Shown: positions 1 through 42,273 of the stretch, one piece after another
How positions within the stretch are numbered: position 1 is the stretch's first letter
How the letters are laid out: each line of letters opens with the position of its first letter
IMG/VR virus record: IMGVR_UViG_3300045988_002998
Strand: one strand, 5' to 3'
DNA length: 42,273 nucleotides
Source: a virus
Made by a program: the position numbers and the translations under genes
The notes under the pieces: generated by a model
Seen by the model: only the letters and a program-made list of their open reading frames with translations
Databases searched by the model: none
Told to the model about the DNA's origin: nothing

Positions 1-89
1 GGCACTACAAGAACCACCATGAAGAAGCCCATCATCACGCAGAGCTTTGACCCGTGCGAGCTGGACGCAGGCGACGCGGCGCTTGTCAA
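1..89. repeat. Terminal direct repeat, copy 1 (identical to 42185..42273); circular-assembly overlap
   Basis: Base-by-base identity of ggcactacaagaaccaccatgaagaagccc...gcgacgcggcgcttgtcaa at both window ends (89 bp). Confidence 0.95.
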
Positions 90-360
90 GCTGTGGAACC
101 TGGCTGTCAAAGACCAGGATGCAGCAGCACTGGCGAATCAGGACGTTCTTATCGTTCATTTTTACGCAGGCACGGCCAAGACGGCAGTCTTTGCGGAGCG
201 TTACGACGGCACAATGGTCAAGCCCGCAAGCCTCGGCGGTGAGGGTGGCGGCTTTGTCGGCATGCCGTTCGACGTGACGCTTGGCGGCACGCGCACGACC
301 GGCACGGCTTCGGTCGGCAGCAACGGTGCAGTTACGTTCACGGCTGATTCTGCGGCGTAA
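1..360 (+). CDS. Major tail protein, C-terminal part (continues the ORF starting at 42011)
   Basis: Open from base 1 in the frame of track ORF 19..360. The 89-bp overlap puts it in frame with ATG 42011 (joined product 177 aa, MADMTFNTTAGQ...FTADSAA). It lies between tail-completion genes and tail chaperones. Confidence 0.75.
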   Translation, partial: GTTRTTMKKPIITQSFDPCELDAGDAALVKLWNLAVKDQDAAALANQDVLIVHFYAGTAKTAVFAERYDGTMVKPASLGGEGGGFVGMPFDVTLGGTRTTGTASVGSNGAVTFTADSAA

Positions 361-373
361 GGAGGGACGCTAA

Positions 374-799
374 ATGGCAGATATCAGATTTGATACTGGT
401 GTACAGTCCTTCCAAATTAACGGCGGCGTGAGTGTAGAGTTCAACCCTACGGACAGCGAATTTGCGAAAAAGCTGTTTTCGCTGTTCGAAGAGTTGGAAT
501 CCAGACAGCATGAATACGCAAAACGCGCCGAAAACGAGACAGACCCGAAAAAAATTCTCGACTTGGCAGATCAGTTCGACACGGAGATTCGCGAAAAAAT
601 CGACGGAATTTTTGGAAAGCCGATTTGTGCTGAAGTATTTAGGACAAACGTAATGGCGCTTGCGAATGGTCTGCCGGTATGGGCGAATCTTATGCTTGCT
701 GTCATTGACGAGATGGACGCTGGCTTCGATCTCGAAAAAACCAGACTGAGCCCAAGAGTAAAACAGTATACGGACAGATGGGCGAAAAGAAAGCGCTGA
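374..799 (+). CDS. Tail assembly chaperone (gpG-like)
   Basis: 141 aa, directly after the major tail gene and before the tape measure; RBS GGAGGG upstream of the ATG; canonical gpG position. Confidence 0.6.
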   Translation: MADIRFDTGVQSFQINGGVSVEFNPTDSEFAKKLFSLFEELESRQHEYAKRAENETDPKKILDLADQFDTEIREKIDGIFGKPICAEVFRTNVMALANGLPVWANLMLAVIDEMDAGFDLEKTRLSPRVKQYTDRWAKRKR

Positions 800-1353
800 T
801 CTACGCGCTCCCGACGTCAGCCGAGGTAAACGGCAAAACATATCAGATCGAATCAGATTATAGAGCGGTGCTGGATATCCTCGCCGCTCTTTCTGATAAA
901 GATTTGACGGAAGAGGAGCGCACCATTGCTGCCCTTGAAATATTCTACCCTGACTTTGACGATATTCCGCTTTCAGATTATGAAGAAGCACTGCGGAAAT
1001 GTTTCAGGTTTATTGACCACGAGCAAGACCAAAAGGAGCAAAAAAAGCAGCCGACGTTGATGTCGTGGGAGCAGGACTTTGAGATGATTGTCGCACCCAT
1101 CAACAGAATTGCAGGCTGTGAAATCCGTGCATTAGAATATCTGCACTGGTATACGTTTTTATCCTATTATCAGGAAATTGGAGACTGCCTGTTTGCCCAT
1201 GTGGTAAGTATCCGGGACAAGAAATCTCGCGGGAAGCCTCTTGACAAGCAGGAACGAGAGTTCTACAGGCGAAACCGTGAAATTATTGATTTGAAAACAA
1301 ATTACACAGACGCAGAAAAAGATATTCTGGCAGCGTGGGGCATCTCAAAATAA
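778..1353 (+). CDS. Tail assembly chaperone gpT-like / Phage_Gp15-like protein
   Basis: 191 aa; overlaps the upstream ORF by 22 nt in the -1 frame; has its own ATG; sequence YALPTSAEVNGKTYQIESDYRAVLDIL resembles the Gp15 family by recall. Confidence 0.55.
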   Translation: MGEKKALIYALPTSAEVNGKTYQIESDYRAVLDILAALSDKDLTEEERTIAALEIFYPDFDDIPLSDYEEALRKCFRFIDHEQDQKEQKKQPTLMSWEQDFEMIVAPINRIAGCEIRALEYLHWYTFLSYYQEIGDCLFAHVVSIRDKKSRGKPLDKQEREFYRRNREIIDLKTNYTDAEKDILAAWGISK

Positions 1354-1365
1354 GGTGGTGAGAAA

Positions 1366-3648
1366 ATGGCAGATGGGAAAATCGTTGTGCAGGCGGAAGT
1401 TGATGCAAAAAAAGCACAACGGGAGCTTGATAAACTTACGGCAAGAATCGACAAGCTGGAAACCGATTTGAAAAAGAGCAGTGGCGAGCAAAGCGGGATC
1501 AAGGCACAGCTTGACGCGGCAAAGGAATCCGCAAAACAGGCAGAAACTGCGTTGAAATCGTTGCGCGCTGAATCCGAGCGACTGCGGCAGGTCACATCCG
1601 GCGAGGTGGCTGCATCGCCTGATGCGTATATTTCTGCATACAGTCGGCAATCCGAAGTCGCTGCACAGATTAAGGAACAGGAAGCGCTTCTGAAAGAGCA
1701 AGACAAGATCGTTGAGAGCTTGGACGGCAAGTACGCAAAAATTACGGACAAGGTAATGGAGCAGACCTCCGCGCTGGACGCGGCGAAGACACGCGCAGGA
1801 GAGCTTACGCAAGAGATTACAAATGCAAGCGGCGCGTCCGAACGAATGGAGCTTGCCGCAAAAAAAGTTTCCGACAGCATGAACACGTTCAGCAAGCGTG
1901 TTTCCGGGCTTTTTAAGCGGGTCCTTGTATTCTCTCTGATTACTAGAGCGCTGCAAAGCCTGCGGACATGGCTCGGGAAAACAATCATGCAGAACGAGGA
2001 GGCGCGTGCAGCGGTTGCGCGGCTTAAGGCGGCGTTTTTGACGCTGGCTCAGCCGATTCTTCAAGTCGTGATTCCCGTTTTCGTGAAGCTTGTGGACATT
2101 CTGACGCAGGTTGTTACAGCTATCGCAAAGTTCTTCGGAATGCTGTCCGGCAAAAGCTGGGGCGCGCAGGTCGCAGCGGCAAAAGGGCTGAATGCGGAAA
2201 AAGAAGCAATCGAGGGGGTAGGCTCCGCAGCTGAAGACGCCAGCAAGAGCATGGCGAGCTTCGACGAGATCAACCAGATTACCAGCAATCAGGCATCTGG
2301 AGGCGGTGGCGGCGCAGGCGGGGCGGCGTCTACGGATATCGCGCCGGATTTCTCAAACCTCGACATGGCGGAGGATAAACTGCACGATATTCTCGGCCTA
2401 GTAGGTGCGATTGCAGCCGGGCTGCTCGCTTGGAAAATTGCGAGCTTGTTCACGAACGACCTGAGCAAGATTTGGGGTATCGCCCTTGCTGTTGCCGGTG
2501 CGTTTGCGCTTGTATACTTCTGGCTGGATGCTTGGAATAATGGGATTGATTTACAAAACTTCCTCGGGATGCTGGCAGGTCTTGCCGCGCTTGCAGTTGG
2601 GCTTGCAATCGCCTTCGGACCAATCGCAGCAGGAATTGCGCTTGTTGTAGGCGGTCTTGCCATGCTGGTTGTCGGTATCAAAGACGTTATCGAAAACGGC
2701 TTTAATTTGGTGAATACGCTTACGATCATCGCAGGGCTGCTTGCCGCTGGTATCGGAATTTCGCTTCTGACGGGCAGCTGGATTCCACTCCTGATTGCGG
2801 GATTTGTTGCCGCTCTGGTTGCACTTGTTTCCTTTACCGGACATGGCGAAGAACTAATCGAAGGCCTGAAAAATATCATAGACGGATTCGGGAAATTCTT
2901 CAAGGGTGTGTTTACGGGAGACTTAAAGCTTGCAGCAGAAGGCGCGAAACAAATTTGGGAAGGGCTTAAGCAGACGTGGAATGCCATCATAAACTCCATC
3001 AAATATGCATGGGATATGTTCATTGCATGGTTACAATCAAAAAGCCCCATGCTCGCGGCGATTTTCCAGACATACGGAAACTTTATATCCGGCCTCTTCA
3101 ACAGTATAAAGCAGTGGCTAAGCGGAATCATCGAGTTTATCAGCGGCGTTTTTACCGGAGACTGGACAAAGGCGTGGGAAGGCGTAAAGGATATATTTAA
3201 GGGAATCTGGAATGGAATCATTACCGCTGTTGAATATGCGATAAACTTTATCATCAACGGTATAAACCTCCTAATCTCCGCGCTGAATACCATTCATTTC
3301 GAGGTCCCTGATTGGGTTCCTCTAATTGGCGGTAGTTCTTTCGGAATTAGCATTCCCCTAGTGAGCAACGTTGCGCTGCCTCGTCTCGCGCAGGGCGCAG
3401 TCATTCCCCCGAACCGCGAATTTCTCGCCGTTCTCGGTGACCAGAAGAGCGGGACGAATATTGAGACGCCGCTGGCAACGATGGTGCAGGCCTTTAAGCA
3501 GGCCATGAACGATACCGGAGGCATGGGCGGCAGGCAGATCACGGTTGTTATGCAGCTCGACCACAGAGAACTTGGCCGCGCGGTGTATAACCTTAACAAC
3601 GAGGAAACACAGCGCGTCGGCGTAAAGCTTGCGGGGGTGAAGGCATGA
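1366..3648 (+). CDS. Tape measure protein
   Basis: 760 aa, the largest ORF. N-terminal coiled coil (KKAQRELDKLTARIDKLETDLKK), long Gly/Ala/Leu/Ile-rich hydrophobic core. Position between chaperones and baseplate genes. Confidence 0.9.
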   Translation: MADGKIVVQAEVDAKKAQRELDKLTARIDKLETDLKKSSGEQSGIKAQLDAAKESAKQAETALKSLRAESERLRQVTSGEVAASPDAYISAYSRQSEVAAQIKEQEALLKEQDKIVESLDGKYAKITDKVMEQTSALDAAKTRAGELTQEITNASGASERMELAAKKVSDSMNTFSKRVSGLFKRVLVFSLITRALQSLRTWLGKTIMQNEEARAAVARLKAAFLTLAQPILQVVIPVFVKLVDILTQVVTAIAKFFGMLSGKSWGAQVAAAKGLNAEKEAIEGVGSAAEDASKSMASFDEINQITSNQASGGGGGAGGAASTDIAPDFSNLDMAEDKLHDILGLVGAIAAGLLAWKIASLFTNDLSKIWGIALAVAGAFALVYFWLDAWNNGIDLQNFLGMLAGLAALAVGLAIAFGPIAAGIALVVGGLAMLVVGIKDVIENGFNLVNTLTIIAGLLAAGIGISLLTGSWIPLLIAGFVAALVALVSFTGHGEELIEGLKNIIDGFGKFFKGVFTGDLKLAAEGAKQIWEGLKQTWNAIINSIKYAWDMFIAWLQSKSPMLAAIFQTYGNFISGLFNSIKQWLSGIIEFISGVFTGDWTKAWEGVKDIFKGIWNGIITAVEYAINFIINGINLLISALNTIHFEVPDWVPLIGGSSFGISIPLVSNVALPRLAQGAVIPPNREFLAVLGDQKSGTNIETPLATMVQAFKQAMNDTGGMGGRQITVVMQLDHRELGRAVYNLNNEETQRVGVKLAGVKA

Positions 3649-4037
3649 CAAGCATTTTGAGCCTTGACGGCAAGGAGTATCCGAATCTGCATGTTGTGAG
3701 CCTAAAGCGTTCGTTTGCCGTCCTCGACGGCGACAACGCAGGCCGCGTTATGACTGGCGCAATGACCCGTGACATCATCGGCACGTACTACAATTACAGC
3801 ATGGAGATCGATCCAGTATCGTCAGATCTGGCCGAGTATGACGAGTTTTACGAAGCCATTTCCGCTCCGGTAGACAGCCATGTACTGACCGTGCCATACG
3901 CGCAGGGAACCGCGACCTTTGACGCATACGTCGCAAACGGCGAGGACGAGCTTGTATCTAAGCATGGTAGCCGCAATGATTGGCAGAACCTCGCGATTAA
4001 TTTTGTCGCCATGAAGCCCAAGAGGACGCCAGTATGA
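3645..4037 (+). CDS. Putative distal tail protein (short, Dit-like)
   Basis: 130 aa; ATGA overlap with the tape measure stop; position only. Confidence 0.4.
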   Translation: MTSILSLDGKEYPNLHVVSLKRSFAVLDGDNAGRVMTGAMTRDIIGTYYNYSMEIDPVSSDLAEYDEFYEAISAPVDSHVLTVPYAQGTATFDAYVANGEDELVSKHGSRNDWQNLAINFVAMKPKRTPV

Positions 4038-5497
4038 GTGTAAAAGTTGTTTACGAGGACGTCGCAGTCGGCGCAGCTGACGCCGCGACCGTTGCGAGCA
4101 GCGACGCAAATGCATTTTCCATCATCCAAGATCTGCCGCACGGAACAAACCAGCTGTTAATCGAAACGAACGAGCTGAACCAGTGGATATTGGACGGCTC
4201 CCGGAAGATCCGCACGGCGGAGACTGCGGCGTTCTGGTCGGCGGAGCAGAGCAAGGCGGACTGCACCTTCGATACAAACCCGACGATTACTGTCACGCTG
4301 GACGGTGTATTCGCGTCCTCCGGCATCTTCTTTAACTTCGACGGCGGAGCAGGCGATTATTGCAGTGAGCTGACGCTCACGTGGTATAACGGTAATACGG
4401 TTGCGGCGACGCAGCAGTTCACGCCGGACGCGCAGAAATACTTCTGTGCAAAGCCTGTATCGGCATATAGCAAGCTGGTAATTGAGATTACGAAGACAAG
4501 TTTGCCGTACCGGTACGCGAAGATTCGCCAGATCTTTTTTGGCATCGTTCGCGAGTTTGAACGGGCGGATCTGCGAAGCGTCAGTGTGACGGAGGGTATC
4601 AGCGTGATCTCGGACGACGTTGAAATCAACACGCTTGATTTCACGCTAGACGATTCCGATGATATCGAATTTATTTTCCAAGAGAAGCAGCCAGTAAGTG
4701 CCTATGACGGAAGCAATCTGATCGGCGTGTTTTACATCAAGAGTTCGTCCCGGTCGAGCGCTCGCCTGTACGACGTTTCGTGCCATGATGCGCTCGGCGT
4801 CCTCGACGACGAGCCGTTTTCCGCTGCAATCTACAGCGGCAAGAACGCAAAGGATCTGATCACAAGCATTCTCGGCGGGCACTTTTTGCTCGATATGGAC
4901 GAGCGCCTGCAGGCCGAGACCGTCACAGGCTATATTCCGGACTGCACCTCTCGCGAAGCCTTGCAGCAGATCGCGTTTGCGCTCTGTGCAACTGTAGATA
5001 CAAGCGGCAGCCGTGGGATCTGCGTGCGTAAGTTGCCTACGGATACGGCAACAGAGATCCCACTTGACCGGCTCTATACGGGCGGAAGTGTAGATACCTC
5101 CGCGATTGTGACAGAGGTGCGCATCACGGCGCACAGCTATTCCACGTCTGGCAGTGGCGACAGCGTGACTGTTGGCGGCAAGACTTACTACCACACGACA
5201 GCAGTCACGGCAAAAACCAATCCGGACGTCACCACCAGCACAAAACCGAACGTCATTGAGGTCAAGGACGCGACGCTGGTAAACCCCAGCAACGTCGCCA
5301 CCGTGGCGCAGCACGTCTACGACTATTACATGCGCCGCCAGACGCACAGCGTGAAGATTGTTATGAAAGGCGAAGTTCCGGGCGATTACGTCGAGACCAC
5401 AACGCCGTGGGGGACGAAGATCACCGGCACGATCACCAGCATGAACATCCGATTGAGCGGGATTGCAGCAGCAGATTCCGAAATCGTAGGCGTATAA
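4034..5497 (+). CDS. Tail-associated / baseplate hub protein (Tal-like)
   Basis: 487 aa; translationally coupled (ATGA) to the upstream gene; position after TMP/Dit. Confidence 0.5.
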   Translation: MSVKVVYEDVAVGAADAATVASSDANAFSIIQDLPHGTNQLLIETNELNQWILDGSRKIRTAETAAFWSAEQSKADCTFDTNPTITVTLDGVFASSGIFFNFDGGAGDYCSELTLTWYNGNTVAATQQFTPDAQKYFCAKPVSAYSKLVIEITKTSLPYRYAKIRQIFFGIVREFERADLRSVSVTEGISVISDDVEINTLDFTLDDSDDIEFIFQEKQPVSAYDGSNLIGVFYIKSSSRSSARLYDVSCHDALGVLDDEPFSAAIYSGKNAKDLITSILGGHFLLDMDERLQAETVTGYIPDCTSREALQQIAFALCATVDTSGSRGICVRKLPTDTATEIPLDRLYTGGSVDTSAIVTEVRITAHSYSTSGSGDSVTVGGKTYYHTTAVTAKTNPDVTTSTKPNVIEVKDATLVNPSNVATVAQHVYDYYMRRQTHSVKIVMKGEVPGDYVETTTPWGTKITGTITSMNIRLSGIAAADSEIVGV

Positions 5498-5508
5498 AGG
5501 AGAAACAA

Positions 5509-7392
5509 GTGTTTACAGTTTTATGTAAAAAAGCGTGCGCGGAAACCGGATGCCACAGGCCGCTGCTGACAGCAGGCATGGCAAATGCGGAAACAATTGA
5601 ATTTAATTTCAGCGCCGACTGGGACACCCTCACCAAAACCGCCGTCTTTACCGACGGCAAAGTCACAGTCGACGTCTTACAGTCGCGCTGGCTCACGGGG
5701 AATACCGTCAACATCCCCGCCGAAGTCCTCGCTACGGCCGGCCGGAGTGTCCGCGTCGGCGTCTACGGCGCGAACGCGGACGGGCTGATATTGCCGACAG
5801 TGTGGGTAACGCTCGGCAAAGTCATGCCGGCGGCAGAGCCGTCCGGAGATCCGGGGGCAGACCCGACGCTGCCGATCTGGGCGCAGCTGCAAAACCAGAT
5901 CGGCGATCTGGACGATCTCACCACCAAAGCCAAAAACAATCTCGTCGCCGCGATCAACGAAGCGGCGAAAACCGGCAGCGGCGGCGCTGGCTCCATCGAT
6001 CTGCGCACCGCAGACGGCTACATCCAGTATTCCAACGACGGCGGCGCGACGTGGGAAAACCTGATCGCCCTCGCTGACCTCAAAGGCGAGAAGGGCGACA
6101 CCGGCGCAACTGGCCCGCAGGGGCAGCAGGGGCCAGCGGGGAAGACGCCGGTCAAGGGGACGGACTATTTTACGGAAGCCGACAAGCAGGAGATCGCGGA
6201 AGACGCGGCTGCGATGGTCGATCTGAGCGGGAAGCAGGACAAGATCAAGGCGAGCGGCCTGCTGAAGGGCGACGGCGCGGGCGGTGTCGAGACAGCGATG
6301 CCCGGCACGGATTATCTGATGGAAGCACCCGTCACGTCTGTCAACGGCGCGACCGGCGCAGTGAAAGGCACATTTTATGTGACAGTGACGCAAGGACACA
6401 ATGCTAGCGTAACCGCCGACAAAACGGCTGAGGAAGTGTATGCAGCCTATGTGGCAGGGTATGCGGTGTATGCAATTGTAAAATTCGCAGGAGCTATAGT
6501 ACCATACACACTTCCACTTCTGGCTGCGGCAAGTGTTTCCGGGACGGTAGTGCTCGGATTTGCAACGGTTGGATCAAGCAATGAGAATGACAACCCACAG
6601 TTTTTGATCGTGCTATACAACGGGGCCGCTTGGTCGGCATGGATCGACACGCTGGCAAGAAGCAGGGATATCCCAAAGATTCCGACGGAACTCAAAAATC
6701 CCTATTCACTCGTCATCAAAATCGGGAACGAGATGACGTCCTACGATGGAAGCGCGGCGAAAACAGTGGAAATCCCGGAGGGCGGCGGTACGGACGAATC
6801 GCTCGGTATTACCGGCGCTTCGGCTGGGAAAATCCCAAAAATCAAGGCGGTTGATGCGGCCGGAAAGCCAACGCAGTGGGAGGCAACGGCACTTCCAGAT
6901 GAAGCGTTTATTGTACACTTCACACTAGAGCGTCCACTCGTAGGGAACCCCACTATTACATCAGACAGAACACTAGAAGAGGTTACTGCCGCGATAGCGG
7001 CCAAAAAACAAGTCATAGCATTATTAGACGAAAACAATACAATAATTCAACTTTACAGCATTGCCAGTTCTATTAACTACCTGTATTTTTACACCATAAA
7101 AAAACAGGGAGCTGTAGTCGGAATAGGATGGCAGATTGATATTGACATGGAGGGTGGAAAAACCTCTACATTAACGACTATGGCCCCTTGGAATTTTATA
7201 GGATACAATGGCGTATCAGGTTCCAATCAAATCTTTGGCACAGGAGATACTGGTGGTTATGAATTTAAGCAACACATTCTGTTTGATAATCTGCCAGAAG
7301 TCACTACCTCCGACAACGGCAAATTCATGCGTGTGGTCAACGGCGCATGGGCGGTGGAAACGGTCGAGAATGCGAATGGAGGTAGCTTCTGA
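5509..7392 (+). CDS. Tail fibre protein with collagen-like stretch
   Basis: The track ORF opens at 5407, but AAGGAG (5498..5503) sits 5 nt before GTG 5509, right after the upstream stop. Contains GEKGDTGATGPQGQQGPAGKT. Confidence 0.65.
   Translation: MFTVLCKKACAETGCHRPLLTAGMANAETIEFNFSADWDTLTKTAVFTDGKVTVDVLQSRWLTGNTVNIPAEVLATAGRSVRVGVYGANADGLILPTVWVTLGKVMPAAEPSGDPGADPTLPIWAQLQNQIGDLDDLTTKAKNNLVAAINEAAKTGSGGAGSIDLRTADGYIQYSNDGGATWENLIALADLKGEKGDTGATGPQGQQGPAGKTPVKGTDYFTEADKQEIAEDAAAMVDLSGKQDKIKASGLLKGDGAGGVETAMPGTDYLMEAPVTSVNGATGAVKGTFYVTVTQGHNASVTADKTAEEVYAAYVAGYAVYAIVKFAGAIVPYTLPLLAAASVSGTVVLGFATVGSSNENDNPQFLIVLYNGAAWSAWIDTLARSRDIPKIPTELKNPYSLVIKIGNEMTSYDGSAAKTVEIPEGGGTDESLGITGASAGKIPKIKAVDAAGKPTQWEATALPDEAFIVHFTLERPLVGNPTITSDRTLEEVTAAIAAKKQVIALLDENNTIIQLYSIASSINYLYFYTIKKQGAVVGIGWQIDIDMEGGKTSTLTTMAPWNFIGYNGVSGSNQIFGTGDTGGYEFKQHILFDNLPEVTTSDNGKFMRVVNGAWAVETVENANGGSF
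6085..6147 (+). repeat. Collagen-like Gly-X-Y x7 coding repeat inside the fibre gene
   Basis: ggc gag aag ggc gac acc ggc gca act ggc ccg cag ggg cag cag ggg cca gcg ggg aag acg, read in frame. Confidence 0.85.
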
Positions 7393-9323
7393 TGGCTGAA
7401 TATCTGACAAACACGGCTGACCTGACGGCGGTTGCCGACGCGATCCGCGCGAAGGGCGGCACGGATGCGCAGCTGGTGTATCCGTCCGGGTTTGTGTCGG
7501 CCATTCAGGCAATCGAGACTGATGCTGTGGAAGCCTTGGAATGGCACCAATGCCCAGAGCTGGTGCGGAACTACCTCGCAAATGTGGTGTACGATCCTGC
7601 TGATTACAGCACATCGCAGATCGCATCCTATGCACCTGCGATGGCAGTTGTGAGCAATTACAAGCCCATCGGGCAGGAGGCGGGCGGTGTGACGCACTAC
7701 AACGAGGAGCCGTCCGCCCTCACGCCCTTTGCCGGAACGGACGCGGCGGGAACGCTCAAGCCGCTGGATGCGCTGCGGTGGATTCGCACGCGGAACAATT
7801 CCGCAGAAGCGTGGAATGTGCGCGATCTGGGAGGCTGGGCCTGCGATGGCGGAACAGTAAAATACGGGCTGCTGATTCGAGGCGGGCGTATCGCCGCTGC
7901 AGATCGGAATGTTCTAGTAGGCGAGCTAGGCGTGCAGCATGAGATCGATCTCAGAGGCAAAGAGGGCCGCGATCCGTCCGACGGTGACGTTGCAACAGAA
8001 TCCCCGCTTGGCAGCGATGTGTGGTTTACGATTGCTGATAAAGCAGCGTCCTACGCACTGGCGCCGGTTGCAACGTGGCAGCTCTATCTTCGCTGCGTGA
8101 TCGACGCAGTGACACACCGGGATCCGGTGTATTTTCATTGCACTGCAGGAGCTGATCGCACAGGCACACTTGCATGTGTGCTGGAAGGGATACTCGGCAT
8201 GAGCCAGAGCGATATCGATAAGGACTATGAGCTTACTACATTTTATTCCGGTTCGGGAACGGATGCACTCGCGCGGCGGAGAAATGAACCAGAGTGGACT
8301 GGACTTATCAATGCCATTAAGGCCGTTTCCGGCGAAACGTTCCGTGACAAATGCGTTCACTTCGCAGTTGGCGCATGCGGAATGACAATGGCGGACATCA
8401 ACGCCTACCGAGCGGCTATGACAAACGGAACGCCCGAGACGCTGCACTGGTATCAGACGATCACCAAAAATCTCACAGGATGCACGATAAGCAACGCCGC
8501 GTCCAAGGTGGATTACGGCGAGGCGTACACCGCGACACTCACACCGGAAAACGGAAAGACGCTGACCTCCGTTGTGATAAAAATGGGCGGCGTGGACATT
8601 ACATCCACGGCTTATTCGGCCGGCAGCGGTGCAATCAACATTGCCAAGGTAACGGGGGCAATTACGATCACTGCGGCGGCATCTGCACTGTCTGTGACTT
8701 ACACCATCACGCGGAATCTCACCAATTGCGCATCGTCCAACACGGCGAATACCATTGCCGAGGGTGCGGCCTACATCACGACGCTCTCGCCGACCGGTAC
8801 ATATAAAAAGCTCGGCGCGATCACTGTTACGATGGGCGGTACGGACATCTCCGCTTCGGCGGTTTCCGGCAGCACGATCACAATTGCCAACGTAACGGGT
8901 AACATTGTGATTACCTGCGCGGCGACGATCACGAACATCATCGATACAGTCGGAATTTCCGAAAATACGCGCTTGAGTGCAGCGAGTGGTGCCAATAAAG
9001 CGCAGACGGGGCATGCGGCTATCGGTGCGAACATGGACGCATCGAGCCTGATTCACCTGCACGCGGGAGATACGCTCCGCATCAAGGGTGTAAGCCTCCC
9101 CGCTGCAAATGACGGGACAAGTGTGGCAGTGAGGTACAGTGCAACGGCAACGTTTTTATCCGCGGGCTACATGCACAACGGGTATACGTGGAGTGAACTC
9201 AATTTTACAAGCAGCGGAGATATCGTCACGGTAACGTCAAATGCTGAACAGTACATCCGTTTGTCGCCGATCTGCACGGATGCGTCGGCGGTAATTGCGA
9301 CGATCAATGAGGAGATCGGCTGA
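7392..9323 (+). CDS. Tail fibre / receptor-binding protein with internal PTP-like (CX5R) phosphatase domain and two Ig-like repeats
   Basis: 643 aa. Fibre-type N-terminus (TADLTAVADAIRAKGGTDA). NVRDLGGW...EIDLRG and HCTAGADRTGT (8136..8165) match the Y_phosphatase3/PTP signature. Two ~77-aa repeats (approx 8457..8690 and 8700..8926). ATGA-type coupling on both sides. Confidence 0.65.
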   Translation: MAEYLTNTADLTAVADAIRAKGGTDAQLVYPSGFVSAIQAIETDAVEALEWHQCPELVRNYLANVVYDPADYSTSQIASYAPAMAVVSNYKPIGQEAGGVTHYNEEPSALTPFAGTDAAGTLKPLDALRWIRTRNNSAEAWNVRDLGGWACDGGTVKYGLLIRGGRIAAADRNVLVGELGVQHEIDLRGKEGRDPSDGDVATESPLGSDVWFTIADKAASYALAPVATWQLYLRCVIDAVTHRDPVYFHCTAGADRTGTLACVLEGILGMSQSDIDKDYELTTFYSGSGTDALARRRNEPEWTGLINAIKAVSGETFRDKCVHFAVGACGMTMADINAYRAAMTNGTPETLHWYQTITKNLTGCTISNAASKVDYGEAYTATLTPENGKTLTSVVIKMGGVDITSTAYSAGSGAINIAKVTGAITITAAASALSVTYTITRNLTNCASSNTANTIAEGAAYITTLSPTGTYKKLGAITVTMGGTDISASAVSGSTITIANVTGNIVITCAATITNIIDTVGISENTRLSAASGANKAQTGHAAIGANMDASSLIHLHAGDTLRIKGVSLPAANDGTSVAVRYSATATFLSAGYMHNGYTWSELNFTSSGDIVTVTSNAEQYIRLSPICTDASAVIATINEEIG

Positions 9324-9817
9324 TGGACACCAAGACCATCATCGTCACACTCGTCACTGACCGGACGAAGGCGGATGTGGAGCGCGTCAAGGCACTGGCC
9401 GGGAAGGGCTTCGCCGCAATGACGTCAGACGAGCAGGCGGAATGGCTGGCCGGGATGAAGGGCGCGTACAATGCGATCGATTTGAACCGCGTTGGCACGG
9501 CTCTGAACTATTTGGCTGGGCGTCTCGCGCCGCTTTGCGGGAAGAATATCCAGTGGTCAGCTAAGACGGATTGGAGCATGACGGACGTTATAACAGCTCC
9601 ACAGGCCGCTGTATACCGAAAGCAGATACAGGATGTGAGAGACGCGCTGACGTACCCGGCCGGAACACCTGCCGTACCGGAGATCGACCGGATGACGTAC
9701 ACTGGGGCAAACGATATCGAGCGCATTTTGGCGTTGTGCGAAACGCTGATCGATAACATTATTAAGGCGTTGCGGTACACCGGCGCGGCGGAATGCGCCG
9801 CAGGAGGACTGATATGA
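9323..9817 (+). CDS. Tail-fibre-associated protein, function unknown
   Basis: 164 aa; start overlaps the upstream stop; embedded between fibre genes. Confidence 0.35.
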   Translation: MDTKTIIVTLVTDRTKADVERVKALAGKGFAAMTSDEQAEWLAGMKGAYNAIDLNRVGTALNYLAGRLAPLCGKNIQWSAKTDWSMTDVITAPQAAVYRKQIQDVRDALTYPAGTPAVPEIDRMTYTGANDIERILALCETLIDNIIKALRYTGAAECAAGGLI

Positions 9818-11280
9818 AAGACAGACAACCGACACAGGTGCTGGCCAACGGCGCGATCCGATACGGCATTTACGGCGCCGACGGAACGCTCGACCACTAC
9901 GAATACATGAAGCGCGAGGACGAGCCTACAATCGAAGGTACGCCGCTCAATAAGGCAAATCTTTTATCCGACGTGACGGAGAATAAGATCTGGAACAACA
10001 AGGAGAAACCGGCTGATCCGACCGTCAACGATGCGCTGTACGAGTTATCTAAAGGCACGGCGCGTATCGGAGACATCTCCATGACTGCCCGCGGGGATCG
10101 CTCAACTTCGTGGCTCCCCTGCGATGGACGGGCAATTTCAAACGTCGAGTATCCGGATCTGTACAACGTCCTGCGCACGGACGTCGATGCGGGTGATTGG
10201 GATGAAATCGAAGTCACTGGCCTGAGCGGCACGCATCCATCCTTGTCGTATGTAAACGGACACTGGTTCTGCGTTGCGCAAAAAAGCGACAAAAGCCTAA
10301 ACATTGCAGTTTCAAGCGATTTCTCCTCGTTCGCAATAAGATCCATGTCCGTTGCGACGACATGGAATAATTCGCTTGGCTCTTATTCCCTGCTCAACAT
10401 TCTCGGCACAACACCCGTACATTATTATGCCGGTAAGTATCTGTTTGCTGCTTTTTATCTATGCTCAAAAGGCAACGGCTACGGATATGCGACGTTTATC
10501 GTATACTCGGACACACCGGCAGGAACGTGGCGCCTTTCTCCAGTCCAAGTACATACAGGACATGACAGGACGAAAGAGCACTATATCTCCGATCTGCTCA
10601 TCTACGATGGGATTTACTACATACCGGAGCCACGCCAAGATGGGATCCCAGACACCGGCACTTATTATTGGGCAACGGATATTCAAGGCCAGTGGACGAG
10701 GAAGCCGACCGCCTATGGCTTTGAGGCAAGAAACACACAGTCAAAAAACTATGGAGCTATTTACTCGGATGTTGGCAACTATGAGGTTTATAAATTCCAG
10801 GGGCTAAACGACGGGTATGTAGCAAGCTCTACCTATCCGGGCGGAACAATTGGATCTGCGATAAATCTTGCAGCAGCCGGGGACACAGTTATTTTAATCT
10901 GCGAAAAGGGTGCTGCGTATTCGTTGGATGGCGGAGAGACTTTTACTTCGGCAGCTACATTTGGGAGCGAATTTCCGACGGAACTAACGCACAATATAGC
11001 CATTTACGATGGAAATATCTGTGCCACTTTTCTAAAAAACGGAACAGAAAAATTTATTGCAGTAACAAGTGCCCCTGATTTTGCGTTCGCGATCAAGCCG
11101 GTCAACTATGAAATCGGATGGTTCGCGAATAATGGCAATACAGTTTCCGCAATTGTTGATAACTCCGAGGACGTACAAGTTAAACTCCTCACAAGAGATT
11201 TTTCGTACTCTGCAAAACGTATCCCCAAAATCACCCCCGATGGCCGCAGTTATGCTTACATCAAAGCGCTGGAGGAATAA
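9814..11280 (+). CDS. Receptor-binding / tail fibre protein with tail-collar-like motif
   Basis: AGGAGGA precedes ATG 9814 (ATGA overlap with the upstream stop; track ORF starts earlier at 9793). The motif WLPCDGRAISNVEYPDLYNVL resembles the phage tail collar domain. Confidence 0.55.
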   Translation: MKDRQPTQVLANGAIRYGIYGADGTLDHYEYMKREDEPTIEGTPLNKANLLSDVTENKIWNNKEKPADPTVNDALYELSKGTARIGDISMTARGDRSTSWLPCDGRAISNVEYPDLYNVLRTDVDAGDWDEIEVTGLSGTHPSLSYVNGHWFCVAQKSDKSLNIAVSSDFSSFAIRSMSVATTWNNSLGSYSLLNILGTTPVHYYAGKYLFAAFYLCSKGNGYGYATFIVYSDTPAGTWRLSPVQVHTGHDRTKEHYISDLLIYDGIYYIPEPRQDGIPDTGTYYWATDIQGQWTRKPTAYGFEARNTQSKNYGAIYSDVGNYEVYKFQGLNDGYVASSTYPGGTIGSAINLAAAGDTVILICEKGAAYSLDGGETFTSAATFGSEFPTELTHNIAIYDGNICATFLKNGTEKFIAVTSAPDFAFAIKPVNYEIGWFANNGNTVSAIVDNSEDVQVKLLTRDFSYSAKRIPKITPDGRSYAYIKALEE

Positions 11281-11283
11281 GTC

Positions 11284-11712
11284 ATGCAGGACAGACACGG
11301 CACGAATGATCTTGCAAACGGCGCTGTGCGGTACGGCGTGTACGATGCGGACGGGAGCCTGCTGCGGTACGAGTGGATCCGGCCCGAGGATGAGCCGCTG
11401 GAAGCAGGTACGCCGTTGCTCAAAGCAAACCTCCTGACGGACGCCACCGCCGAGAAAGTCTGGCCTGCGGGCGACGCGCCCGCTGATCCGAAGATCGACG
11501 GAGCACTCGCCAAGCTTACCACGCCGCGCGCCCGCCCCGGCGACGTCGTAACGACTGCCCGATATCTCGATGAGACATGGCACGTCTGCGACGGTTCGAC
11601 GTTTTCCCAGACTGATTACCCGGCGCTGTACGCCGTCCTCGGCAGCACGACGCTGCCGGATATCAGCTATTCAAGCGACACCACGACATACATCAAAATG
11701 GTGGACGATTAG
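11284..11712 (+). CDS. Short paralogue of the N-terminal ~130 aa of 9814..11280 (tail-collar-like)
   Basis: 142 aa. Alignable by eye: LANGAVRYGVYDADGSLLRYEWIRPEDEPLEAGTPLLKANLL / WHVCDGSTFSQTDYPALYAVL versus LANGAIRYGIYGADGTLDHYEYMKREDEPTIEGTPLNKANLL / WLPCDGRAISNVEYPDLYNVL. Confidence 0.55.
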   Translation: MQDRHGTNDLANGAVRYGVYDADGSLLRYEWIRPEDEPLEAGTPLLKANLLTDATAEKVWPAGDAPADPKIDGALAKLTTPRARPGDVVTTARYLDETWHVCDGSTFSQTDYPALYAVLGSTTLPDISYSSDTTTYIKMVDD

Positions 11713-11741
11713 CCCGCCGGAAAGAGAAAGGTACATAATCA

Positions 11742-12080
11742 ATGGATGCTGGAACCATCACTGCGATCATCTGCGCTGTCCTCGGCTCGTCCGCGCTGAC
11801 GGCGGTCGTCAACGCCGCTATCAGTGCAAGACAGAAAAAGCAGGACAAGTCCGATAATCAAAACACCCACCTTGCAGAGATCGACAAGAAGCTCGATCGG
11901 ATGCAGCAACATCAGGCGGAGCAGTATTTGTCCATCCTGCGGCTGACAATCATGTCAGAGGAGATGCCAATGTCCGAGCGCCTGATCGCCGGGCAGAAGT
12001 ATGTCAAGCTTGGCGGAAACGGCGACGTAAAAGCTTTCTTGCACCAGCTTGAAAAACAGTGCGAACACAATGGAGTTTAG
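11742..12080 (+). CDS. Membrane-anchored protein at the head of the lysis cassette
   Basis: 112 aa; N-terminal hydrophobic helix ITAIICAVLGSSALTAVVNAAI, then a charged coiled region; position before the holin/endolysin. Confidence 0.4.
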   Translation: MDAGTITAIICAVLGSSALTAVVNAAISARQKKQDKSDNQNTHLAEIDKKLDRMQQHQAEQYLSILRLTIMSEEMPMSERLIAGQKYVKLGGNGDVKAFLHQLEKQCEHNGV

Positions 12081-12327
12081 TAAAAAGTGGATGCTCGGCA
12101 GCGCGCTCGTCAGCTTCGCGCTCATCATCGCCTGCGCGGCAGGCGCAGACCTGACAGAGATCACGCTTGCAGCTATGGCCTAGACCACGGCCAGCACAGG
12201 CTTTTACCTCTGGAAAGCAAAAAACGAGAACCGCGCGAAGTACGCGCAAAAGTACATGGACAAATGGGCCGAGAAATACGGCCCGGAAGCGGCAGCACGC
12301 ATCGCGGAGATCGTGCTGAAAGACTGA
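12070..12327 (+). pseudogene. Two-TM holin-like small membrane protein gene interrupted by an in-frame TAG (12181..12183)
   Basis: ATG 12070 gives MEFSKKWMLGSALVSFALIIACAAGADLTEITLAAMA, then TAG. The same frame continues TTASTGFYLWKAKNENRAKYAQKYMDKWAEKYGPEAAARIAEIVLKD to TGA 12325..12327. No start codon follows the TAG before 12256. Confidence 0.5.
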
Positions 12328-12342
12328 AAGGAGTAACTACAT

Positions 12343-12651
12343 ATGGACTACACACAGATCATCTCGGCAGTGATCGCGCTCATCGGCGCGCTCGTTTCGG
12401 CGTTTTTGATCCCGTGGATCAAAACCAAGATTGACGCCGACAAGCTGCAGACCATCCGGGCATACGTCGAAATCGGCGTAAAGGCTGCGGAGCAGCTCTA
12501 TGACGCGACGGACGGCCCGGCGAAAAAAGCGTATGTCCTCAGCTTTTTGGCCGAAAAAGGGATCACATTTGATAGCGAGGTTGTTGACAAACTGATCGAG
12601 GCCACCGTGCTGCAGCTGCACCACGAGCTGTACGGGAGCGAGCGGGTATGA
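12343..12651 (+). CDS. Holin-like protein (single N-terminal TM; LL-H-type architecture by recall)
   Basis: 102 aa; GAAAGGAG RBS; TM IISAVIALIGALVSAFLIPWI followed by an amphipathic region; immediately upstream of and overlapping the endolysin start. Confidence 0.55.
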   Translation: MDYTQIISAVIALIGALVSAFLIPWIKTKIDADKLQTIRAYVEIGVKAAEQLYDATDGPAKKAYVLSFLAEKGITFDSEVVDKLIEATVLQLHHELYGSERV

Positions 12652-13349
12652 GTTACGTTATGAGAGCGTCCGAGCTTGTAAAAAAGCATATCGACGTTGC
12701 AAAGAATTACAAAACCGTGTACATGTGGGGCTGCTTCGGCTCTCCCGTCACGAACGGCATTATCACGGAAAAGGCGAACCAGTACCCGGACTGGTACGAC
12801 GCCGCAAAGCAGGCCAGATTCCGCGGCCTGATCGGGAAGGGCTACTTTGGCTTTGACTGTGTGAATCTCACAAAGGGGATCCTGTGGGGATGGAACGGCA
12901 ACAAAAATGCCTACCACGGCGGCGCACGCTACGCCGGCAACGCCGTCCCGGACGTCTCCGCAGACGGCATGATCGCGAAGTGTCAGGACGTATCCGCGTC
13001 CGGCTGGGACAAGCTGATTCCCGGCGAGGGCCTCTGGATGCCCGGCCACTGGGGACTGTACATCGGAGACGGTCTCGCGGTCGAGTGTACGCCGATCTGG
13101 GACAACGGCGTGCAGATCACCTGTGTCGGCAACATCGGCCTCAAGGGCGGCTACAACAGCCGTGTGTGGAAGAAGCACGGCAAGCTCCCGTGGGTGGACT
13201 ACGACACGGAAACCGTCGACAAGGCCGTCGAGGACGCCAAGAAGACCATCAAGACGAAGGCCGGACTTGCGGACAACACGATTAAATATCTGGCAGATTA
13301 CAAGTACGGCGATGACCTGCTGAAAAAATTGGCTGCGGCTATGAAGTAA
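12648..13349 (+). CDS. Endolysin, NlpC/P60-like cysteine peptidase
   Basis: 233 aa; FGFDCVNLTKG (Cys) and PGHWGLYIGDGLAVECT (His) arrangement typical of NlpC/P60; follows the holin. Confidence 0.7.
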   Translation: MSYVMRASELVKKHIDVAKNYKTVYMWGCFGSPVTNGIITEKANQYPDWYDAAKQARFRGLIGKGYFGFDCVNLTKGILWGWNGNKNAYHGGARYAGNAVPDVSADGMIAKCQDVSASGWDKLIPGEGLWMPGHWGLYIGDGLAVECTPIWDNGVQITCVGNIGLKGGYNSRVWKKHGKLPWVDYDTETVDKAVEDAKKTIKTKAGLADNTIKYLADYKYGDDLLKKLAAAMK

Positions 13350-13361
13350 GGAGGCGGCGCG

Positions 13362-13610
13362 ATGGCACCGCAGGCACGAGTTAATCTGCCGCCGGAGCTT
13401 GGCAGGCTGACGCGGAAGGACATGGAGGCTGTGATCTATCAGGCCAATCTTGGACGCGAGAACTCGCAGATCGCGCAGCTTTATTTCGTGGATAAGCTCC
13501 CGCAAGTGGACGTTGCAACAGAATTGTATCTTGGCCGCGCCACCGTGCAGCGCCGCCTGCCGGAGATCATGCGGGAAATGCAGCGGACATCGAGCAAACT
13601 GTACAACTGA
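13362..13610 (+). CDS. Small sigma-70 region-4-like HTH protein
   Basis: 82 aa; AAGGAGG RBS; IAQLYFVDKLPQVDVATELYLGRATVQRRLPEI resembles sigma/LuxR-type region 4. Confidence 0.5.
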   Translation: MAPQARVNLPPELGRLTRKDMEAVIYQANLGRENSQIAQLYFVDKLPQVDVATELYLGRATVQRRLPEIMREMQRTSSKLYN

Positions 13611-13611
13611 G

Positions 13612-13642
13612 ATAAGCGCCGAAAAATCGGCGCTTATTTTTT
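13612..13642 (+). terminator. Rho-independent terminator ending the late operon
   Basis: ataagcgccga-aaaa-tcggcgcttat (11-bp perfect stem) followed by TTTTT. Confidence 0.8.
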
Positions 13643-13663
13643 ATAACTTTTTTCATTTTCCTC

Positions 13664-13692
13664 TTGACTTTTACGCTCATTGAGCGTATAAT
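13664..13692 (+). promoter_or_regulatory. Sigma-A-type promoter of the accessory island
   Basis: TTGACT (13664..13669), 17-nt spacer, TATAAT (13687..13692). Confidence 0.7.
13673..13687. promoter_or_regulatory. 15-bp perfect palindrome (operator candidate) in the promoter spacer
   Basis: ACGCTCA-T-TGAGCGT lies between the -35 and -10 and touches the first base of the -10. Confidence 0.45.
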
Positions 13693-13736
13693 AAAGCCAT
13701 AAGATAAATCAAGGCGATAAGCCGGGAGGTAACAAA

Positions 13737-14012
13737 ATGGCACTCAACACTTACGGTATTAAAATGATCGGCCTGCGGAAGACGTCCGGAGCGACGATCA
13801 ACAGCAGCAACGGCTACAGCCAGATTTCCTATGACAAGGCGACCGGTGAGCTCCTCGAATCCTGGCACGTCGGATCCCCGATGAACAGTTGGGCGGAATA
13901 TCATGACCATGACGTGATTCACGTCTGCAACACGTCCCGTCATATGACGATGCAGCAGCTTGCCGATGCCGTCCACTGCGCGCTGACCCGCCGCCCGCTT
14001 GAGGCATTTTAA
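13737..14012 (+). CDS. Hypothetical protein (island gene A)
   Basis: 91 aa; GGGAGGT RBS 6 nt upstream; first gene after the island promoter. Confidence 0.5.
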   Translation: MALNTYGIKMIGLRKTSGATINSSNGYSQISYDKATGELLESWHVGSPMNSWAEYHDHDVIHVCNTSRHMTMQQLADAVHCALTRRPLEAF

Positions 14013-14015
14013 TCG

Positions 14016-14726
14016 ATGGCAGCGGGGAGACTGCCGGACGGCGGACGCAGAAAGATTGGCGGTACGGACTTCTGCGTCAGCTGCGGGAAGCCATATATTA
14101 TAACCGCTCCCGCGCAAAGCTACTGCCCGGAGTGCGCGCCGATTAAGCGCACAGAAGACCGGAGCGCATTCGTGAGAGTGTCTGCCGGAAACGGCCCCCG
14201 AAGGTTGGGCACAACGGACGTGTGCGCACGGTGCGGCACCATTTACACACTGACAGGGCCAAGGCAAAAATATTGCCCCAAGTGCGCGGATGCGCTGAAA
14301 CTCAACATATCCCGGCGTCACCTGGGTGATACGGCAACCTGTGAGATGTGCGGCGCTGAATATACCATTGCCGCCGGGAACCAGCGGTTTTGCCCGCGCT
14401 GCTCGCGCGTCCCGTCTGCGATAAAAAGGACGGTAGAGCCGTCCAGGCGGAAGCCGCGCAGGCTTAAGCCGCACAGGAAGACGATCCGTGATGATCTTGA
14501 CTGCGTTCCGTCGACGTTCCGCGACCTGCTTGATCGTTACGACATAACGCAAAGCCGTTTTGCGGAATACTTTGGCCTTGACGTTAGCACCGTTAGTAGG
14601 TGGTGCTCTGGTGAAATCGTATGCAGGCCTTATATCATTGCTATGGCCGCGAAGATTCTGTCGCTTGCCGCCGACGAGGTGCGCGGCGACGCCGAAAATT
14701 GCAAAAATGAGGAGGATCCCACATGA
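14016..14726 (+). CDS. Triple zinc-ribbon + C-terminal HTH protein (island gene B)
   Basis: Three repeats of the C-x2-C...(Y/F)CP-x-C type (FCVSCGKPYIITAPAQSYCPEC / VCARCGTIYTLTGPRQKYCPKC / TCEMCGAEYTIAAGNQRFCPRC). C-terminal FAEYFGLDVSTVSRWCSGEIVCRPYIIAMAAKIL. Confidence 0.6.
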   Translation: MAAGRLPDGGRRKIGGTDFCVSCGKPYIITAPAQSYCPECAPIKRTEDRSAFVRVSAGNGPRRLGTTDVCARCGTIYTLTGPRQKYCPKCADALKLNISRRHLGDTATCEMCGAEYTIAAGNQRFCPRCSRVPSAIKRTVEPSRRKPRRLKPHRKTIRDDLDCVPSTFRDLLDRYDITQSRFAEYFGLDVSTVSRWCSGEIVCRPYIIAMAAKILSLAADEVRGDAENCKNEEDPT

Positions 14727-15064
14727 AACTCACGCCCGCAATCCGCGCTGCTCTCTACGCCGAGACCGGCGCATACACTGACCGCGACGCCTATATCTCG
14801 GATCTGGCACTATCAAGCATCTGGGGCGACGCTGAAGACGCCGAGATCCCAGCGGAACGGCTTGCACTGCTCTGCGCGGTCTGGGACGGCGCGCACTGCA
14901 CAGCCCCGGAGCTTCTTAAAAAATACGGACTGTCACAGACCGGCTTTGCACAGTATTTTAACGTCCCCCTGCGCACCGTGCAGGGCTGGTGCCTCGGTGA
15001 GCGCGCATGCCCGCCGTATGTGATCGCGATGGCCGCGGAAATCTTAGCCATGAACGATCGATAA
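14723..15064 (+). CDS. HTH protein, paralogue of the C-terminal domain of gene B (island gene C)
   Basis: 113 aa; FAQYFNVPLRTVQGWCLGERACPPYVIAMAAEIL aligns with the C-terminus of 14016..14726; ATGA overlap. Confidence 0.55.
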   Translation: MKLTPAIRAALYAETGAYTDRDAYISDLALSSIWGDAEDAEIPAERLALLCAVWDGAHCTAPELLKKYGLSQTGFAQYFNVPLRTVQGWCLGERACPPYVIAMAAEILAMNDR

Positions 15065-15072
15065 TGCAAACT

Positions 15073-15105
15073 AAGCCCGTGGACTTCTCCGCGGGCTTGA
15101 ATTTT
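15073..15105 (+). terminator. Candidate rho-independent terminator
   Basis: aagcccgtgg-acttct-ccgcgggctt (10 bp with one G-U), then gaATTTT. Confidence 0.5.
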
Positions 15106-15145
15106 GAACCAAATTGATGCACAACTGAGGCACAAGAAGCCGCAA

Positions 15146-15192
15146 AAAAGCCCATACTGGACACATCAAAGGAGTGTTCGGTATGGGCTTTT
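15146..15192 (+). promoter_or_regulatory. 12-bp perfect hairpin enclosing the SD and start codon of 15183..15569
   Basis: aaaagcccatac (15146..15157) pairs with gtatgggctttt (15181..15192). The loop contains AAAGGAG and the right arm contains ATG 15183. Confidence 0.5.
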
Positions 15193-15569
15193 CTTATTTC
15201 AATCCAAATCCCGCCGGGCGGCAGGTCGGGGACTGCACTGTTCGAGCAATCGCAAAGGCGACAGGGAAAAGCTGGGATGAAATATATATCGGGCTGTGCT
15301 TGCAAGGTCTGATCTTGGGCGATCTTCCGAGTGCGAACAGTGTATGGGGTGCATACCTCCGGCAGCATGGTTTTACCCGGAACGTGATACCGGACACCTG
15401 CCCGGATTGCTACACGGTCGGCAGGTTTGCCGATGAGCACCCGCGCGGGACGTATATTCTCGCCCTTTCTGGGCATGTAGTGTGCGTGCAGGATGGGACG
15501 ATCTATGACAGCTGGAATAGCGAGACCGAAATACCGCTTTATTACTGGGTAAAAGAAACGGAGGAATGA
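15183..15569 (+). CDS. Papain-like (Cys-His-Asp) fold protein, function unknown (island gene D)
   Basis: AAAGGAG sits 8 nt before ATG 15183 (the track GTG 15174 lies inside the SD). VGDCTVRAIA (Cys), SGHVVCV (His), IYDSWN (Asp) ordering. Confidence 0.45.
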   Translation: MGFSYFNPNPAGRQVGDCTVRAIAKATGKSWDEIYIGLCLQGLILGDLPSANSVWGAYLRQHGFTRNVIPDTCPDCYTVGRFADEHPRGTYILALSGHVVCVQDGTIYDSWNSETEIPLYYWVKETEE

Positions 15570-15571
15570 AC

Positions 15572-16015
15572 ATGGCATATCCCTATTTCAATCCCTATTA
15601 TCCGCAGCCGATGCCGGATAACCTCATGCAGATGCGGCAGATGCAGCAGCCACAGATGCAGCCCATGCAGCAGCCTATGTCGCAGCCAGTGCAACAGAAC
15701 CCCATTGCGCAGAGCGGCGTGCAGTGGGTAAGCGGCGAGCAGGAGGCAAGGGGTTATCTTATCGCGCCCAACTCCGCTGTGGCGCTGTGGGATTCTACCG
15801 CGCCGACTGTGTATCTCAAGCAGGCGGATGCAAGCGGAAAGCCGACGCTCAAGATTTACGACCTTGTAGAGCGCGCAGAAACGCCACATACAGCTCCGCA
15901 GGGAAAGGGCGTGGAATTTGTCACCCGTAAAGAGTTTGACGCGCTGGCGGCGCTTGTGGGCGAAATAAAGGGCAAAAAGAAACGCAAGGCCGAGGAGGAC
16001 GAAGACGATGAGTAA
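15572..16015 (+). CDS. Q/P/M-rich N-terminus protein (island gene E)
   Basis: GGAGG (15560..15564) is 7 nt before ATG 15572; the alternative ATG 15566 is only 1 nt from the SD. N-terminus YPYFNPYYPQPMPDNLMQMRQMQQPQMQPMQQPMSQPVQQ, acidic/lysine tail. Confidence 0.5.
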   Translation: MAYPYFNPYYPQPMPDNLMQMRQMQQPQMQPMQQPMSQPVQQNPIAQSGVQWVSGEQEARGYLIAPNSAVALWDSTAPTVYLKQADASGKPTLKIYDLVERAETPHTAPQGKGVEFVTRKEFDALAALVGEIKGKKKRKAEEDEDDE

Positions 16016-16220
16016 TCCGTTTATGGCCGCGCTGGGCGGCGGGCAGGGTCCTATGGGCAACTTTGCCCAGATGGTGCAGCAGTTTAACCAGTTCAAATCG
16101 AATTTCAAGGGCGACCCAAAAGCCGAGGTCGAAAAGCTCTTGCAGAGTGGTAGGCTAAACCAGCAGCAGCTCAATCAGCTACAGCAGATGGCGAAGCAGT
16201 TTCAAAGCCTGATGCAGTAA
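16008..16220 (+). CDS. Small Q-rich protein (island gene F)
   Basis: 70 aa; overlaps the upstream stop; LNQQQLNQLQQMAKQFQSLMQ. Confidence 0.45.
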   Translation: MSNPFMAALGGGQGPMGNFAQMVQQFNQFKSNFKGDPKAEVEKLLQSGRLNQQQLNQLQQMAKQFQSLMQ

Positions 16221-16232
16221 TCATCAACATAA

Positions 16233-16257
16233 ATCAACATCGTGGCCACGATTTGAT
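16233..16257 (+). promoter_or_regulatory. Intercistronic hairpin (14-bp perfect palindrome core)
   Basis: atcgtggccacgat (16239..16252), extended by 5 bp with one bulge; followed by an A/T-rich tract. Confidence 0.3.
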
Positions 16258-16286
16258 GAATAAAAATTTTTCAAAGGAGTGATACT

Positions 16287-17063
16287 ATGTCTCTTTCTGA
16301 CGGCGGCGTTCAGGCCACTATGCCTGTTGCGCCAACCGGCATGATGAACAGCGGCTTTGGCGGCTTCGGCGGCGATGGCGCGTGGTGGATCATCATTCTT
16401 TTCCTGTTTGTTTTCTGCGGATGGGGAAACAACGGCTGGGGAAACAACGGCAACAGCGGTGCTGCTGACAATTACGTCCTTGCAAGCGATTTTGCCACTC
16501 TTCAGCGCCAGATCGACAGCGCAGCATCGACGATCGAACGTAAAGGCGACATTACGCAGCAGGGCATCTGCGATGGCTTCTACGCCATGAACACTACGCT
16601 GCTGAACGGCTTTGCGGGCGCCAATCAGAACATGAACAGCGGTTTCCAGAATGCCGAGCTTTCCCGCTGCAACCAGCAGGCAGCTCTCATGCAGCAGCTC
16701 AACGCCATGCAGATGCAGGCCGCAGATTGCTGCTGCGAAAACCGTGCAGCTATCGCCCAGGTGCGCTACGACATGGCGACGCAGGCGTGCGACACGCGCA
16801 ACACCGTGCAGAACGCCACGCGCGACATCATTGACGCGAACAACCAGAACAGCCGCGCCATCCTCGACTTCCTGACGCAAAGCAAGCTGTCCGACCTCCA
16901 GACTGAGAATCAGAATCTGAAGCTGGCGGCATCTCAGTCCGCGCAGAACAACTATCTGATCTCGCAGCTGCGTCCGTGTCCTTCGCCTGCCTACATTACT
17001 TGTAACCCGTGGGCAGGCAGCGGTTACGGCGGCTGTGGCTGCAATCAGGGTTGTGGCTGCTGA
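16287..17063 (+). CDS. Gly-rich/TM N-terminus, Q/N-rich coiled region, Cys-rich C-terminus protein (island gene G)
   Basis: 258 aa; AAAGGAG RBS; GFGGFGGDGAWWIIILFLFVFCGWGNNGWGNNG; ADCCCENR; C-terminus GSGYGGCGCNQGCGC. Confidence 0.55.
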   Translation: MSLSDGGVQATMPVAPTGMMNSGFGGFGGDGAWWIIILFLFVFCGWGNNGWGNNGNSGAADNYVLASDFATLQRQIDSAASTIERKGDITQQGICDGFYAMNTTLLNGFAGANQNMNSGFQNAELSRCNQQAALMQQLNAMQMQAADCCCENRAAIAQVRYDMATQACDTRNTVQNATRDIIDANNQNSRAILDFLTQSKLSDLQTENQNLKLAASQSAQNNYLISQLRPCPSPAYITCNPWAGSGYGGCGCNQGCGC

Positions 17064-17132
17064 CAACTGCATAGCATAGCTTTTTCGTGACTTCACGAAA
17101 ATGGTCGGCCCCGTGCCGATACTAACAACAAC

Positions 17133-17165
17133 GCGGCGGGGCTATTGCCTCGCCGCTGTATTTTA
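17133..17165 (+). terminator. Rho-independent terminator after gene G
   Basis: gcggcggggc-tatt-gcctcgccgc (10 bp with one G-U), then tgtaTTTT. Confidence 0.6.
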
Positions 17166-17205
17166 ACATGGTTGATTTCGACCACTTTAGAAAGGACTGA
17201 TTATT

Positions 17206-17628
17206 TTGGCAGAATACACAAACGCGAATATTGTGAGCGTAGCCGCAGGCCAGAACGTTCCCTTGACCGAAACGGCGGTCAATAGCAAGCCGTGTATCGT
17301 GCATCGCCAGGGCGCAGGCATTGTCACGCTGCGCGGTCTCACTAATCAAAATCGCGCCCTGTTTAGGATCTCCTTTGGCGGCAACATCGCTATTCCCACC
17401 GGAGGCACGGTCGAGGCCATCACGGCGGCGCTTGCCATCAACGGAGAGCCGCTGACCAGTGCAACAGCTACCGTCACGCCTGCTGCGGTAGAAAACTACT
17501 TTAACATTTATGTTTCCGCACAGGTCTGCGTCCCGAAAGGCTGCTGCCTGACGGTCGCAATGGAAAACACCAGCACTCAGGCCGTCAACTTCGCCAACTC
17601 GAACCTGACGGTTGAGAGAATCGCGTGA
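17206..17628 (+). CDS. Small beta-rich protein resembling the BclA C-terminal (TNF/C1q-like jelly-roll) domain (island gene H)
   Basis: 140 aa; TTG start. The pattern ...LFRISFGGNIAIP...ALAINGEPL...CCLTVAMENTS...NSNLTVERIA parallels the BclA CTD ending ...IIIEKVA (recall, not searched). Confidence 0.4.
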   Translation: MAEYTNANIVSVAAGQNVPLTETAVNSKPCIVHRQGAGIVTLRGLTNQNRALFRISFGGNIAIPTGGTVEAITAALAINGEPLTSATATVTPAAVENYFNIYVSAQVCVPKGCCLTVAMENTSTQAVNFANSNLTVERIA

Positions 17629-17641
17629 AAGGAGAATGGAC

Positions 17642-18019
17642 ATGAGTAATAAAGCAATGTATGATCTTCGTGAAATGCTCTGCAAAGAGCTTGACGAAAT
17701 CGCCGACAAGCGCGAAATGTCTGCGGGCGATTTGGATGCGATCCAGAAGCTGACCAGCTCCATCAAGAATACCTACAAGATCGAGATGGCTGAAGACGGC
17801 GGCTATTCCCGAGATGGCGAGTGGGAGGCGGATATGCGCGGCACATATGGACGCGGAAGTTCATACCGTGGGCGCCGCCGCGACGCAATGGGCCGTTACA
17901 GCCGCACCGACGCCCGCGAGCACATGCATGCGCAGCTGGAGGATATGATGCGCGATGCGGACGACGATAAGGCCCGCGACGCAATCCGTCGCTGCATGGA
18001 GCAAATCGACCGGGCATAA
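17642..18019 (+). CDS. Hypothetical protein with R/G/Y/S-rich centre (island gene I)
   Basis: AAAGGAG 7 nt before ATG 17642; GGYSRDGEWEADMRGTYGRGSSYRGRRRDAMGRYSR flanked by helical acidic segments. Confidence 0.5.
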   Translation: MSNKAMYDLREMLCKELDEIADKREMSAGDLDAIQKLTSSIKNTYKIEMAEDGGYSRDGEWEADMRGTYGRGSSYRGRRRDAMGRYSRTDAREHMHAQLEDMMRDADDDKARDAIRRCMEQIDRA

Positions 18020-18031
18020 GGAGGGGTACGC

Positions 18032-18388
18032 ATGCTGGATAAAGCCGAGATCCGCAAGGAGATAGCGCGGCTGGAATATGAGGAATCCAGCTATCCCAAC
18101 TATGCCAAACTCGCGAATCTGTACACGATCCGCAAGCAGATGCAGGAGGAAGAACAGGGCGCGCGAAACATAGCCGCTTTTTCTTATTCCGGCGATCCTG
18201 CACCAGCCCCTGTTTCCGAGCAGCCGGAAACAATAAGCGAGTACGGTGATAGCGATTTCTTGCGCACCGTAGCCGGAAAAGATCCCGCACGTGTCTGGCC
18301 AATCATGGACGAGTTGATGGATACGGTATTGCTTGTCAAGCGAAGCGTGTATGATTCCGTTATGCGGAAGATATCCGATACAAGATAA
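18032..18388 (+). CDS. Hypothetical protein (island gene J)
   Basis: 118 aa; GGAGGGG RBS; last gene before attP. Confidence 0.45.
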   Translation: MLDKAEIRKEIARLEYEESSYPNYAKLANLYTIRKQMQEEEQGARNIAAFSYSGDPAPAPVSEQPETISEYGDSDFLRTVAGKDPARVWPIMDELMDTVLLVKRSVYDSVMRKISDTR

Positions 18389-18392
18389 AACA

Positions 18393-18413
18393 GGTTACAC
18401 TCTTATTACACTC
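18393..18413 (+). repeat. attP arm-type repeat pair (P arm)
   Basis: GGTTACACTC TT ATTACACTC; the core TTACACTC occurs twice. Confidence 0.55.
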
Positions 18414-18455
18414 AAAAGCAAGAAAAACCGTTGAAATTACTGCGTTTTTTATTGA

Positions 18456-18500
18456 ATGGGGTTCAAGAGGCCGCTGGTTCGAATCCAGTCACTCGGACCA
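18456..18500 (+). other. attP core candidate: 3' fragment of a tRNA gene
   Basis: T-arm GCTGG-TTCGAAT-CCAGT (18473..18489), acceptor strand CACTCGG, discriminator A, CCA (18498..18500). No matching 5' acceptor strand (CCGAGTG) lies upstream. Confidence 0.6.
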
Positions 18501-18516
18501 ATGCAAAACGGGAAAA

Positions 18517-18548
18517 GCCCTGAAACCGCAAAGGTTTCAGGGCTTTTT
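18517..18548 (+). terminator. Rho-independent terminator directly after the tRNA fragment
   Basis: gccctgaaacc-gcaaa-ggtttcagggc (11-bp perfect stem) followed by TTTTT. Confidence 0.8.
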
Positions 18549-18600
18549 CTTTTCTTCTCCGTAAAGGCAAAATCACGCCAGATTTCGAGAAATCACGTTG

Positions 18601-18623
18601 GGTTACACTCCTGGTTACACTCC
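18601..18623 (+). repeat. attP arm-type repeat pair (P' arm)
   Basis: GGTTACACTCC T GGTTACACTCC; same core and orientation as 18393..18413. Confidence 0.55.
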
Positions 18624-18633
18624 GCTTTTTATC

Positions 18634-19752
18634 CTAGATCGCGTTTATGATTTTCTTCAAGTCTTCCAGATTCACGTCTTGGTAGTACCGGAGCATCTCA
18701 GGGCTTGCGTGGCCGATCAATTTCATTTTATCCTTGTCAGGCGCAACAACTTTTTTCATCAATGTCGCGAATGTGTGCCTGCATGTATGCGGCGAATATT
18801 TGTGGATTCCGTTTACCATTGGGTTTTCAATGCCGACGGCTTCTAGTGTGGGGTAAAAAACAGCGTCCCGGAATCTATCATAGGAAAATTGGTTACCTTT
18901 TTCATCGCAGAACAACGCGCCGGACGCTTTTCCGTCGTAAAGACGATCAATAATGGGCTGGATCTTCGGGCTGATGGGAACGACACGATTTTTTCCAGCC
19001 TCCGTTTTCGCACCACCGGTCAGCGTTTTTTTATTCGCATCGTAGCTGTCAACGCTCAGGGCCAGCAGTTCTGACGGTCTGAAGCCGAGATAGCACATTG
19101 CATAAATATAATCCGTGAACGGAATCACGCCGACAGCGTCTCGTATTCTTTCAATCTGTTCTTGCGTAAAGCTTTCCCTCGCCGCTCCGAACTCTCCGCT
19201 GACAATCAGATATTGCCCTAAATTCAGTTCTGCGTAGCCGCGTGGAACTGCGTACTTGTACATAAGCCCTGCTAACGCTTTCATGTTTTCTTTTGTTCTT
19301 CTTCCTCTCGGGCATTCGTCCATGCATTCCTGCAAATCATCTATTTCTATATCTTCCAGTTTCCAGAACTCAACTTGATAAAAGTATTTTTCGGCTGATT
19401 TGTAGCAATCAATTGTGGATTTCCCAGCTCTGTGAGTGGGGAGCCACATTTCGTAGAGTTCACGCCATGTAATTGCTTTTTCGCGCTTCTTCTGCCCGGC
19501 CAACATCGGCAGGTAGTCAAGCGCTTCTTTTTTTGTGCGGAATCCGCATTTCCGAGCAACAACGCGCTTTACAGATCCGTTTTCTTCTCGGTATCCCTTT
19601 GTTATTTCCGCTACCCATTTATCGTTGCGCCGGTATACCGAGCCCGTGCCGTTCCCGCGTTTTGTGGCCTTTTTTGTTTGCTGTTTTTTCCCGCACCAGC
19701 AACAGTAGGGCGCGCCGTCTGGAATTTCCTTTTTACACTTGATGCACTCCAT
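18634..19752 (-). CDS. int: Tyrosine integrase with N-terminal zinc ribbon
   Basis: MECIKCKKEIPDGAPYCCWCGKK; catalytic-type motifs GFRPSELLAL, HTCRHTFATLM, LIGHASPEMLRYYQDV. GGAGGG precedes ATG 19752 (track start 19764 is a GTG inside the SD). Confidence 0.9.
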   Translation of the reverse strand: MECIKCKKEIPDGAPYCCWCGKKQQTKKATKRGNGTGSVYRRNDKWVAEITKGYREENGSVKRVVARKCGFRTKKEALDYLPMLAGQKKREKAITWRELYEMWLPTHRAGKSTIDCYKSAEKYFYQVEFWKLEDIEIDDLQECMDECPRGRRTKENMKALAGLMYKYAVPRGYAELNLGQYLIVSGEFGAARESFTQEQIERIRDAVGVIPFTDYIYAMCYLGFRPSELLALSVDSYDANKKTLTGGAKTEAGKNRVVPISPKIQPIIDRLYDGKASGALFCDEKGNQFSYDRFRDAVFYPTLEAVGIENPMVNGIHKYSPHTCRHTFATLMKKVVAPDKDKMKLIGHASPEMLRYYQDVNLEDLKKIINAI

Positions 19753-20308
19753 GTTTCCCTCCACGTTCTTTTCGGATCGCGTAGAAAGTAATTGCCGAAG
19801 CCAGAACCGAACCTACGATCAGGGCGATACACGCCCATGCGGTTACGGTCAAATCTCCATCGCGAATGAGGCCTGCGTTCCGAATCTGCGCATCCGTCAC
19901 AAGGCAAGCAACCAGGGAAAAGGAGAGCAGCAAACAAAATAGGGCGAGAACGTAACACATTGTATGTGTAGACCTTATCTGCGCGCTCTGTAGGGCTGTT
20001 GCTGCCTCCAGCTTGGCGTTTTCAAGCTCGACATGATGGATCTGCTTGGTCAGCTTTTCCGGGCTTCCGACGGGATTTTCAAGGCCGAACAGCTCGTCGA
20101 GCGACAGACCAAGCGTTTTACATATTGCGGCCGAGTTATAAAGCCGTGGATCCGCTTGTGTTCCAGCATATAATCGGCTCACGGTGGAGAAGGAAACGCC
20201 GGACTTTTCCGACAGCTCCTCCAGCGTCATTCCGCTGTGATCTTTCGCATTTCTGATTTTCCCATGATACGCGCCGATAAACGGCGCGAGTTCCTGTATC
20301 GCGGACAT
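19733..20308 (-). CDS. XRE-family HTH regulator with C-terminal double transmembrane anchor
   Basis: 191 aa; GGAGGAG RBS. HTH MTLEELSEKSGVSFSTVSRLYAG, coiled linker, then CYVLALFCLLLSFSLVACLV and WACIALIVGSVLASAITFYAI. The 3' end overlaps the int start by 20 nt. Confidence 0.65.
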   Translation of the reverse strand: MSAIQELAPFIGAYHGKIRNAKDHSGMTLEELSEKSGVSFSTVSRLYAGTQADPRLYNSAAICKTLGLSLDELFGLENPVGSPEKLTKQIHHVELENAKLEAATALQSAQIRSTHTMCYVLALFCLLLSFSLVACLVTDAQIRNAGLIRDGDLTVTAWACIALIVGSVLASAITFYAIRKERGGKHGVHQV

Positions 20309-20360
20309 TGGTGCTCCTCCAATCGCAGATTTTATTGTTATTTCTTACATGCCCCGTGTT

Positions 20361-20392
20361 AAAACGCAAACTGTAAGAAGAAAACGCAAAAC
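20361..20392. repeat. Direct repeats AAAACGCAAA x2, 20 bp apart (operator candidates)
   Basis: aaaacgcaaact (20361..20372) and aaaacgcaaaac (20381..20392) in the divergent intergenic region. Confidence 0.4.
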
Positions 20393-20397
20393 TCGAG

Positions 20398-20426
20398 CTT
20401 TTTTTACAAACATTATCTGGTACAAT
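20398..20426 (+). promoter_or_regulatory. Candidate extended -10 promoter (rightward)
   Basis: TGgTACAAT at 20418..20426; poor -35 (cttttt). Confidence 0.35.
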
Positions 20427-20469
20427 GAAAACGTAGCAGATAGTTCCTGAATCCGGCATTTGCTGAAAT

Positions 20470-20502
20470 GGCCCCACCGTATGTTCCAGATACGATGGGG
20501 CC
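20470..20502 (+). promoter_or_regulatory. Stem-loop in the intergenic leader
   Basis: ggcccca-c-cgtat / gttccag loop / atacg-a-tggggcc (12 bp with a symmetric 1-nt internal loop); no U-tract. Confidence 0.3.
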
Positions 20503-20603
20503 GACCAAACAGAATATTGTATTACATTATCAGCCCCATAAACGTCTCTTTTCATTTTCTGTACGCCCAAAAAACAGGCGGCATTTTTGTCGAGGACTTC
20601 CAA

Positions 20604-20632
20604 TTAACGAATTAGAACGAAAGTTCTAAAAT
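20604..20632 (+). promoter_or_regulatory. Candidate promoter with palindromic operator for 20655..21041
   Basis: TTAACG-17-TAAAAT. The perfect inverted repeat TTAGAAC-gaaa-GTTCTAA (20612..20629) overlaps the spacer and -10. Confidence 0.35.
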
Positions 20633-20654
20633 ATACAACATCGGAGGAACGAAT

Positions 20655-20837
20655 ATGAAAAGCATCAATGTTCGGCTGGATAACGGGCAGGTAAATGTCA
20701 TCGTCGACGGCGCGCTGTTTCGGGATGTGCACAGTCTGAGCCTTGACTATATCAAGGGCCTGCCCATGCTATTCTCCTGCGTCTCGGATGTAGGCGAGGA
20801 GCAGAACAAAAGGCGGGAACCGCGGATCCTGAATTGA
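20655..20837 (+). CDS. Small hypothetical protein
   Basis: 60 aa; strong GGAGGA RBS. Confidence 0.45.
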   Translation: MKSINVRLDNGQVNVIVDGALFRDVHSLSLDYIKGLPMLFSCVSDVGEEQNKRREPRILN

Positions 20838-20846
20838 GAAAGGGCG

Positions 20847-21041
20847 GTGGATAGCATGTGGCTGAAAATCGCTGAACTGATTTTGCTTGCCGCGCTCTTC
20901 GTAAATCTGATCGTGCTGCTGGCTCTGCACATAAGAGAGAAGCGCATCGAAAAAGAACTGCGCGAGCAGATCGGAGAAGACGCATTCCGGCGCTATATGG
21001 CGTCACTCAAGCAGAAACGCAGGAAAACCGGGAAAGATTAA
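20847..21041 (+). CDS. Small single-pass membrane protein
   Basis: TM IAELILLAALFVNLIVLLAL followed by a K/R/E-rich tail; start uncertain (GTG 20847 or ATG 20856). Confidence 0.4.
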   Translation: MDSMWLKIAELILLAALFVNLIVLLALHIREKRIEKELREQIGEDAFRRYMASLKQKRRKTGKD

Positions 21042-21670
21042 CTGCGATCGCAGTATTCCATGCGCATGCTTGGAATTGTAACTGTAGCGCCAAGAACCGA
21101 TAGATAGGTCTCAACGCCCTTGCACTCGCCATAACAGGTAATATAGTCACCCTCCAGAATGCGGCTTTCGCCGTCTCCCCTTGAGTACGTTACATACCAA
21201 ATTCCGTAGTCCGTCTGCACACGGAAGACGACGGAATCAAGAATGCCCTCCTGTACCTGAATAACGGTTCCGCTGATTACGGTTTTCTTGCCTTTGTAGT
21301 CATCCGGATTTCTTGAAACGCCGGAATAAGACAAGTCCTCGCAGTTTGCGATGTATTCGATCCGCAGCTCTTCCGGGCTTTTTGTGTCCGCGGTCGTGCC
21401 GTCGGATTCTCCCTGAGACAGCAGCCCGACACAGAGCAAGAAGAAAAGCGCAACGAGCGCGACGACAATTGCCTTCTCAGCGTTGCTCATCCGTTTCCTG
21501 TGCTTTGCACCGCAGGCCGGGCATCTGGTGGCCTTTGCGCTGATCTGCGCGCCGCACGTCCGGCACACAGCCTTCCGGTTCTGCGTCTTGCAGTTCGGGC
21601 AGCGCTTCAATTTTTCGTCGAACTCTTCCCCGCACCGCGGGCAGATCACGTGATAAATCTGCTTTTGCAT
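21038..21670 (-). CDS. Double zinc-ribbon / TM / extracytoplasmic beta-domain protein (superinfection-exclusion candidate)
   Basis: CPRCGEEF..CPNC and CRTCGAQ..CPAC, TM AIVVALVALFFLLCVGLL, then a ~120-aa domain; GGAGGG RBS. Confidence 0.5.
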   Translation of the reverse strand: MQKQIYHVICPRCGEEFDEKLKRCPNCKTQNRKAVCRTCGAQISAKATRCPACGAKHRKRMSNAEKAIVVALVALFFLLCVGLLSQGESDGTTADTKSPEELRIEYIANCEDLSYSGVSRNPDDYKGKKTVISGTVIQVQEGILDSVVFRVQTDYGIWYVTYSRGDGESRILEGDYITCYGECKGVETYLSVLGATVTIPSMRMEYCDRS

Positions 21671-21794
21671 ACAGTATCACCCTCCATTTATACTGGTAAT
21701 ACCTGTATGGTATCACCAAAATGAAACAGCCGCAATGCCGAACCTGAACAAAAATAGACGTTGAAATTTGGAAGCTTGGAGATAGGAGCGGACA

Positions 21795-21953
21795 ATGGTT
21801 GAAAATTTACAGGAAGTATGCGACAATGATACCAAGAAAACAAACGTTCGCGAGGAATTAAAAGCTGCCGTTTTGTCGCTTACAGACGAACAGGCCGTGT
21901 ATGTGTTAAGGAGGATGCAATGCTGTTTGCAAGAAAAGAAATCGAACGACTGA
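21795..21953 (+). CDS. Small hypothetical ORF (52 aa, below the track threshold)
   Basis: ATAGGAG 6 nt before ATG 21795; MVENLQEVCDNDTKKTNVREELKAAVLSLTDEQAVYVLRRM...; stop TGA 21951..21953. Confidence 0.3.
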   Translation: MVENLQEVCDNDTKKTNVREELKAAVLSLTDEQAVYVLRRMQCCLQEKKSND

Positions 21954-22225
21954 GAGAAGAAAATCGCGATCTGAGATCGCAGCTTTCACAAGAGAAGGAG
22001 AAAACGCGCCGGTCTGCATTTATAGAAACAGCGAACCTCCCGGAATGCAAAAGCCTGGCCTGCGTCGGATGCGAACATATTGTTGTGCAGGTTACTCCGC
22101 ACGGTGGATACTTTGTTGTAGGCTGCGGAAAAAATAACCCATGTGGGGATTACGTCAAGTCCAATGCCCCTGAAGCGCAGAAACAGGCTATCCGACAAGT
22201 GCTGCAATCGCAATGGCAGTTGTGA
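21920..22225 (+). CDS. Hypothetical Cys-containing protein
   Basis: 101 aa; AAGGAGG RBS; N-terminal coiled segment, then CKSLACVGCEH...GCGKNNPCGDY. Confidence 0.45.
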   Translation: MLFARKEIERLREENRDLRSQLSQEKEKTRRSAFIETANLPECKSLACVGCEHIVVQVTPHGGYFVVGCGKNNPCGDYVKSNAPEAQKQAIRQVLQSQWQL

Positions 22226-22511
22226 TCGCGTAAGGAAGCCAAAAGGCCCAAAAGTCTTTTCGTTTCTGCTCGATATAGTCCCTGCCGTATAATGTGATTC
22301 TGATTCGGTCTTCGGAGTTAACCGTTCCGCCCGCTCCGTCTGGCTCCCCGCCGATTGAAAATTCCTCAATGAGTTTATCAAGCTTAAGATAGGTTACATA
22401 TTTGTTCAGCCGATTCTTTTCTGTGTGAGAAGTGAACGCGTTTACCTCATCTACACTCATTGAATCGGTTCGATACAGTTTTTTCAGGAGTTTATACGCG
22501 GTCTTTTCCAT
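22188..22511 (-). CDS. Hypothetical protein with C-terminal TM, co-oriented with the repressor
   Basis: 107 aa; C-terminus FWAFWLPYAITTAIAIAALVG; starts 8 nt after the repressor stop. Confidence 0.45.
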   Translation of the reverse strand: MEKTAYKLLKKLYRTDSMSVDEVNAFTSHTEKNRLNKYVTYLKLDKLIEEFSIGGEPDGAGGTVNSEDRIRITLYGRDYIEQKRKDFWAFWLPYAITTAIAIAALVG

Positions 22512-22518
22512 AAATCCT

Positions 22519-22848
22519 TCACATCAGCTTCAGCGCTTCAGCAATAAACCCGGCAAGCTTTCTGCACTGCTCGTCAGAAAGCCCATCGATCATATCAAGC
22601 AGCTGCTGTTTTTCCTGGCTCACCGCCCCATCCTTCGGGATGGGGCCTTTTTTTATGCCTTTGCCCATCAGTTCTTCTACTGTTACGCCGAAGTAGTCGG
22701 CGATTTTTTGCGCATTTACGTCAGAGGGTTTTGTCTTCCGCGCTTTCCAACAGCTTATTGTTGACTTGTCGATTCCGAGTTCTCGGCCAACGTATGCAGG
22801 GGTTTTGTCTACAGAAGCGCAAAGCGCAACAAAGTTGTCATAAAACAC
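22519..22848 (-). CDS. CI-like XRE-family repressor
   Basis: 109 aa; GTG start with GAGGTG 7 nt upstream; HTH TPAYVGRELGIDKSTISCWKARK; divergent from the early operon. Confidence 0.75.
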   Translation of the reverse strand: MFYDNFVALCASVDKTPAYVGRELGIDKSTISCWKARKTKPSDVNAQKIADYFGVTVEELMGKGIKKGPIPKDGAVSQEKQQLLDMIDGLSDEQCRKLAGFIAEALKLM

Positions 22849-22884
22849 AATAATACACCTCTGGAACTGTTAAATACGACGAAA

Positions 22885-22901
22885 GTTGAATTAGTTTGCA
22901 A
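22885..22901. promoter_or_regulatory. Operator-like 17-mer O1
   Basis: GTTGAATTAGTTTGCAA; 15/17 identical to 22947..22963. Confidence 0.55.
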
Positions 22902-22908
22902 ATAGCGG

Positions 22909-22937
22909 TTGACAGTTGAGAATGTTTGATGTATTAT
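22909..22937 (+). promoter_or_regulatory. Early rightward promoter (PR-like)
   Basis: TTGACA (22909..22914), 17-nt spacer, TATTAT (22932..22937). Confidence 0.65.
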
Positions 22938-22946
22938 TGCCTTGTG

Positions 22947-22963
22947 GTTGAAAAAGTTTGCAA
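22947..22963. promoter_or_regulatory. Operator-like 17-mer O2
   Basis: GTTGAAAAAGTTTGCAA; starts 62 bp after O1; the two sites bracket the promoter. Confidence 0.55.
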
Positions 22964-23080
22964 CAGACAAGACCCAAGCAAATCAACGCTTGCGCCAATG
23001 CTAATGTGTTTCTCGCAAATTCATAGTAGCACAAACAGTAAACAATTTCAACAACAAATTTCAAAAGTTGACTGCGGCGT

Positions 23081-23114
23081 AAAGAAAAGCCGCCCGTGGT
23101 TCGTTCACGAGCGG
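23081..23114 (-). terminator. Rho-independent terminator (minus strand)
   Basis: Minus-strand RNA ccgcucgug-aacgaac-cacgggcgg (9 bp, one G-U) followed by CUUUUCUUU. Confidence 0.5.
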
Positions 23115-23321
23115 GTTTCCCCAGAGTTGTTTACCAGAACGCGCTGCATCGTCAGGCCCCAGCAGCACACCGGGGAACGGCTTACTTGCCTGCTGGTGGC
23201 ATACACCCTTTTTACGCGGTCGGTTCCGCTTGTATGCCTGCCTGACACTGGCGAACGCAAAACGAACTTACGCTTCTATGACGCGCCGCTCACTTTGGCA
23301 GTTCTGGCGCTGCCCCTTGCC

Positions 23322-23378
23322 CTAACGCATCACGCCGTTTCTTTGGTCTGGAACTGGCAAGTTCAAAAGTTTGGTCAT
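23322..23378 (-). CDS. 18-codon uORF / leader peptide candidate (MTKLLNLPVPDQRNGVMR)
   Basis: AGGAGG (23392..23387) is 8 nt upstream of ATG (23378..23376); stop TAG (23324..23322). Confidence 0.3.
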   Translation of the reverse strand: MTKLLNLPVPDQRNGVMR

Positions 23379-23417
23379 GAAAACCACCTCCTGAATTTAC
23401 CTAAAAGGGCTAATGGC

Positions 23418-23447
23418 AGTATAGCACGTCTGGGGCGTTGCAGTCAA
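23418..23447 (-). promoter_or_regulatory. Leftward promoter facing the repressor gene (PRE-like position)
   Basis: Minus strand reads TTGACT, 18 nt, TGcTATACT (extended -10). Confidence 0.5.
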
Positions 23448-23474
23448 CGATTTTAACAGAATGGAGGTGTGTAT

Positions 23475-23675
23475 ATGCCTGAAAAATGGACAGGCGTACT
23501 GATCGGGAAAATGCACAATGCGCGTGTTTCATACGACGATCTTGCCGCAGAGCTTGGACTTACAAAAGGCTATCTGTCCATGATTTTGAACGGGAAAAGA
23601 AATCCGCCGGGTGCGAGGAAGCGCTTGGAAGACGCGGTTAAGGCCGTGATCGAACGAAGAAAGGAGGAAAAATGA
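23475..23675 (+). CDS. Cro-like small HTH protein
   Basis: GGAGG 7 nt before ATG 23475; SYDDLAAELGLTKGYLSMILNGKRNP. Confidence 0.6.
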   Translation: MPEKWTGVLIGKMHNARVSYDDLAAELGLTKGYLSMILNGKRNPPGARKRLEDAVKAVIERRKEEK

Positions 23676-23878
23676 CGCTGGACGATATCCGGGCAATGTC
23701 AAAGCCCACAATCCTCGCAAGCGAGGCGGCGCAGGTGCTCGGCTGCGATCCGCAGTGGATCCGCCTAATGGCGCGGGAACGGCCTGAAAAGCTGGGCTTC
23801 CCGGTCTGCTGCACAAGCAAGCACAGAGTGAAGATACCGAGAGAACCATTCATTAAATTTGTTGGAGGAGAGATATGA
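23672..23878 (+). CDS. Excisionase-type / MerR-like small DNA-binding protein
   Basis: 68 aa; ILASEAAQVLGCDPQWIRLMARE...VKIPREPFIKFV pattern of Xis/AlpA-like HTH (recall). Confidence 0.45.
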   Translation: MTLDDIRAMSKPTILASEAAQVLGCDPQWIRLMARERPEKLGFPVCCTSKHRVKIPREPFIKFVGGEI

Positions 23879-24087
23879 GAGAGGAAACCACCGAAGAACG
23901 TCAGGAACGGCTGTGGGACGAGCTGCAGTACCGCAAGACAATGCTGCGCGTGATCAAGAGCATGTGCATGTGGGTTGGCGGCGCGGCGCTGATGCTGTCC
24001 ATGCTGGCTTTCGGGGCGGACATGACGAACGAAGCAGTCGTGACCGGCGCGATTGCACTCGGCTGCACGACGTTCGGGGTGCTGTGA
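23875..24087 (+). CDS. Small membrane protein
   Basis: 70 aa; two hydrophobic segments (MCMWVGGAALMLSMLAF, VVTGAIALGCTTFGVL). Confidence 0.4.
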   Translation: MREETTEERQERLWDELQYRKTMLRVIKSMCMWVGGAALMLSMLAFGADMTNEAVVTGAIALGCTTFGVL

Positions 24088-24272
24088 TGGATGAGATCGG
24101 CAAAGCGGCGCTGACCATGACGCCCTGTGAGATCTGTGCAATGCTCGACGAGAAGCGCTGTTACCGCCCGACTGAGGACGCTTATGGCTGCGGCATTTAT
24201 GCCGAGATCATCTGCGCACAGTGGGACGCGACGTGCAAGCTCATCCGCGAGCGCACAGGCAAAAAGAAATGA
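24087..24272 (+). CDS. Small Cys-rich hypothetical protein
   Basis: 61 aa from ATG 24087 (TGATG overlap with the upstream stop); MDEIGKAALTMTPCEICAMLDEKRCY...; the longer track ORF from 23859 is an overlap artefact. Confidence 0.4.
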   Translation: MDEIGKAALTMTPCEICAMLDEKRCYRPTEDAYGCGIYAEIICAQWDATCKLIRERTGKKK

Positions 24273-24347
24273 CCCCTGCCGCGTTGCAGCGCGACAGAGG
24301 CCGAAAGAAAAACTATGTCGCCCTCATTATAGGGCAGAAAGGAACCT

Positions 24348-24689
24348 ATGTCAAGTTTAACGGATTCCCGCGTCCGGCACGGCGCGAAAGCCTGTGTAGA
24401 CGCAGTTCGGGCCGACTACCCGAAGTTTAACAAGTGTCTGCTCAGTCAATGCGAGGCACCGGAGAAATACGGTGTGCAGCTTGTCCCCGACGCTGCGGCG
24501 GCAATCAAGGCGCTGGACGCGCCAAAGAACCGCGCCGACCGGCGGAAGAAGACAAACCGGTATTACTTCCGCTTGACGGACGAGCAGGCCAAGAAGCTAG
24601 ACAGGCTTCTGGAAAAGCTGGGATATGCCTCGGTTCAGAGTTTCTGTGAAGCGCTGATCCGTCAGGAGGTGAGCCGGAATGGCGTATGA
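24348..24689 (+). CDS. Hypothetical protein (possible RHH-type DNA binding at the C-terminus)
   Basis: 113 aa; RYYFRLTDEQAKKLDRLLEKLGYASVQSFCEALI. Confidence 0.35.
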   Translation: MSSLTDSRVRHGAKACVDAVRADYPKFNKCLLSQCEAPEKYGVQLVPDAAAAIKALDAPKNRADRRKKTNRYYFRLTDEQAKKLDRLLEKLGYASVQSFCEALIRQEVSRNGV

Positions 24690-24813
24690 TGGCGAAAATC
24701 TGTACTTGAGCATTCCGGAGCCGGAGTACGAGCCGGACGAGCCGGAGGACGAAGATCGTTATTTGTTCCCGCCGCTGTGGCTGGTGGGAAAGATGAAACA
24801 GGAGGAAGGATAA
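24679..24813 (+). CDS. Small acidic ORF (44 aa, below the track threshold)
   Basis: GGAGG upstream; MAYDGENLYLSIPEPEYEPDEPEDEDRYLFPPLWLVGKMKQEEG; fills the gap to the next gene. Confidence 0.3.
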   Translation: MAYDGENLYLSIPEPEYEPDEPEDEDRYLFPPLWLVGKMKQEEG

Positions 24814-24814
24814 A

Positions 24815-25774
24815 ATGGCAATCAAGAAACCCGCTGAACTGGATTTCAGCAACAAGAAATTTATGTGCATCATTTCCGGGCAGCCCGGATTGGGCAAGAC
24901 GACGCTGGCCCTTTCGGCACCGAAGCCGTTTCTGTTTGACACGGACAACGGAATCGCCCGCGTCCGCCCGGAGCAGCGCGGCGTGACCTCTGTTGTGGAA
25001 TCCTACGAAGAAATGCTCGGCGATATGGATTCCGACGAGTACAAGGAATCGGAATCCGTCGTGATCGACACCGGCGGTATGCTGGTACAGCTGATGAAGG
25101 ACTGGGCGAAGAAGCAGGATAGCAAAGCTGCAAAGGATGGTCGTGCAATGTATGGCGTGATCAAATCCGAGTTCGACCGGCTGTGTTATCAGATCCGCGC
25201 AAAGGACAGGAAGCACCTGATCGTGGTGTTCCACACGACGGAGCAGCAGAAGGGCGATACCATCCAGACACGCCTGTCCTGTGAGGGCGGCGCAAAGGAT
25301 ATCGTTTGGACGCCTGCCGATTTTGGCGGATACATGTTCATGATGGGCAATAAGCGCATGATCGGCTTTACACCGACGGACGAATACTTTGCAAAGGGCT
25401 GCTTCGGTGTACGCGGTGTGATGCAGCTGCCGGAACTCAAGCCCGGCCAGAAGTCCACATTCCTGACAGACCTGTTCTGCAAGGCGCAGAAGGACATTAA
25501 CGCGCAGGCCGAGATCTATAGCGGCGAGAAAACCGCATATGACGTGGCAATGCAGGAAGGCCGCGCGTTCATTGCGCTTGTCGGAGATCCAGACACGGCG
25601 TTAAAGGCGCGGGAAGGGCTGGCAAAGATTCATCACACTCTGACTAGCGCCGCCGAGCTTGGCGCAGAGTTCAAGCGCAAGTGCAAGGAACTCGGCCTGA
25701 AATACGATAAGGAGAAAAACGCCTATGTACTGGCTGACACAAAGCCTGCTGAGCAGCTGGCAGCACTTTCTTGA
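24815..25774 (+). CDS. Sak4-like / AAA_24 ATPase (recombination)
   Basis: Walker A GQPGLGKT; hydrophobic strand plus D (VVIDTGG); 319 aa. Confidence 0.65.
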   Translation: MAIKKPAELDFSNKKFMCIISGQPGLGKTTLALSAPKPFLFDTDNGIARVRPEQRGVTSVVESYEEMLGDMDSDEYKESESVVIDTGGMLVQLMKDWAKKQDSKAAKDGRAMYGVIKSEFDRLCYQIRAKDRKHLIVVFHTTEQQKGDTIQTRLSCEGGAKDIVWTPADFGGYMFMMGNKRMIGFTPTDEYFAKGCFGVRGVMQLPELKPGQKSTFLTDLFCKAQKDINAQAEIYSGEKTAYDVAMQEGRAFIALVGDPDTALKAREGLAKIHHTLTSAAELGAEFKRKCKELGLKYDKEKNAYVLADTKPAEQLAALS

Positions 25775-26363
25775 TGTAGATGATGCGTATGCGGACACGG
25801 CGCTGATTTCCTTTCTCTCCACACTTCGGCGTGAAGAGAGGGAGACGACCCCAGCTATGCAGGCGGGCATTGATTTCGAAGCGGCGATTAACAGCACGGT
25901 TGCGGGCATACCAGTTGATCCGGTCGGTGAGAAATATGACCGGGCTGTAGCAAAGTTTTCCCGTATCTGTACAGGAGGCCAACCGCAAGTGCCGGTTGCC
26001 GGGCGGCTTCGTGTGGCGGGCTTGGACTTCCAGCTATACGGCGTATGCGACTATGTAAAGGCTGGTGTGATCTACGATATCAAGCGCGTACAACGGTACG
26101 AATACGGAAAGTACCTGCACAGCCCGCAGCATCCGATGTATATGCATCTGCTGCCCGGCGCGTCAAAATTTACATACCTGATCTTCGACGGCGCGAACAC
26201 TTACGCGGAGACGTACCGGCGCGGCGATTTCGAGCCTATCGAAGATACGATCCCCCGCTTTATCAACTGGCTTTTGGCAAATGGATATATCAACGATTAT
26301 TTTACACATTGGGAAATGAACACTGAAAGGATGGAAAAGGTAGATGGGATTCAAAGCTGTTAA
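25725..26363 (+). CDS. PD-(D/E)XK-type nuclease
   Basis: 212 aa; AAGGAG RBS; GVCDYV...VIYDIK arrangement; position after the Sak4-like ATPase. Confidence 0.5.
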   Translation: MYWLTQSLLSSWQHFLDVDDAYADTALISFLSTLRREERETTPAMQAGIDFEAAINSTVAGIPVDPVGEKYDRAVAKFSRICTGGQPQVPVAGRLRVAGLDFQLYGVCDYVKAGVIYDIKRVQRYEYGKYLHSPQHPMYMHLLPGASKFTYLIFDGANTYAETYRRGDFEPIEDTIPRFINWLLANGYINDYFTHWEMNTERMEKVDGIQSC

Positions 26364-26799
26364 AAACGACGGCGGCCTGATGAAGGCTGGCGATTATGAG
26401 TGTTATTTGAAATCGTGCGGTTACGGCGTAACGAAGAACGGAAATGAGTGCATCAAGTTTGATTTCGTCGTCCGTGAGGACGTTGAACAGGAGTACCAGA
26501 AGAAGCACATCTTCAAGCACTTTTGGCCCGACCGCGATACCGGAGAGTATGACGCAGACAAGATCGGCAAATATGCAAACGCGCTTGGCATTGAGCCAGG
26601 CACAGATTTTGAACTTGACGATCTGGTAGGCCGCAACTGCATTTTGCACATGGAGCCGTTTGAGGGCAATGACGGTGTGACGCGCGACTGTATCCGGTAT
26701 CTCAAGCCCAGCAAGGCAGAATCTTTTGTGACAGCTGCACCTTCCAGCTCGGAGGATTTCAAACAGCTTGACGAAAGCGACGACGAACTGCCGTTCTGA
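26344..26799 (+). CDS. Single-stranded DNA-binding protein (DUF669-type by recall)
   Basis: 151 aa; acidic C-terminal tip DESDDELPF, typical of an SSB tail. Confidence 0.55.
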   Translation: MGFKAVKNDGGLMKAGDYECYLKSCGYGVTKNGNECIKFDFVVREDVEQEYQKKHIFKHFWPDRDTGEYDADKIGKYANALGIEPGTDFELDDLVGRNCILHMEPFEGNDGVTRDCIRYLKPSKAESFVTAAPSSSEDFKQLDESDDELPF

Positions 26800-26809
26800 G
26801 GGCTGAAAT

Positions 26810-27652
26810 ATGCCGAACAGAATTATTCGTGAAAGCATCTGCACAAGCGATAGCGTCGACAAACTCTCGTGGTTTGAGGAAGTTCTGTTTTATCGGCTCA
26901 TTGTAAACTGTGATGATTTCGGACGCTTTGACGGGAGAGCGGCGGTAGTGAAAAACCGCCTCTTCCCGCTGAAAGAAAACCTCACGCTCAAAACTGTAGA
27001 AAATGCTCTTCATGGGCTGGCGAGTGCTGGATTGATTGCTCTGTATGTGTTTGAGGGCAAGCGCTTCCTCTACCTACCAACATGGGGCAAGTATCAGACG
27101 CAGCGTGCGAAGGTAAGCAAATTCCCGTCGCCTGATGACGGGAAACAAGCGGATGAAATCATTTGCAAGCAAATGCATGCAGATGTTCCCGTATTCGAGA
27201 ATCGAGAATCGAGAATCGAATTCGCTATTCGAGATGCGGAAGATAGCGCGGAGCCGCAAGCGGCATCCACGCCGCCAGCAATCTCTCTGCCGCTGAATGA
27301 TGGAACGGAATATTCCGTTTCCGTGGAGCAATGCCAGGAATGGGCGGGCTTGTACCCTGCTGTCGACGTGATACAGCAGCTGCGGAACATGAGGGGCTGG
27401 TTGGACGCAAATCCGGCCAAGCGGAAGACAAAACGCGGGATCAATGCGTTTATCGTCCGCTGGCTGGCAAAAGAACAGGACAAGGGCGGAACACAGCCTG
27501 CACAGTACAGCCGCGCTGCAAAGCCCGGCTACGGCGTGCAGGGGCCTATATCGAAGGGCGCTGCTCGGATGCAGCATGGCGTACAGCGCCACGGGGATGA
27601 GTTGGACACGATCCAGCAAGCGGCAATAGACCGAATGCTTGCGGAAAACTAG
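26810..27652 (+). CDS. Replisome organizer / replication initiator
   Basis: N-terminus IRESICTSDSVDKLSWFEEVLFYRLIVNCDDFGRFDGR matches the phage replisome organizer N-terminal region (recall); contains internal iterons. Confidence 0.7.
   Translation: MPNRIIRESICTSDSVDKLSWFEEVLFYRLIVNCDDFGRFDGRAAVVKNRLFPLKENLTLKTVENALHGLASAGLIALYVFEGKRFLYLPTWGKYQTQRAKVSKFPSPDDGKQADEIICKQMHADVPVFENRESRIEFAIRDAEDSAEPQAASTPPAISLPLNDGTEYSVSVEQCQEWAGLYPAVDVIQQLRNMRGWLDANPAKRKTKRGINAFIVRWLAKEQDKGGTQPAQYSRAAKPGYGVQGPISKGAARMQHGVQRHGDELDTIQQAAIDRMLAEN
27193..27235. repeat. Iteron-like short tandem repeats inside the replisome organizer gene (ori candidate)
   Basis: attcgagaatcgagaatcgagaatcgaattcgctattcgagat: TCGAGAA x3, then TCGAATTCG and TTCGAGA. 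Confidence 0.45.
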
Positions 27653-27673
27653 ATGGGAATAGGAGAAAAGGAA

Positions 27674-28171
27674 ATGAGTAAACCCAAATACATGAAAGGC
27701 GATTGCATTCGATCACTGGACGATTTGGTGCTGCAAGAAAATATCTATTGGAACGGGAGAATTTGGAATCGAAAGTGGTTCATGAACCTTCAGATTCAAA
27801 CGCTTTTGTCTCTAATCAAGCACAAGGCACTACAGTACGCTGTGAGGCGGGACGGCAGCACAATGGGAGAGTTTGTCGAGCCGGTGTTATGGCATAAACT
27901 CAACGAGCGCCCACTGACGGATGCGGAAAAATCTGAATTTTCCGAGCATGGCTATTCGGATTTTGAAATCCCGGAGTATATGTTCGACTGCCCTATGCCT
28001 GATGATGAGCAGGAAATCCTAGTCGCAACCGAGTGGGGAGTGGACAAGGATGTGTGCTGCGCCGATACAGACGATTGGGGAAACCATTCGTTTGGATTGG
28101 AGGAACGCGGAGATTGGGACGACGTGATCGCGTGGGCGGAAATGCCGAAGTACGATTCGGAGGGGAAATGA
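27674..28171 (+). CDS. Hypothetical protein
   Basis: AGGAG 8 nt before ATG 27674 (track start 27653 possible); acidic C-terminal half. Confidence 0.45.
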   Translation: MSKPKYMKGDCIRSLDDLVLQENIYWNGRIWNRKWFMNLQIQTLLSLIKHKALQYAVRRDGSTMGEFVEPVLWHKLNERPLTDAEKSEFSEHGYSDFEIPEYMFDCPMPDDEQEILVATEWGVDKDVCCADTDDWGNHSFGLEERGDWDDVIAWAEMPKYDSEGK

Positions 28172-28243
28172 AATGGATTTAGAACAAACCATGGAGGACG
28201 GCGTTTTGCCGGGACAAATGGTTCTTGAAGGAATGGAGGATAT

Positions 28244-28633
28244 ATGACAGACAAGGAAATCGTGCGGGCGCTGCGTATCTGCGCGACGCATATAGAGAAG
28301 GGTTGCGGGCTTTGTCCACAAATGAAGTATGTGCGTTGCACGGAGCGGCTGGCGGATGAAGCTATAACCATGATCGAGCGCCTGACCGCCGAGAACGCGG
28401 CGCTGCGGGAGAAGGGGCCGCGGTGGATCAGCGTGGAGGATGGGCCGCCGGAGGCGTGGAAAAACGAAGAAGACAATACGCTTATAAATTACATGATTTA
28501 TAGCCCGTACTTTGGCGTTGATATTGGCAATTATCACAAAGAGGCCGGGACGTGGCTGTGCATGGCCTTGCCGTGCACCGTCACCCACTGGATGCCGATG
28601 CCGGGAGCACAGGGGGAAGGAGACAAGGCATGA
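28244..28633 (+). CDS. DUF551-like protein
   Basis: 129 aa; GGAGG RBS; C-terminal VTHWMPMPGA resembles the DUF551 THWMPLP motif (recall). Confidence 0.45.
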   Translation: MTDKEIVRALRICATHIEKGCGLCPQMKYVRCTERLADEAITMIERLTAENAALREKGPRWISVEDGPPEAWKNEEDNTLINYMIYSPYFGVDIGNYHKEAGTWLCMALPCTVTHWMPMPGAQGEGDKA

Positions 28634-28692
28634 AAGTGTACATAGCCGGTAAAATCGCTGGCGATCCGGATTACCGGGAGAAATGGCAATAA
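28630..28692 (+). pseudogene. 20-codon remnant of a DUF4406 / nucleoside deoxyribosyltransferase-like gene
   Basis: MKVYIAGKIAGDPDYREKWQ then stop. It matches only the conserved N-terminus (MKVYIAGPI.GD.NYRE.F) of ~100-aa proteins (recall). Confidence 0.4.
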
Positions 28693-28695
28693 CCT

Positions 28696-29160
28696 ATGGC
28701 TTATAAGAACATTGAGGACAGGCGCACGTATCATCGGGAATATATGCGCGAATACCGTAAGTGGTTATCAAATCATCATTTTTGCGCAGAGTGCAAAAAG
28801 CAGGACGCCTATACACTGGCAGGCCGCTACCGATGCTTTGAGTGCACAGAAAAGCGGCGAAAAACGGAGTGGGAAGCGGTTGAAATTGAGACGAAGGACA
28901 TGCAGCCGCCACCAATCCCAAGGGAAGAATGGGTGGCCCATGGACTGTGTGCAAAATGCGGGAAAAGGCAAATTGCAAATATTGATCTTGCTTGGGAATT
29001 GAGAAAAACAAGGCTATGCGAAGAATGCTACAAGAAAGCATCCACCCAGGCAAAAGCGATGGCTGCAAAACACAAGGCGGATTTTACCGGACGGAATAGA
29101 GATGTGGAACTATCAGTGAGGCTTGCATTATGGGAACGCGGGATAAAACCGAGAAATTGA
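28696..29160 (+). CDS. Zinc-ribbon protein (four CxxC pairs), function unknown
   Basis: CAEC...CFEC and CAKC...CEEC; 154 aa. Confidence 0.45.
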   Translation: MAYKNIEDRRTYHREYMREYRKWLSNHHFCAECKKQDAYTLAGRYRCFECTEKRRKTEWEAVEIETKDMQPPPIPREEWVAHGLCAKCGKRQIANIDLAWELRKTRLCEECYKKASTQAKAMAAKHKADFTGRNRDVELSVRLALWERGIKPRN

Positions 29161-29570
29161 TTAAAAGCCGTGAGCGCAAAAAGAAGTTCGGTGAAGTGTT
29201 TACCCCTTCATGGATAGTGAAGAAAATGTGTGACCTGCTGGACGAAGAAAATGACGGGCATGCCTTTGACATCGAAAAGACGTTCATAGAGCCTTGCGGC
29301 GGGACTGGAAACTTTGCGGTAGAGATCATCGGAAGGAAACTTGCAAAGTGCAGGACGACGGAGGATGTTCGGACGGCGGTCGCGTCGTATTACACCGTCG
29401 AAATACAAGCTGACAATGTGCAGGAGTGCCGCGCAAGAGTGGAATCTCTGGTGCACGAGACTTGGCCGGACGTCCCGGTGATGGATATTTTGGAACGGAA
29501 TATCGTACAAGGCGACTTTTTGCACCCAAATGGAATTTGGTTTATGGAGGAAGGAGACAAGCATGAGTAA
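29130..29570 (+). CDS. N6-adenine-MTase-like SAM-binding half lacking catalytic motif IV
   Basis: FGEVFTP (motif X), IEPCGGTGNF (motif I), VQGDFL (motif III-like), but the ORF ends 13 aa later with no (N/D)PP(Y/W). Alternative TTG start at 29157 is coupled to the upstream TGA. Confidence 0.5.
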   Translation: MGTRDKTEKLIKSRERKKKFGEVFTPSWIVKKMCDLLDEENDGHAFDIEKTFIEPCGGTGNFAVEIIGRKLAKCRTTEDVRTAVASYYTVEIQADNVQECRARVESLVHETWPDVPVMDILERNIVQGDFLHPNGIWFMEEGDKHE

Positions 29571-29991
29571 AGCTGTACTTATCAGCATCCGCCCGAAGTG
29601 GTGCGAGAAGATCATAAGCGGAGAGAAAACAATCGAGGTACGCAAGACGCGCCCGAAGATGGATACGCCGTTTAAGTGCTACATCTACAAATGCGGAAAC
29701 GGCAAAGTCATCGGGGAATTTCTGTGCGATCAGATCATCGAAGATCGCACGTATGGGCACAATGAAGAATTTTACAGAGCAGCCCGCATGAGCGCATACG
29801 ATGCGGCGGCATATGCAATGCAGTCGCCGATGTATGGCTGGCACATCTCAGATTTGCGCGTTTACGATCACCCGCACGATCTGTGGGAGTTTACCGGCCT
29901 GCGGGAGACAAAATACGGACTTGCGCCCGGGCCAATCACCCGCCCGCCGCAGAGCTGGCGGTATGTGGAGGAAGAGACATGGAACGACTGA
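29563..29991 (+). CDS. ASCH (PUA-like) domain protein
   Basis: AAGGAG RBS before ATG 29563; ISIRPKWCEKIISGEKTIEVRKTRP. Confidence 0.6.
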   Translation: MSKAVLISIRPKWCEKIISGEKTIEVRKTRPKMDTPFKCYIYKCGNGKVIGEFLCDQIIEDRTYGHNEEFYRAARMSAYDAAAYAMQSPMYGWHISDLRVYDHPHDLWEFTGLRETKYGLAPGPITRPPQSWRYVEEETWND

Positions 29992-30560
29992 CAAGTCCTA
30001 ATATCAACGTAGACCCGGGCACCGACCGATTTCTGCACGCCACGATCGGCGGCAAGGAAATCGACTGGAAGCAGAGCCGGGACAGCACGCTCAACGTTCT
30101 GATCAACGGCCCAACGAGCAACGGCTTTGGCAAGGATATTTTCCGCAAGATGGCCCGCGATCTGTACGGACGGCTGAAAGCCTACGAGGACACGGGGATG
30201 ACACCGGAGCAGGCGGCAAACGCCAAGACTATCATCGAATCCGCATTTGCGGAAGACACATCGAAAGCCGAACGAATCAGAAAACTGCTGGCAGCCGACA
30301 AGGACGGGCGCATAGTCGTGCTGCCGTGCAAGGTGGGCCAGCGGGTGTTCGCCTTGTTGGACACGGATAAGCATATAAGCGAGTGCGAGGTCAAGCAGAT
30401 TGGTATGGGCAATGAAATCGGCTTTATTGGCCTTGAGCCAATAGGCGCCAGAGGGCGGGAGTATGGCGTAGCGCTAAACGGATTTGGTAAGACCGTATTT
30501 CTCACCTGCGAGGAGGCCGAAAAGGCGCTGGAAGAAAGGGAGGGCAAGAAGGATGGTTGA
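29979..30560 (+). CDS. Hypothetical protein
   Basis: GGAGGAAG RBS before ATG 29979; 193 aa. Confidence 0.45.
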   Translation: MERLTSPNINVDPGTDRFLHATIGGKEIDWKQSRDSTLNVLINGPTSNGFGKDIFRKMARDLYGRLKAYEDTGMTPEQAANAKTIIESAFAEDTSKAERIRKLLAADKDGRIVVLPCKVGQRVFALLDTDKHISECEVKQIGMGNEIGFIGLEPIGARGREYGVALNGFGKTVFLTCEEAEKALEEREGKKDG

Positions 30561-30777
30561 AAACCGTGTGTGCTTTACCGTCCGAGGAGAGTTCGGAGCG
30601 CAGATGAGCTTCGAGGCAAAAAACACAATCCCGTATGAAGATCTGTGCAAGTGCGTCAACAAGGATACGTTGGTTGAACTGATGTGCCTTGACGTAGCCG
30701 GCTATACCGGCGACGATATTCAGTTCATCACGCCGGAAGAATATGACGAGCGCTTTGGAGATGACGAAGATGGCTGA
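30553..30777 (+). CDS. Small hypothetical protein
   Basis: 74 aa from ATG 30553; acidic C-terminus. Confidence 0.4.
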   Translation: MVENRVCFTVRGEFGAQMSFEAKNTIPYEDLCKCVNKDTLVELMCLDVAGYTGDDIQFITPEEYDERFGDDEDG

Positions 30778-31045
30778 GGAATACATCAGCCGCGAGGCGG
30801 CGGTGAAAGACTTTGAATCCTGCAACGCGGAAAATCCGCGCTGGACACCGCAGCGGGTGAAAACGCTCCTGCTGCGTCAGCCCGCCGCCGACGTTGCGGA
30901 GGTGGTGCGGTGCAAGGACTGCAGGTACAGTAAGTATGCAGCGTGGTGCGAGGGATATGCGTGCTGCAGAACAGTTGGCGAGTATCATCACGCAGATTTT
31001 GGATGCACCGCCGGAGAACTGCAAACAAACGGAGTTACAGAATGA
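30770..31045 (+). CDS. Small Cys-rich hypothetical protein
   Basis: 91 aa from ATG 30770; VVRCKDCRYSKYAAWCEGYACC. Confidence 0.4.
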   Translation: MAEEYISREAAVKDFESCNAENPRWTPQRVKTLLLRQPAADVAEVVRCKDCRYSKYAAWCEGYACCRTVGEYHHADFGCTAGELQTNGVTE

Positions 31046-31135
31046 GCGGACTGCGGTTCGCGCGCGGTAGTGCGAAAGGAGGAAGGTTCCGGTTTGAAGA
31101 AAGAAGCCTTAAGGATATTTCGGGAGGAGGCACAA

Positions 31136-31528
31136 ATGAACAAACCAACGAATGCGGTTGAGATGCGGGAGCTGCTGCTGGATTACATTGACGCGCTGCT
31201 CTTGGGCGGGATCCCGAAAGTGGAGCTTGACCCGCCGAAGGAGGAAGCGGACATCGAAAAAACGGCTGTGGAGCTGGCGGAGCTGGCAAAGAAGGCGGAG
31301 AGCCTGCACACGGATGAATACCGGCTGCTGCTGGATGGAATATCCATCCTGTACGGCGAAAACCGGGGAACTGCGACGGAGCGCTGCTATGCGCTGTTCT
31401 GGCAGGTGCAGCAGATGCAGTCTGTTTCCGGGCAGCTTGAAAAATGCTTTGGGATGCTGCGGATGCTGGACTATGTAACAAATAAGACCAGGATGAGTCT
31501 TTGGCCGTCTGCTGCACCCGGGACTTAG
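31136..31528 (+). CDS. Hypothetical helical protein
   Basis: GGAGGAGG RBS before ATG 31136; 130 aa. Confidence 0.45.
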   Translation: MNKPTNAVEMRELLLDYIDALLLGGIPKVELDPPKEEADIEKTAVELAELAKKAESLHTDEYRLLLDGISILYGENRGTATERCYALFWQVQQMQSVSGQLEKCFGMLRMLDYVTNKTRMSLWPSAAPGT

Positions 31529-31537
31529 GAGGGCAAC

Positions 31538-32155
31538 ATGAACACTAAAATTTTGAAAATCAAGGGCGACTGGCAGGAGGTCGTGGACACCTGCCGCGCC
31601 ACTTCCGGAAAAGGGCCGCTCGGGCATGAGCCAAGCAAGGAGTTCAAGCGGCGGATCCTGATCGCTGAGCACTCGCCCATCCGCCGGATTTCGGTATCGT
31701 GGATATGGGAGGGGGTCAAAAGCTGGATCGCTACGCACTGGAGCCGCCATAAGTGGGAGTGCTTTATCTCTACGCAGAGAACAGACCGAACCGGAACGCC
31801 GAGGGACAAGCTCCAGCAGGACGCGCCGGTGATCTTCGAGGGAGAAGCGAACGTACAAGCCCTGATCGATTCCATGCGCAAGCGGTTATGCCGTCAGGCA
31901 GACCCGGAGACGCGCGCGTATGCCGAGGATTTCAAAGCGGCGCTGCATGAGATTCAGCCGGAGATCTCGGACGTGTTGGTGCCAAACTGCATTTACCGGT
32001 GCGGATGCCCGGAGATGCAGACCTGCGGGATGTATGAGAGCTGGTCCCGCCTTCGACCGGAAGTCATGAGTACCTACATCCAACACCGATACGACATCTA
32101 CAACAGTATGTTTTGGAAAGCGAGGGAAAAACGTGGGAACGATACTGGCGGTTGA
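31538..32155 (+). CDS. ThyX-like (flavin-dependent thymidylate synthase fold) protein, divergent
   Basis: AEHSPIRRISVSW...THWSRHKWECFISTQRTDR resembles the ThyX EH...RHR...SxR pattern, but reads RHK rather than RHR (recall). Confidence 0.4.
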   Translation: MNTKILKIKGDWQEVVDTCRATSGKGPLGHEPSKEFKRRILIAEHSPIRRISVSWIWEGVKSWIATHWSRHKWECFISTQRTDRTGTPRDKLQQDAPVIFEGEANVQALIDSMRKRLCRQADPETRAYAEDFKAALHEIQPEISDVLVPNCIYRCGCPEMQTCGMYESWSRLRPEVMSTYIQHRYDIYNSMFWKAREKRGNDTGG

Positions 32156-32621
32156 CCCCGGCAATATTCAATCCGGCTATGTAATCGTAGAGCACGACGG
32201 CGAGGAGATCCGCCGCGTGTTGGATGTGGGGAAACTCCCGAACGAAGAAATTCGGGACGTCCTGCACGAAAATATTTATGGAAACTGCACGGATTTTGCG
32301 ATTGAAATGATCGCCGGAATGGGTATGGCGGTTGGACAGGAGGTGTTTGATACCTGCCTTTGGATTGGGCGCTTTATGGAGTTCGCCGAAAGAGACGGCG
32401 CGGAGCCGGTAAAGATCTTCCGGCGAGAAGAAAAGCTCGACCTGTGCGGCTGTCTGAGCGCGAAGGACAAGAATATCCGGCAGGCGCTGATAGATCGGTA
32501 CGGCGTTGTCGGGACAAAGGCAAATCAGGGCTTTTTCTACGGCTTCGCAAAGGATATGTGGTCGGCTATGGCAGTGGCCGTGACGTATTTTGATAAATAC
32601 ATAAAGGGGGTAAAGCTTTGA
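32133..32621 (+). CDS. RuvC-like Holliday junction resolvase
   Basis: GTG start; ILAVDPGNIQSGYVIVE (catalytic Asp motif); 162 aa. Confidence 0.55.
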   Translation: MGTILAVDPGNIQSGYVIVEHDGEEIRRVLDVGKLPNEEIRDVLHENIYGNCTDFAIEMIAGMGMAVGQEVFDTCLWIGRFMEFAERDGAEPVKIFRREEKLDLCGCLSAKDKNIRQALIDRYGVVGTKANQGFFYGFAKDMWSAMAVAVTYFDKYIKGVKL

Positions 32622-32956
32622 TGAGAGAGCCGGAGCGCTGCGCATACTGCGGCAATATCATCACAGGTGGCAGAAACAAGCGGATCAAGCTGCATTTCTG
32701 CAGCCGCACATGCAGCGGCATGTACCATAAGCTGCATCCGGCCAACACGCGGCCGGGCAGCGGCCCGGAAACACAGTGGACGCCGGTGCAGATCGTGATC
32801 ACGGCCGCAATCCCTGTATACCCGGCGCTGCAGCCGCAAGTCGGCAGGCGGTACAACGCGGAGCGGTACGCGGGCAGGCTTAATGCGATCTCATATATCG
32901 TGGAGATCGGCGGGAAGCGGATCTGCGTCAGGAGGGACGAATGCAGAGAGATTTGA
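32621..32956 (+). CDS. Zinc-finger hypothetical protein
   Basis: ATG 32621 overlaps the upstream TGA; CAYCGN...FCSRTC. Confidence 0.4.
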   Translation: MREPERCAYCGNIITGGRNKRIKLHFCSRTCSGMYHKLHPANTRPGSGPETQWTPVQIVITAAIPVYPALQPQVGRRYNAERYAGRLNAISYIVEIGGKRICVRRDECREI

Positions 32957-33174
32957 AAATTAGCCCGTATTCCGCGCCGTGTAAGGATTGCCCCGAAAAG
33001 GGCTGTGGGCCGAAGCATGCCACGTGCGAGGCATACATAGCATACCGCAAGGCTGCGGACGAGTACAACAAAAGCAAGGTAGAGCGCACAGAGCGCGGGA
33101 TGGAAACAAGCGGCATGTCCGCCAGAGCGCGGAAATACGATCGGGCAAAACGCGCAGGGAGGGTACACTATTGA
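32941..33174 (+). CDS. Small Cys-rich hypothetical protein
   Basis: 77 aa; GGAGGG RBS; CKDCPEKGCGPKHATCEAY. Confidence 0.4.
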   Translation: MQRDLKISPYSAPCKDCPEKGCGPKHATCEAYIAYRKAADEYNKSKVERTERGMETSGMSARARKYDRAKRAGRVHY

Positions 33175-33491
33175 TGGATCAGATCAAAGGCGCAAAGTAC
33201 GATGAGGGCAAGCCGAGGCCGTCGCTCGTGCCGGTAGAGGCAATCGAGGCGATCATGCAGGTGCGGGAGTTTGGTAAGGCAAAATACGCCGATGCAGAGG
33301 ACTGGCGCAAGGTGCCGCGTGAGAAGTGGCTGGACGCCCTTCTGCGCCACGTTCTGCATATCTGGGATAATCCGCTGGCGCTCGACTATGAGAGCGGCTT
33401 ACCGGCTCTGTGGCATGTTATAACTAATGCTGCGTTTCTGTGTGCGGCGTATAAGGACGAGCTGCAGGCTTGCCAAAAGGAGCAGCTATGA
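33174..33491 (+). CDS. DUF5664 / dATP-dGTP diphosphohydrolase-like (MazG-fold) protein
   Basis: 105 aa from ATG 33174 (TGATG coupling); KYDEGKPRPSLVPVEAIEAIMQVREFGKAKYADAEDW matches the family N-terminus (recall). Confidence 0.5.
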   Translation: MDQIKGAKYDEGKPRPSLVPVEAIEAIMQVREFGKAKYADAEDWRKVPREKWLDALLRHVLHIWDNPLALDYESGLPALWHVITNAAFLCAAYKDELQACQKEQL

Positions 33492-33778
33492 GTAAGCCGC
33501 GCTACGGCTGGTGGTCATATGCAAAGTGGATGATCCGCAGCTATAAGGGCGGCGGACTGATGACGAAGGCCGAGCGCGCTGCCGTTGAGGATGCAATCGA
33601 AGAGACGGAACAGCTCGTTGACGGAGCGGAGCGGCTCCGGCTCATAGACTTGGTCCTCTGGAAGCGGACGCATACCTTGCAGGGCGCTGCGATGGCGGTT
33701 TATGTGTCCGAACGCACCGCGCAGGAGTGGCACAGGCAATTTATTCGCCTTGTGGGGCAAAAAAGAGGGCTTTTATGA
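33488..33778 (+). CDS. RinA/ArpU-like late-gene transcriptional activator
   Basis: 96 aa from ATG 33488; C-terminal HTH LQGAAMAVYVSERTAQEWHRQFIRLV; last gene before the packaging module. Confidence 0.55.
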   Translation: MSKPRYGWWSYAKWMIRSYKGGGLMTKAERAAVEDAIEETEQLVDGAERLRLIDLVLWKRTHTLQGAAMAVYVSERTAQEWHRQFIRLVGQKRGLL

Positions 33779-33819
33779 AAAAGTCTGCGTCCCAGAGCCA
33801 AATTTAACATTTACTATAA

Positions 33820-33850
33820 GGGCGTAGAGATCAACTCTACGCCCCTTTTC
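33820..33850 (+). terminator. Rho-independent terminator after the early/middle operon
   Basis: gggcgtagag-atcaa-ctctacgccc (10-bp perfect stem), then CTTTTC. Confidence 0.65.
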
Positions 33851-33887
33851 ATCGGCACCGCAGCGTTCTGCGGAAACCTCCTCCTCC

Positions 33888-33945
33888 TGTTCTCGTGTTC
33901 TCCGGTGTGAATAAATATATTTATTCACACACGGAGACACGAGAA
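33888..33945. repeat. 58-bp near-perfect palindrome upstream of the packaging genes
   Basis: gttctcgtgttctccggtgtgaataaata|tatttattcacacacggagacacgagaac. The central 26 bp are perfect; the outer arms match with single-base offsets. Confidence 0.8.
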
Positions 33946-33973
33946 CGAAAGAATGAGGCAGAAAGGAGCGGCT

Positions 33974-34210
33974 ATGGCGAGTTTGCGCGCCCTTGCACAC
34001 AAGCTGCAAACAGCGCTCTTGTACAACGGAATCAAAATAAAAATCAATCAAATGCAGACCTATTCTGCGAAAAATGGCAGGATGGTGACGAAATACATGG
34101 TTTACGAATATCGACCTGATGAAAAGCCGAAGAACGTCACTCTGCTGGAAACGTACCAGATTGCGGATGTGGTGAAGCTGCTGGCCGGACTTTACAGCGA
34201 TGGCGGATGA
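33974..34210 (+). CDS. Small hypothetical protein preceding the terminase
   Basis: AAAGGAG RBS before ATG 33974; 78 aa. Confidence 0.45.
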   Translation: MASLRALAHKLQTALLYNGIKIKINQMQTYSAKNGRMVTKYMVYEYRPDEKPKNVTLLETYQIADVVKLLAGLYSDGG

Positions 34211-34616
34211 AAAGCTTACGCCGAAGCAGAGACGATTCTGCGAAGAATATCTGCAATCCGGGAACGCGACAGAAGCAGCGAAAAAGGCCGGGTACAAAGA
34301 AACATCATGCAGGGTGATTGCGGCAGAAAACCTATCAAAACCAGCTATTTCTGCGTATATAAAGCGCAGGCTGGACGAACAGGAAGCGGCGCAGGTCGCG
34401 GATTCAAACGAAATTCTGAAATTTTACACTGCGGTCATGCGCGGGGAGGTCAAAGACCAGTTCGGCATGGACGCATCGCTGTCCGACCGGCTGAAAGCCG
34501 GTGACAGTCTCATGAAGCGATACGCGGCAGCTTCCGACCGCAACAGAACGACAATGGAAAAGCTCGACGCAATGCTGAAGGAGTTCCAAGATGCTGTTAA
34601 GTCCGAAACAAATTGA
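34200..34616 (+). CDS. terS: Terminase small subunit
   Basis: LTPKQRRFCEEYLQSGNATEAAKKAGYKETSCRVIAAENLSKPAISAYI, a classic Terminase_2 HTH N-terminus. Confidence 0.85.
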   Translation: MADEKLTPKQRRFCEEYLQSGNATEAAKKAGYKETSCRVIAAENLSKPAISAYIKRRLDEQEAAQVADSNEILKFYTAVMRGEVKDQFGMDASLSDRLKAGDSLMKRYAAASDRNRTTMEKLDAMLKEFQDAVKSETN

Positions 34617-35847
34617 GTTTGTAAAATACGGAATACATCGCTGGAACTTCAAGGGCGGAGCCACCAGAAGTGGGAAGACTTACCTCGATTTTCGATGGAT
34701 CATACCGATCCGGATTCGTGAGCGAATCGGAAAAGATGGCCTGGCCGTCATTCTCGGCGTAACAAAATCGACGATTGAGCGAAATGTGCTGGAGCCGATG
34801 CGGAACATTTACGGGGACGAGCTTGTCGGCACGATCTCAAGCGACAATACGGCATGGATCTTCGGAGAGAAATGTTACTGCCTCGGAGCAGAGAAGGTTT
34901 CCCAAGTTTCCAAGATTCGCGGTGCGTCGATTAAATATTGCTATGGGGACGAAGTAGCTGACTGGTCAGAAGAAGTATTCGCGCTGCTGAAAAGCCGCCT
35001 TGACAAAGGATACTCCTGTTTCGATGGGACATACAATCCGCAATATCCGAACCACTGGCTGAAAAGATTCTTGGACAGTGACGCGGACATTTTCAGCCAA
35101 ACATACACGATAGACGACAACCCCTTTTTGCCGCCTGCGTTTGTAGAAAATCTGAAACGTGAGTACGAAGGAACCGTTTATTATGATCGCTACATCCGTG
35201 GGATTTGGGTAGCTGCGGAGGGTATTGTTTACAAGGACTTCGCCAACGACACAGAAAAGTATCTGATTGATGATCCTATAAAATGGGCGGAAGAAAACGA
35301 TACAAAGTTCTCTGTTATTTCCATTGGCGTTGACTTCGGTGGAACGAAGTCTGCAACGAAATTTCAAGCTACCGGGATTACAAAAGATTTCCGGGTTGTG
35401 GCGTTGGAAGAAGAATACATCAAAAACGAAGAGATTGACCCAGATGCGTTAAACCGGCGTTTTGCTACGTTCTGCCAACTGATAACATCAAAGTATGGTT
35501 ACAGCCAGACACGAGCGGATAGCGCGGAAACGGTGCTTATACGAGGTTTAGATCACACGGCACAAAAACTCCGGCTGGGTACCCAAGTCAAGAACGCGCT
35601 GAAAATGCAGATCACGGACAGAATCAGGCTTGTCGTGCTTCTGATGAAGCAAGGCAGGCTCAAGGTTTCGCGGAACTGCCCGCATTTGATCGATGCATTT
35701 CAATCAGCAATTTATGACCCGGATAAGTTCGAGGACGAGCGGCTTGACGATGGGACATCCGATATTGATAGCCTCGATGCGTTTGAGTACAGTATAGAGC
35801 CTTATTACAAAGACCTGGAACGCGGCGGGCATATGATAGGACGGTGA
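34591..35847 (+). CDS. terL: Terminase large subunit
   Basis: 418 aa; Walker A GATRSGKT; follows and overlaps terS. Confidence 0.85.
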   Translation: MLLSPKQIEFVKYGIHRWNFKGGATRSGKTYLDFRWIIPIRIRERIGKDGLAVILGVTKSTIERNVLEPMRNIYGDELVGTISSDNTAWIFGEKCYCLGAEKVSQVSKIRGASIKYCYGDEVADWSEEVFALLKSRLDKGYSCFDGTYNPQYPNHWLKRFLDSDADIFSQTYTIDDNPFLPPAFVENLKREYEGTVYYDRYIRGIWVAAEGIVYKDFANDTEKYLIDDPIKWAEENDTKFSVISIGVDFGGTKSATKFQATGITKDFRVVALEEEYIKNEEIDPDALNRRFATFCQLITSKYGYSQTRADSAETVLIRGLDHTAQKLRLGTQVKNALKMQITDRIRLVVLLMKQGRLKVSRNCPHLIDAFQSAIYDPDKFEDERLDDGTSDIDSLDAFEYSIEPYYKDLERGGHMIGR

Positions 35848-35851
35848 AAGA

Positions 35852-37255
35852 GTGAACATACGCAGAGCATTAAAGGAGCTGGGCTTCGATACAGTTGGCA
35901 TTGATTTCTACAAGCTGATCGGCGTGTGGGGGGACTGGTACAAAGGGAATGTCGAGGACTTCCACAGTTACACGGTATGGAATGGCATTGAAGAATTGGA
36001 ATGCCACAGATATTCCGTAAGCATGGCGAAAAAGGTCTGTGAGGACTGGGCAAACCTGCTGATGAACGAGCGGGTAAACATTACGCTCGAGGGGAAGAAG
36101 GAGCAGGCGTTCGTAGACACGATTCTCTCGGAAAACAACTGGGAGGTCAAGGCGAACGAATCGCAGGAGCGAAAAGCAGCGCTTGGAACGATAGCGTATG
36201 TTCCGGTCATTGAGGGAATGTTCATCAATCCGGACACTTCCGAAATTGCTGATTCTGGGCGCATTCGTATCAACTATGTCAGCGCGACGAACATTTATCC
36301 CCTGACATGGGACAATGGAATCATTAGGGAGTGTGCGTTCGCCTCTACAAAAAAGGTGGACGATACAGAGTACACATACATTCAAGTTCACAGGCTGAAC
36401 GGCGGCGAGTACGACATCGAGAACCATTTGTATGATTCCGAAGAAGTCCCCCTGACCAGTGTAAAGGGCTTTGAAACAATCCCTCCTGTTGTACATACAG
36501 GGAGCGACAAGCCTCAGTTTGTCATTGACAGGCTGAATATCGCGAACTCCGATGAAAATAACCCACTTGGTGTGGCTGTGTTTGCATATGCCATCGACCA
36601 GCTCAAGAGCGTTGACATCACCTATGATAGCTATGTGAACGAATTTGTGTTGGGCAAGAAGCGCATTGTGGTGCAGCCGGAGGCAACCAAGAGCATTGAC
36701 GGCCGGCCAGTGTTTGATAAGCGTGAGACCGTTTATTATGTACTTCCGGAGGACAGAGGCGGCAACGGCAACATCTTGCAGCAGGTCGATATGTCGCTGC
36801 GGACGGCGGAGTTTAACACCGGCATGCAGGATATGTTGAATATCCTGTCCAGCAAGTGCGGCTTCGGTGAAAATCATTACAAGTTCGATCAGGGAAGTAT
36901 TGCTACAGCGACGCAGGTTATCAGCGAGAACAGCACCATGTTCCGGACGATCAAGAAGCATGAGATTTTGCTTGAGCAGGCAATCACAGAGCTTTGCAGG
37001 ACGCTGCTCCGCATGGGGAACAGGTACATGGAAGCTGGCCTAAATGAGGAAGTGCAGATTTCCGTAGACTTTGACGATTCAATCATTGAGGACAAGCAGA
37101 CGGACTTCCTGCGAGACATGCAGCTTCTCAGCGCAGGCATTATGAACGACTGGGAGTTCCGCATGAAGTGGATGAATGAGGACGAGGCGACCGCAAAGGC
37201 GGCGCTGCCGAAGGCGCAGGACATGGTGACTGAACAGCAACAGGAGGTAGAGTAA
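35852..37255 (+). CDS. Portal protein (SPP1 gp6-like)
   Basis: 467 aa; GTG start; position after terL; size and acidic C-terminus typical of portals. Confidence 0.8.
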   Translation: MNIRRALKELGFDTVGIDFYKLIGVWGDWYKGNVEDFHSYTVWNGIEELECHRYSVSMAKKVCEDWANLLMNERVNITLEGKKEQAFVDTILSENNWEVKANESQERKAALGTIAYVPVIEGMFINPDTSEIADSGRIRINYVSATNIYPLTWDNGIIRECAFASTKKVDDTEYTYIQVHRLNGGEYDIENHLYDSEEVPLTSVKGFETIPPVVHTGSDKPQFVIDRLNIANSDENNPLGVAVFAYAIDQLKSVDITYDSYVNEFVLGKKRIVVQPEATKSIDGRPVFDKRETVYYVLPEDRGGNGNILQQVDMSLRTAEFNTGMQDMLNILSSKCGFGENHYKFDQGSIATATQVISENSTMFRTIKKHEILLEQAITELCRTLLRMGNRYMEAGLNEEVQISVDFDDSIIEDKQTDFLRDMQLLSAGIMNDWEFRMKWMNEDEATAKAALPKAQDMVTEQQQEVE

Positions 37256-37383
37256 TGGGAGACGAAAAAGTTCCTGCGGGAACGACATTCTGGGTAAACG
37301 CTGGTGACGCCGCTGCGCCAGAATGGAGAGTATTCGGAACAACAGCTGACGATGCTGACGATAATGAATCGGACGAAACATGA
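37255..37383 (+). CDS. Small acidic ORF between the portal and MuF genes (42 aa)
   Basis: GGAGG 7 nt before ATG 37255 (TAATG overlap); stop overlaps the next ATG (ATGA). Confidence 0.4.
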   Translation: MGDEKVPAGTTFWVNAGDAAAPEWRVFGTTADDADDNESDET

Positions 37384-38573
37384 TCCATTACCCATTTACG
37401 CCCGCCTTGCTTGATGCTCTCCCCGAAGAACTTGCGGAACTATTCCGCGGGCTTGAGGATACACTTCTCGATGAGATTTGCAGCCGCCTTGCGCTGAAAG
37501 ATCGGCTGAACGAAGTGACGGTTCAGGCAATCAGAGCACTTCGTTCGCAAGGTATCGACACGAAGGAGATTGAAAAAGCAATCCGCAAGACGTCTGGAAT
37601 CAGCGAGAAGAAGCTCAAGGAGCTTTTCGACGATGTTATTGCCAGAAACCAGAAGTATTACACATCGGTTATCGACGTGGCAGGGCTGACACAGCCTGAA
37701 ACGCTGGTGAGCGTAGAAGACACGTGGGCGGTTTACGAACAAACTCGGCAAACGTTGCGAAATATCACGCAGTCTATGGGCTTTCTGGTAAACAATGGGC
37801 GGACGAGGCTCCCGCCTGCGCGTGCATATCAGTGGGCGTTGGATTCAGCTGTTATGCAGATTCAGAGCGGGGCGATCAGCTACAATCAGGCGATTAAGTC
37901 TGCGGTGCAACAGCTTGCAGGCGGACTGAAAGTCGTGAACTACGAAAGCGGACACGTTGACAACATCGACGTTGCTGTTCGGAGAGCTGTCATGACCGGC
38001 GTGAATCAGATCTGCGACCAGTACACGAACCAAAGCGCAGAGTACCTTGAGACGAGATACTTTGAAGTGTCTGCGCACTCTGGGGCGCGTGACAAGCCGG
38101 GTGCTTCGCCGTGGTCAAGCCACAAAGACTGGCAAGGTAAAGTCTATTACCAGAGTGAAAGCGGCGAGCCTGACCCGCTGGGGCTTTATGATGACCTTGT
38201 GGAAACGACCGGTTACGGATATGTTGACGGTCTGACAGGCGCAAACTGTAGGCATCACAAATACCCGTTTGTTCAGGGAGTTTCGGAGCGAACTTACACA
38301 GACGAACAGCTTGAGCATATCGACGATGGTCTTGGATGCACGTTTGACGGAAAGACTTACACAGCCTATGAAGCAACGCAGATGCAACGCCGAATAGAAC
38401 GGCAAATCCGCGCGCAGAAAAAGCTTAGAAACGCATACAAAGAAGCTGGGCTTTCCGAGGACGCGAGCGCCGCAAACATAAAGCTTCGGCGGCTAAACGC
38501 AGAATATAGCAGGTTCAGCAAGGCGGCAGGATTGCCGGAGCAACCAGAAAGAACAAAAGTTTTCTACAAATAA
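37380..38573 (+). CDS. Head morphogenesis protein (SPP1 gp7 / Mu F-like)
   Basis: 397 aa; position after the portal; the region around GANCRHHKYPF is typical of the family (recall). Confidence 0.7.
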   Translation: MIHYPFTPALLDALPEELAELFRGLEDTLLDEICSRLALKDRLNEVTVQAIRALRSQGIDTKEIEKAIRKTSGISEKKLKELFDDVIARNQKYYTSVIDVAGLTQPETLVSVEDTWAVYEQTRQTLRNITQSMGFLVNNGRTRLPPARAYQWALDSAVMQIQSGAISYNQAIKSAVQQLAGGLKVVNYESGHVDNIDVAVRRAVMTGVNQICDQYTNQSAEYLETRYFEVSAHSGARDKPGASPWSSHKDWQGKVYYQSESGEPDPLGLYDDLVETTGYGYVDGLTGANCRHHKYPFVQGVSERTYTDEQLEHIDDGLGCTFDGKTYTAYEATQMQRRIERQIRAQKKLRNAYKEAGLSEDASAANIKLRRLNAEYSRFSKAAGLPEQPERTKVFYK

Positions 38574-38658
38574 TTTACAGGTAAAACCCGCGAAGCACTG
38601 CGGTTTTTATACAATCTATCGCCGCGACGAACTGCGGACAAAGGAAAGGAAGATAGAA

Positions 38659-39252
38659 ATGGCATTGACCAGAAAATTACTGAAAGGCATGGGGCTCACC
38701 GACGAACAGGTGGACACCATCATTGAAGCACATACCGATACCGTAGACGGCTTGAAGGCTGATGTCAGCAAGTACAAGTCTGATGCGGAGAAACTGCCCG
38801 ACGTTCAAAGGCAGTTGGACGACCTCAAGGCGGCGGGCGATGGCGGATATAAGGAGAAGTACGAAAAGGAACACTCGGACTTCGAGGCTTATAAATCCGG
38901 CATTACAGAAAAGGAAAGCAAGGCGGCAAAGGAAAAGGCTGTTCGGGCTTACTTTGAAAGCAAAAATATCACAGGCGCAAATCTCGATCTTGCCATGCGC
39001 GGCTGCGGTGAGGAAATGACCGCATTGGAGATGGACGGGGAGAAAATCAAGGACACAAAGAGCCTTGATGAACTCATCGAAGGAACTTACAAGGGGCTTG
39101 TCTCCAAACCTTCTGTCCGTGTGGACATGGGCGCACGGCTCAACGACGGTGGTAAGCCGATGACCAAAGACGAGATCATGCAAATCACTGACAGAGCGGA
39201 GCGGCGCGCTGCAATCGCCGCAAATATGGATTTGTTTAGAAAGGAAGATTAA
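38659..39252 (+). CDS. Scaffolding protein (GP20-like)
   Basis: 197 aa; highly charged helical; GLTDEQVDTIIEAHTDTVDGLK N-terminus typical of phage scaffold/GP20 proteins; precedes the capsid gene. Confidence 0.7.
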   Translation: MALTRKLLKGMGLTDEQVDTIIEAHTDTVDGLKADVSKYKSDAEKLPDVQRQLDDLKAAGDGGYKEKYEKEHSDFEAYKSGITEKESKAAKEKAVRAYFESKNITGANLDLAMRGCGEEMTALEMDGEKIKDTKSLDELIEGTYKGLVSKPSVRVDMGARLNDGGKPMTKDEIMQITDRAERRAAIAANMDLFRKED

Positions 39253-39254
39253 CT

Positions 39255-40121
39255 ATGGCTGTTGATCCTAAGCTGATTAAAAAAGCTGATCTTGCGCGAG
39301 TTCGCGAGATCGAATTTACCGAAATGTTCGGTTATTCCATCAAAAAGCTGATGGAGGCTCTTGGCGTTACCCGCAAAATCGCGAAGCAGGCTGGCACCGT
39401 GCTCAAGAGCTACAAGGCTACCGGAACGCTGGAAGATGGTGCCGTGGCGGAAGGTGAAACCATTCCCCTGAGCAAGTACAAAACGGAGCCCGTGAACTAT
39501 CAGGAGATCACGCTCAAGAAGTGGCGTAAGGCTACCTCTGCCGAGGCAATCACCGACCGTGGCTACGATCAGGCAGTGGAAATGACCACAGACGAAATGC
39601 TCAAGGACGTGCAGAAGGGCATCCGGAAGGACTTTTTTACGTTCCTCGCCACCGGCACAGGAACGGCAACGGGCGCGACCTTCCAGGCTACCCTTGCGCA
39701 GGCGTGGGGGCAGTTGCAGGTTCTCTTCGAGGATGACGAGATCGGTGCGGTTTATTTCCTGAACCCTCTGGATGTGGCAGACTACCTCGCAACGGCGAAC
39801 ATTACCTTACAGACCGCTTTCGGAATGACCTACGTGGAGAACTTCCTAGGTCTTGGCACTGTAATCTTCAATTCCAGTGTTCCGAAGGGTAAGATCTACG
39901 CTACGGCGAAGGACAACATTGTCCTGTATTACATTCCCGTGAACGGCGCAGATCTTGGCGAAGTGTTCGACTTCACCACCGACGCAACCGGCTATATCGG
40001 CATCCATGAGGAGCCGGATTACACCAACATGACCGCCTCCGATACCGTTATCAACGGTATGGTGCTGTTCGCAGAACGCATGGACGGAATCGTAGTTGGC
40101 ACGATCTCGGCGGGGGGTTAA
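39255..40121 (+). CDS. Major capsid protein
   Basis: 288 aa; immediately after the scaffold gene; position and size. Confidence 0.75.
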   Translation: MAVDPKLIKKADLARVREIEFTEMFGYSIKKLMEALGVTRKIAKQAGTVLKSYKATGTLEDGAVAEGETIPLSKYKTEPVNYQEITLKKWRKATSAEAITDRGYDQAVEMTTDEMLKDVQKGIRKDFFTFLATGTGTATGATFQATLAQAWGQLQVLFEDDEIGAVYFLNPLDVADYLATANITLQTAFGMTYVENFLGLGTVIFNSSVPKGKIYATAKDNIVLYYIPVNGADLGEVFDFTTDATGYIGIHEEPDYTNMTASDTVINGMVLFAERMDGIVVGTISAGG

Positions 40122-40168
40122 ATGAACTGTTGAGAGCGCCTGCCTCTGAACCGCCCGCGTTTTCCGGC

Positions 40169-40276
40169 ATGACGAAAGCGCAGCTGCTCGATTATGCCGA
40201 GGAAAATGGGGTGGAAGAGGTCAACAGTTCCATGAAAAAGGCCGAAATTATATCTGTCTTGGAAGGAGGCGCGTGA
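40169..40276 (+). CDS. Small Rho_N/HeH-motif protein
   Basis: MTKAQLLDYAEENGVEEVNSSMKKAEIISVLEGGA; may start at the in-frame TTG 40130. Confidence 0.4.
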   Translation: MTKAQLLDYAEENGVEEVNSSMKKAEIISVLEGGA

Positions 40277-40716
40277 TGATCTACGCTGATTATGAATTTT
40301 ATTCCGGCTGCTACTACGGCAGCGTGAGTGAAGAGGATTTCCAGCGTCTGGCCGTCCGCGCCAGCTCCTTCCTCGATTATTACACGCAGAACCGAGTAAA
40401 AGACTACGTGGATCTCGAAGCTGTGAAAATGTGCTGCTGCGCTCTGGTCGACCAGTATATGCTGATCGACACGGCGCAGGAGCTTGCCAGAAAGAATGTG
40501 TCCGCCGGGCTTGCATCTGACGAAGGAGAATTGCAGAGCGAGACTGTAGGCAGCTATTCCAGGACGCTTCGCAGCGGCGGTGATTCTTCCGTATCCGCAT
40601 TGAAAGCGGCTTCGGAGGCGAAGAATGCCCTTGCAAGCGTAGCGCGTGAATATCTAGCCCATACCGGGCTTCTTTACAGAGGCAGGTGTTTAGCATGTAC
40701 GCTCCCCACACTGTAA
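40276..40716 (+). CDS. Head-tail connector (gp6-like adaptor)
   Basis: GGAAGGAGG RBS before ATG 40276; ADYEFYSGCYYGSVSEEDFQRLAVRASSFLDYYT is a typical N-terminus (recall). Confidence 0.6.
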   Translation: MIYADYEFYSGCYYGSVSEEDFQRLAVRASSFLDYYTQNRVKDYVDLEAVKMCCCALVDQYMLIDTAQELARKNVSAGLASDEGELQSETVGSYSRTLRSGGDSSVSALKAASEAKNALASVAREYLAHTGLLYRGRCLACTLPTL

Positions 40717-41153
40717 CAATCTACAACGTCACGCAGGAGCAGGATCCGGAAACGTTCAAAGATACGCAAAAAATCAATATCACTGTAATTCGCGGTGTAA
40801 TGCTCCAAGCGTCAAAAGCTGCTAACGTCCGCGCGAGCGGGCTTGAAGGAGCAGATGCGGTGAATCTGTACATTCCGTTTTCTGCGGCTGCTGTAGACGG
40901 CGTGACAGGTGCGGAGAAGCGCTACGTCGGTCCGCAGGAGTTCTGGCGCGCAACTGATAAAAGCAAAATCTGGACGCTATCTACGGACGGTAACGGCGGC
41001 ACAACATTCTTTGTGAAGGGCGAAGTAGTCGAGCCGGACAAGACGGAAGAACAGATCGAGATGCTTTACGATGATGTGTACAAAGTGACAAAGGTGGACA
41101 TGAAGGACTTCGGCAGTCCGTCTATGCAGCACTGGCAGATCGGAGGCTCGTAA
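40695..41153 (+). CDS. Head closure / head-tail joining protein
   Basis: ~152 aa; start uncertain (ATG 40695 or GTG 40686); position. Confidence 0.5.
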   Translation: MYAPHTVTIYNVTQEQDPETFKDTQKINITVIRGVMLQASKAANVRASGLEGADAVNLYIPFSAAAVDGVTGAEKRYVGPQEFWRATDKSKIWTLSTDGNGGTTFFVKGEVVEPDKTEEQIEMLYDDVYKVTKVDMKDFGSPSMQHWQIGGS

Positions 41154-41563
41154 TGCTGAAATTCAGCGTAAAAGCAGACGGATTTGACGCGCTGCAGGAA
41201 AAGCTCGCGCAGGCCTGCACCAAAGCGGAGCATATTGTTGCAACGCAGGTGCGGAAGGACACAAGTCCATATGTGCCGTTCCTGACTGGGTCTCTCGACG
41301 AGAGGACGCAGGTTGTGGGAAATTCTATTGTCTACCCCGGCCCGTATGCGCGATTTTTGTACTACGGGAAAGTCATGGTAGATCCGGAGACCGGGAGCAC
41401 ATACGCGCCGAAGGGCGGCACGAAAGTGCTAACCGACAAAAACCTTGTGTTCAACAAATCCGGACACGCACAGGCGCAGGCGCACTGGTTCGAGGCATCC
41501 AAAGCCGGAAACCTTGATAAATGGATCCGTGTTGCGGATAAGGCGGTGAAAAATGGCCTCTGA
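41153..41563 (+). CDS. HK97 gp10-like tail component / minor capsid protein
   Basis: 136 aa; GGAGG RBS; TSPYVPFLTGSLDERT...YARFLYYG pattern (recall). Confidence 0.55.
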   Translation: MLKFSVKADGFDALQEKLAQACTKAEHIVATQVRKDTSPYVPFLTGSLDERTQVVGNSIVYPGPYARFLYYGKVMVDPETGSTYAPKGGTKVLTDKNLVFNKSGHAQAQAHWFEASKAGNLDKWIRVADKAVKNGL

Positions 41564-42008
41564 AAAGCAAAGAAAACTGGTATCCGCAAGGGAAGAGCAG
41601 GACATTGCCCGAAAAATGATGATCTGGGCAAACGCCTTTTCCGATGACGACATGCCAGCTGCAACGATCAACTATGAATTTCTTGCTGCGGATTCTGCAA
41701 GTATGGCGCTGTCCACTATTCAGGGCGCGTATATCACGCAGAAATACATCCTCGGCGGGCATGAAGCGGAATACCAATTTAAGATCATCGCCCGCATTAT
41801 TCCCGGAAACAGCAACGACAAGCGCCTGAAATGTGACGCCATGCTGAATCGTTTTGGGGACTGGGCGATGCAAAACTACCCGTCTCTGGGCGATGGGATG
41901 CGCGTCAGGCGCGTGGAAGCGTCCAGCCGCGCGGCAATGTTCGCCCGGTACGAAGATGGCTCGGAAGACCATCAAATTCTTATGAAACTGACATATGAGG
42001 TGATTTAA
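41553..42008 (+). CDS. Tail completion / tail terminator-like protein
   Basis: 151 aa; immediately upstream of the major tail gene. Confidence 0.5.
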   Translation: MASEKQRKLVSAREEQDIARKMMIWANAFSDDDMPAATINYEFLAADSASMALSTIQGAYITQKYILGGHEAEYQFKIIARIIPGNSNDKRLKCDAMLNRFGDWAMQNYPSLGDGMRVRRVEASSRAAMFARYEDGSEDHQILMKLTYEVI

Positions 42009-42010
42009 TT

Positions 42011-42273
42011 ATGGCAGACATGACCTTTAACACCACTGCTGGCCAGACCATTGACCGCGAACTGCTGATCGCATACCTGAATACCGGTGAGGCGTCTACG
42101 CCTGTCTGGTCTCCGTTCGGCAAACGCGTCACGGATTCCAGCATGGAGTACGATTGGCAGGAGGATTCCAGTAAGGATATCCTCGGCACTACAAGAACCA
42201 CCATGAAGAAGCCCATCATCACGCAGAGCTTTGACCCGTGCGAGCTGGACGCAGGCGACGCGGCGCTTGTCAA
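42011..42273 (+). CDS. Major tail protein, N-terminal part (continues at window position 90 via the circular junction)
   Basis: GAGGTGA RBS; ATG 42011; no stop before the window end; the last 89 nt are identical to 1..89. Confidence 0.75.
   Translation, partial: MADMTFNTTAGQTIDRELLIAYLNTGEASTPVWSPFGKRVTDSSMEYDWQEDSSKDILGTTRTTMKKPIITQSFDPCELDAGDAALV
42185..42273. repeat. Terminal direct repeat, copy 2 (identical to 1..89)
   Basis: See copy 1. Confidence 0.95.

Follow-up and report, generated by a model that had tools for sequence, protein, structure and literature searches.

The window analysed here, the 42,273-nt stretch IMGVR_UViG_3300045988_002998, carries on its plus strand a siphovirus tail module in which one ORF encodes a protein of 643 aa (Table 1). 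The ORF was found precisely as given in the first-pass annotation (7392..9323), which had also described it as translationally coupled and as lying inside a fibre/RBP block. Both statements are borne out: the gene overlaps each of its neighbours by one base in a TGA/ATG junction (7390-7394 upstream and 9321-9325 downstream), both TGATG junctions being preceded at about 10 nt by a GGAGG/GAGGAG Shine-Dalgarno sequence, and PHROG matches place it between the tape measure and distal tail genes on one side and the holin and endolysin genes on the other, co-oriented and coupled with fibre genes. Besides the tape measure, the PHROG assignments in the first part of the tail-tip block (1366..5497) are phrog_1194 and phrog_13879. 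The phage is an uncultured, temperate siphovirus of the human gut, and its holin and endolysin genes mark the end of the structural block.

Table 1. Features of the tail module in the window; residue numbers refer to the 643-aa protein
Feature	Coordinates	Strand	Evidence or remark
Tape measure	1366..3648	+	PHROG tape-measure matches, E 3e-65
130-aa gene	3645..4037	+	In start of tail-tip block
487-aa distal tail gene	4034..5497	+	In start of tail-tip block
Collagen-like fibre shaft gene	5509..7392	+	Weak Pfam Collagen/BNR and PHROG tail-fibre matches
Gene of the PTP-fold, putative fibre-tip protein	7392..9323	+	ORF, Pfam, AF2 model, Foldseek
N-terminal adaptor, residues 1-45, helical	7392..7526	+	Recurs alone in INPHARED
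Clade-specific extension, residues 46-130, EWHQCPE motif	7527..7781	+	Alignment conservation
PF13350/PTP-fold catalytic domain, residues 131-350	7782..8441	+	Pfam, PDB profile search, Foldseek
P-loop HCTAGADRTGT (Cys250, 8139-8141; Asp255; Arg256, 8157-8159)	8136..8168	+	Alignment
Two tandem Ig-like repeats, residues 353-432 and 433-512	8448..8927	+	Self-comparison, AF2
C-terminal beta-sandwich, residues 513-643	8928..9320	+	AF2 model
164-aa tail-module gene, phrog_18725	9323..9817	+	Translationally coupled to tip gene
Two tail genes with phage tail Collar domain	9793..11280, 11284..11712	+	PF07484 and PHROG tail-fibre/collar matches
Holin	12343..12651	+	PHROG, E 1.8e-29
Endolysin	12648..13349	+	PHROG, E 2.1e-13

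The collagen-like fibre shaft gene immediately upstream starts at the GTG at 5509, which is preceded by the Shine-Dalgarno sequence AGGAGA (5498-5503), and its product, counted from this codon, is about 627 aa long; in the program-made ORF list, it begins at 5407. The last ~33 residues of the shaft (629-661 in the ORF numbering) are kept where an adaptor-bearing tip gene follows, as in loci L007, L024, L026, and L027. At 42 of 78 IMG/VR loci, the PTP gene is immediately preceded by a fibre homologue, and at 5 further loci, a DUF6273 gene intervenes between the two (47/78 in total); an equivalent tail arrangement of the PTP gene occurs in L016 and L027. Downstream, the coupled phrog_18725 gene is not PTP specific, its homologues being preceded in L025 by a DUF6273 tip gene and in L026, directly, by a counterpart of the gene at 4034. 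The Collar-domain genes are further fibres of the same adhesion device.

The N terminus of the protein had been described as fibre type; more specifically, it is a module of ~45 aa common to DUF6273 and LRR_5 tips whose genes come after a collagen-like fibre gene of this kind. It represents the sole part of the protein that recurs in INPHARED (79 to 82% identity), where it is carried by one LRR_5 protein and one DUF6273 protein. In IMG/VR, 390 stretches encode it, and the best 80 adaptor ORFs comprise 12 PTP, 55 DUF6273-type, and at least 2 LRR_5 proteins. The PTP body, in turn, is headed by a different N terminus in L037-L041, and between clades, the adaptor is the least conserved segment (30%). 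The adaptor is swappable; the same ~45 aa head DUF6273 or BspA-type LRR proteins in other gut phages. From the conserved gene junction and the module swapping, we infer that it docks on the fibre, and we consider it a putative docking module to the shaft.

As regards the body of the protein, Pfam matched PF13350 (Y_phosphatase3) over residues 139-313 with 86.1 bits (gathering cutoff, 22.2; E 4.7e-24), a profile search of PDB sequences retrieved 8dhi (E 5.5e-13), and Foldseek retrieved 8dhj (6.9e-7) and 1ywf (4.6e-6), together with entries for TpbA, DUSPs, and Siw14 (4r0s among them), with probability 1.0 and target-normalised TM-scores of 0.5 to 0.66. The AF2 model has a mean pLDDT of 85; in the catalytic domain, the block means range from 63 to 98, most blocks exceeding 85 and those at the active site (residues 221-280) reaching 93 to 98. 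The region is thus placed in the PTP/Y_phosphatase3 superfamily, in agreement with the PF13350-type CX5R domain read from the sequence at first, and all of the motifs then listed were found, i.e., NVRDLGG (142-148), LLIRGG (160-165), EIDLRG (184-189), HCTAGADRTGT (249-259), and DKDYELT (276-282). Only the extent of the P-loop required adjustment: its 11 residues span nt 8136-8168, and the interval 8136..8165 stops one residue short.

The P-loop presents the nucleophilic Cys, the phosphate-clamping Arg, and the preceding His of a CX5R enzyme. H249, D255, and R256 occur in 80/80 aligned homologues and C250 in 79/80, and 137 of the 149 representatives (~92%; clustered at 50% identity) retain the C..G.DR pattern, as do 22 of 23 genome loci, down to 32% identity; the alignments indicate that the catalytic residues are under purifying selection. 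The variants consist of Cys replaced with Ser in P0083 or with Gly in P0352 and of Arg replaced with Lys in L017 and in 6/149 representatives, some of which are exported lipoproteins, and they suggest that catalysis is dispensable in some lineages. No conserved WPD-like acid loop was found among the 80 aligned homologues, where D186 and D216 are variable, so that Asp255 would be the sole general acid; an Asp at position 6 of the P-loop is the experimentally established catalytic acid in the family (PMC3091653). The phosphatase domain is recognizable in both the sequence and the modelled fold, and from these, we infer enzymatic activity, the product being likely a catalytically competent phosphatase. 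Assignment to the classical tyrosine-specific PTPs (PF00102) was rejected, given a match of 14 bits (cutoff, 20.9) limited to the P-loop and the lack of a conserved acid loop.

The domain shares fold, family, and the N-terminal NxRDLGG motif with the C. difficile PTP (8DHI/8DHJ), M. tuberculosis PtpB (MptpB; 1YWF), and Listeria Lmo1800/Lmo1935 and, as in these enzymes, features the P-loop HCxxGxDR[TA]G, whose position 6 holds the catalytic Asp, and a DKDYE-type motif after the P-loop helix. However, different from 8DHI, whose sequence begins at NxRDLGG, the clade presents an extra N-terminal extension of ~85 aa (WHQCPE), and a segment of ~30 residues in 8DHI is without a counterpart in the window protein. 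Furthermore, whereas those PF13350 enzymes are free proteins of ~250 to 300 aa, the domain here is one part of a multidomain, putative virion or surface protein. The Listeria enzymes Lmo1800 and Lmo1935 have been described as "atypical lipid phosphatases" (ALPs; Beresford et al. 2010), with the diagnostic motif HCXXGKDR[TA]G, in which the Lys in position 5 binds phosphoinositides (PMC3091653). In the clade, the same position is occupied by Ala in 132/146 P-loops, by Arg in 6/146, and by Lys in 1/146, and the window protein reads HCTAGADR. An MptpB-like ALP was thus rejected on the Ala in position 5, even with the catalytic Asp in position 6 present in every aligned homologue, and the inositol-lipid analogy is weaker than implied in the first-pass annotation, which counted PTP-like inositol polyphosphatases in the family, because the clade is without the P-loop Lys (HCxxGKDR) of the phosphoinositide-active MptpB-like enzymes.

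The core shared by the clade (~305 aa, residues 46-352; clusters at 50% identity, E <= 1e-30) is represented by 303 clusters, and PF13350 was matched in 85/85 scanned representatives. The N-terminal extension travels with the phosphatase domain, both giant GDSL fusions and lipoproteins being matched over it as well; W51, H52, Q53, C54, and P55 are each kept in 77 to 79 of the 80 aligned sequences, and in the distant set, it is the most conserved segment (65%). The partners of the core include phage fibre repeats (Phage_fiber_rpt in relatives P0296 and P0277), GDSL/SGNH esterase, SLH, Dockerin_1, choline-binding repeats, Big_2, and a pilin N-methylation motif, and Sec or lipoprotein signal peptides were found in 11/149 representatives, some immediately before the WHQCP core. 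These fusions and peptides mark the clade as extracellular. All 23 genome loci are from gut or rumen anaerobes, and in such strictly anoxic habitats, the catalytic thiolate would survive outside the cell. The most distant loci, L019, L021, and L022, are not clearly prophages.

Downstream of the catalytic domain, the two Ig-like repeats and the beta-rich C-terminal domain noticed previously were both recovered. The repeats, of ~80 aa each, are 47% identical (E 1e-16) and are modelled as beta-sandwiches (pLDDT >90), with a weak Big_12 match (19 to 22 bits, below the 27-bit cutoff). The C-terminal 131 residues also form a beta-sandwich in the model (pLDDT 94.6), for which no significant PDB neighbour was retrieved (best E 0.08, with a vague CBM32/CBM6 likeness only). 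Of the body domains, this one varies most: conservation is 31% in the distant set and 76% in the close clade, where it falls to 55 to 63% at a hot spot (residues 581-620). It is probably the specificity or binding tip. A conserved enzyme core combined with a variable C-terminal tip is a pattern typical of receptor-binding proteins.

The location in the tail-tip block and the modular build, with an attachment N terminus, exchangeable distal modules, and a hypervariable tip, are those of a receptor-binding tip, and gene context and sequence make it highly probable that the product is a virion fibre-tip protein. We propose that it is the distal subunit of a side fibre of the temperate gut siphovirus, joined by its exchangeable adaptor to the C terminus of the collagen-like fibre whose gene immediately precedes its own. 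Portal and MuF genes flank the fibre-PTP pair in some phages, so that attachment at the neck or head, and not at the tail tip, is possible. Residues 46-350 would act as an extracellular-type PF13350 cysteine phosphatase, with Cys250 as the nucleophile, Asp255 as the general acid, and Arg256 as the phosphate clamp; the Ig-like repeats would serve as spacers, and the variable beta-sandwich would probably provide strain-specific binding. On the virion, the enzyme would meet the envelope of an Oscillospiraceae-type host, where it would bind phosphomonoesters of a wall or capsular glycopolymer and most likely hydrolyse them via a thiophosphoryl-Cys intermediate, the outcome being either the processing of the receptor layer during entry or reversible binding. 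Taken as a whole, the reading of the product as a phosphatase displayed at the fibre tip of the virion and directed at phosphorylated polymers of the host envelope has, in our judgement, an even chance of being correct, and the identification of such a polymer as the substrate is slightly more tentative. Modification of surface polymers is favoured by the cellular relatives of the core, with their signal or lipoprotein peptides and SLH, dockerin, and choline-binding modules, and the same export and surface modules disfavour the idea of an ejected effector. Against an envelope polymer, PTP-fold enzymes are monoesterases, and teichoic acids and most phosphoglycans are phosphodiester linked; we know of no abundant phosphomonoester substrate on these hosts.

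The alternative that survives best, which we consider unlikely, is that the PTP domain is a lectin-like pocket gripping a phosphate-bearing receptor (a phospho-sugar, a teichoic acid end, or a phosphorylated protein) on a simply receptor-binding fibre tip, with turnover irrelevant or even selected against. The variants described above, with C250S in P0083 and the Arg-to-Lys cases resembling substrate traps, would fit this possibility, as would the nonconserved WPD-type acid loop and the purely adhesive LRR_5 and DUF6273 modules that sister phages put on the same adaptor. However, Cys, Asp255, and Arg are kept together in the large majority of representatives, the P-loop Asp serves chemistry and not phosphate binding (PMC3091653), and a separate variable C-terminal domain already resembles a binding module. 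By either reading, the protein probably hydrolyses or holds phosphate groups at the surface of the host.

It is quite improbable that the phage copy instead acts on components of the gut matrix or decorates the particle for mucus retention via its Ig-like domains, in which case the cellular members would be phosphate-scavenging or phytate-, phospho-sugar-, or mucin-directed exoenzymes. Secreted, lipoprotein, and dockerin- or SLH-anchored relatives are expected of nutrient-scavenging exoenzymes, relative P0247 has 3 to 4 tandem PTP domains, and both the Ig-like domains and the pairs adjoining portal/head genes are consistent with this role; the window and most relatives, however, embed the gene in a tail-tip block coupled to fibre genes, the C-terminal hypervariability fits the tracking of host strains, and an obvious benefit to the phage is lacking. 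Side-fibre tip proteins are not known to enter the cell. An intracellular role would have the protein act either before its assembly into the particle or after ejection along with the tail tip, dephosphorylating host proteins such as BY-kinases or kinases of Ser/Thr/Tyr signalling or defence in favour of infection; the first-pass annotation had raised an ejected effector. Such a role recalls the PF13350 effectors MptpB and Listeria Lmo1800, which are protein/lipid phosphatases (PMC3091653), but is very improbable for an extracellular clade whose core is fused here to a fibre adaptor and to Ig-like and beta-sandwich modules, in a window that encodes no kinase or phospho-signalling partner.

Returning to a fibre-tip phosphatase directed at envelope polymers, comparable virion enzymes cited in PMC6116005 and PMC10194240 are the phi29 appendage gp12, which degrades wall teichoic acid, the baseplate glycerophosphodiesterase of the Lactobacillus phage Ld17, and the GDPD-domain tail proteins of enterococcal phages; the word "phosphatase" is absent from both papers. 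Like these, the window protein would be a modular tail protein with an enzyme on the adsorption apparatus, a Gram-positive-type host, and plausibly phosphorylated envelope glycopolymers as targets. However, they are phosphodiesterases or depolymerases with a GDPD TIM-barrel or beta-helix and metal or acid-base chemistry, whereas the window protein has a Cys-nucleophile PTP fold and would be expected to be a monoesterase. A GDPD-type tail-associated phosphodiesterase was rejected, with no GDPD match in Pfam or PHROGs, and no pectin-lyase domain was found with Pfam. Enzymatic tail fibres are thus known, while for a PTP-type cysteine phosphatase on virus particles, we found no description in the searchable literature, relatives being auto-annotated in databases.

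The glucan phosphatases laforin, SEX4, and LSF2 combine a DSP/PTP-fold domain with a carbohydrate-binding module and are eukaryotic, intracellular members of the DSP subfamily. They would provide the best mechanistic analogy for a fibre-borne PTP, as a CX5R enzyme tethered to beta-sandwich modules, which in their case hits phosphomonoesters on insoluble polysaccharide, even though homology with the window protein is limited to the shared superfamily. Membership in this group was rejected: DSPc remained below threshold, with only weak sub-threshold DSP-type matches, and no CBM family, CBM20/CBM48 included, could be assigned to the C-terminal beta-sandwich (best E 0.08). Within the same phage group, the DUF6273/LRR_5 tips share with the window protein the ~45-aa adaptor (74 to 98% identity), the place after a collagen-like fibre gene, and, in some cases, an Ig-like spacer. 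The bodies of these tips are nonenzymatic (or unknown) binding modules, whereas a recognizable catalytic domain occurs only in the PTP type.

The structural interpretation made in the first-pass annotation is supported by our analysis, in which the proposed fibre-tip gene was found to exist, to encode 643 residues, and to carry all the motifs quoted for it, that is, NVRDLGG (142-148), LLIRGG (160-165), EIDLRG (184-189), the P-loop HCTAGADRTGT, and DKDYELT (276-282). Membership in the PTP/Y_phosphatase3 superfamily was confirmed by the Pfam model PF13350, which matched residues 139-313 with 86.1 bits against a cutoff of 22.2 bits (E = 4.7e-24), the other PTP and DSP models giving weaker, sub-threshold matches confined to the P-loop. 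An AlphaFold2 model of the protein, built from the 80-sequence alignment of homologues A1 (37-95% identity to the query), reached a mean pLDDT of 85 and presents a helical, low-confidence N terminus (1-50) and an extension that is ordered only in part (50-130), followed by an alpha/beta domain of the PTP type (about 131-345; block means of 93-98 at residues 221-280 around the active site) and then by two Ig-like domains and a C-terminal domain. The latter had been described as two Ig-like repeats (residues 353-432 and 433-512; 47% identical, E = 1e-16) and a beta-rich region, and all three are indeed modelled as beta-sandwiches. Foldseek matched PTP-fold enzymes in the PDB with a probability of 1.0, the best being the Clostridioides difficile PTP (C. 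difficile; 8DHJ/8DHI, E = 7e-7) and M. tuberculosis PtpB (1YWF/2OZ5, 5e-6), with P. aeruginosa TpbA, DUSP15/22, and yeast Siw14 among the further matches at probability 1.0.

The C-terminal domain modelled alone gave a pLDDT of 94.6, but no match in Pfam and no significant structural neighbour in the PDB (best E = 0.08, with a vague resemblance to CBM32, CBM6, and tailspikes), so that labelling it a carbohydrate-binding module is a guess. PHROGs and NCBIfam gave no match for the 643-aa protein itself, so that neither offers a curated phage family for it.

Features of the window discussed in the text
Feature	Position (nt)	Strand	Residues	Remarks
Tape measure gene	1366..3648			
Collagen-like fibre gene, directly 5' of the tip gene	likeliest start GTG 5509			AGGAGA site before the start
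TGATG at the 5' end of the tip gene	7390-7394			one-base stop/start overlap
Tip gene	7392..9323	+		
Codon of C54	7551-7553		54	
Codon of C151	7842-7844		151	
P-loop HCTAGADRTGT	8136-8168	+	249-259	
Codon of C262	8175-8177		262	
TGATG at the 3' end of the tip gene	9321-9325			one-base stop/start overlap
First tail-Collar gene	9793-11280			N terminus MKDRQPTQVLANGAIRYGIYGADG...
Second tail-Collar gene	11284-11712			N terminus MQDRHGTNDLANGAVRYGVYDADG...; 142 aa
Thy1 (ThyX) match	31538-32155			weak
ORF with PF18909 domain	32988-33491			E 3.3e-20

Within A1, residues H249, G253, D255, R256, and T257 are invariant (80/80), and C250 is present in 79 of the 80 sequences. The C..G.DR signature is intact in 137 of the 149 representatives at the 50% identity level, the rest featuring Arg-to-Lys (6), Asp-to-Glu (1), Cys-to-Gly (1), and His-to-Asn (2) replacements or being fragments (2); among the genome loci, the P-loop is intact in 22 of 23, down to 32% overall identity. 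The Asp in position 6 of the P-loop, whose counterpart here is D255, is the catalytic acid, as determined experimentally, in MptpB, Lmo1800, and a Leishmania enzyme, which belong to a family without a WPD loop (PMC3091653). The MptpB-like atypical lipid phosphatases are defined by the motif HCXXGKDR, whose Lys in position 5 binds phosphoinositides (Beresford et al., PMC3091653). This diagnostic motif is absent from the window protein, although it is a PF13350 member: of 146 P-loops in the phage clade, 132 have Ala in position 5 and a single one has Lys, so that a phosphoinositide substrate appears less likely.

Compared with 8DHI, whose sequence is matched by the family profile with an E value of 5.5e-13, the phage clade lacks a segment of about 30 residues and gains an N-terminal extension of about 85 residues (46-130) with an almost invariant WHQCPE motif; extension and catalytic domain co-occur as a unit of about 305 aa. 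The P-loop HCxxGADRTG and the WHQCPE extension thus characterise a large, previously uncharacterised exported PF13350 subclade, distinct from the well-studied MptpB-type virulence phosphatases. Further cysteines are conserved in A1 (C54 in 79/80, C151 and C262 in 80/80); a C54-C151 disulfide could join the extension to the catalytic domain, and C262, one helix past the catalytic Cys, could serve as a "backdoor" cysteine for reversible protection from oxidation.

As for the position of the gene, the window approximates a complete temperate siphovirus genome, with terminase, portal, MuF-like minor head protein, major head protein, tape measure, holin, endolysin, and integrase, and the claimed fibre block is recognisable, since the tip gene lies between the tape measure and distal tail genes and the lysis genes. 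The translational coupling noticed earlier is evident at both of its ends, each TGATG overlap being preceded at about 10 nt by a GGAGG or GAGGAG ribosome-binding site. On its 3' side follow a 164-aa gene and two tail-Collar-domain genes, whose N-terminal ~125 residues are clearly paralogous, the second being a short version; the same Collar pair occurs in the homologous locus L027.

The arrangement recurs, the tip gene following a collagen-like fibre gene in L001, L003, L005, L007, L008, L016, and L027, with the whole tail module in common in L016 and L027, and several loci continuing 3' into holin/endolysin genes. In IMG/VR, a fibre gene directly precedes the PTP gene in 42 of 78 loci, and in 5 more it does so with a DUF6273 gene between them. 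Relatives of the core (residues 46-352) are also found fused to Phage_fiber_rpt (proteins P0296 and P0277).

The adaptor (residues 1-45) is exchangeable among different bodies. Among GenBank phage records, it is the only part that recurs (79-82% identity), heading a 342-aa protein with PKD and BspA-type LRR_5 domains and a DUF6273 protein of 338 aa, whose gene immediately follows that of a 468-aa fibre with collagen repeats. Scanning IMG/VR with the adaptor alignment returned 390 adaptor-encoding stretches, and the best 80 of these ORFs comprise 12 with a PTP body, 55 of the DUF6273 type, at least 2 with LRR_5, and a few small uncharacterised bodies; as a query in a large protein database, the 46-aa adaptor retrieved only 31 short fragments of 35-81 aa. 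In particular, in L037-L041 (8001-10864) the adaptor is carried by a DUF6273 gene of about 340 aa, and the PTP gene that follows has another short N terminus (MKKIVTVDGEALTVEGEAVETDDVESIEWHQCPE...) with its body starting at WHQCPE, which shows adaptor swapping at about residue 47. What seemed at first an insertion of about 0.9 kb in these loci, such as an intron or mobile element, is actually that separate upstream gene. The fibre protein, moreover, has a conserved C-terminal end of ~33 residues beside the adaptor in L007, L024, L026, and L027, consistent with docking between shaft and tip or, at the least, with a joint for recombination.

Adaptor-only ORFs of 55-70 aa, ending just past residue ~45 (...AIQAIDVSSGGVTWYSPVN), recur in L140, L141, L142, and L145 (4001-4168), with such proteins present in 6 contigs (P0397) and in 23 contigs of up to 120 kb (P0400); they may be truncated remnants left at the joint of module swapping, genes broken by a frameshift, or a short product encoded as such.

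Per-domain comparison by pairwise alignment gave 56-65% for the enzyme core in the distant set and 86-88% in the close clade; the adaptor, with 30%, and the C-terminal beta-sandwich, with 31%, were the most divergent parts in the distant set, and the hot spot within the close clade spans residues 581-620 (55-63%). At the sequence level, this pattern resembles that of receptor-binding proteins.

A different placement was noticed in L026 (8687-11926), L024 (4760-7029), and the IMG/VR contigs L030, L031, L048, and L063, where fibre and tip genes lie between SPP1-type portal and MuF-like head genes, which indicates that the pair behaves as a mobile two-gene cassette and possibly forms a neck or head fibre in the L026-type lineage. 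The tip protein of L026 is 100% identical to P0004, found in a tail-module context, its fibre gene is split into ORFs of 282 and 164 aa, and in the tail module of its lineage the homologue of window gene 4034..5497 directly precedes that of 9323..9817.

Homologues occur in 23 reference-genome or MAG loci, all from gut or rumen anaerobes, including a Subdoligranulum variabile MAG (75% identity), Oscillospiraceae, Butyricicoccaceae, Ruminococcus, other Clostridia, and two Coriobacteriia. A Clostridia MAG contig from goat jejunum (L011) has the PTP core twice, about 6 kb apart (10001-11089 and 16043-16939), with an endolysin-like gene following the first copy. No clear tail module was found by PHROGs around the most distant homologues (L019, L021, and L022), which may therefore be cellular genes. 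A large protein database returned more than 3,700 matches, the best 120 being full length with 79-95% identity; HMMER with the core over 1.84 billion cluster representatives gave 6,923 matches at E<=1e-3, 2,316 at <=1e-10, and 303 at <=1e-30; and 177 IMG/VR viral contigs, mostly of 20-50 kb, carry a relative. DNA-level relatives in GenBank phage records were unannotated human-faecal contigs only, and tblastn of the core against the 50,697 records likewise found unannotated faecal contigs and no cultured, annotated phage. The only other matches, short fragments labelled Listeria/Enterococcus phage (~26% identity), resemble host genes of the lmo1800 type.

In bacteria, the clade is extracellular, as indicated by the association of the extension and PTP core with SLH, type-I dockerin, choline-binding repeats, and Big_2, by a pilin motif, and by signal peptides, of the classical Sec or lipoprotein type in 11 of 149 representatives. 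A lipobox stands almost immediately before WHQCP/WRQCP in P0367, P0369, and P0382. P0315 (1748 aa) and P0339 (1764 aa), the latter with a signal peptide too, join two chemistries that modify surface polymers, an N-terminal GDSL/SGNH esterase and the core at the extreme C terminus. In the 916-aa P0366, the core is preceded by a type IV pilin motif (prokaryotic N-terminal methylation), suggesting display on a pilus-like fibre of a bacterium. Tandem arrangements also exist, with three to four PF13350 domains per polypeptide in P0247 (990 aa; P-loops HCAAGADRTG, HCAGGADRTG, and HCAGGADRTG) and P0260 (664 aa).

A phosphatase function of the tip protein is plausible. In the likeliest mechanism, the protein would be held by its adaptor at the end of the collagen-like fibre; strain-specific binding would come from the C-terminal beta-sandwich, perhaps with the Ig-like domains; and the phosphatase would bind phosphomonoesters of a wall or capsular polymer and hydrolyse them by way of a thiophosphoryl-enzyme intermediate, so that the receptor layer would be processed or attachment made reversible. 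An oxidation-sensitive catalytic thiolate could be workable on a virion because the hosts are strict gut and rumen anaerobes. It is possible to hypothesize, tentatively and with the balance somewhat against it, a working virion Cys phosphatase that dephosphorylates a wall or capsular sugar or polyol and is thereby either indispensable or helpful for adsorption, is viable only as long as the anoxic gut keeps its thiolate reduced, and is shared with the exported bacterial PF13350 clade for the same surface chemistry. The weak points of this mechanism are that wall phosphates are mostly diesters and that we know of no abundant phosphomonoester substrate on these hosts.

The protein might instead act as a phosphate lectin, binding without hydrolysis. 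We consider this unlikely, even if natural Cys-to-Ser, Cys-to-Gly, and Arg-to-Lys variants point to lineages in which the domain may do no more than bind. The Arg-to-Lys form (HCGAGADKTG) occurs in L017 (6887-9409), P0342, P0367, P0369, P0374, P0382, and P0388, a subclade that includes exported lipoproteins, Cys-to-Ser in P0083, and Cys-to-Gly in P0352, and in all of these catalysis is probably impaired, with binding alone left. In L017, a further domain of about 170 aa lies between the PTP and the Ig repeats. An exoenzyme directed at the environment, or mere decoration, seems to us improbable. An injected or cytoplasmic effector is very improbable, being disfavoured by the extracellular nature of the clade in bacteria.

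With a dephosphorylating enzyme on the fibre as the preferred reading, the nearest functional precedents are the teichoic-acid-degrading gp12 of phi29 and, in Ld17 and enterococcal phages, tail proteins with GDPD domains, which are phosphodiesterases of unrelated fold. The best mechanistic analogy is offered by the glucan phosphatases laforin and SEX4, CX5R enzymes tethered to phosphorylated polysaccharide by carbohydrate-binding modules, with homology not extending beyond the superfamily level. Enzymatic tail fibres and spikes are otherwise glycosidases, lyases, esterases, peptidases, and a few phosphodiesterases, and to our knowledge a receptor-dephosphorylating class is known for no virus; the protein encoded here would extend the enzymatic tail fibres by a chemistry for which no description on virions was found. 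The word "phosphatase" is absent from PMC6116005 and PMC10194240, on virion- and tail-associated enzymes, and the open-access literature on phage tails, fibres, and receptor-binding proteins yielded nothing relevant on tyrosine phosphatases, PF13350, or phosphatase domains, an absence that is not proof of novelty. The domain has already been flagged in databases, as three uncultured-phage proteins of about 600 aa in BFVD (82%, 27%, and 23% identity) and P0068 in nr are automatically named "Tyrosine phosphatase family protein", and the surprise for specialists would be moderate.

If true, a Cys-based PTP-fold phosphatase on a fibre would represent a new chemistry for phage handling of cell envelopes, and would point to an unrecognised phosphorylated receptor on abundant, little-studied gut commensals (Subdoligranulum/Faecalibacterium-type Oscillospiraceae, Ruminococcus). 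Given the size of the family (303 clusters at 50% identity and E<=1e-30, 177 IMG/VR contigs, and thousands of metagenomic proteins), the fibre PTP is common among the gut viruses of humans and ruminants. Simple biochemistry could test the hypothesis directly, a C250S form could be used as a substrate trap for receptor identification, and the adaptor/tip modularity provides a handle for host-range engineering.

No kinases or phospho-signalling partners were found in the rest of the window. Elsewhere in it, an ORF with the N-terminal domain of dATP/dGTP diphosphohydrolase (PF18909) and the Thy1 match may hint that this phage manipulates the nucleotide pool or modifies DNA.

Follow-up and report, generated by a model that had tools for sequence, protein, structure and literature searches.

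The window analysed here is a 42,273-nucleotide stretch of viral DNA (IMG/VR record IMGVR_UViG_3300045988_002998). Between lysis genes and an integrase, the position that it occupies in this lineage, lies a block of seven genes, here named D to J, with the following features in and around it.

13362–13610, plus strand: p82, an 82-aa helix-turn-helix protein, sigma-70 region 4-like
15183–15569, plus strand: D, 128 aa; phrog_3754 (E 1.2e-32)
15566/15572–16015, plus strand: E, beginning MAYPYFNPYYPQPMPDNLMQMRQMQQPQMQPMQQPM; phrog_21718 (E 1.3e-32)
16008–16220, plus strand: F, 70 aa, 21% Q, overlapping E by 8 nt; phrog_22984 (E 4.8e-21)
16287–17063, plus strand: G; phrog_16490 (E 5.8e-42)
17082–17192, plus strand: structured G–H intergenic region with four hairpins
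17133–17156, plus strand: terminator-like hairpin in the G–H gap, GCGGCGGGGC-TATT-GCCTCGCCGC, listed by a terminator scan
17206–17628, plus strand: H, 140 aa, TTG start; phrog_20016 (E 7.7e-53)
17612/17636–18019, plus strand: I; weak match to phrog_28802 (E 1.4e-9)
18032–18388, plus strand: J, 118 aa, helical, with a YGDSxF...DELMxT...Y motif
about 18456–18503, no strand assigned: tRNA 3'-end-like sequence (T-arm GGTTCGAATCC plus acceptor strand) read from the sequence; candidate attP core, not part of the cassette
18510–18550, plus strand: terminator-like hairpin closing the cassette 3' of J, an 18-bp stem followed by a T-run
18634–19764, minus strand: integrase, downstream of J

An initial annotation, made without database searches, had described E–J as a six-gene cluster of proteins unlike normal phage functions. 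All six ORFs are present on the plus strand with the sequences quoted there, as is every quoted sequence feature, and the genes are co-inherited; the conserved unit is nevertheless larger and begins one gene earlier, at D. The claim that the proteins are foreign to phages did not hold, as D, E, F, G and H clearly belong to PHROGs 3754, 21718, 22984, 16490 and 20016, respectively (E 1e-21 to 8e-53), all without functional annotation. The linkage of these five families into one cassette with a constant core of G plus a beta protein was not found described in a narrow literature search, and no cassette protein gave a YjcZ, Pfam or PADLOC match. The block is operon-like, with D overlapping E and E overlapping F, and the Q+N content of E, F and G (14%, 30% and 20%) is unusual when compared to the 49 other ORFs of the window (mean 6.9%, maximum 13.4%).

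The order D-E-F-G-H-I(-J) was found to be syntenic across 88 loci, so the cluster genes form one co-inherited unit in other phages, including Butyrivibrio phage Ceridwen, Dulem viruses 33 and 35 and faecal phage contigs. D adjoins E in most loci, and the constant core is G–H, with G adjoining H wherever the contig allows. In at least 11 loci where D is mapped, a p82 homologue precedes it by 0–2 kb; a twelfth match is in a locus (L090) where D is not mapped, and in another (L036) an ORF resembling p82 by eye directly precedes E. In the window, three inserted genes (13737–15064) part p82 from D. The matches of p82 to Pfam Sigma70_r4 (E 0.011, below the curated cut-off) and to phrog_36 are weak, and we regard it as a candidate regulator associated with the cassette.

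The G–H gap has a predicted RNA fold of -50.6 kcal/mol (z-score -3.7 versus shuffles) and is about 82% identical to its relatives, compared to only about 65–70% for its flanks. In L036 the same gap holds a 371-aa ORF, by eye a DNA methyltransferase, and homing endonucleases and a putative methyltransferase are inserted within the cassette. As to the placement of the cluster next to attP in the initial annotation, the integrase and the tRNA-3'-end-like sequence do lie downstream, but neither ARAGORN nor Rfam called a tRNA at 18456–18503, and an attP adjoining the integrase is therefore plausible but unproven.

D–J, as a rule with p82 ahead of it, is a mobile accessory cassette that the phages can do without, and thousands of gut phages carry it. 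An identical H protein is shared by 258 collection blocks, and the phages that carry it differ in their lysins and encode a tyrosine integrase in some cases and a serine recombinase in others. The position varies as well: the cassette lies within the head-gene block of Dulem 35, between the minor and major capsid genes, after the integrase in Dulem 39, beside virion genes in the crAss-like phage cr115_1, and among early or recombination genes in Clostridium perfringens and Bacteroides phages. The genes E-F-G and the beta-protein gene are absent from the C. perfringens phages phiCP26F, 13O, 34O, 39-O and 9O and present in 17DYC, although the adjoining sequence of the former matches that of 17DYC at about 97% identity; the cassette is thus dispensable.

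The accessory proteins are mostly of low complexity. E has a disordered N-terminus rich in P, Q, M and Y, then a conserved domain (about 60 aa, WVxGExxAxxYxVxPNxxVxLxDS...YxK), and after it a helix and a charged tail; since its homologues begin MAYP, the start at 15572 is the likely one. I is a helical protein, encoded in most cassette loci, whose central segment is disordered and rich in R/G/Y/S/D; its homologues favour the ATG at 17636 over the TTG at 17612 as the start. J occurs in a subset of cassettes (about 25 loci plus Ceridwen), has no Pfam or PDB relative and was unrelated to DUF7841 by hhalign. C. perfringens phages also encode a J-like protein, and phage CPD1 an E-like one (CPD1_036).

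H, which ends in NLTVERIA, had been guessed to be a TNF/C1q-like jelly roll, and its modelled fold had been set beforehand as a refuting test. A confident AlphaFold2 model with 11 strands (pLDDT 95.1, pTM 0.85) confirmed the guess, with the best PDB matches in Foldseek being 9h38, 9h3d, 7r1m, 8d02 and 1wck (E 2.5e-6 to 8e-6, TM 0.70–0.76), that is, the C-terminal domains of F-BclA and BclA, ExsFA, BxpB and an ExsF-anchor-peptide complex. The modelled fold is accordingly of the BclA-CTD/BxpB kind. At the sequence level, of 68 H-family members two match Pfam BclA_C (best E 7.3e-7), the H of the window had no BclA_C match at E<=0.1, and a profile search against PDB sequences did not recover BclA. 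In BFVD, the relatives are stand-alone uncharacterised phage proteins of 130–145 aa (TM 0.83–0.90).

[quoted passage not shown] Like H, it is a stand-alone TNF-like jelly roll of about 140–170 aa with 11 strands and without a signal peptide (TM 0.74 to 8d02, 7r1m and 9h3d). The working model that we propose for H and the Cys-rich tail of G follows the role of BxpB, a trimeric adaptor in which the end peptide of a trimeric fibre is clamped and which touches Cys-rich neighbours. The proteins share only 12–14% sequence identity, and H lacks the disordered Cys-bearing N-terminus, has an internal invariant GCC (G112-C113-C114 throughout its family), is phage-encoded, has a membrane protein as its partner in place of collagen-like BclA or the ExsY lattice, and is also found in non-sporulating hosts. 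The BclA/F-BclA C-terminal domain (BclA_C, C1q/TNF superfamily) shares the fold (TM 0.70–0.76 to 9h38, 1wck and 3twi) and a similar C-terminal strand with H, which has neither N-terminal collagen-like GXX repeats nor an exosporium-targeting domain.

That the solved structures nearest to H are exosporium proteins speaks for the function first proposed for the cluster, a lysogenic-conversion module remodelling the spore coat, exosporium or cell surface of a sporulating host. D–J also lack signal peptides, as exosporium proteins do, which would fit assembly in the mother-cell cytoplasm; Cys-, Q/N- and R/S/Y-rich low-complexity proteins together with a thiol enzyme recall coat cross-linking chemistry; the cassette adjoins an integrase here, downstream of a promoter-like site (13664–13692); and many hosts are Clostridia, some of them sporulating. 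However, proteins unrelated to spores also make wide use of the TNF fold, no HMM of YjcZ or of another sporulation family was matched, and the hosts are not consistently spore formers, as those named include the non-sporulating genera Subdoligranulum, Lachnospira, Ruminococcus and Butyricicoccus. Ceridwen carries the cassette on Butyrivibrio fibrisolvens, likewise non-sporulating. This phage has been observed in the lytic cycle only and was judged virulent (PMC7372960). Virulent C. perfringens phages occur with or without the cassette, and a G-centred core is found in crAss-like phages and in a phage of Bacteroides uniformis. Given this presence in phages of non-sporulating and Gram-negative hosts, we consider a spore or cell-surface conversion role highly improbable.

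G contains GFGGFGGDGAWWIIILFLFVFCGWGNNGWGNNG, a CCC motif and the tail GSGYGGCGCNQGCGC, with 13 Cys in all. Its acidic N-tail, without Lys/Arg, leads into a Gly/Trp-flanked hydrophobic helix. Next come about 170 aa of Q/N-rich helical sequence and a Pro-rich segment, PxPxPAY, and the C-terminal tail is GCGCxxGCGC. Near-invariant positions in the alignment are C148–C150 (the CCC motif, in the helical region), C168, R179-D180, S216-Q217, P232 and P234. Full-length homologues that belong to phrog_16490 and share this domain order are encoded by cr115_1 (gp43; BLASTP 2e-17) and by phage C3_41T2LP, isolated on Bacteroides uniformis. The N-terminal segment had been likened to YjcZ-type sporulation peptides, a resemblance that found no NCBIfam match at E<=0.1. 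The hydrophobic peak (residues 27–45) is the only hydrophobic segment in the cassette. Across 26 homologues the N-tail is almost free of Lys/Arg, which counts against an N-in signal anchor, and the C-terminal flank of the helix is likewise devoid of them. Judged from charge counts only, G is most likely a single-pass membrane protein with its large Q/N- and Cys-rich coiled-coil part facing the cytoplasm.

Together, G and H could instead form an optional virion appendage such as a head fibre, whisker or accessory adhesin, built as a trimeric coiled-coil fibre that carries a TNF-like knob. The other proteins would be assembly factors, and the hydrophobic N-terminus of G would anchor in the particle or enter the host membrane at infection. 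Many phage fibres are capped by such knobs, and H has further matches to the phi812 central spike knob, the binding domain of the cyanophage A-1(L) short tail fibre and a fibritin-like protein. The cassette is co-oriented with the late genes of the window and directly follows the tail and lysis genes, its neighbours in Dulem 35 and cr115_1 are virion genes, and a Bacteroides phage cassette protein matches phrog_473 ('virion structural protein', E 1.4e-8) over its coiled coil. Decoration proteins are typically dispensable, as the cassette is. Depositors have labelled G homologues 'spike protein/glycoprotein' or 'outer capsid protein/viral fiber', but these labels probably reflect coiled-coil similarity only, and a G profile search against the PDB gave only insignificant HA2 matches (E about 0.5). 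The classic hydrophobic helix with Trp belts in all G homologues is unusual for fibre proteins, and the early or recombination gene setting in C. perfringens and Bacteroides phages does not suit a virion part. The conservation of H is a further objection: four cassettes whose G proteins are 62–70% identical encode H proteins that are 100% identical, the 14–15 nucleotide differences among their H genes all being synonymous. H is thus under extreme purifying selection, the opposite of what is expected of a diversifying adhesin or receptor-binding tip. We therefore regard a virion appendage as rather unlikely.

D had an AlphaFold2 model with pLDDT 93.8 and no sequence-level match to any Pfam, NCBIfam or PDB family. 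Its best and only non-trivial fold match was the human cysteine deubiquitinase Josephin-2, which is weak (E 0.12, prob 0.77, TM 0.51; TM 0.45–0.51 to the Josephin/MJD papain-like family), and D is just 128 aa. Residues D17, C18, R21, H98, D109, W111 and S113 were invariant across 26 and 47 homologues, with the order of Cys (at the start of helix 1), His and Asp being that of Josephin, and D is accordingly a candidate papain-like thiol peptidase or isopeptidase. It is found alone, without the cassette, in Geobacillus GBK2, and homologues are present in Bacillus Tsamsa-like phages and Lak megaphages (presence only), so D may have an unrelated function.

Such an enzyme could also be a de-conjugating isopeptidase that counters ubiquitin-like anti-phage systems, which would make the cassette a defence or counter-defence module, or else G–H might exclude other phages or abort their infection. 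This reading would suit a cassette that is accessory and mobile, is present in some phages and absent from others, and sits near attP, as morons typically do; homing endonuclease and putative methyltransferase insertions mark it as a hotspot. The spread of the weakly deubiquitinase-like D through unrelated phages would suit this reading as well. Against this, PADLOC matched none of the proteins, the Josephin match is below significance, and seven co-conserved, mostly low-complexity, structural-looking proteins are atypical of known defence systems. A defence function is, in our estimation, quite improbable.

The reading that we favour, though tentatively and as somewhat short of probable, is a membrane-tethered complex of a G stalk and an H knob that acts at the host membrane, is non-essential and is not a spore-surface device; a host-membrane function is thus preferred over a virion part. 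Single-pass superinfection-exclusion proteins such as HK97 gp15 and lactococcal Sie2009 have their genes near attP or as the last ones of late operons. G resembles them in its single hydrophobic helix near the N-terminus, plaque dispensability and genomic position. It differs in its far greater size, its richness in Cys, its conservation across host phyla, and the soluble beta protein and several low-complexity proteins that always go with it. Superinfection-exclusion proteins are normally lineage-specific, and the conservation of G across host phyla, unusual for them, counts against the favoured role, as do the late-operon positions by lysis or tail genes, which suit a virion role equally. 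Outside this lineage the gene after G has no detectable relation to H, so that G–H docking may not generalise; the alternative partners of G carry Cys clusters (KCCG / CNRRCNCC).

In the membrane-tethered arrangement, which we infer together with its topology and role, G would oligomerise into a helical stalk, and its C-terminal tail, rich in Pro and Cys, would dock into a trimer of H on the cytoplasmic side, by analogy with BclA on BxpB. The conserved Cys clusters of both proteins would provide cross-links through disulfides or metal. The low-complexity proteins E, F, I and J may be accessory or scaffold subunits, and D, as a thiol peptidase or isopeptidase, may process or cross-link the subunits. 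As no cassette protein has a signal peptide, the complex would be made inside the infected or lysogenic cell, where it would help the phage in a way that is dispensable for plaques, for example through superinfection exclusion or by tuning lysis and egress.

In appearance the window is the genome of a temperate phage of siphovirus type, with the following features:

1-11.7 kb: tape-measure, tail and tail-fibre genes
12343-12651: holin
12648-13349: endolysin
plus strand: block of small genes, closing at a terminator-like hairpin at 18510-18550
18456-18503: tRNA-3'-like fragment (GGTTCGAATCC and acceptor strand), beside the integrase gene
18634-19764, minus strand: integrase
19733-20308, minus strand: HTH repressor-like gene (HTH_3), adjoining the integrase gene

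The tRNA-3'-like fragment is a plausible candidate for the attP core; neither ARAGORN nor Rfam called a tRNA there. The repressor-like protein has hydrophobic segments in its C-terminal half (e.g. MCYVLALFCLLLSFSLVACLV) and may be a membrane-anchored repressor.

All six ORFs of the initial annotation (E-J) were found in the small-gene block, with the sequences it had quoted. The Q+N content of E, F and G is 14%, 30% and 20%, against a mean of 6.9% and a maximum of 13.4% in the 49 other ORFs of the window, and G contains 13 cysteines. The six-gene cluster was confirmed as such, except that the conserved unit starts one gene earlier, at D (15183-15569). Its proteins had been described as unlike normal phage functions; D, E, F, G and H nevertheless belong to existing PHROG families of unknown function (E 1e-21 to 8e-53), and are thus unexplained but otherwise ordinary proteins of phages. 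Sequence searches of Pfam, NCBIfam and PDB with D-J, run with single sequences and, for D, E, G and H, also with profiles, returned nothing significant.

When the window proteins were compared to phage records by tblastn, the gene order D-E-F-G-H-I(-J) was found to be kept, at 30-80% protein identity, in the Butyrivibrio phage Ceridwen, in Dulem viruses 33 and 35 and in several phage contigs from human faeces. Scanning a single genome from each GTDB species gave 145 H relatives, from which 80 loci were kept and joined by eight loci from phage records. G lies directly upstream of H in every one of these 88 loci with a long enough contig, and most also carry D, E, F and I, with J present in a subset only. 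The cluster thus does occur elsewhere as a unit, as the initial annotation had suggested checking. In the recurring arrangement, E/F-like Q-rich proteins are encoded first, then a G-type membrane protein and, immediately after it, a small beta protein (phrog_16490 / phrog_20016). Some loci seem to hold G and H only, and in Lachnospira intestinalis the E and F positions are filled by ORFs of 180 and 78 aa, which, judged by size and overlap, may be diverged E and F.

A small sigma-region-4-like gene, p82 (13362-13610; Pfam match weak, E 0.011), directly precedes D in at least 11 loci. In the window, p82 and D are separated by three inserted genes and a strong sigma-70-like promoter match (13664-13692, 11/12 positions). 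The insertion, as seen against close relatives (13664-15064), encodes a 91-aa ORF, a multi-zinc-ribbon and HTH protein whose MqsA-antitoxin-like matches are weak, and a second HTH protein of 113 aa, and is preceded by the best sigma-70-like promoter match of the region (TTGACT-17-TATAAT), in scans that used a sigma-70-type consensus only. No terminator-like site was seen between this match and D, so that the promoter at 13664-13692 could drive the cassette in lysogens.

The AlphaFold2 model of H, built on an alignment of 68 diverse family members (pLDDT 95.1, pTM 0.85), has 11 strands and belongs to the class of compact all-beta jelly rolls of 10-11 strands and ~130-150 residues that superpose on the BclA C-terminal domain (CTD) or BxpB. 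The best 17 matches in a Foldseek search of the PDB were all BclA, F-BclA, ExsFA, BxpB or ExsF (E 2.5e-6 to 1e-5, TM 0.68-0.76), with the F-BclA C-terminal domain, the complex of ExsF with an anchor peptide, BclA-CTD, ExsFA and BxpB at the top (E 2.5e-6 to 8e-6, TM 0.70-0.76). The TNF-family ligand EDA ranked next and, at lower TM, 4-1BBL and C1q-like domains, along with some phage fibre knobs. The TNF/C1q-like jelly roll proposed for H was thus borne out. Among predicted viral structures, the nearest were uncharacterised, stand-alone proteins of gut phages, 130-145 aa long. The Pfam BclA_C profile (PF18573) did not match the H of the window at E<=0.1, and matched two of the 68 family members (best E 7.3e-7).

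The likeness of H to BclA, as first proposed, held for the fold and not for the remaining architecture: BclA has an N-terminal targeting domain and a collagen-like (GXX)n stalk, whereas H starts (MAEYT) at its first beta strand, and no GXX repeats were found in H or the neighbouring proteins. As a stand-alone domain without a collagen-like stalk, H is nearer in format to BxpB/ExsFA. BxpB, a trimer whose monomers have 11 strands, clamps BclA at residues 20-38 and touches Cys-rich proteins of the basal layer (PMC10470788); in the F-Anchor protein it is the N-terminal peptide that ExsF binds (PMC12357932). In H, G112-C113-C114 is invariant. Longer H-family proteins were also screened for fusions, and two metagenomic representatives, P0123 (N-terminal third of D with H) and P0225 (N-terminal half of E with H), were rejected as Rosetta-stone fusions; both domains are truncated, and the proteins are probably cassette deletion derivatives or assembly chimeras.

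At 90% identity the H family falls into about 7,600 clusters, and the assembly collection has 258 blocks that list a protein identical to the H of the window. Named hosts of the relatives are gut Oscillospiraceae, Lachnospiraceae and Acutalibacteraceae, with genera including Subdoligranulum, Lachnospira, Ruminococcus and Butyricicoccus, which are non-sporulating. Assignments to Prevotella, Collinsella and Methanobrevibacter probably reflect mis-binned phage contigs. The whole cassette is carried by Ceridwen, for which only a lytic cycle was observed and which was judged virulent, on the host Butyrivibrio fibrisolvens (PMC7372960). G was matched in the C. perfringens phages CPD1, XP41-N3, 17DYC, HMD-PC1, PMQ04 and CPQ4. 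CPD1 has, in this order, genes resembling E and F, an insertion (by eye an HNH endonuclease gene), a G-like gene and a gene for a small Cys-rich beta protein. The C. perfringens phages phiCP26F, 13O, 34O, 39-O and 9O are without the cassette segment, yet ~97% identical in the adjoining sequence, which indicates that the cassette is dispensable for plaque-forming phages. Its position varies:

between lysis genes and integrase: window and four phages that share its exact H, differ in their lysins and encode a tyrosine integrase or else a serine recombinase
inside the head-gene block: Dulem 35
after an integrase: Dulem 39
next to the holin: the crAss-like phage cr115_1
among recombination genes: the Bacteroides phage C3_41T2LP

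These data bear on the proposal, made in the initial annotation from composition and the BclA-like pattern of H, that the cluster is a spore coat or exosporium module acting by lysogenic conversion. The cassette is neither restricted to nor enriched in sporulating hosts, given Ceridwen on Butyrivibrio, the G core in Bacteroides and crAss-like phages, and relatives in Subdoligranulum, Lachnospira and Ruminococcus. The proposal also fails on the virulent carrier, on dispensability and on sporulation-family profiles in Pfam and NCBIfam, YjcZ included, none of which matched. A spore or surface conversion module is accordingly very improbable in our estimate, and a BclA-like fold in a Clostridia prophage should not count as evidence of spore function.

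Among the cassette proteins, only G has a hydrophobic segment. In 26 homologues, the 25 residues before this helix contain a mean of 0.23 Lys/Arg, which argues against an N-in signal anchor; the favoured topology has a short N-tail outside and a large C-terminal part in the cytoplasm, a compartment that D, E, F, H, I and J, being without signal peptides, would share. The CCC motif, C168, R179-D180, S216-Q217 and a PxPxPAY segment are near-invariant, and the C-terminal end is CxC-rich in most homologues. Full-length homologues were found in the crAss-like phages cr115_1 (gp43; BLASTP 2e-17, phrog_16490 E 2e-45), cr53_1, cr116_1, cr52_1, cr1_1, cr10_1 and cr125_1, which have in common with G an acidic N-tail, a Gly/Trp-flanked hydrophobic helix, the CCC motif, the pattern LxLSASQQAQT...RPxPxPAY..NP and a GCGCGC end. 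A further full-length homologue occurs in C3_41T2LP, isolated on Bacteroides uniformis (phrog_16490 E 9.5e-47). The N-terminus of G had been likened to YjcZ-type sporulation peptides; this was not upheld, as no Pfam or NCBIfam profile matched it at E<=0.1 (NCBIfam being assumed to hold a YjcZ model) and G has 258 aa rather than ~30-50. Many influenza HA2 matches to the G profile (E ~0.5) were put down to coiled-coil or Gly-rich composition and not homology.

G was also considered as a spanin, a type of protein confined to hosts with an outer membrane and paired with a partner lipoprotein or lipobox. This is unlikely because the hosts of most carriers are monoderm, G being found mainly in phages of monoderm Clostridia, and because another cr115_1 protein, in which a coiled coil accompanies a hydrophobic segment at the N-terminus, already bears the annotation LysB/FtsL-like. 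The cassette showed no partner with a lipobox. The genes after G in Bacteroides, crAss-like and C. perfringens phages encode Cys clusters too, but their products are not detectably related to H. The alignment of these proteins (cr115_1 gp44, the C3_41T2LP 180-aa protein, CPD1_040 and the 17DYC protein) was too weak to unite them in a single family, and hhalign found no relationship between the H family and gp44, nor between the J family and the DUF7841 proteins, by which G is flanked in crAss-like and Bacteroides phages. In cr115_1, the G gene comes directly after genes for a holin, the LysB/FtsL-like protein and a DUF7841 protein whose tail is R/G/Y-rich. The G homologue and its neighbours there (locus L094, 3406-5391) hold in-frame TAG codons that need read-through, consistent with stop-codon recoding; the ORFs were recovered with Gln substituted at TAG. 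A C. perfringens G homologue gave a marginal tblastn match (E 1e-3) to Caudoviricetes sp. vir335 (BK063680.1, 24577-24990), a virus assigned to Methanomassiliicoccales, and if this match is real the G family would extend to archaeal viruses.

In unrelated phages, additional genes are repeatedly found between F and G or a short way upstream of G, here in four comparison loci:

L002, 6410-6961, minus strand: extra gene
L093, 4047-4670: extra gene
L092, 8180-9049, minus strand: extra gene (289 aa, no match on record)
L095, 4934-5554: extra gene

Annotations of such genes are 'endonuclease' in Dulem 33, 'I-HmuI' in C3_41T2LP and HNH-like (by eye) in CPD1, and their recurrence points to the 5' end of G as a conserved homing target.

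D is a candidate papain-like enzyme. Three residues are invariant, as counted in 26 and 47 sequences: C18, with which helix 18-27 begins, H98, which lies in strand 98-103, and D109, with which strand 106-109 ends. They correspond to the papain-like arrangement, in which a nucleophilic Cys heading a helix precedes a His and an Asp/Asn located in beta strands. The model (pLDDT 93.8) gave one non-trivial fold match, to the deubiquitinase Josephin-2, and this was weak (E 0.12, prob 0.77, TM 0.51); no match to D was found by sequence in Pfam, NCBIfam or PDB. D occurs alone, without the cassette, in Geobacillus GBK2, and has homologues in Tsamsa-like phages of Bacillus and in Lak megaphages; its link to the cassette may accordingly be a loose one.

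The H protein of the window (17206-17628) is 100% identical to that of four other cassettes (L089-L092, H at 10001-10423), in which D, E, F, G, I and J are 47-86% identical to their window counterparts (G 62-70%). The 14-15 nucleotide differences over the 423 positions of H are all synonymous. Such identity amid diverged neighbours indicates that H is an island of very strong purifying selection; H has probably also been exchanged by recombination. The 143 nt upstream of H are ~82% identical, against ~65-70% in the flanks (~86% in one comparison of the G 3' end). The conservation of H is easier to reconcile with a conserved internal interaction than with a surface adhesin tracking variable ligands. 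The G-H spacer (17082-17192) is more conserved than its coding flanks and has a predicted fold (z-score -3.7) of four hairpins, of which one is terminator-like. In Lachnospiraceae prophages the G-H gap (locus L036, 6825-7940) contains a 371-aa ORF, by eye a DNA cytosine methyltransferase. Attenuation is a possible function of the spacer, which may also be a hotspot for insertions.

By analogy with the BxpB-BclA and ExsF-F-Anchor pairs, we propose that an H trimer would cap the C-terminal tails of an oligomeric, membrane-tethered G stalk, and that thiol chemistry, disulfide or metal, would lock the G-H joint. The reading ranked first, tentative but quite possible, is that the complex would be assembled inside the cell and have a role at the host membrane that is not essential. 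That the cassette forms an optional virion fibre or decoration seems rather unlikely. We found no virion proteomics of any cassette-carrying phage. A role in defence or counter-defence is improbable, PADLOC-DB giving no match for p82 or D-J at E<=0.01. A long shot is a reading in which phages of Clostridia and Bacteroidota would build in the infected cell a membrane-anchored, covalently cross-linked assembly with the parts list of a miniature exosporium: G as Cys-rich self-assembling anchor, H or an analogue as BxpB-like trimeric adaptor, E, F and I as Q/K- and R/Y-rich low-complexity substrates and D as thiol cross-linking or processing enzyme, the exosporium adaptors of Bacillus and Clostridium sharing ancestry with the phage cassette.

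The TNF-like knob and the papain-like enzyme candidate are components of known kinds. In a narrow literature search we did not find a description of the linked cassette with its cross-phylum phrog_16490 core and BxpB-like partner, and found nothing relevant on DUF7841 or phage-encoded BclA-like proteins. The cassette may be filed as a kind of stalk-and-knob trimeric assembly encoded as phage accessory genes. Since pairs of phages with and without it (17DYC versus phiCP13O) and culturable carriers (C3_41T2LP, Ceridwen) exist, its function is directly testable, and the BxpB/BclA-type knob paired with a membrane-anchored Cys-rich stalk offers a structural handle. The mechanism is a proposal; the cassette itself ranks among the commoner unknowns of the gut virome, and its core spans the divide between Gram-positive and Gram-negative hosts, as few phage accessory genes do.

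Follow-up and report, generated by a model that had tools for sequence, protein, structure and literature searches.

Covariance-model and comparative analyses show that a gene for FuFi-1 RNA (RF02986) lies in the repressor/cro region of a 42,273-nucleotide virus sequence (IMG/VR record IMGVR_UViG_3300045988_002998, hereafter the window), adding one more copy to an orphan RNA family first described in 2017. As judged by these comparisons, in the window phage and in its gut-Clostridia relatives the gene sits between the cro-side early gene and the gene for a CI-type repressor and points at the repressor; it is therefore located inside, and antisense to, the ~500-nt leader of a predicted early lytic promoter. 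By PHROG annotation the window genome encodes an integrase, a repressor, a terminase, a portal and a tape measure protein, and is that of a temperate tailed phage. The FuFi-1 motif was described by Weinberg et al. (PMC5737381), whose main text reports that self-cleavage was not seen. No assigned role for FuFi-1 was found in the literature searched.

A covariance-model search gave a match to FuFi-1 on the minus strand only, extending from 23329 to 23084 over model positions 1-175, with a score of 94.5 bits (E = 3e-19) against the curated gathering score of 59.6 bits. The preliminary description of this element had held that no described class matches it; this proved wrong, and it was the Rfam scan proposed there that returned the full-length, above-threshold family. 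The gathering score was also exceeded by 14 diverse relatives and five further loci; the comparison set comprised ~190 related loci, drawn from viral contigs and from genomes of Clostridia. That the match is more than chance is best supported by the Rfam result together with conservation in more than 100 related loci. The host range of FuFi-1 is Firmicutes or Fusobacteria. A scan of genomes with a 17-base pattern gave 101 matches, of which ~90 were chance matches and only ~12 real, and the genuine matches all fall in Clostridia or Negativicutes (Faecousia, Ruminococcoides, Lachnospiraceae, Acutalibacteraceae, Eubacterium and Selenomonas). When cultured or annotated phages with the element were sought, the sole find was MT835537.1, an unannotated faecal phage record that carries FuFi-1.

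The predicted transcript is ~330 nt long, running on the minus strand from ~23411 to 23081, and comprises four parts, namely a 5' hairpin (P0), the FuFi-1 core, a three-way-junction expansion of hairpin P4, and an intrinsic terminator that belongs to the fold. G+C content is 0.55-0.61 over ~23100-23350, compared with 0.35-0.40 over 22850-23050. The coordinates of the features are collected in Table 1.

Table 1. Features of the FuFi-1 locus in the window. Promoters are predicted from consensus matches, scored out of 12.
Feature	Position	Strand	Basis and remarks
CI/Xre-type repressor gene, 109 aa	22519..22848	-	Pfam HTH_3 (2e-7), weak Phage_CI_repr; PHROG transcriptional regulator / repressor
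Operator-like repeats GTTGAAnnAGTTTGCAA	22885..22901, 22947..22963		Flank the rightward promoter; putative function
Candidate early lytic promoter, TTGACA-17-TATTAT	22909..22937	+	11/12 matches
Candidate repressor promoter, TTGAAA-17-TGnTACTAT	23023..23051	-	9/12 matches, with TG
Third operator-like copy, inverted	23040..23057		Over -35 of repressor promoter; putative function
Intrinsic terminator	23081..23114	-	9-bp stem (23114..23090), 7-nt loop, then CUUUUCUUU; FuFi-1 model positions 141-175
FuFi-1 core	23084..23329	-	Full-length RF02986 match; helices covary in relatives
P1	23329..23323 with 23292..23287	-	Core helix
P1a	23313..23310 with 23301..23298	-	Core helix
P2	23286..23281 with 23144..23139	-	Core helix
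P3	23273..23255	-	Core hairpin
P4	23254..23149	-	Variable hairpin; followed by linker GGUAAACAACUCUGGGG, then terminator
Kissing pair, P3 loop GUUCGUU / terminator loop AACGAAC	23261..23267 / 23105..23099	-	Covariation
Pseudoknot, P1a loop CCAGA / linker UCUGG	23303..23307 / 23125..23121	-	Covariation
Three-way-junction expansion	23151..23246	-	Insertion in P4 loop (FuFi-1 model alignment)
Junction closing stem	23246..23240 with 23157..23151	-
Junction hairpin arms	23238..23231 with 23205..23198; 23196..23190 with 23165..23159	-
P0 5' hairpin	23356..23401	-	Predicted folds and covariation
Shine-Dalgarno AGGAGG	23392..23387	-	In P0 5' arm
18-codon candidate ORF MTKLLNLPVPDQRNGVMR	23378..23322	-	8 nt after AGGAGG; start codon ATG 23378..23376 at loop-stem border of P0; stop UAG 23324..23322
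FuFi-1 promoter, TTGACT-18-TGcTATACT	23418..23447	-	10/12 matches, extended -10; predicted start near 23411
cro-like small HTH gene	23475..23675	+	First of rightward operon; Pfam HTH_3 (5e-6)

The hallmarks of FuFi-1 are a P1 helix enclosing a hairpin with loop AACCAnAAC and followed by AAAG, a multi-helix junction with CAUAGAA and UGCA, and a linker GGUAAACAA...UGGG. The window copy has the corresponding GCAGCGCCAGAACUGCCAAAG, CAUAGAAG, UGCA and GGUAAACAACUCUGGGG, in columns that are invariant in 14 diverse members. Alignment of full-length members with MAFFT and RNAalifold was broken by variable inserts; minimal-form members and anchor-based counts were used instead. The covariation check proposed in the preliminary description bore the fold out, with compensatory changes in relatives at 36 of 48 base pairs. 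P2 alone occurs with 42 distinct arm pairs, and in a test of the whole fold 94.8% of cells were paired, compared with 76.9% in shuffles and 36-41% in slid controls.

Two pseudoknots complete the core, and the window copy satisfies both. The loops of P3 and of the terminator pair with each other in 32 distinct complementary versions among 108 sequences, the complementary run being seven long in 78 of the 108 (the mode of the null is four) and six of the seven pairs showing compensatory change. The pairing of the P1a loop with the linker is seen in 98% of cells and covaries as CCAAA/UUUGG, CCAGA/UCUGG, CUAAA/UUUAG, CCAUU/AAUGG and CCACG/UGUGG. The Rho-independent 3' terminator that characterizes FuFi-1 is present, confirming the terminator hairpin that had been noticed in the leftward transcript, and its stem covaries in relatives. 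On these comparative data the terminator is part of the FuFi-1 fold, its loop being paired with that of P3.

Hairpin P4 is reduced to GGUGAAAACC in minimal forms and carries other inserts in other lineages. In the window the compact three-way junction that had been described was confirmed in its place, and the minimum-energy fold contains it both in the whole transcript and in a 103-nt segment alone (z = -2.7 in each case). It had been taken for a core feature, which it is not: it is inserted in a variable hairpin, just five sequence variants of it were found, and one lineage (L013/L074) has a weakened closing stem. One of its hairpins shows one compensatory change, from A-U to G-C. Judging from the alignments, the junction is a lineage-specific expansion of P4. 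A search for more copies with the palindromic pattern GGCATACAN{18,36}TGTATGCC returned almost only chance palindromes and zero new variants. Type II hammerhead (RF02276) was rejected as an identity for the junction, since it scored 21.4 bits against a threshold of 37, required many non-standard pairs and had stems in conflict with those predicted.

Folding of 42 diverse leaders predicts the P0 hairpin in most of them. It consists of an outer helix (GGUAA/UUGCC), a middle helix (UUCAGGAG/CUUUUGAA) and an inner helix (UGGUU/GACCA), and the outer helix covaries as GGGCAA/UUGCCC, GGGCAU/AUGCCC, GGUAG/CUGCC and GGCGAU/AUCGUC. A pairing of the linker GGUAA with the P0 3' arm UUGCC was discarded because the P0 5' arm covaries with the UUGCC variants and the linker does not. 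The most likely effect of P0 would be to draw in a ribosome or 30S subunit, with stabilization of the 5' end or gating of folding as the outcome.

As to transcription, all the features listed in the preliminary description were found where it had placed them, to within 1-2 nt, including the rightward consensus promoter, the leftward promoter firing toward the repressor, and AGGAGG eight nucleotides before an 18-codon ORF. Its picture of a structured, terminated RNA, transcribed leftward from a promoter of its own and antisense to the long leader of cro, was also supported, the promoter, strand and convergent layout by comparative data. In 67 of 97 distinct loci a same-strand promoter with at least 10/12 matches precedes the RNA at a constant spacing, and such a promoter can be seen in all representatives. 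In the window a scan of the region found three promoter-like sites, compared with 1.2 +/- 1.0 in shuffles. The lytic promoter candidate faces both the FuFi-1 and the repressor promoters, an arrangement that recurs in relatives, and its transcript, to reach the cro-like gene, has to run antisense through the entire FuFi-1 unit, ~530 nt. Opposing promoters with at least 11/12 matches were found beyond the terminator in 61 of 120 distinct loci, as against 6 of 223 control windows, and near-consensus ones in 51-66% of the 120 loci as against 3% of controls. Opposing-strand promoters with at least 10/12 matches were found in none of 97 loci inside the core and in 2 of 97 on the cro side.

The flanking genes are equally regular in their orientation. 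Repressor homologues, present in 72 FuFi-1 loci, are co-oriented with the RNA in all 72, at a median of 233 nt past the terminator, and cro-like homologues in 67 loci lie 5' of the RNA on the opposite strand in all 67. The downstream co-oriented ORF is of HTH_3/CI type in 20/32 and in 38/61 distinct proteins, eight of them with Peptidase_S24; among the upstream genes are ones for cro-like HTH proteins and for antirepressors.

Several readings of this locus have to be weighed. That the gap encodes a 176-aa protein on the plus strand (22926..23456), the RNA features being incidental, can be virtually discounted. The frame is an uninterrupted 176 codons in the window, but it has zero Pfam matches, an RNA family matches the other strand, and substitutions in close relatives are spread evenly over codon positions (e.g. 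17/15/13); relatives L004, L074, L085, L054 and L072 have frameshifting indels and 1-7 in-frame stops. The conserved protein with 3-nt periodic substitutions that would have spoken for this gene is thus absent, and the ORF was ruled out. We consider it very improbable that the small leftward ORF is the functional unit, acting as a ribosome-stalling leader peptide (at LPVP) or a micro-protein, with FuFi-1 as its 3' regulatory region. Its Shine-Dalgarno is ideally spaced, ~80 distinct relatives retain an NUG start and a stop 11-25 codons on (UUG or AUG starts in 77/82), and at locus L270 the leader and ORF directly precede a protein gene without FuFi-1. However, the conserved codons, 2-8, make up the 3' arm of P0, and beyond this RNA structure the frame is not conserved: the Leu and Thr codons have no synonymous variation, the remaining peptide varies in length and sequence, some variants start with ACG, and changes inside the window's group are two synonymous and about five non-synonymous. 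The uORF is therefore not the separate element that had been proposed, its conserved codons forming one arm of the covarying P0 hairpin, in which the Shine-Dalgarno and start are sequestered; a functional peptide seems less likely than ribosome recruitment by P0. The preliminary description had also likened the locus to lambda PRE and coliphage 186, which is reasonable as a description of layout, and had seen in it an attenuator- or riboswitch-like leader, which was not supported. Under such a cis-acting scheme read-through into the repressor would be set by a ligand, by a protein or by uORF translation, with an antisense effect on cro as well. In its favour, the repressor gene always lies downstream of the RNA in the same orientation, at 180-600 nt, the junction has highly conserved nucleotides of the kind typically seen in RNAs that bind ligands, cobalamin riboswitches work by kissing of an aptamer loop with a regulatory hairpin, and in the window the uORF stop overlaps the P1 5' arm. 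Nevertheless we judge this scheme unlikely. No conserved antiterminator was found, the terminator arms being as complementary to the upstream sequence of other members as to their own (6.7 for own vs 6.5 for others, and 6.6 vs 6.3). The terminators are strong, with GC-rich stems of 9-13 bp and long U tracts, and a separate promoter-like site usually lies between terminator and repressor gene, with a same-strand promoter 28-60 nt past the terminator recurring in relatives. The uORF is >130 nt from P1 in many members, and the main text of Weinberg et al. deems a riboswitch role improbable (PMC5737381). From its sequence, FuFi-1 seems not to be an attenuator acting on the repressor gene; the inclusion of the terminator loop in the fold, together with the lack of a conserved antiterminator, supports a stand-alone terminated RNA.

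Our preferred reading, to which we give about even chances, is that this stand-alone RNA is a lysogeny-side sRNA that opposes the lytic promoter by convergent transcription and antisense pairing. With the lytic promoter shut by the repressor in a lysogen, the FuFi-1 promoter would fire freely, giving a stable, terminated, compact RNA. Its transcription would collide with leaky lytic transcription, and the RNA, fully complementary to the lytic leader, would dampen cro-side expression and so stabilize lysogeny. Upon induction the far stronger lytic promoter would overrun the FuFi-1 promoter, and the two would therefore be mutually exclusive. The complementarity covers the lytic leader only and not the cro ribosome-binding site, so antisense action would have to work through RNase III or by altering termination or stability. 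Neither antisense nor interference by itself explains the conservation of sequence and tertiary structure among phages whose repressors differ; in what was a crude scan, 34-49% of loci showed no strong opposing promoter, and ~38% of the chosen downstream ORFs have no HTH match, which crude ORF calling may explain. The main text of Weinberg et al. likewise reports no consistent gene association (PMC5737381). The invariant unpaired nucleotides (CAUAGAA, UGCA and GGUAAACAA) would imply an extra conserved partner, be it a protein, a ligand or the RNA itself through self-association. It is conceivable, if rather unlikely, that FuFi-1 is a trans-acting structured RNA unrelated to cro control, which binds or sequesters a host or phage factor, hinders superinfecting phages that bear the module, or self-assembles via its loops; its site in the immunity region would then merely ensure expression in the lysogen and shut-off in the lytic state. 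The same invariant single-stranded nucleotides, the retention of sequence and double-pseudoknot fold across phages with unrelated repressors and operators, and the tandem duplicate copies in two genomes are in keeping with this, the variable loop pair could provide specificity, and Weinberg et al. listed FuFi-1 among four motifs singled out for a likely 'sophisticated biochemical function' (PMC5737381). Against it, no conserved protein partner is encoded near the RNA: the repressor and cro-like genes are the sole recurrent neighbours, with a YjcQ-like gene in just 6 of 191 loci. A position precisely within the lytic leader, and not next to the repressor, also suggests a link with the switch.

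Extending the sRNA reading, we tentatively propose that FuFi-1 might be a dedicated lysis-lysogeny riboregulator of temperate gut-Clostridia phages, in which the core binds a cellular signal or factor, the 5' hairpin reports translational status and expression is exclusive with the lytic promoter. If so, host physiology would feed the lysis-lysogeny decision through an RNA and not a protein. The comparative results turn an orphan motif into a testable hypothesis on how abundant phages of the human gut maintain or abandon lysogeny: in temperate Clostridia phages FuFi-1 is a constant component of the repressor/cro region, is antisense to the lytic leader, and has a conserved, putatively ribosome-binding 5' hairpin as well as a terminator integrated in a double-pseudoknot fold.

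Compared with the FuFi-1 RNAs of Weinberg et al. (PMC5737381), the window copy, whose relatives are from Firmicutes, shares the helices, the invariant nucleotides and the 3' intrinsic terminator, and differs in its ~95-nt three-way-junction expansion of P4. Relative to the Rfam model and the main text of that paper (PMC5737381), the additional features are the conserved promoter with the P0/Shine-Dalgarno/small-ORF leader, the two pseudoknots, the fixed site upstream of a CI-type repressor and the opposing lytic promoter; some of these may already stand in its supplement. In coliphage 186 (pR/pL) and P2 (Pe/Pc) the lytic and lysogenic promoters face each other and show transcriptional interference (PMC5001618). 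Here too a strong predicted lytic promoter converges with lysogeny-side promoters, so that their transcripts would overlap, and the repressor gene lies beyond the lytic promoter. In contrast to 186 and P2, a second predicted convergent unit follows 100-300 nt later in the lytic leader, and its product would be a terminated, highly structured RNA rather than a repressor mRNA. Immunity-region small RNAs that oppose lytic transcripts and favour lysogeny or immunity are known in lambda (OOP and the PRE transcript), P22 (sar), P1/P7 (c4) and P4 (CI RNA). FuFi-1 resembles these as an immunity-region RNA that would oppose the lytic side. However, the RNAs of those phages are simple phage-specific hairpins, whereas FuFi-1 has a conserved pseudoknotted fold across different immunities and overlaps a leader only, with no ribosome-binding site or coding region. 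In cobalamin riboswitches a core loop pairs with the loop of a 3' regulatory hairpin to form a kissing-loop expression platform. The FuFi-1 core loop likewise pairs with a 3' hairpin loop, but an alternative structure, a ligand and a directly regulated downstream ORF are not evident. Finally, the cryIIIA STAB-SD element and ribosome stalling in the ermC leader are 5' stabilizers of Firmicute transcripts. FuFi-1 shares with them a strong Shine-Dalgarno and a short ORF near the 5' end of an otherwise non-coding Firmicute transcript, and differs in that its Shine-Dalgarno and start codon are paired within a conserved hairpin; by analogy, our guess is that the FuFi-1 5' element might have a stabilizing role as well.

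A scan of the whole window against Rfam at gathering thresholds gave the FuFi-1 RNA (RF02986) as its sole match, scoring 94.5 bits where the gathering score is 59.6 (E = 3e-19) and spanning positions 1-175 of the model. Every test of FuFi-1 membership run on the element agreed, and we regard this identity as near certain. The description of FuFi-1 is due to Weinberg et al. 2017 (PMC5737381), who judge the RNA an improbable riboswitch, because it is seldom found in 5' UTRs, and report a negative self-cleavage test. Hence the claim of the preliminary description that no described class matches is wrong: the element is a further member of a described orphan family, with a lineage-specific expansion of hairpin P4. 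No mention of FuFi-1 outside Weinberg et al. was found in the literature searched, and ARAGORN found no tRNA or tmRNA in the window. A hammerhead-II identity for the three-way junction was rejected, the match being sub-threshold.

The window is the complete genome of a temperate tailed phage, with tape measure, integrase, terminase, portal and minor head protein among its annotated genes. Both promoters, the AGGAGG with its 18-codon ORF, the G+C-rich core, the three-way junction and the terminator were all confirmed at the positions first reported for them. A strong terminator-like hairpin (GCCCCATCC-TTCG-GGATGGGGC, then CTTTTTTTAT) lies antisense to the repressor coding sequence; this or a second, weaker one could halt rightward transcription from an upstream plus-strand gene ahead of the switch.

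Coordinates of features in the window and in related loci (L numbers)
Feature	Position	Strand	Remark
Integrase	18634..19764	-	gene annotation
Plus-strand gene	21920..22225	+	
YjcQ-like ORF	22188..22511		
Repressor gene	22519..22848	-	HTH_3/CI-type, 109 aa; bounds gap on one side
Strong terminator-like hairpin	22625..22646	+	within repressor gene
Weaker terminator-like hairpin	22686..22702		
Gap between repressor and cro-like genes	22849..23474		626 nt
GTTGAAnnAGTTTGCAA-like copies	22885..22901, 22947..22963, 23040..23057		third inverted
Rightward (lytic) promoter	22909..22937	+	
Extra promoter past terminator	23051..23023	-	
FuFi-1 match	23329..23084	-	
Three-way junction	23246..23151		in P4 loop
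Kissing loop	23267..23261 with 23105..23099	-	GUUCGUU with AACGAAC
Second pseudoknot	23307..23303 with 23125..23121	-	CCAGA with UCUGG
Small-ORF stop codon	23324..23322	-	overlaps P1 5' arm
CACCUCC	23385..23391	+	complement of FuFi-1 Shine-Dalgarno region
cro-like Shine-Dalgarno, GGAGGUG	23461..23467	+	~75 nt downstream of CACCUCC
cro-like gene	23475..23675	+	HTH, 66 aa; bounds gap on other side
Tandem FuFi-1 copies, L376	5278..5488 and 5671..5878		both above Rfam threshold
Tandem FuFi-1 copies, L407	6979..7186 and 7369..7579		both above Rfam threshold
Partial unit, L016	~2440..2582		
Extra domain, L009	~8005..8160		
Extra domain, L006	~5210..5320	-	
P0/small-ORF module, L270	~10630..10800		
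tmRNA fragment, L270	14744..14793		at end of L270

A pattern for the conserved 3' linker matched at least 119 IMG/VR viral contigs, and one for the small ORF at least 120 further viral contigs. Fourteen of 15 diverse loci proved to be above-threshold FuFi-1 (60-131 bits) and more were also confirmed, among them MT835537.1, a faecal phage from GenBank. Of 101 pattern matches in collected genomes, about 90 arose by chance, and every genuine copy belongs to Clostridia or Negativicutes (Faecousia, Ruminococcoides intestinihominis, Lachnospiraceae, Acutalibacteraceae, Eubacterium, Avilachnospira, Ructibacterium and Selenomonas). In two MAGs, of Candidatus Avilachnospira and Ructibacterium, a pair of copies stands in tandem on the same strand, ~390 nt apart. 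Three loci (L016, L041 and L101) hold only the 3' part (some P4 insert, linker and terminator) fused to unrelated sequence, and look like recombination remnants.

The first sizeable co-oriented ORF past the terminator is of HTH_3/Xre/CI type for 20 of 32 distinct proteins in a first set and 38 of 61 in a second set with the genomes, counts that are lower bounds given crude ORF calling; 21 of these proteins have Phage_CI_repr and 8 have Peptidase_S24. Homologues of the window repressor were found at 72 of 191 FuFi-1 loci, always on the strand of the RNA and a median of 233 nt past the terminator, and those of the cro-like gene at 67, always divergent and on the RNA's 5' side. Other divergent upstream genes encode small HTH proteins and antirepressors (ANT/Bro-N). 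Apart from the repressor and cro-like homologues, no protein recurred across the 191 loci.

All promoters considered here are consensus matches. On the FuFi-1 strand, 67 of 97 distinct loci have one (at least 10/12) at a fixed distance 5' of the RNA. An opposing promoter of at least 11/12 lies 165-320 nt beyond the terminator in 61 of 120 distinct loci (79 at 10/12 or better), against 6 of 223 control windows elsewhere in the loci, either strand counted; L001 and L010 score 12/12 and the window 11/12. Opposite-strand matches of at least 10/12 occurred in 0/97 FuFi-1 cores and in 2/97 of the 400-nt stretches on the cro side. The convergent layout proposed initially, with the RNA antisense to a long cro leader, recurs in these predictions. 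The early lytic transcript would start beside the repressor gene and cross the whole FuFi-1 unit antisense (~530 nt in the window) before the cro-like gene. An extra same-strand promoter is frequent 28-60 nt past the terminator; its window copy is likely the repressor gene's own, and two lysogeny-side promoters would then face the lytic one. Three GTTGAAnnAGTTTGCAA-like repeats are candidate operators: they lie on both sides of the rightward promoter and across the -35 of the leftward repressor promoter.

The structure was assessed on an alignment of 20 minimal-form members plus the window, with a supplied structure containing two pseudoknots. Standard pairs form in 94.8% of cells, against 76.9% in shuffles (0/500 reach the observed value) and 36-41% when the 3' partner is slid by 1-3 columns. 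The paired segments covary across relatives, with compensatory changes at 36 of 48 pairs, and P2 alone has 42 distinct arm pairs, of which 25 pair fully. Neither pseudoknot is shown by the Rfam structure line. One is a kissing loop between the 7-nt loops of P3 and the terminator, for which 108 sequences hold 32 distinct covarying versions; the complementary run is 7 long in 78 of the 108 (null mode 4), and 6 of 7 pairs are compensatory. The other joins the P1a loop to the 3' linker, with CCAAA/UUUGG, CUAAA/UUUAG, CCAUU/AAUGG and CCACG/UGUGG in other members. The proposed terminator, which the Rfam model has as its 3' hairpin, is therefore integral to a compact double-pseudoknot fold. Fixed repressor/cro placement, opposing promoter, P0 leader and pseudoknots may be additions to the published description of FuFi-1.

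P4 is a variable expansion site, GGUGAAAACC in ~160-nt minimal forms and filled by several unrelated, lineage-specific inserts elsewhere. The three-way junction is present as described, but the Rfam alignment makes it such an insertion. The window-type insert has five sequence variants only: in one hairpin an A-U pair is replaced by G-C, a compensatory change; in the L013/L074 lineage the closing stem has taken two changes that allow wobble pairing and two that disrupt it; and three of the five variants are predicted to form the junction. Hence it is a plausible, weakly supported peripheral domain. In minimal-P4 members an extra ~130-nt domain separates the small ORF from P1. A short motif, CACGUAAAC / GCGUAAAAA, turns up repeatedly there or within P4 inserts (L065, L236 and L375), and in the window's junction (CCGCGUAAAAAGGG); it may be a movable peripheral module.

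The small ORF is retained in ~80 distinct relatives, with a well-spaced Shine-Dalgarno sequence, a UUG or AUG start in 77 of 82 and a stop after 11-25 codons; this arrangement is real and conserved. The conserved peptide (M-T-K/Q/N-L-L-x-L/M-P), however, falls on the 3' arm of P0, a long 5' hairpin (GGCAA/UUGCC, AGGAG/CUUUU, UGGUC/GACCA), and the C-terminal part differs among relatives in both length and sequence. The outer helix covaries (e.g. GGGCAU/AUGCCC, GGUAG/CUGCC, GGCGAU/AUCGUC), and RNAfold recovered P0 in most of 42 diverse leaders. Synonymous variation was never seen in the Thr and Leu codons; as the search pattern itself fixes several conserved codons, only the first, independently selected loci are informative here. 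ACG replaces the start in L043, L079 and L065, whose leaders are otherwise near-identical or related, which argues against strict selection for initiation. Conservation is thus explained at the RNA level, translation being putative, and it is highly improbable that the small ORF carries the function. The overlap of its stop with P1 is not a family feature, since in many members the ORF ends >130 nt before P1. The module is separable: L270 has promoter, P0 and small ORF (MTKLLNLPAL) without FuFi-1, directly upstream of a gene resembling the window's YjcQ-like ORF. A tmRNA fragment in L270 suggests a prophage integrated at ssrA. STAB-SD is a ribosome-binding 5' stabiliser known in Bacillus; by analogy P0 may be such a stabiliser, or a gate on folding. 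The CACCUCC opposite the FuFi-1 Shine-Dalgarno region is complementary to the GGAGGUG of the cro-like gene, so the long lytic leader could act in cis to hide the cro ribosome-binding site; the match may be coincidence, because Firmicutes often have strong GGAGG sites.

Its own promoter, the strong terminator within the fold, the lack of a conserved antiterminator and its place in the lytic leader, all four from sequence comparison, lead us to infer a stand-alone RNA. A ~330-nt FuFi-1 RNA would be made while repressor keeps the lytic promoter off, and would oppose leaky lytic transcription by polymerase collision and by pairing with the fully complementary leader; on induction the stronger lytic promoter would silence it. 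We hold this mechanism only about evenly probable, well short of the identity, since it leaves invariant unpaired nucleotides and the tertiary fold unexplained. Both are conserved across phages with unrelated repressors and point to some further conserved partner, be it a protein, a ligand or self-association via loops. They would suit an RNA acting in trans whose position serves its own expression only, a reading we give perhaps one chance in four.

A PRE-like attenuator feeding the repressor, as initially suggested, would suit the co-oriented repressor genes. The terminator arms have no conserved alternative partner, their complementarity to their own upstream sequence not exceeding that to the upstream sequence of unrelated members, and the terminator is part of the fold; we consider an attenuator unlikely. 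A protein from the 176-aa plus-strand ORF is next to inconceivable: the frame is open in the window, but it has no Pfam match, and in close relatives substitutions favour no codon position, and indels that shift the frame occur along with 1-7 in-frame stops. It was rejected as a gene.

In layout, the region resembles coliphage 186, whose lytic and lysogenic promoters stand face to face (PMC5001618), and also the antisense or immunity RNAs known from lambda, P22, P1 and P4. Unlike these, FuFi-1 is a conserved pseudoknotted module common to phages of different immunity types, and its overlap is limited to the leader.
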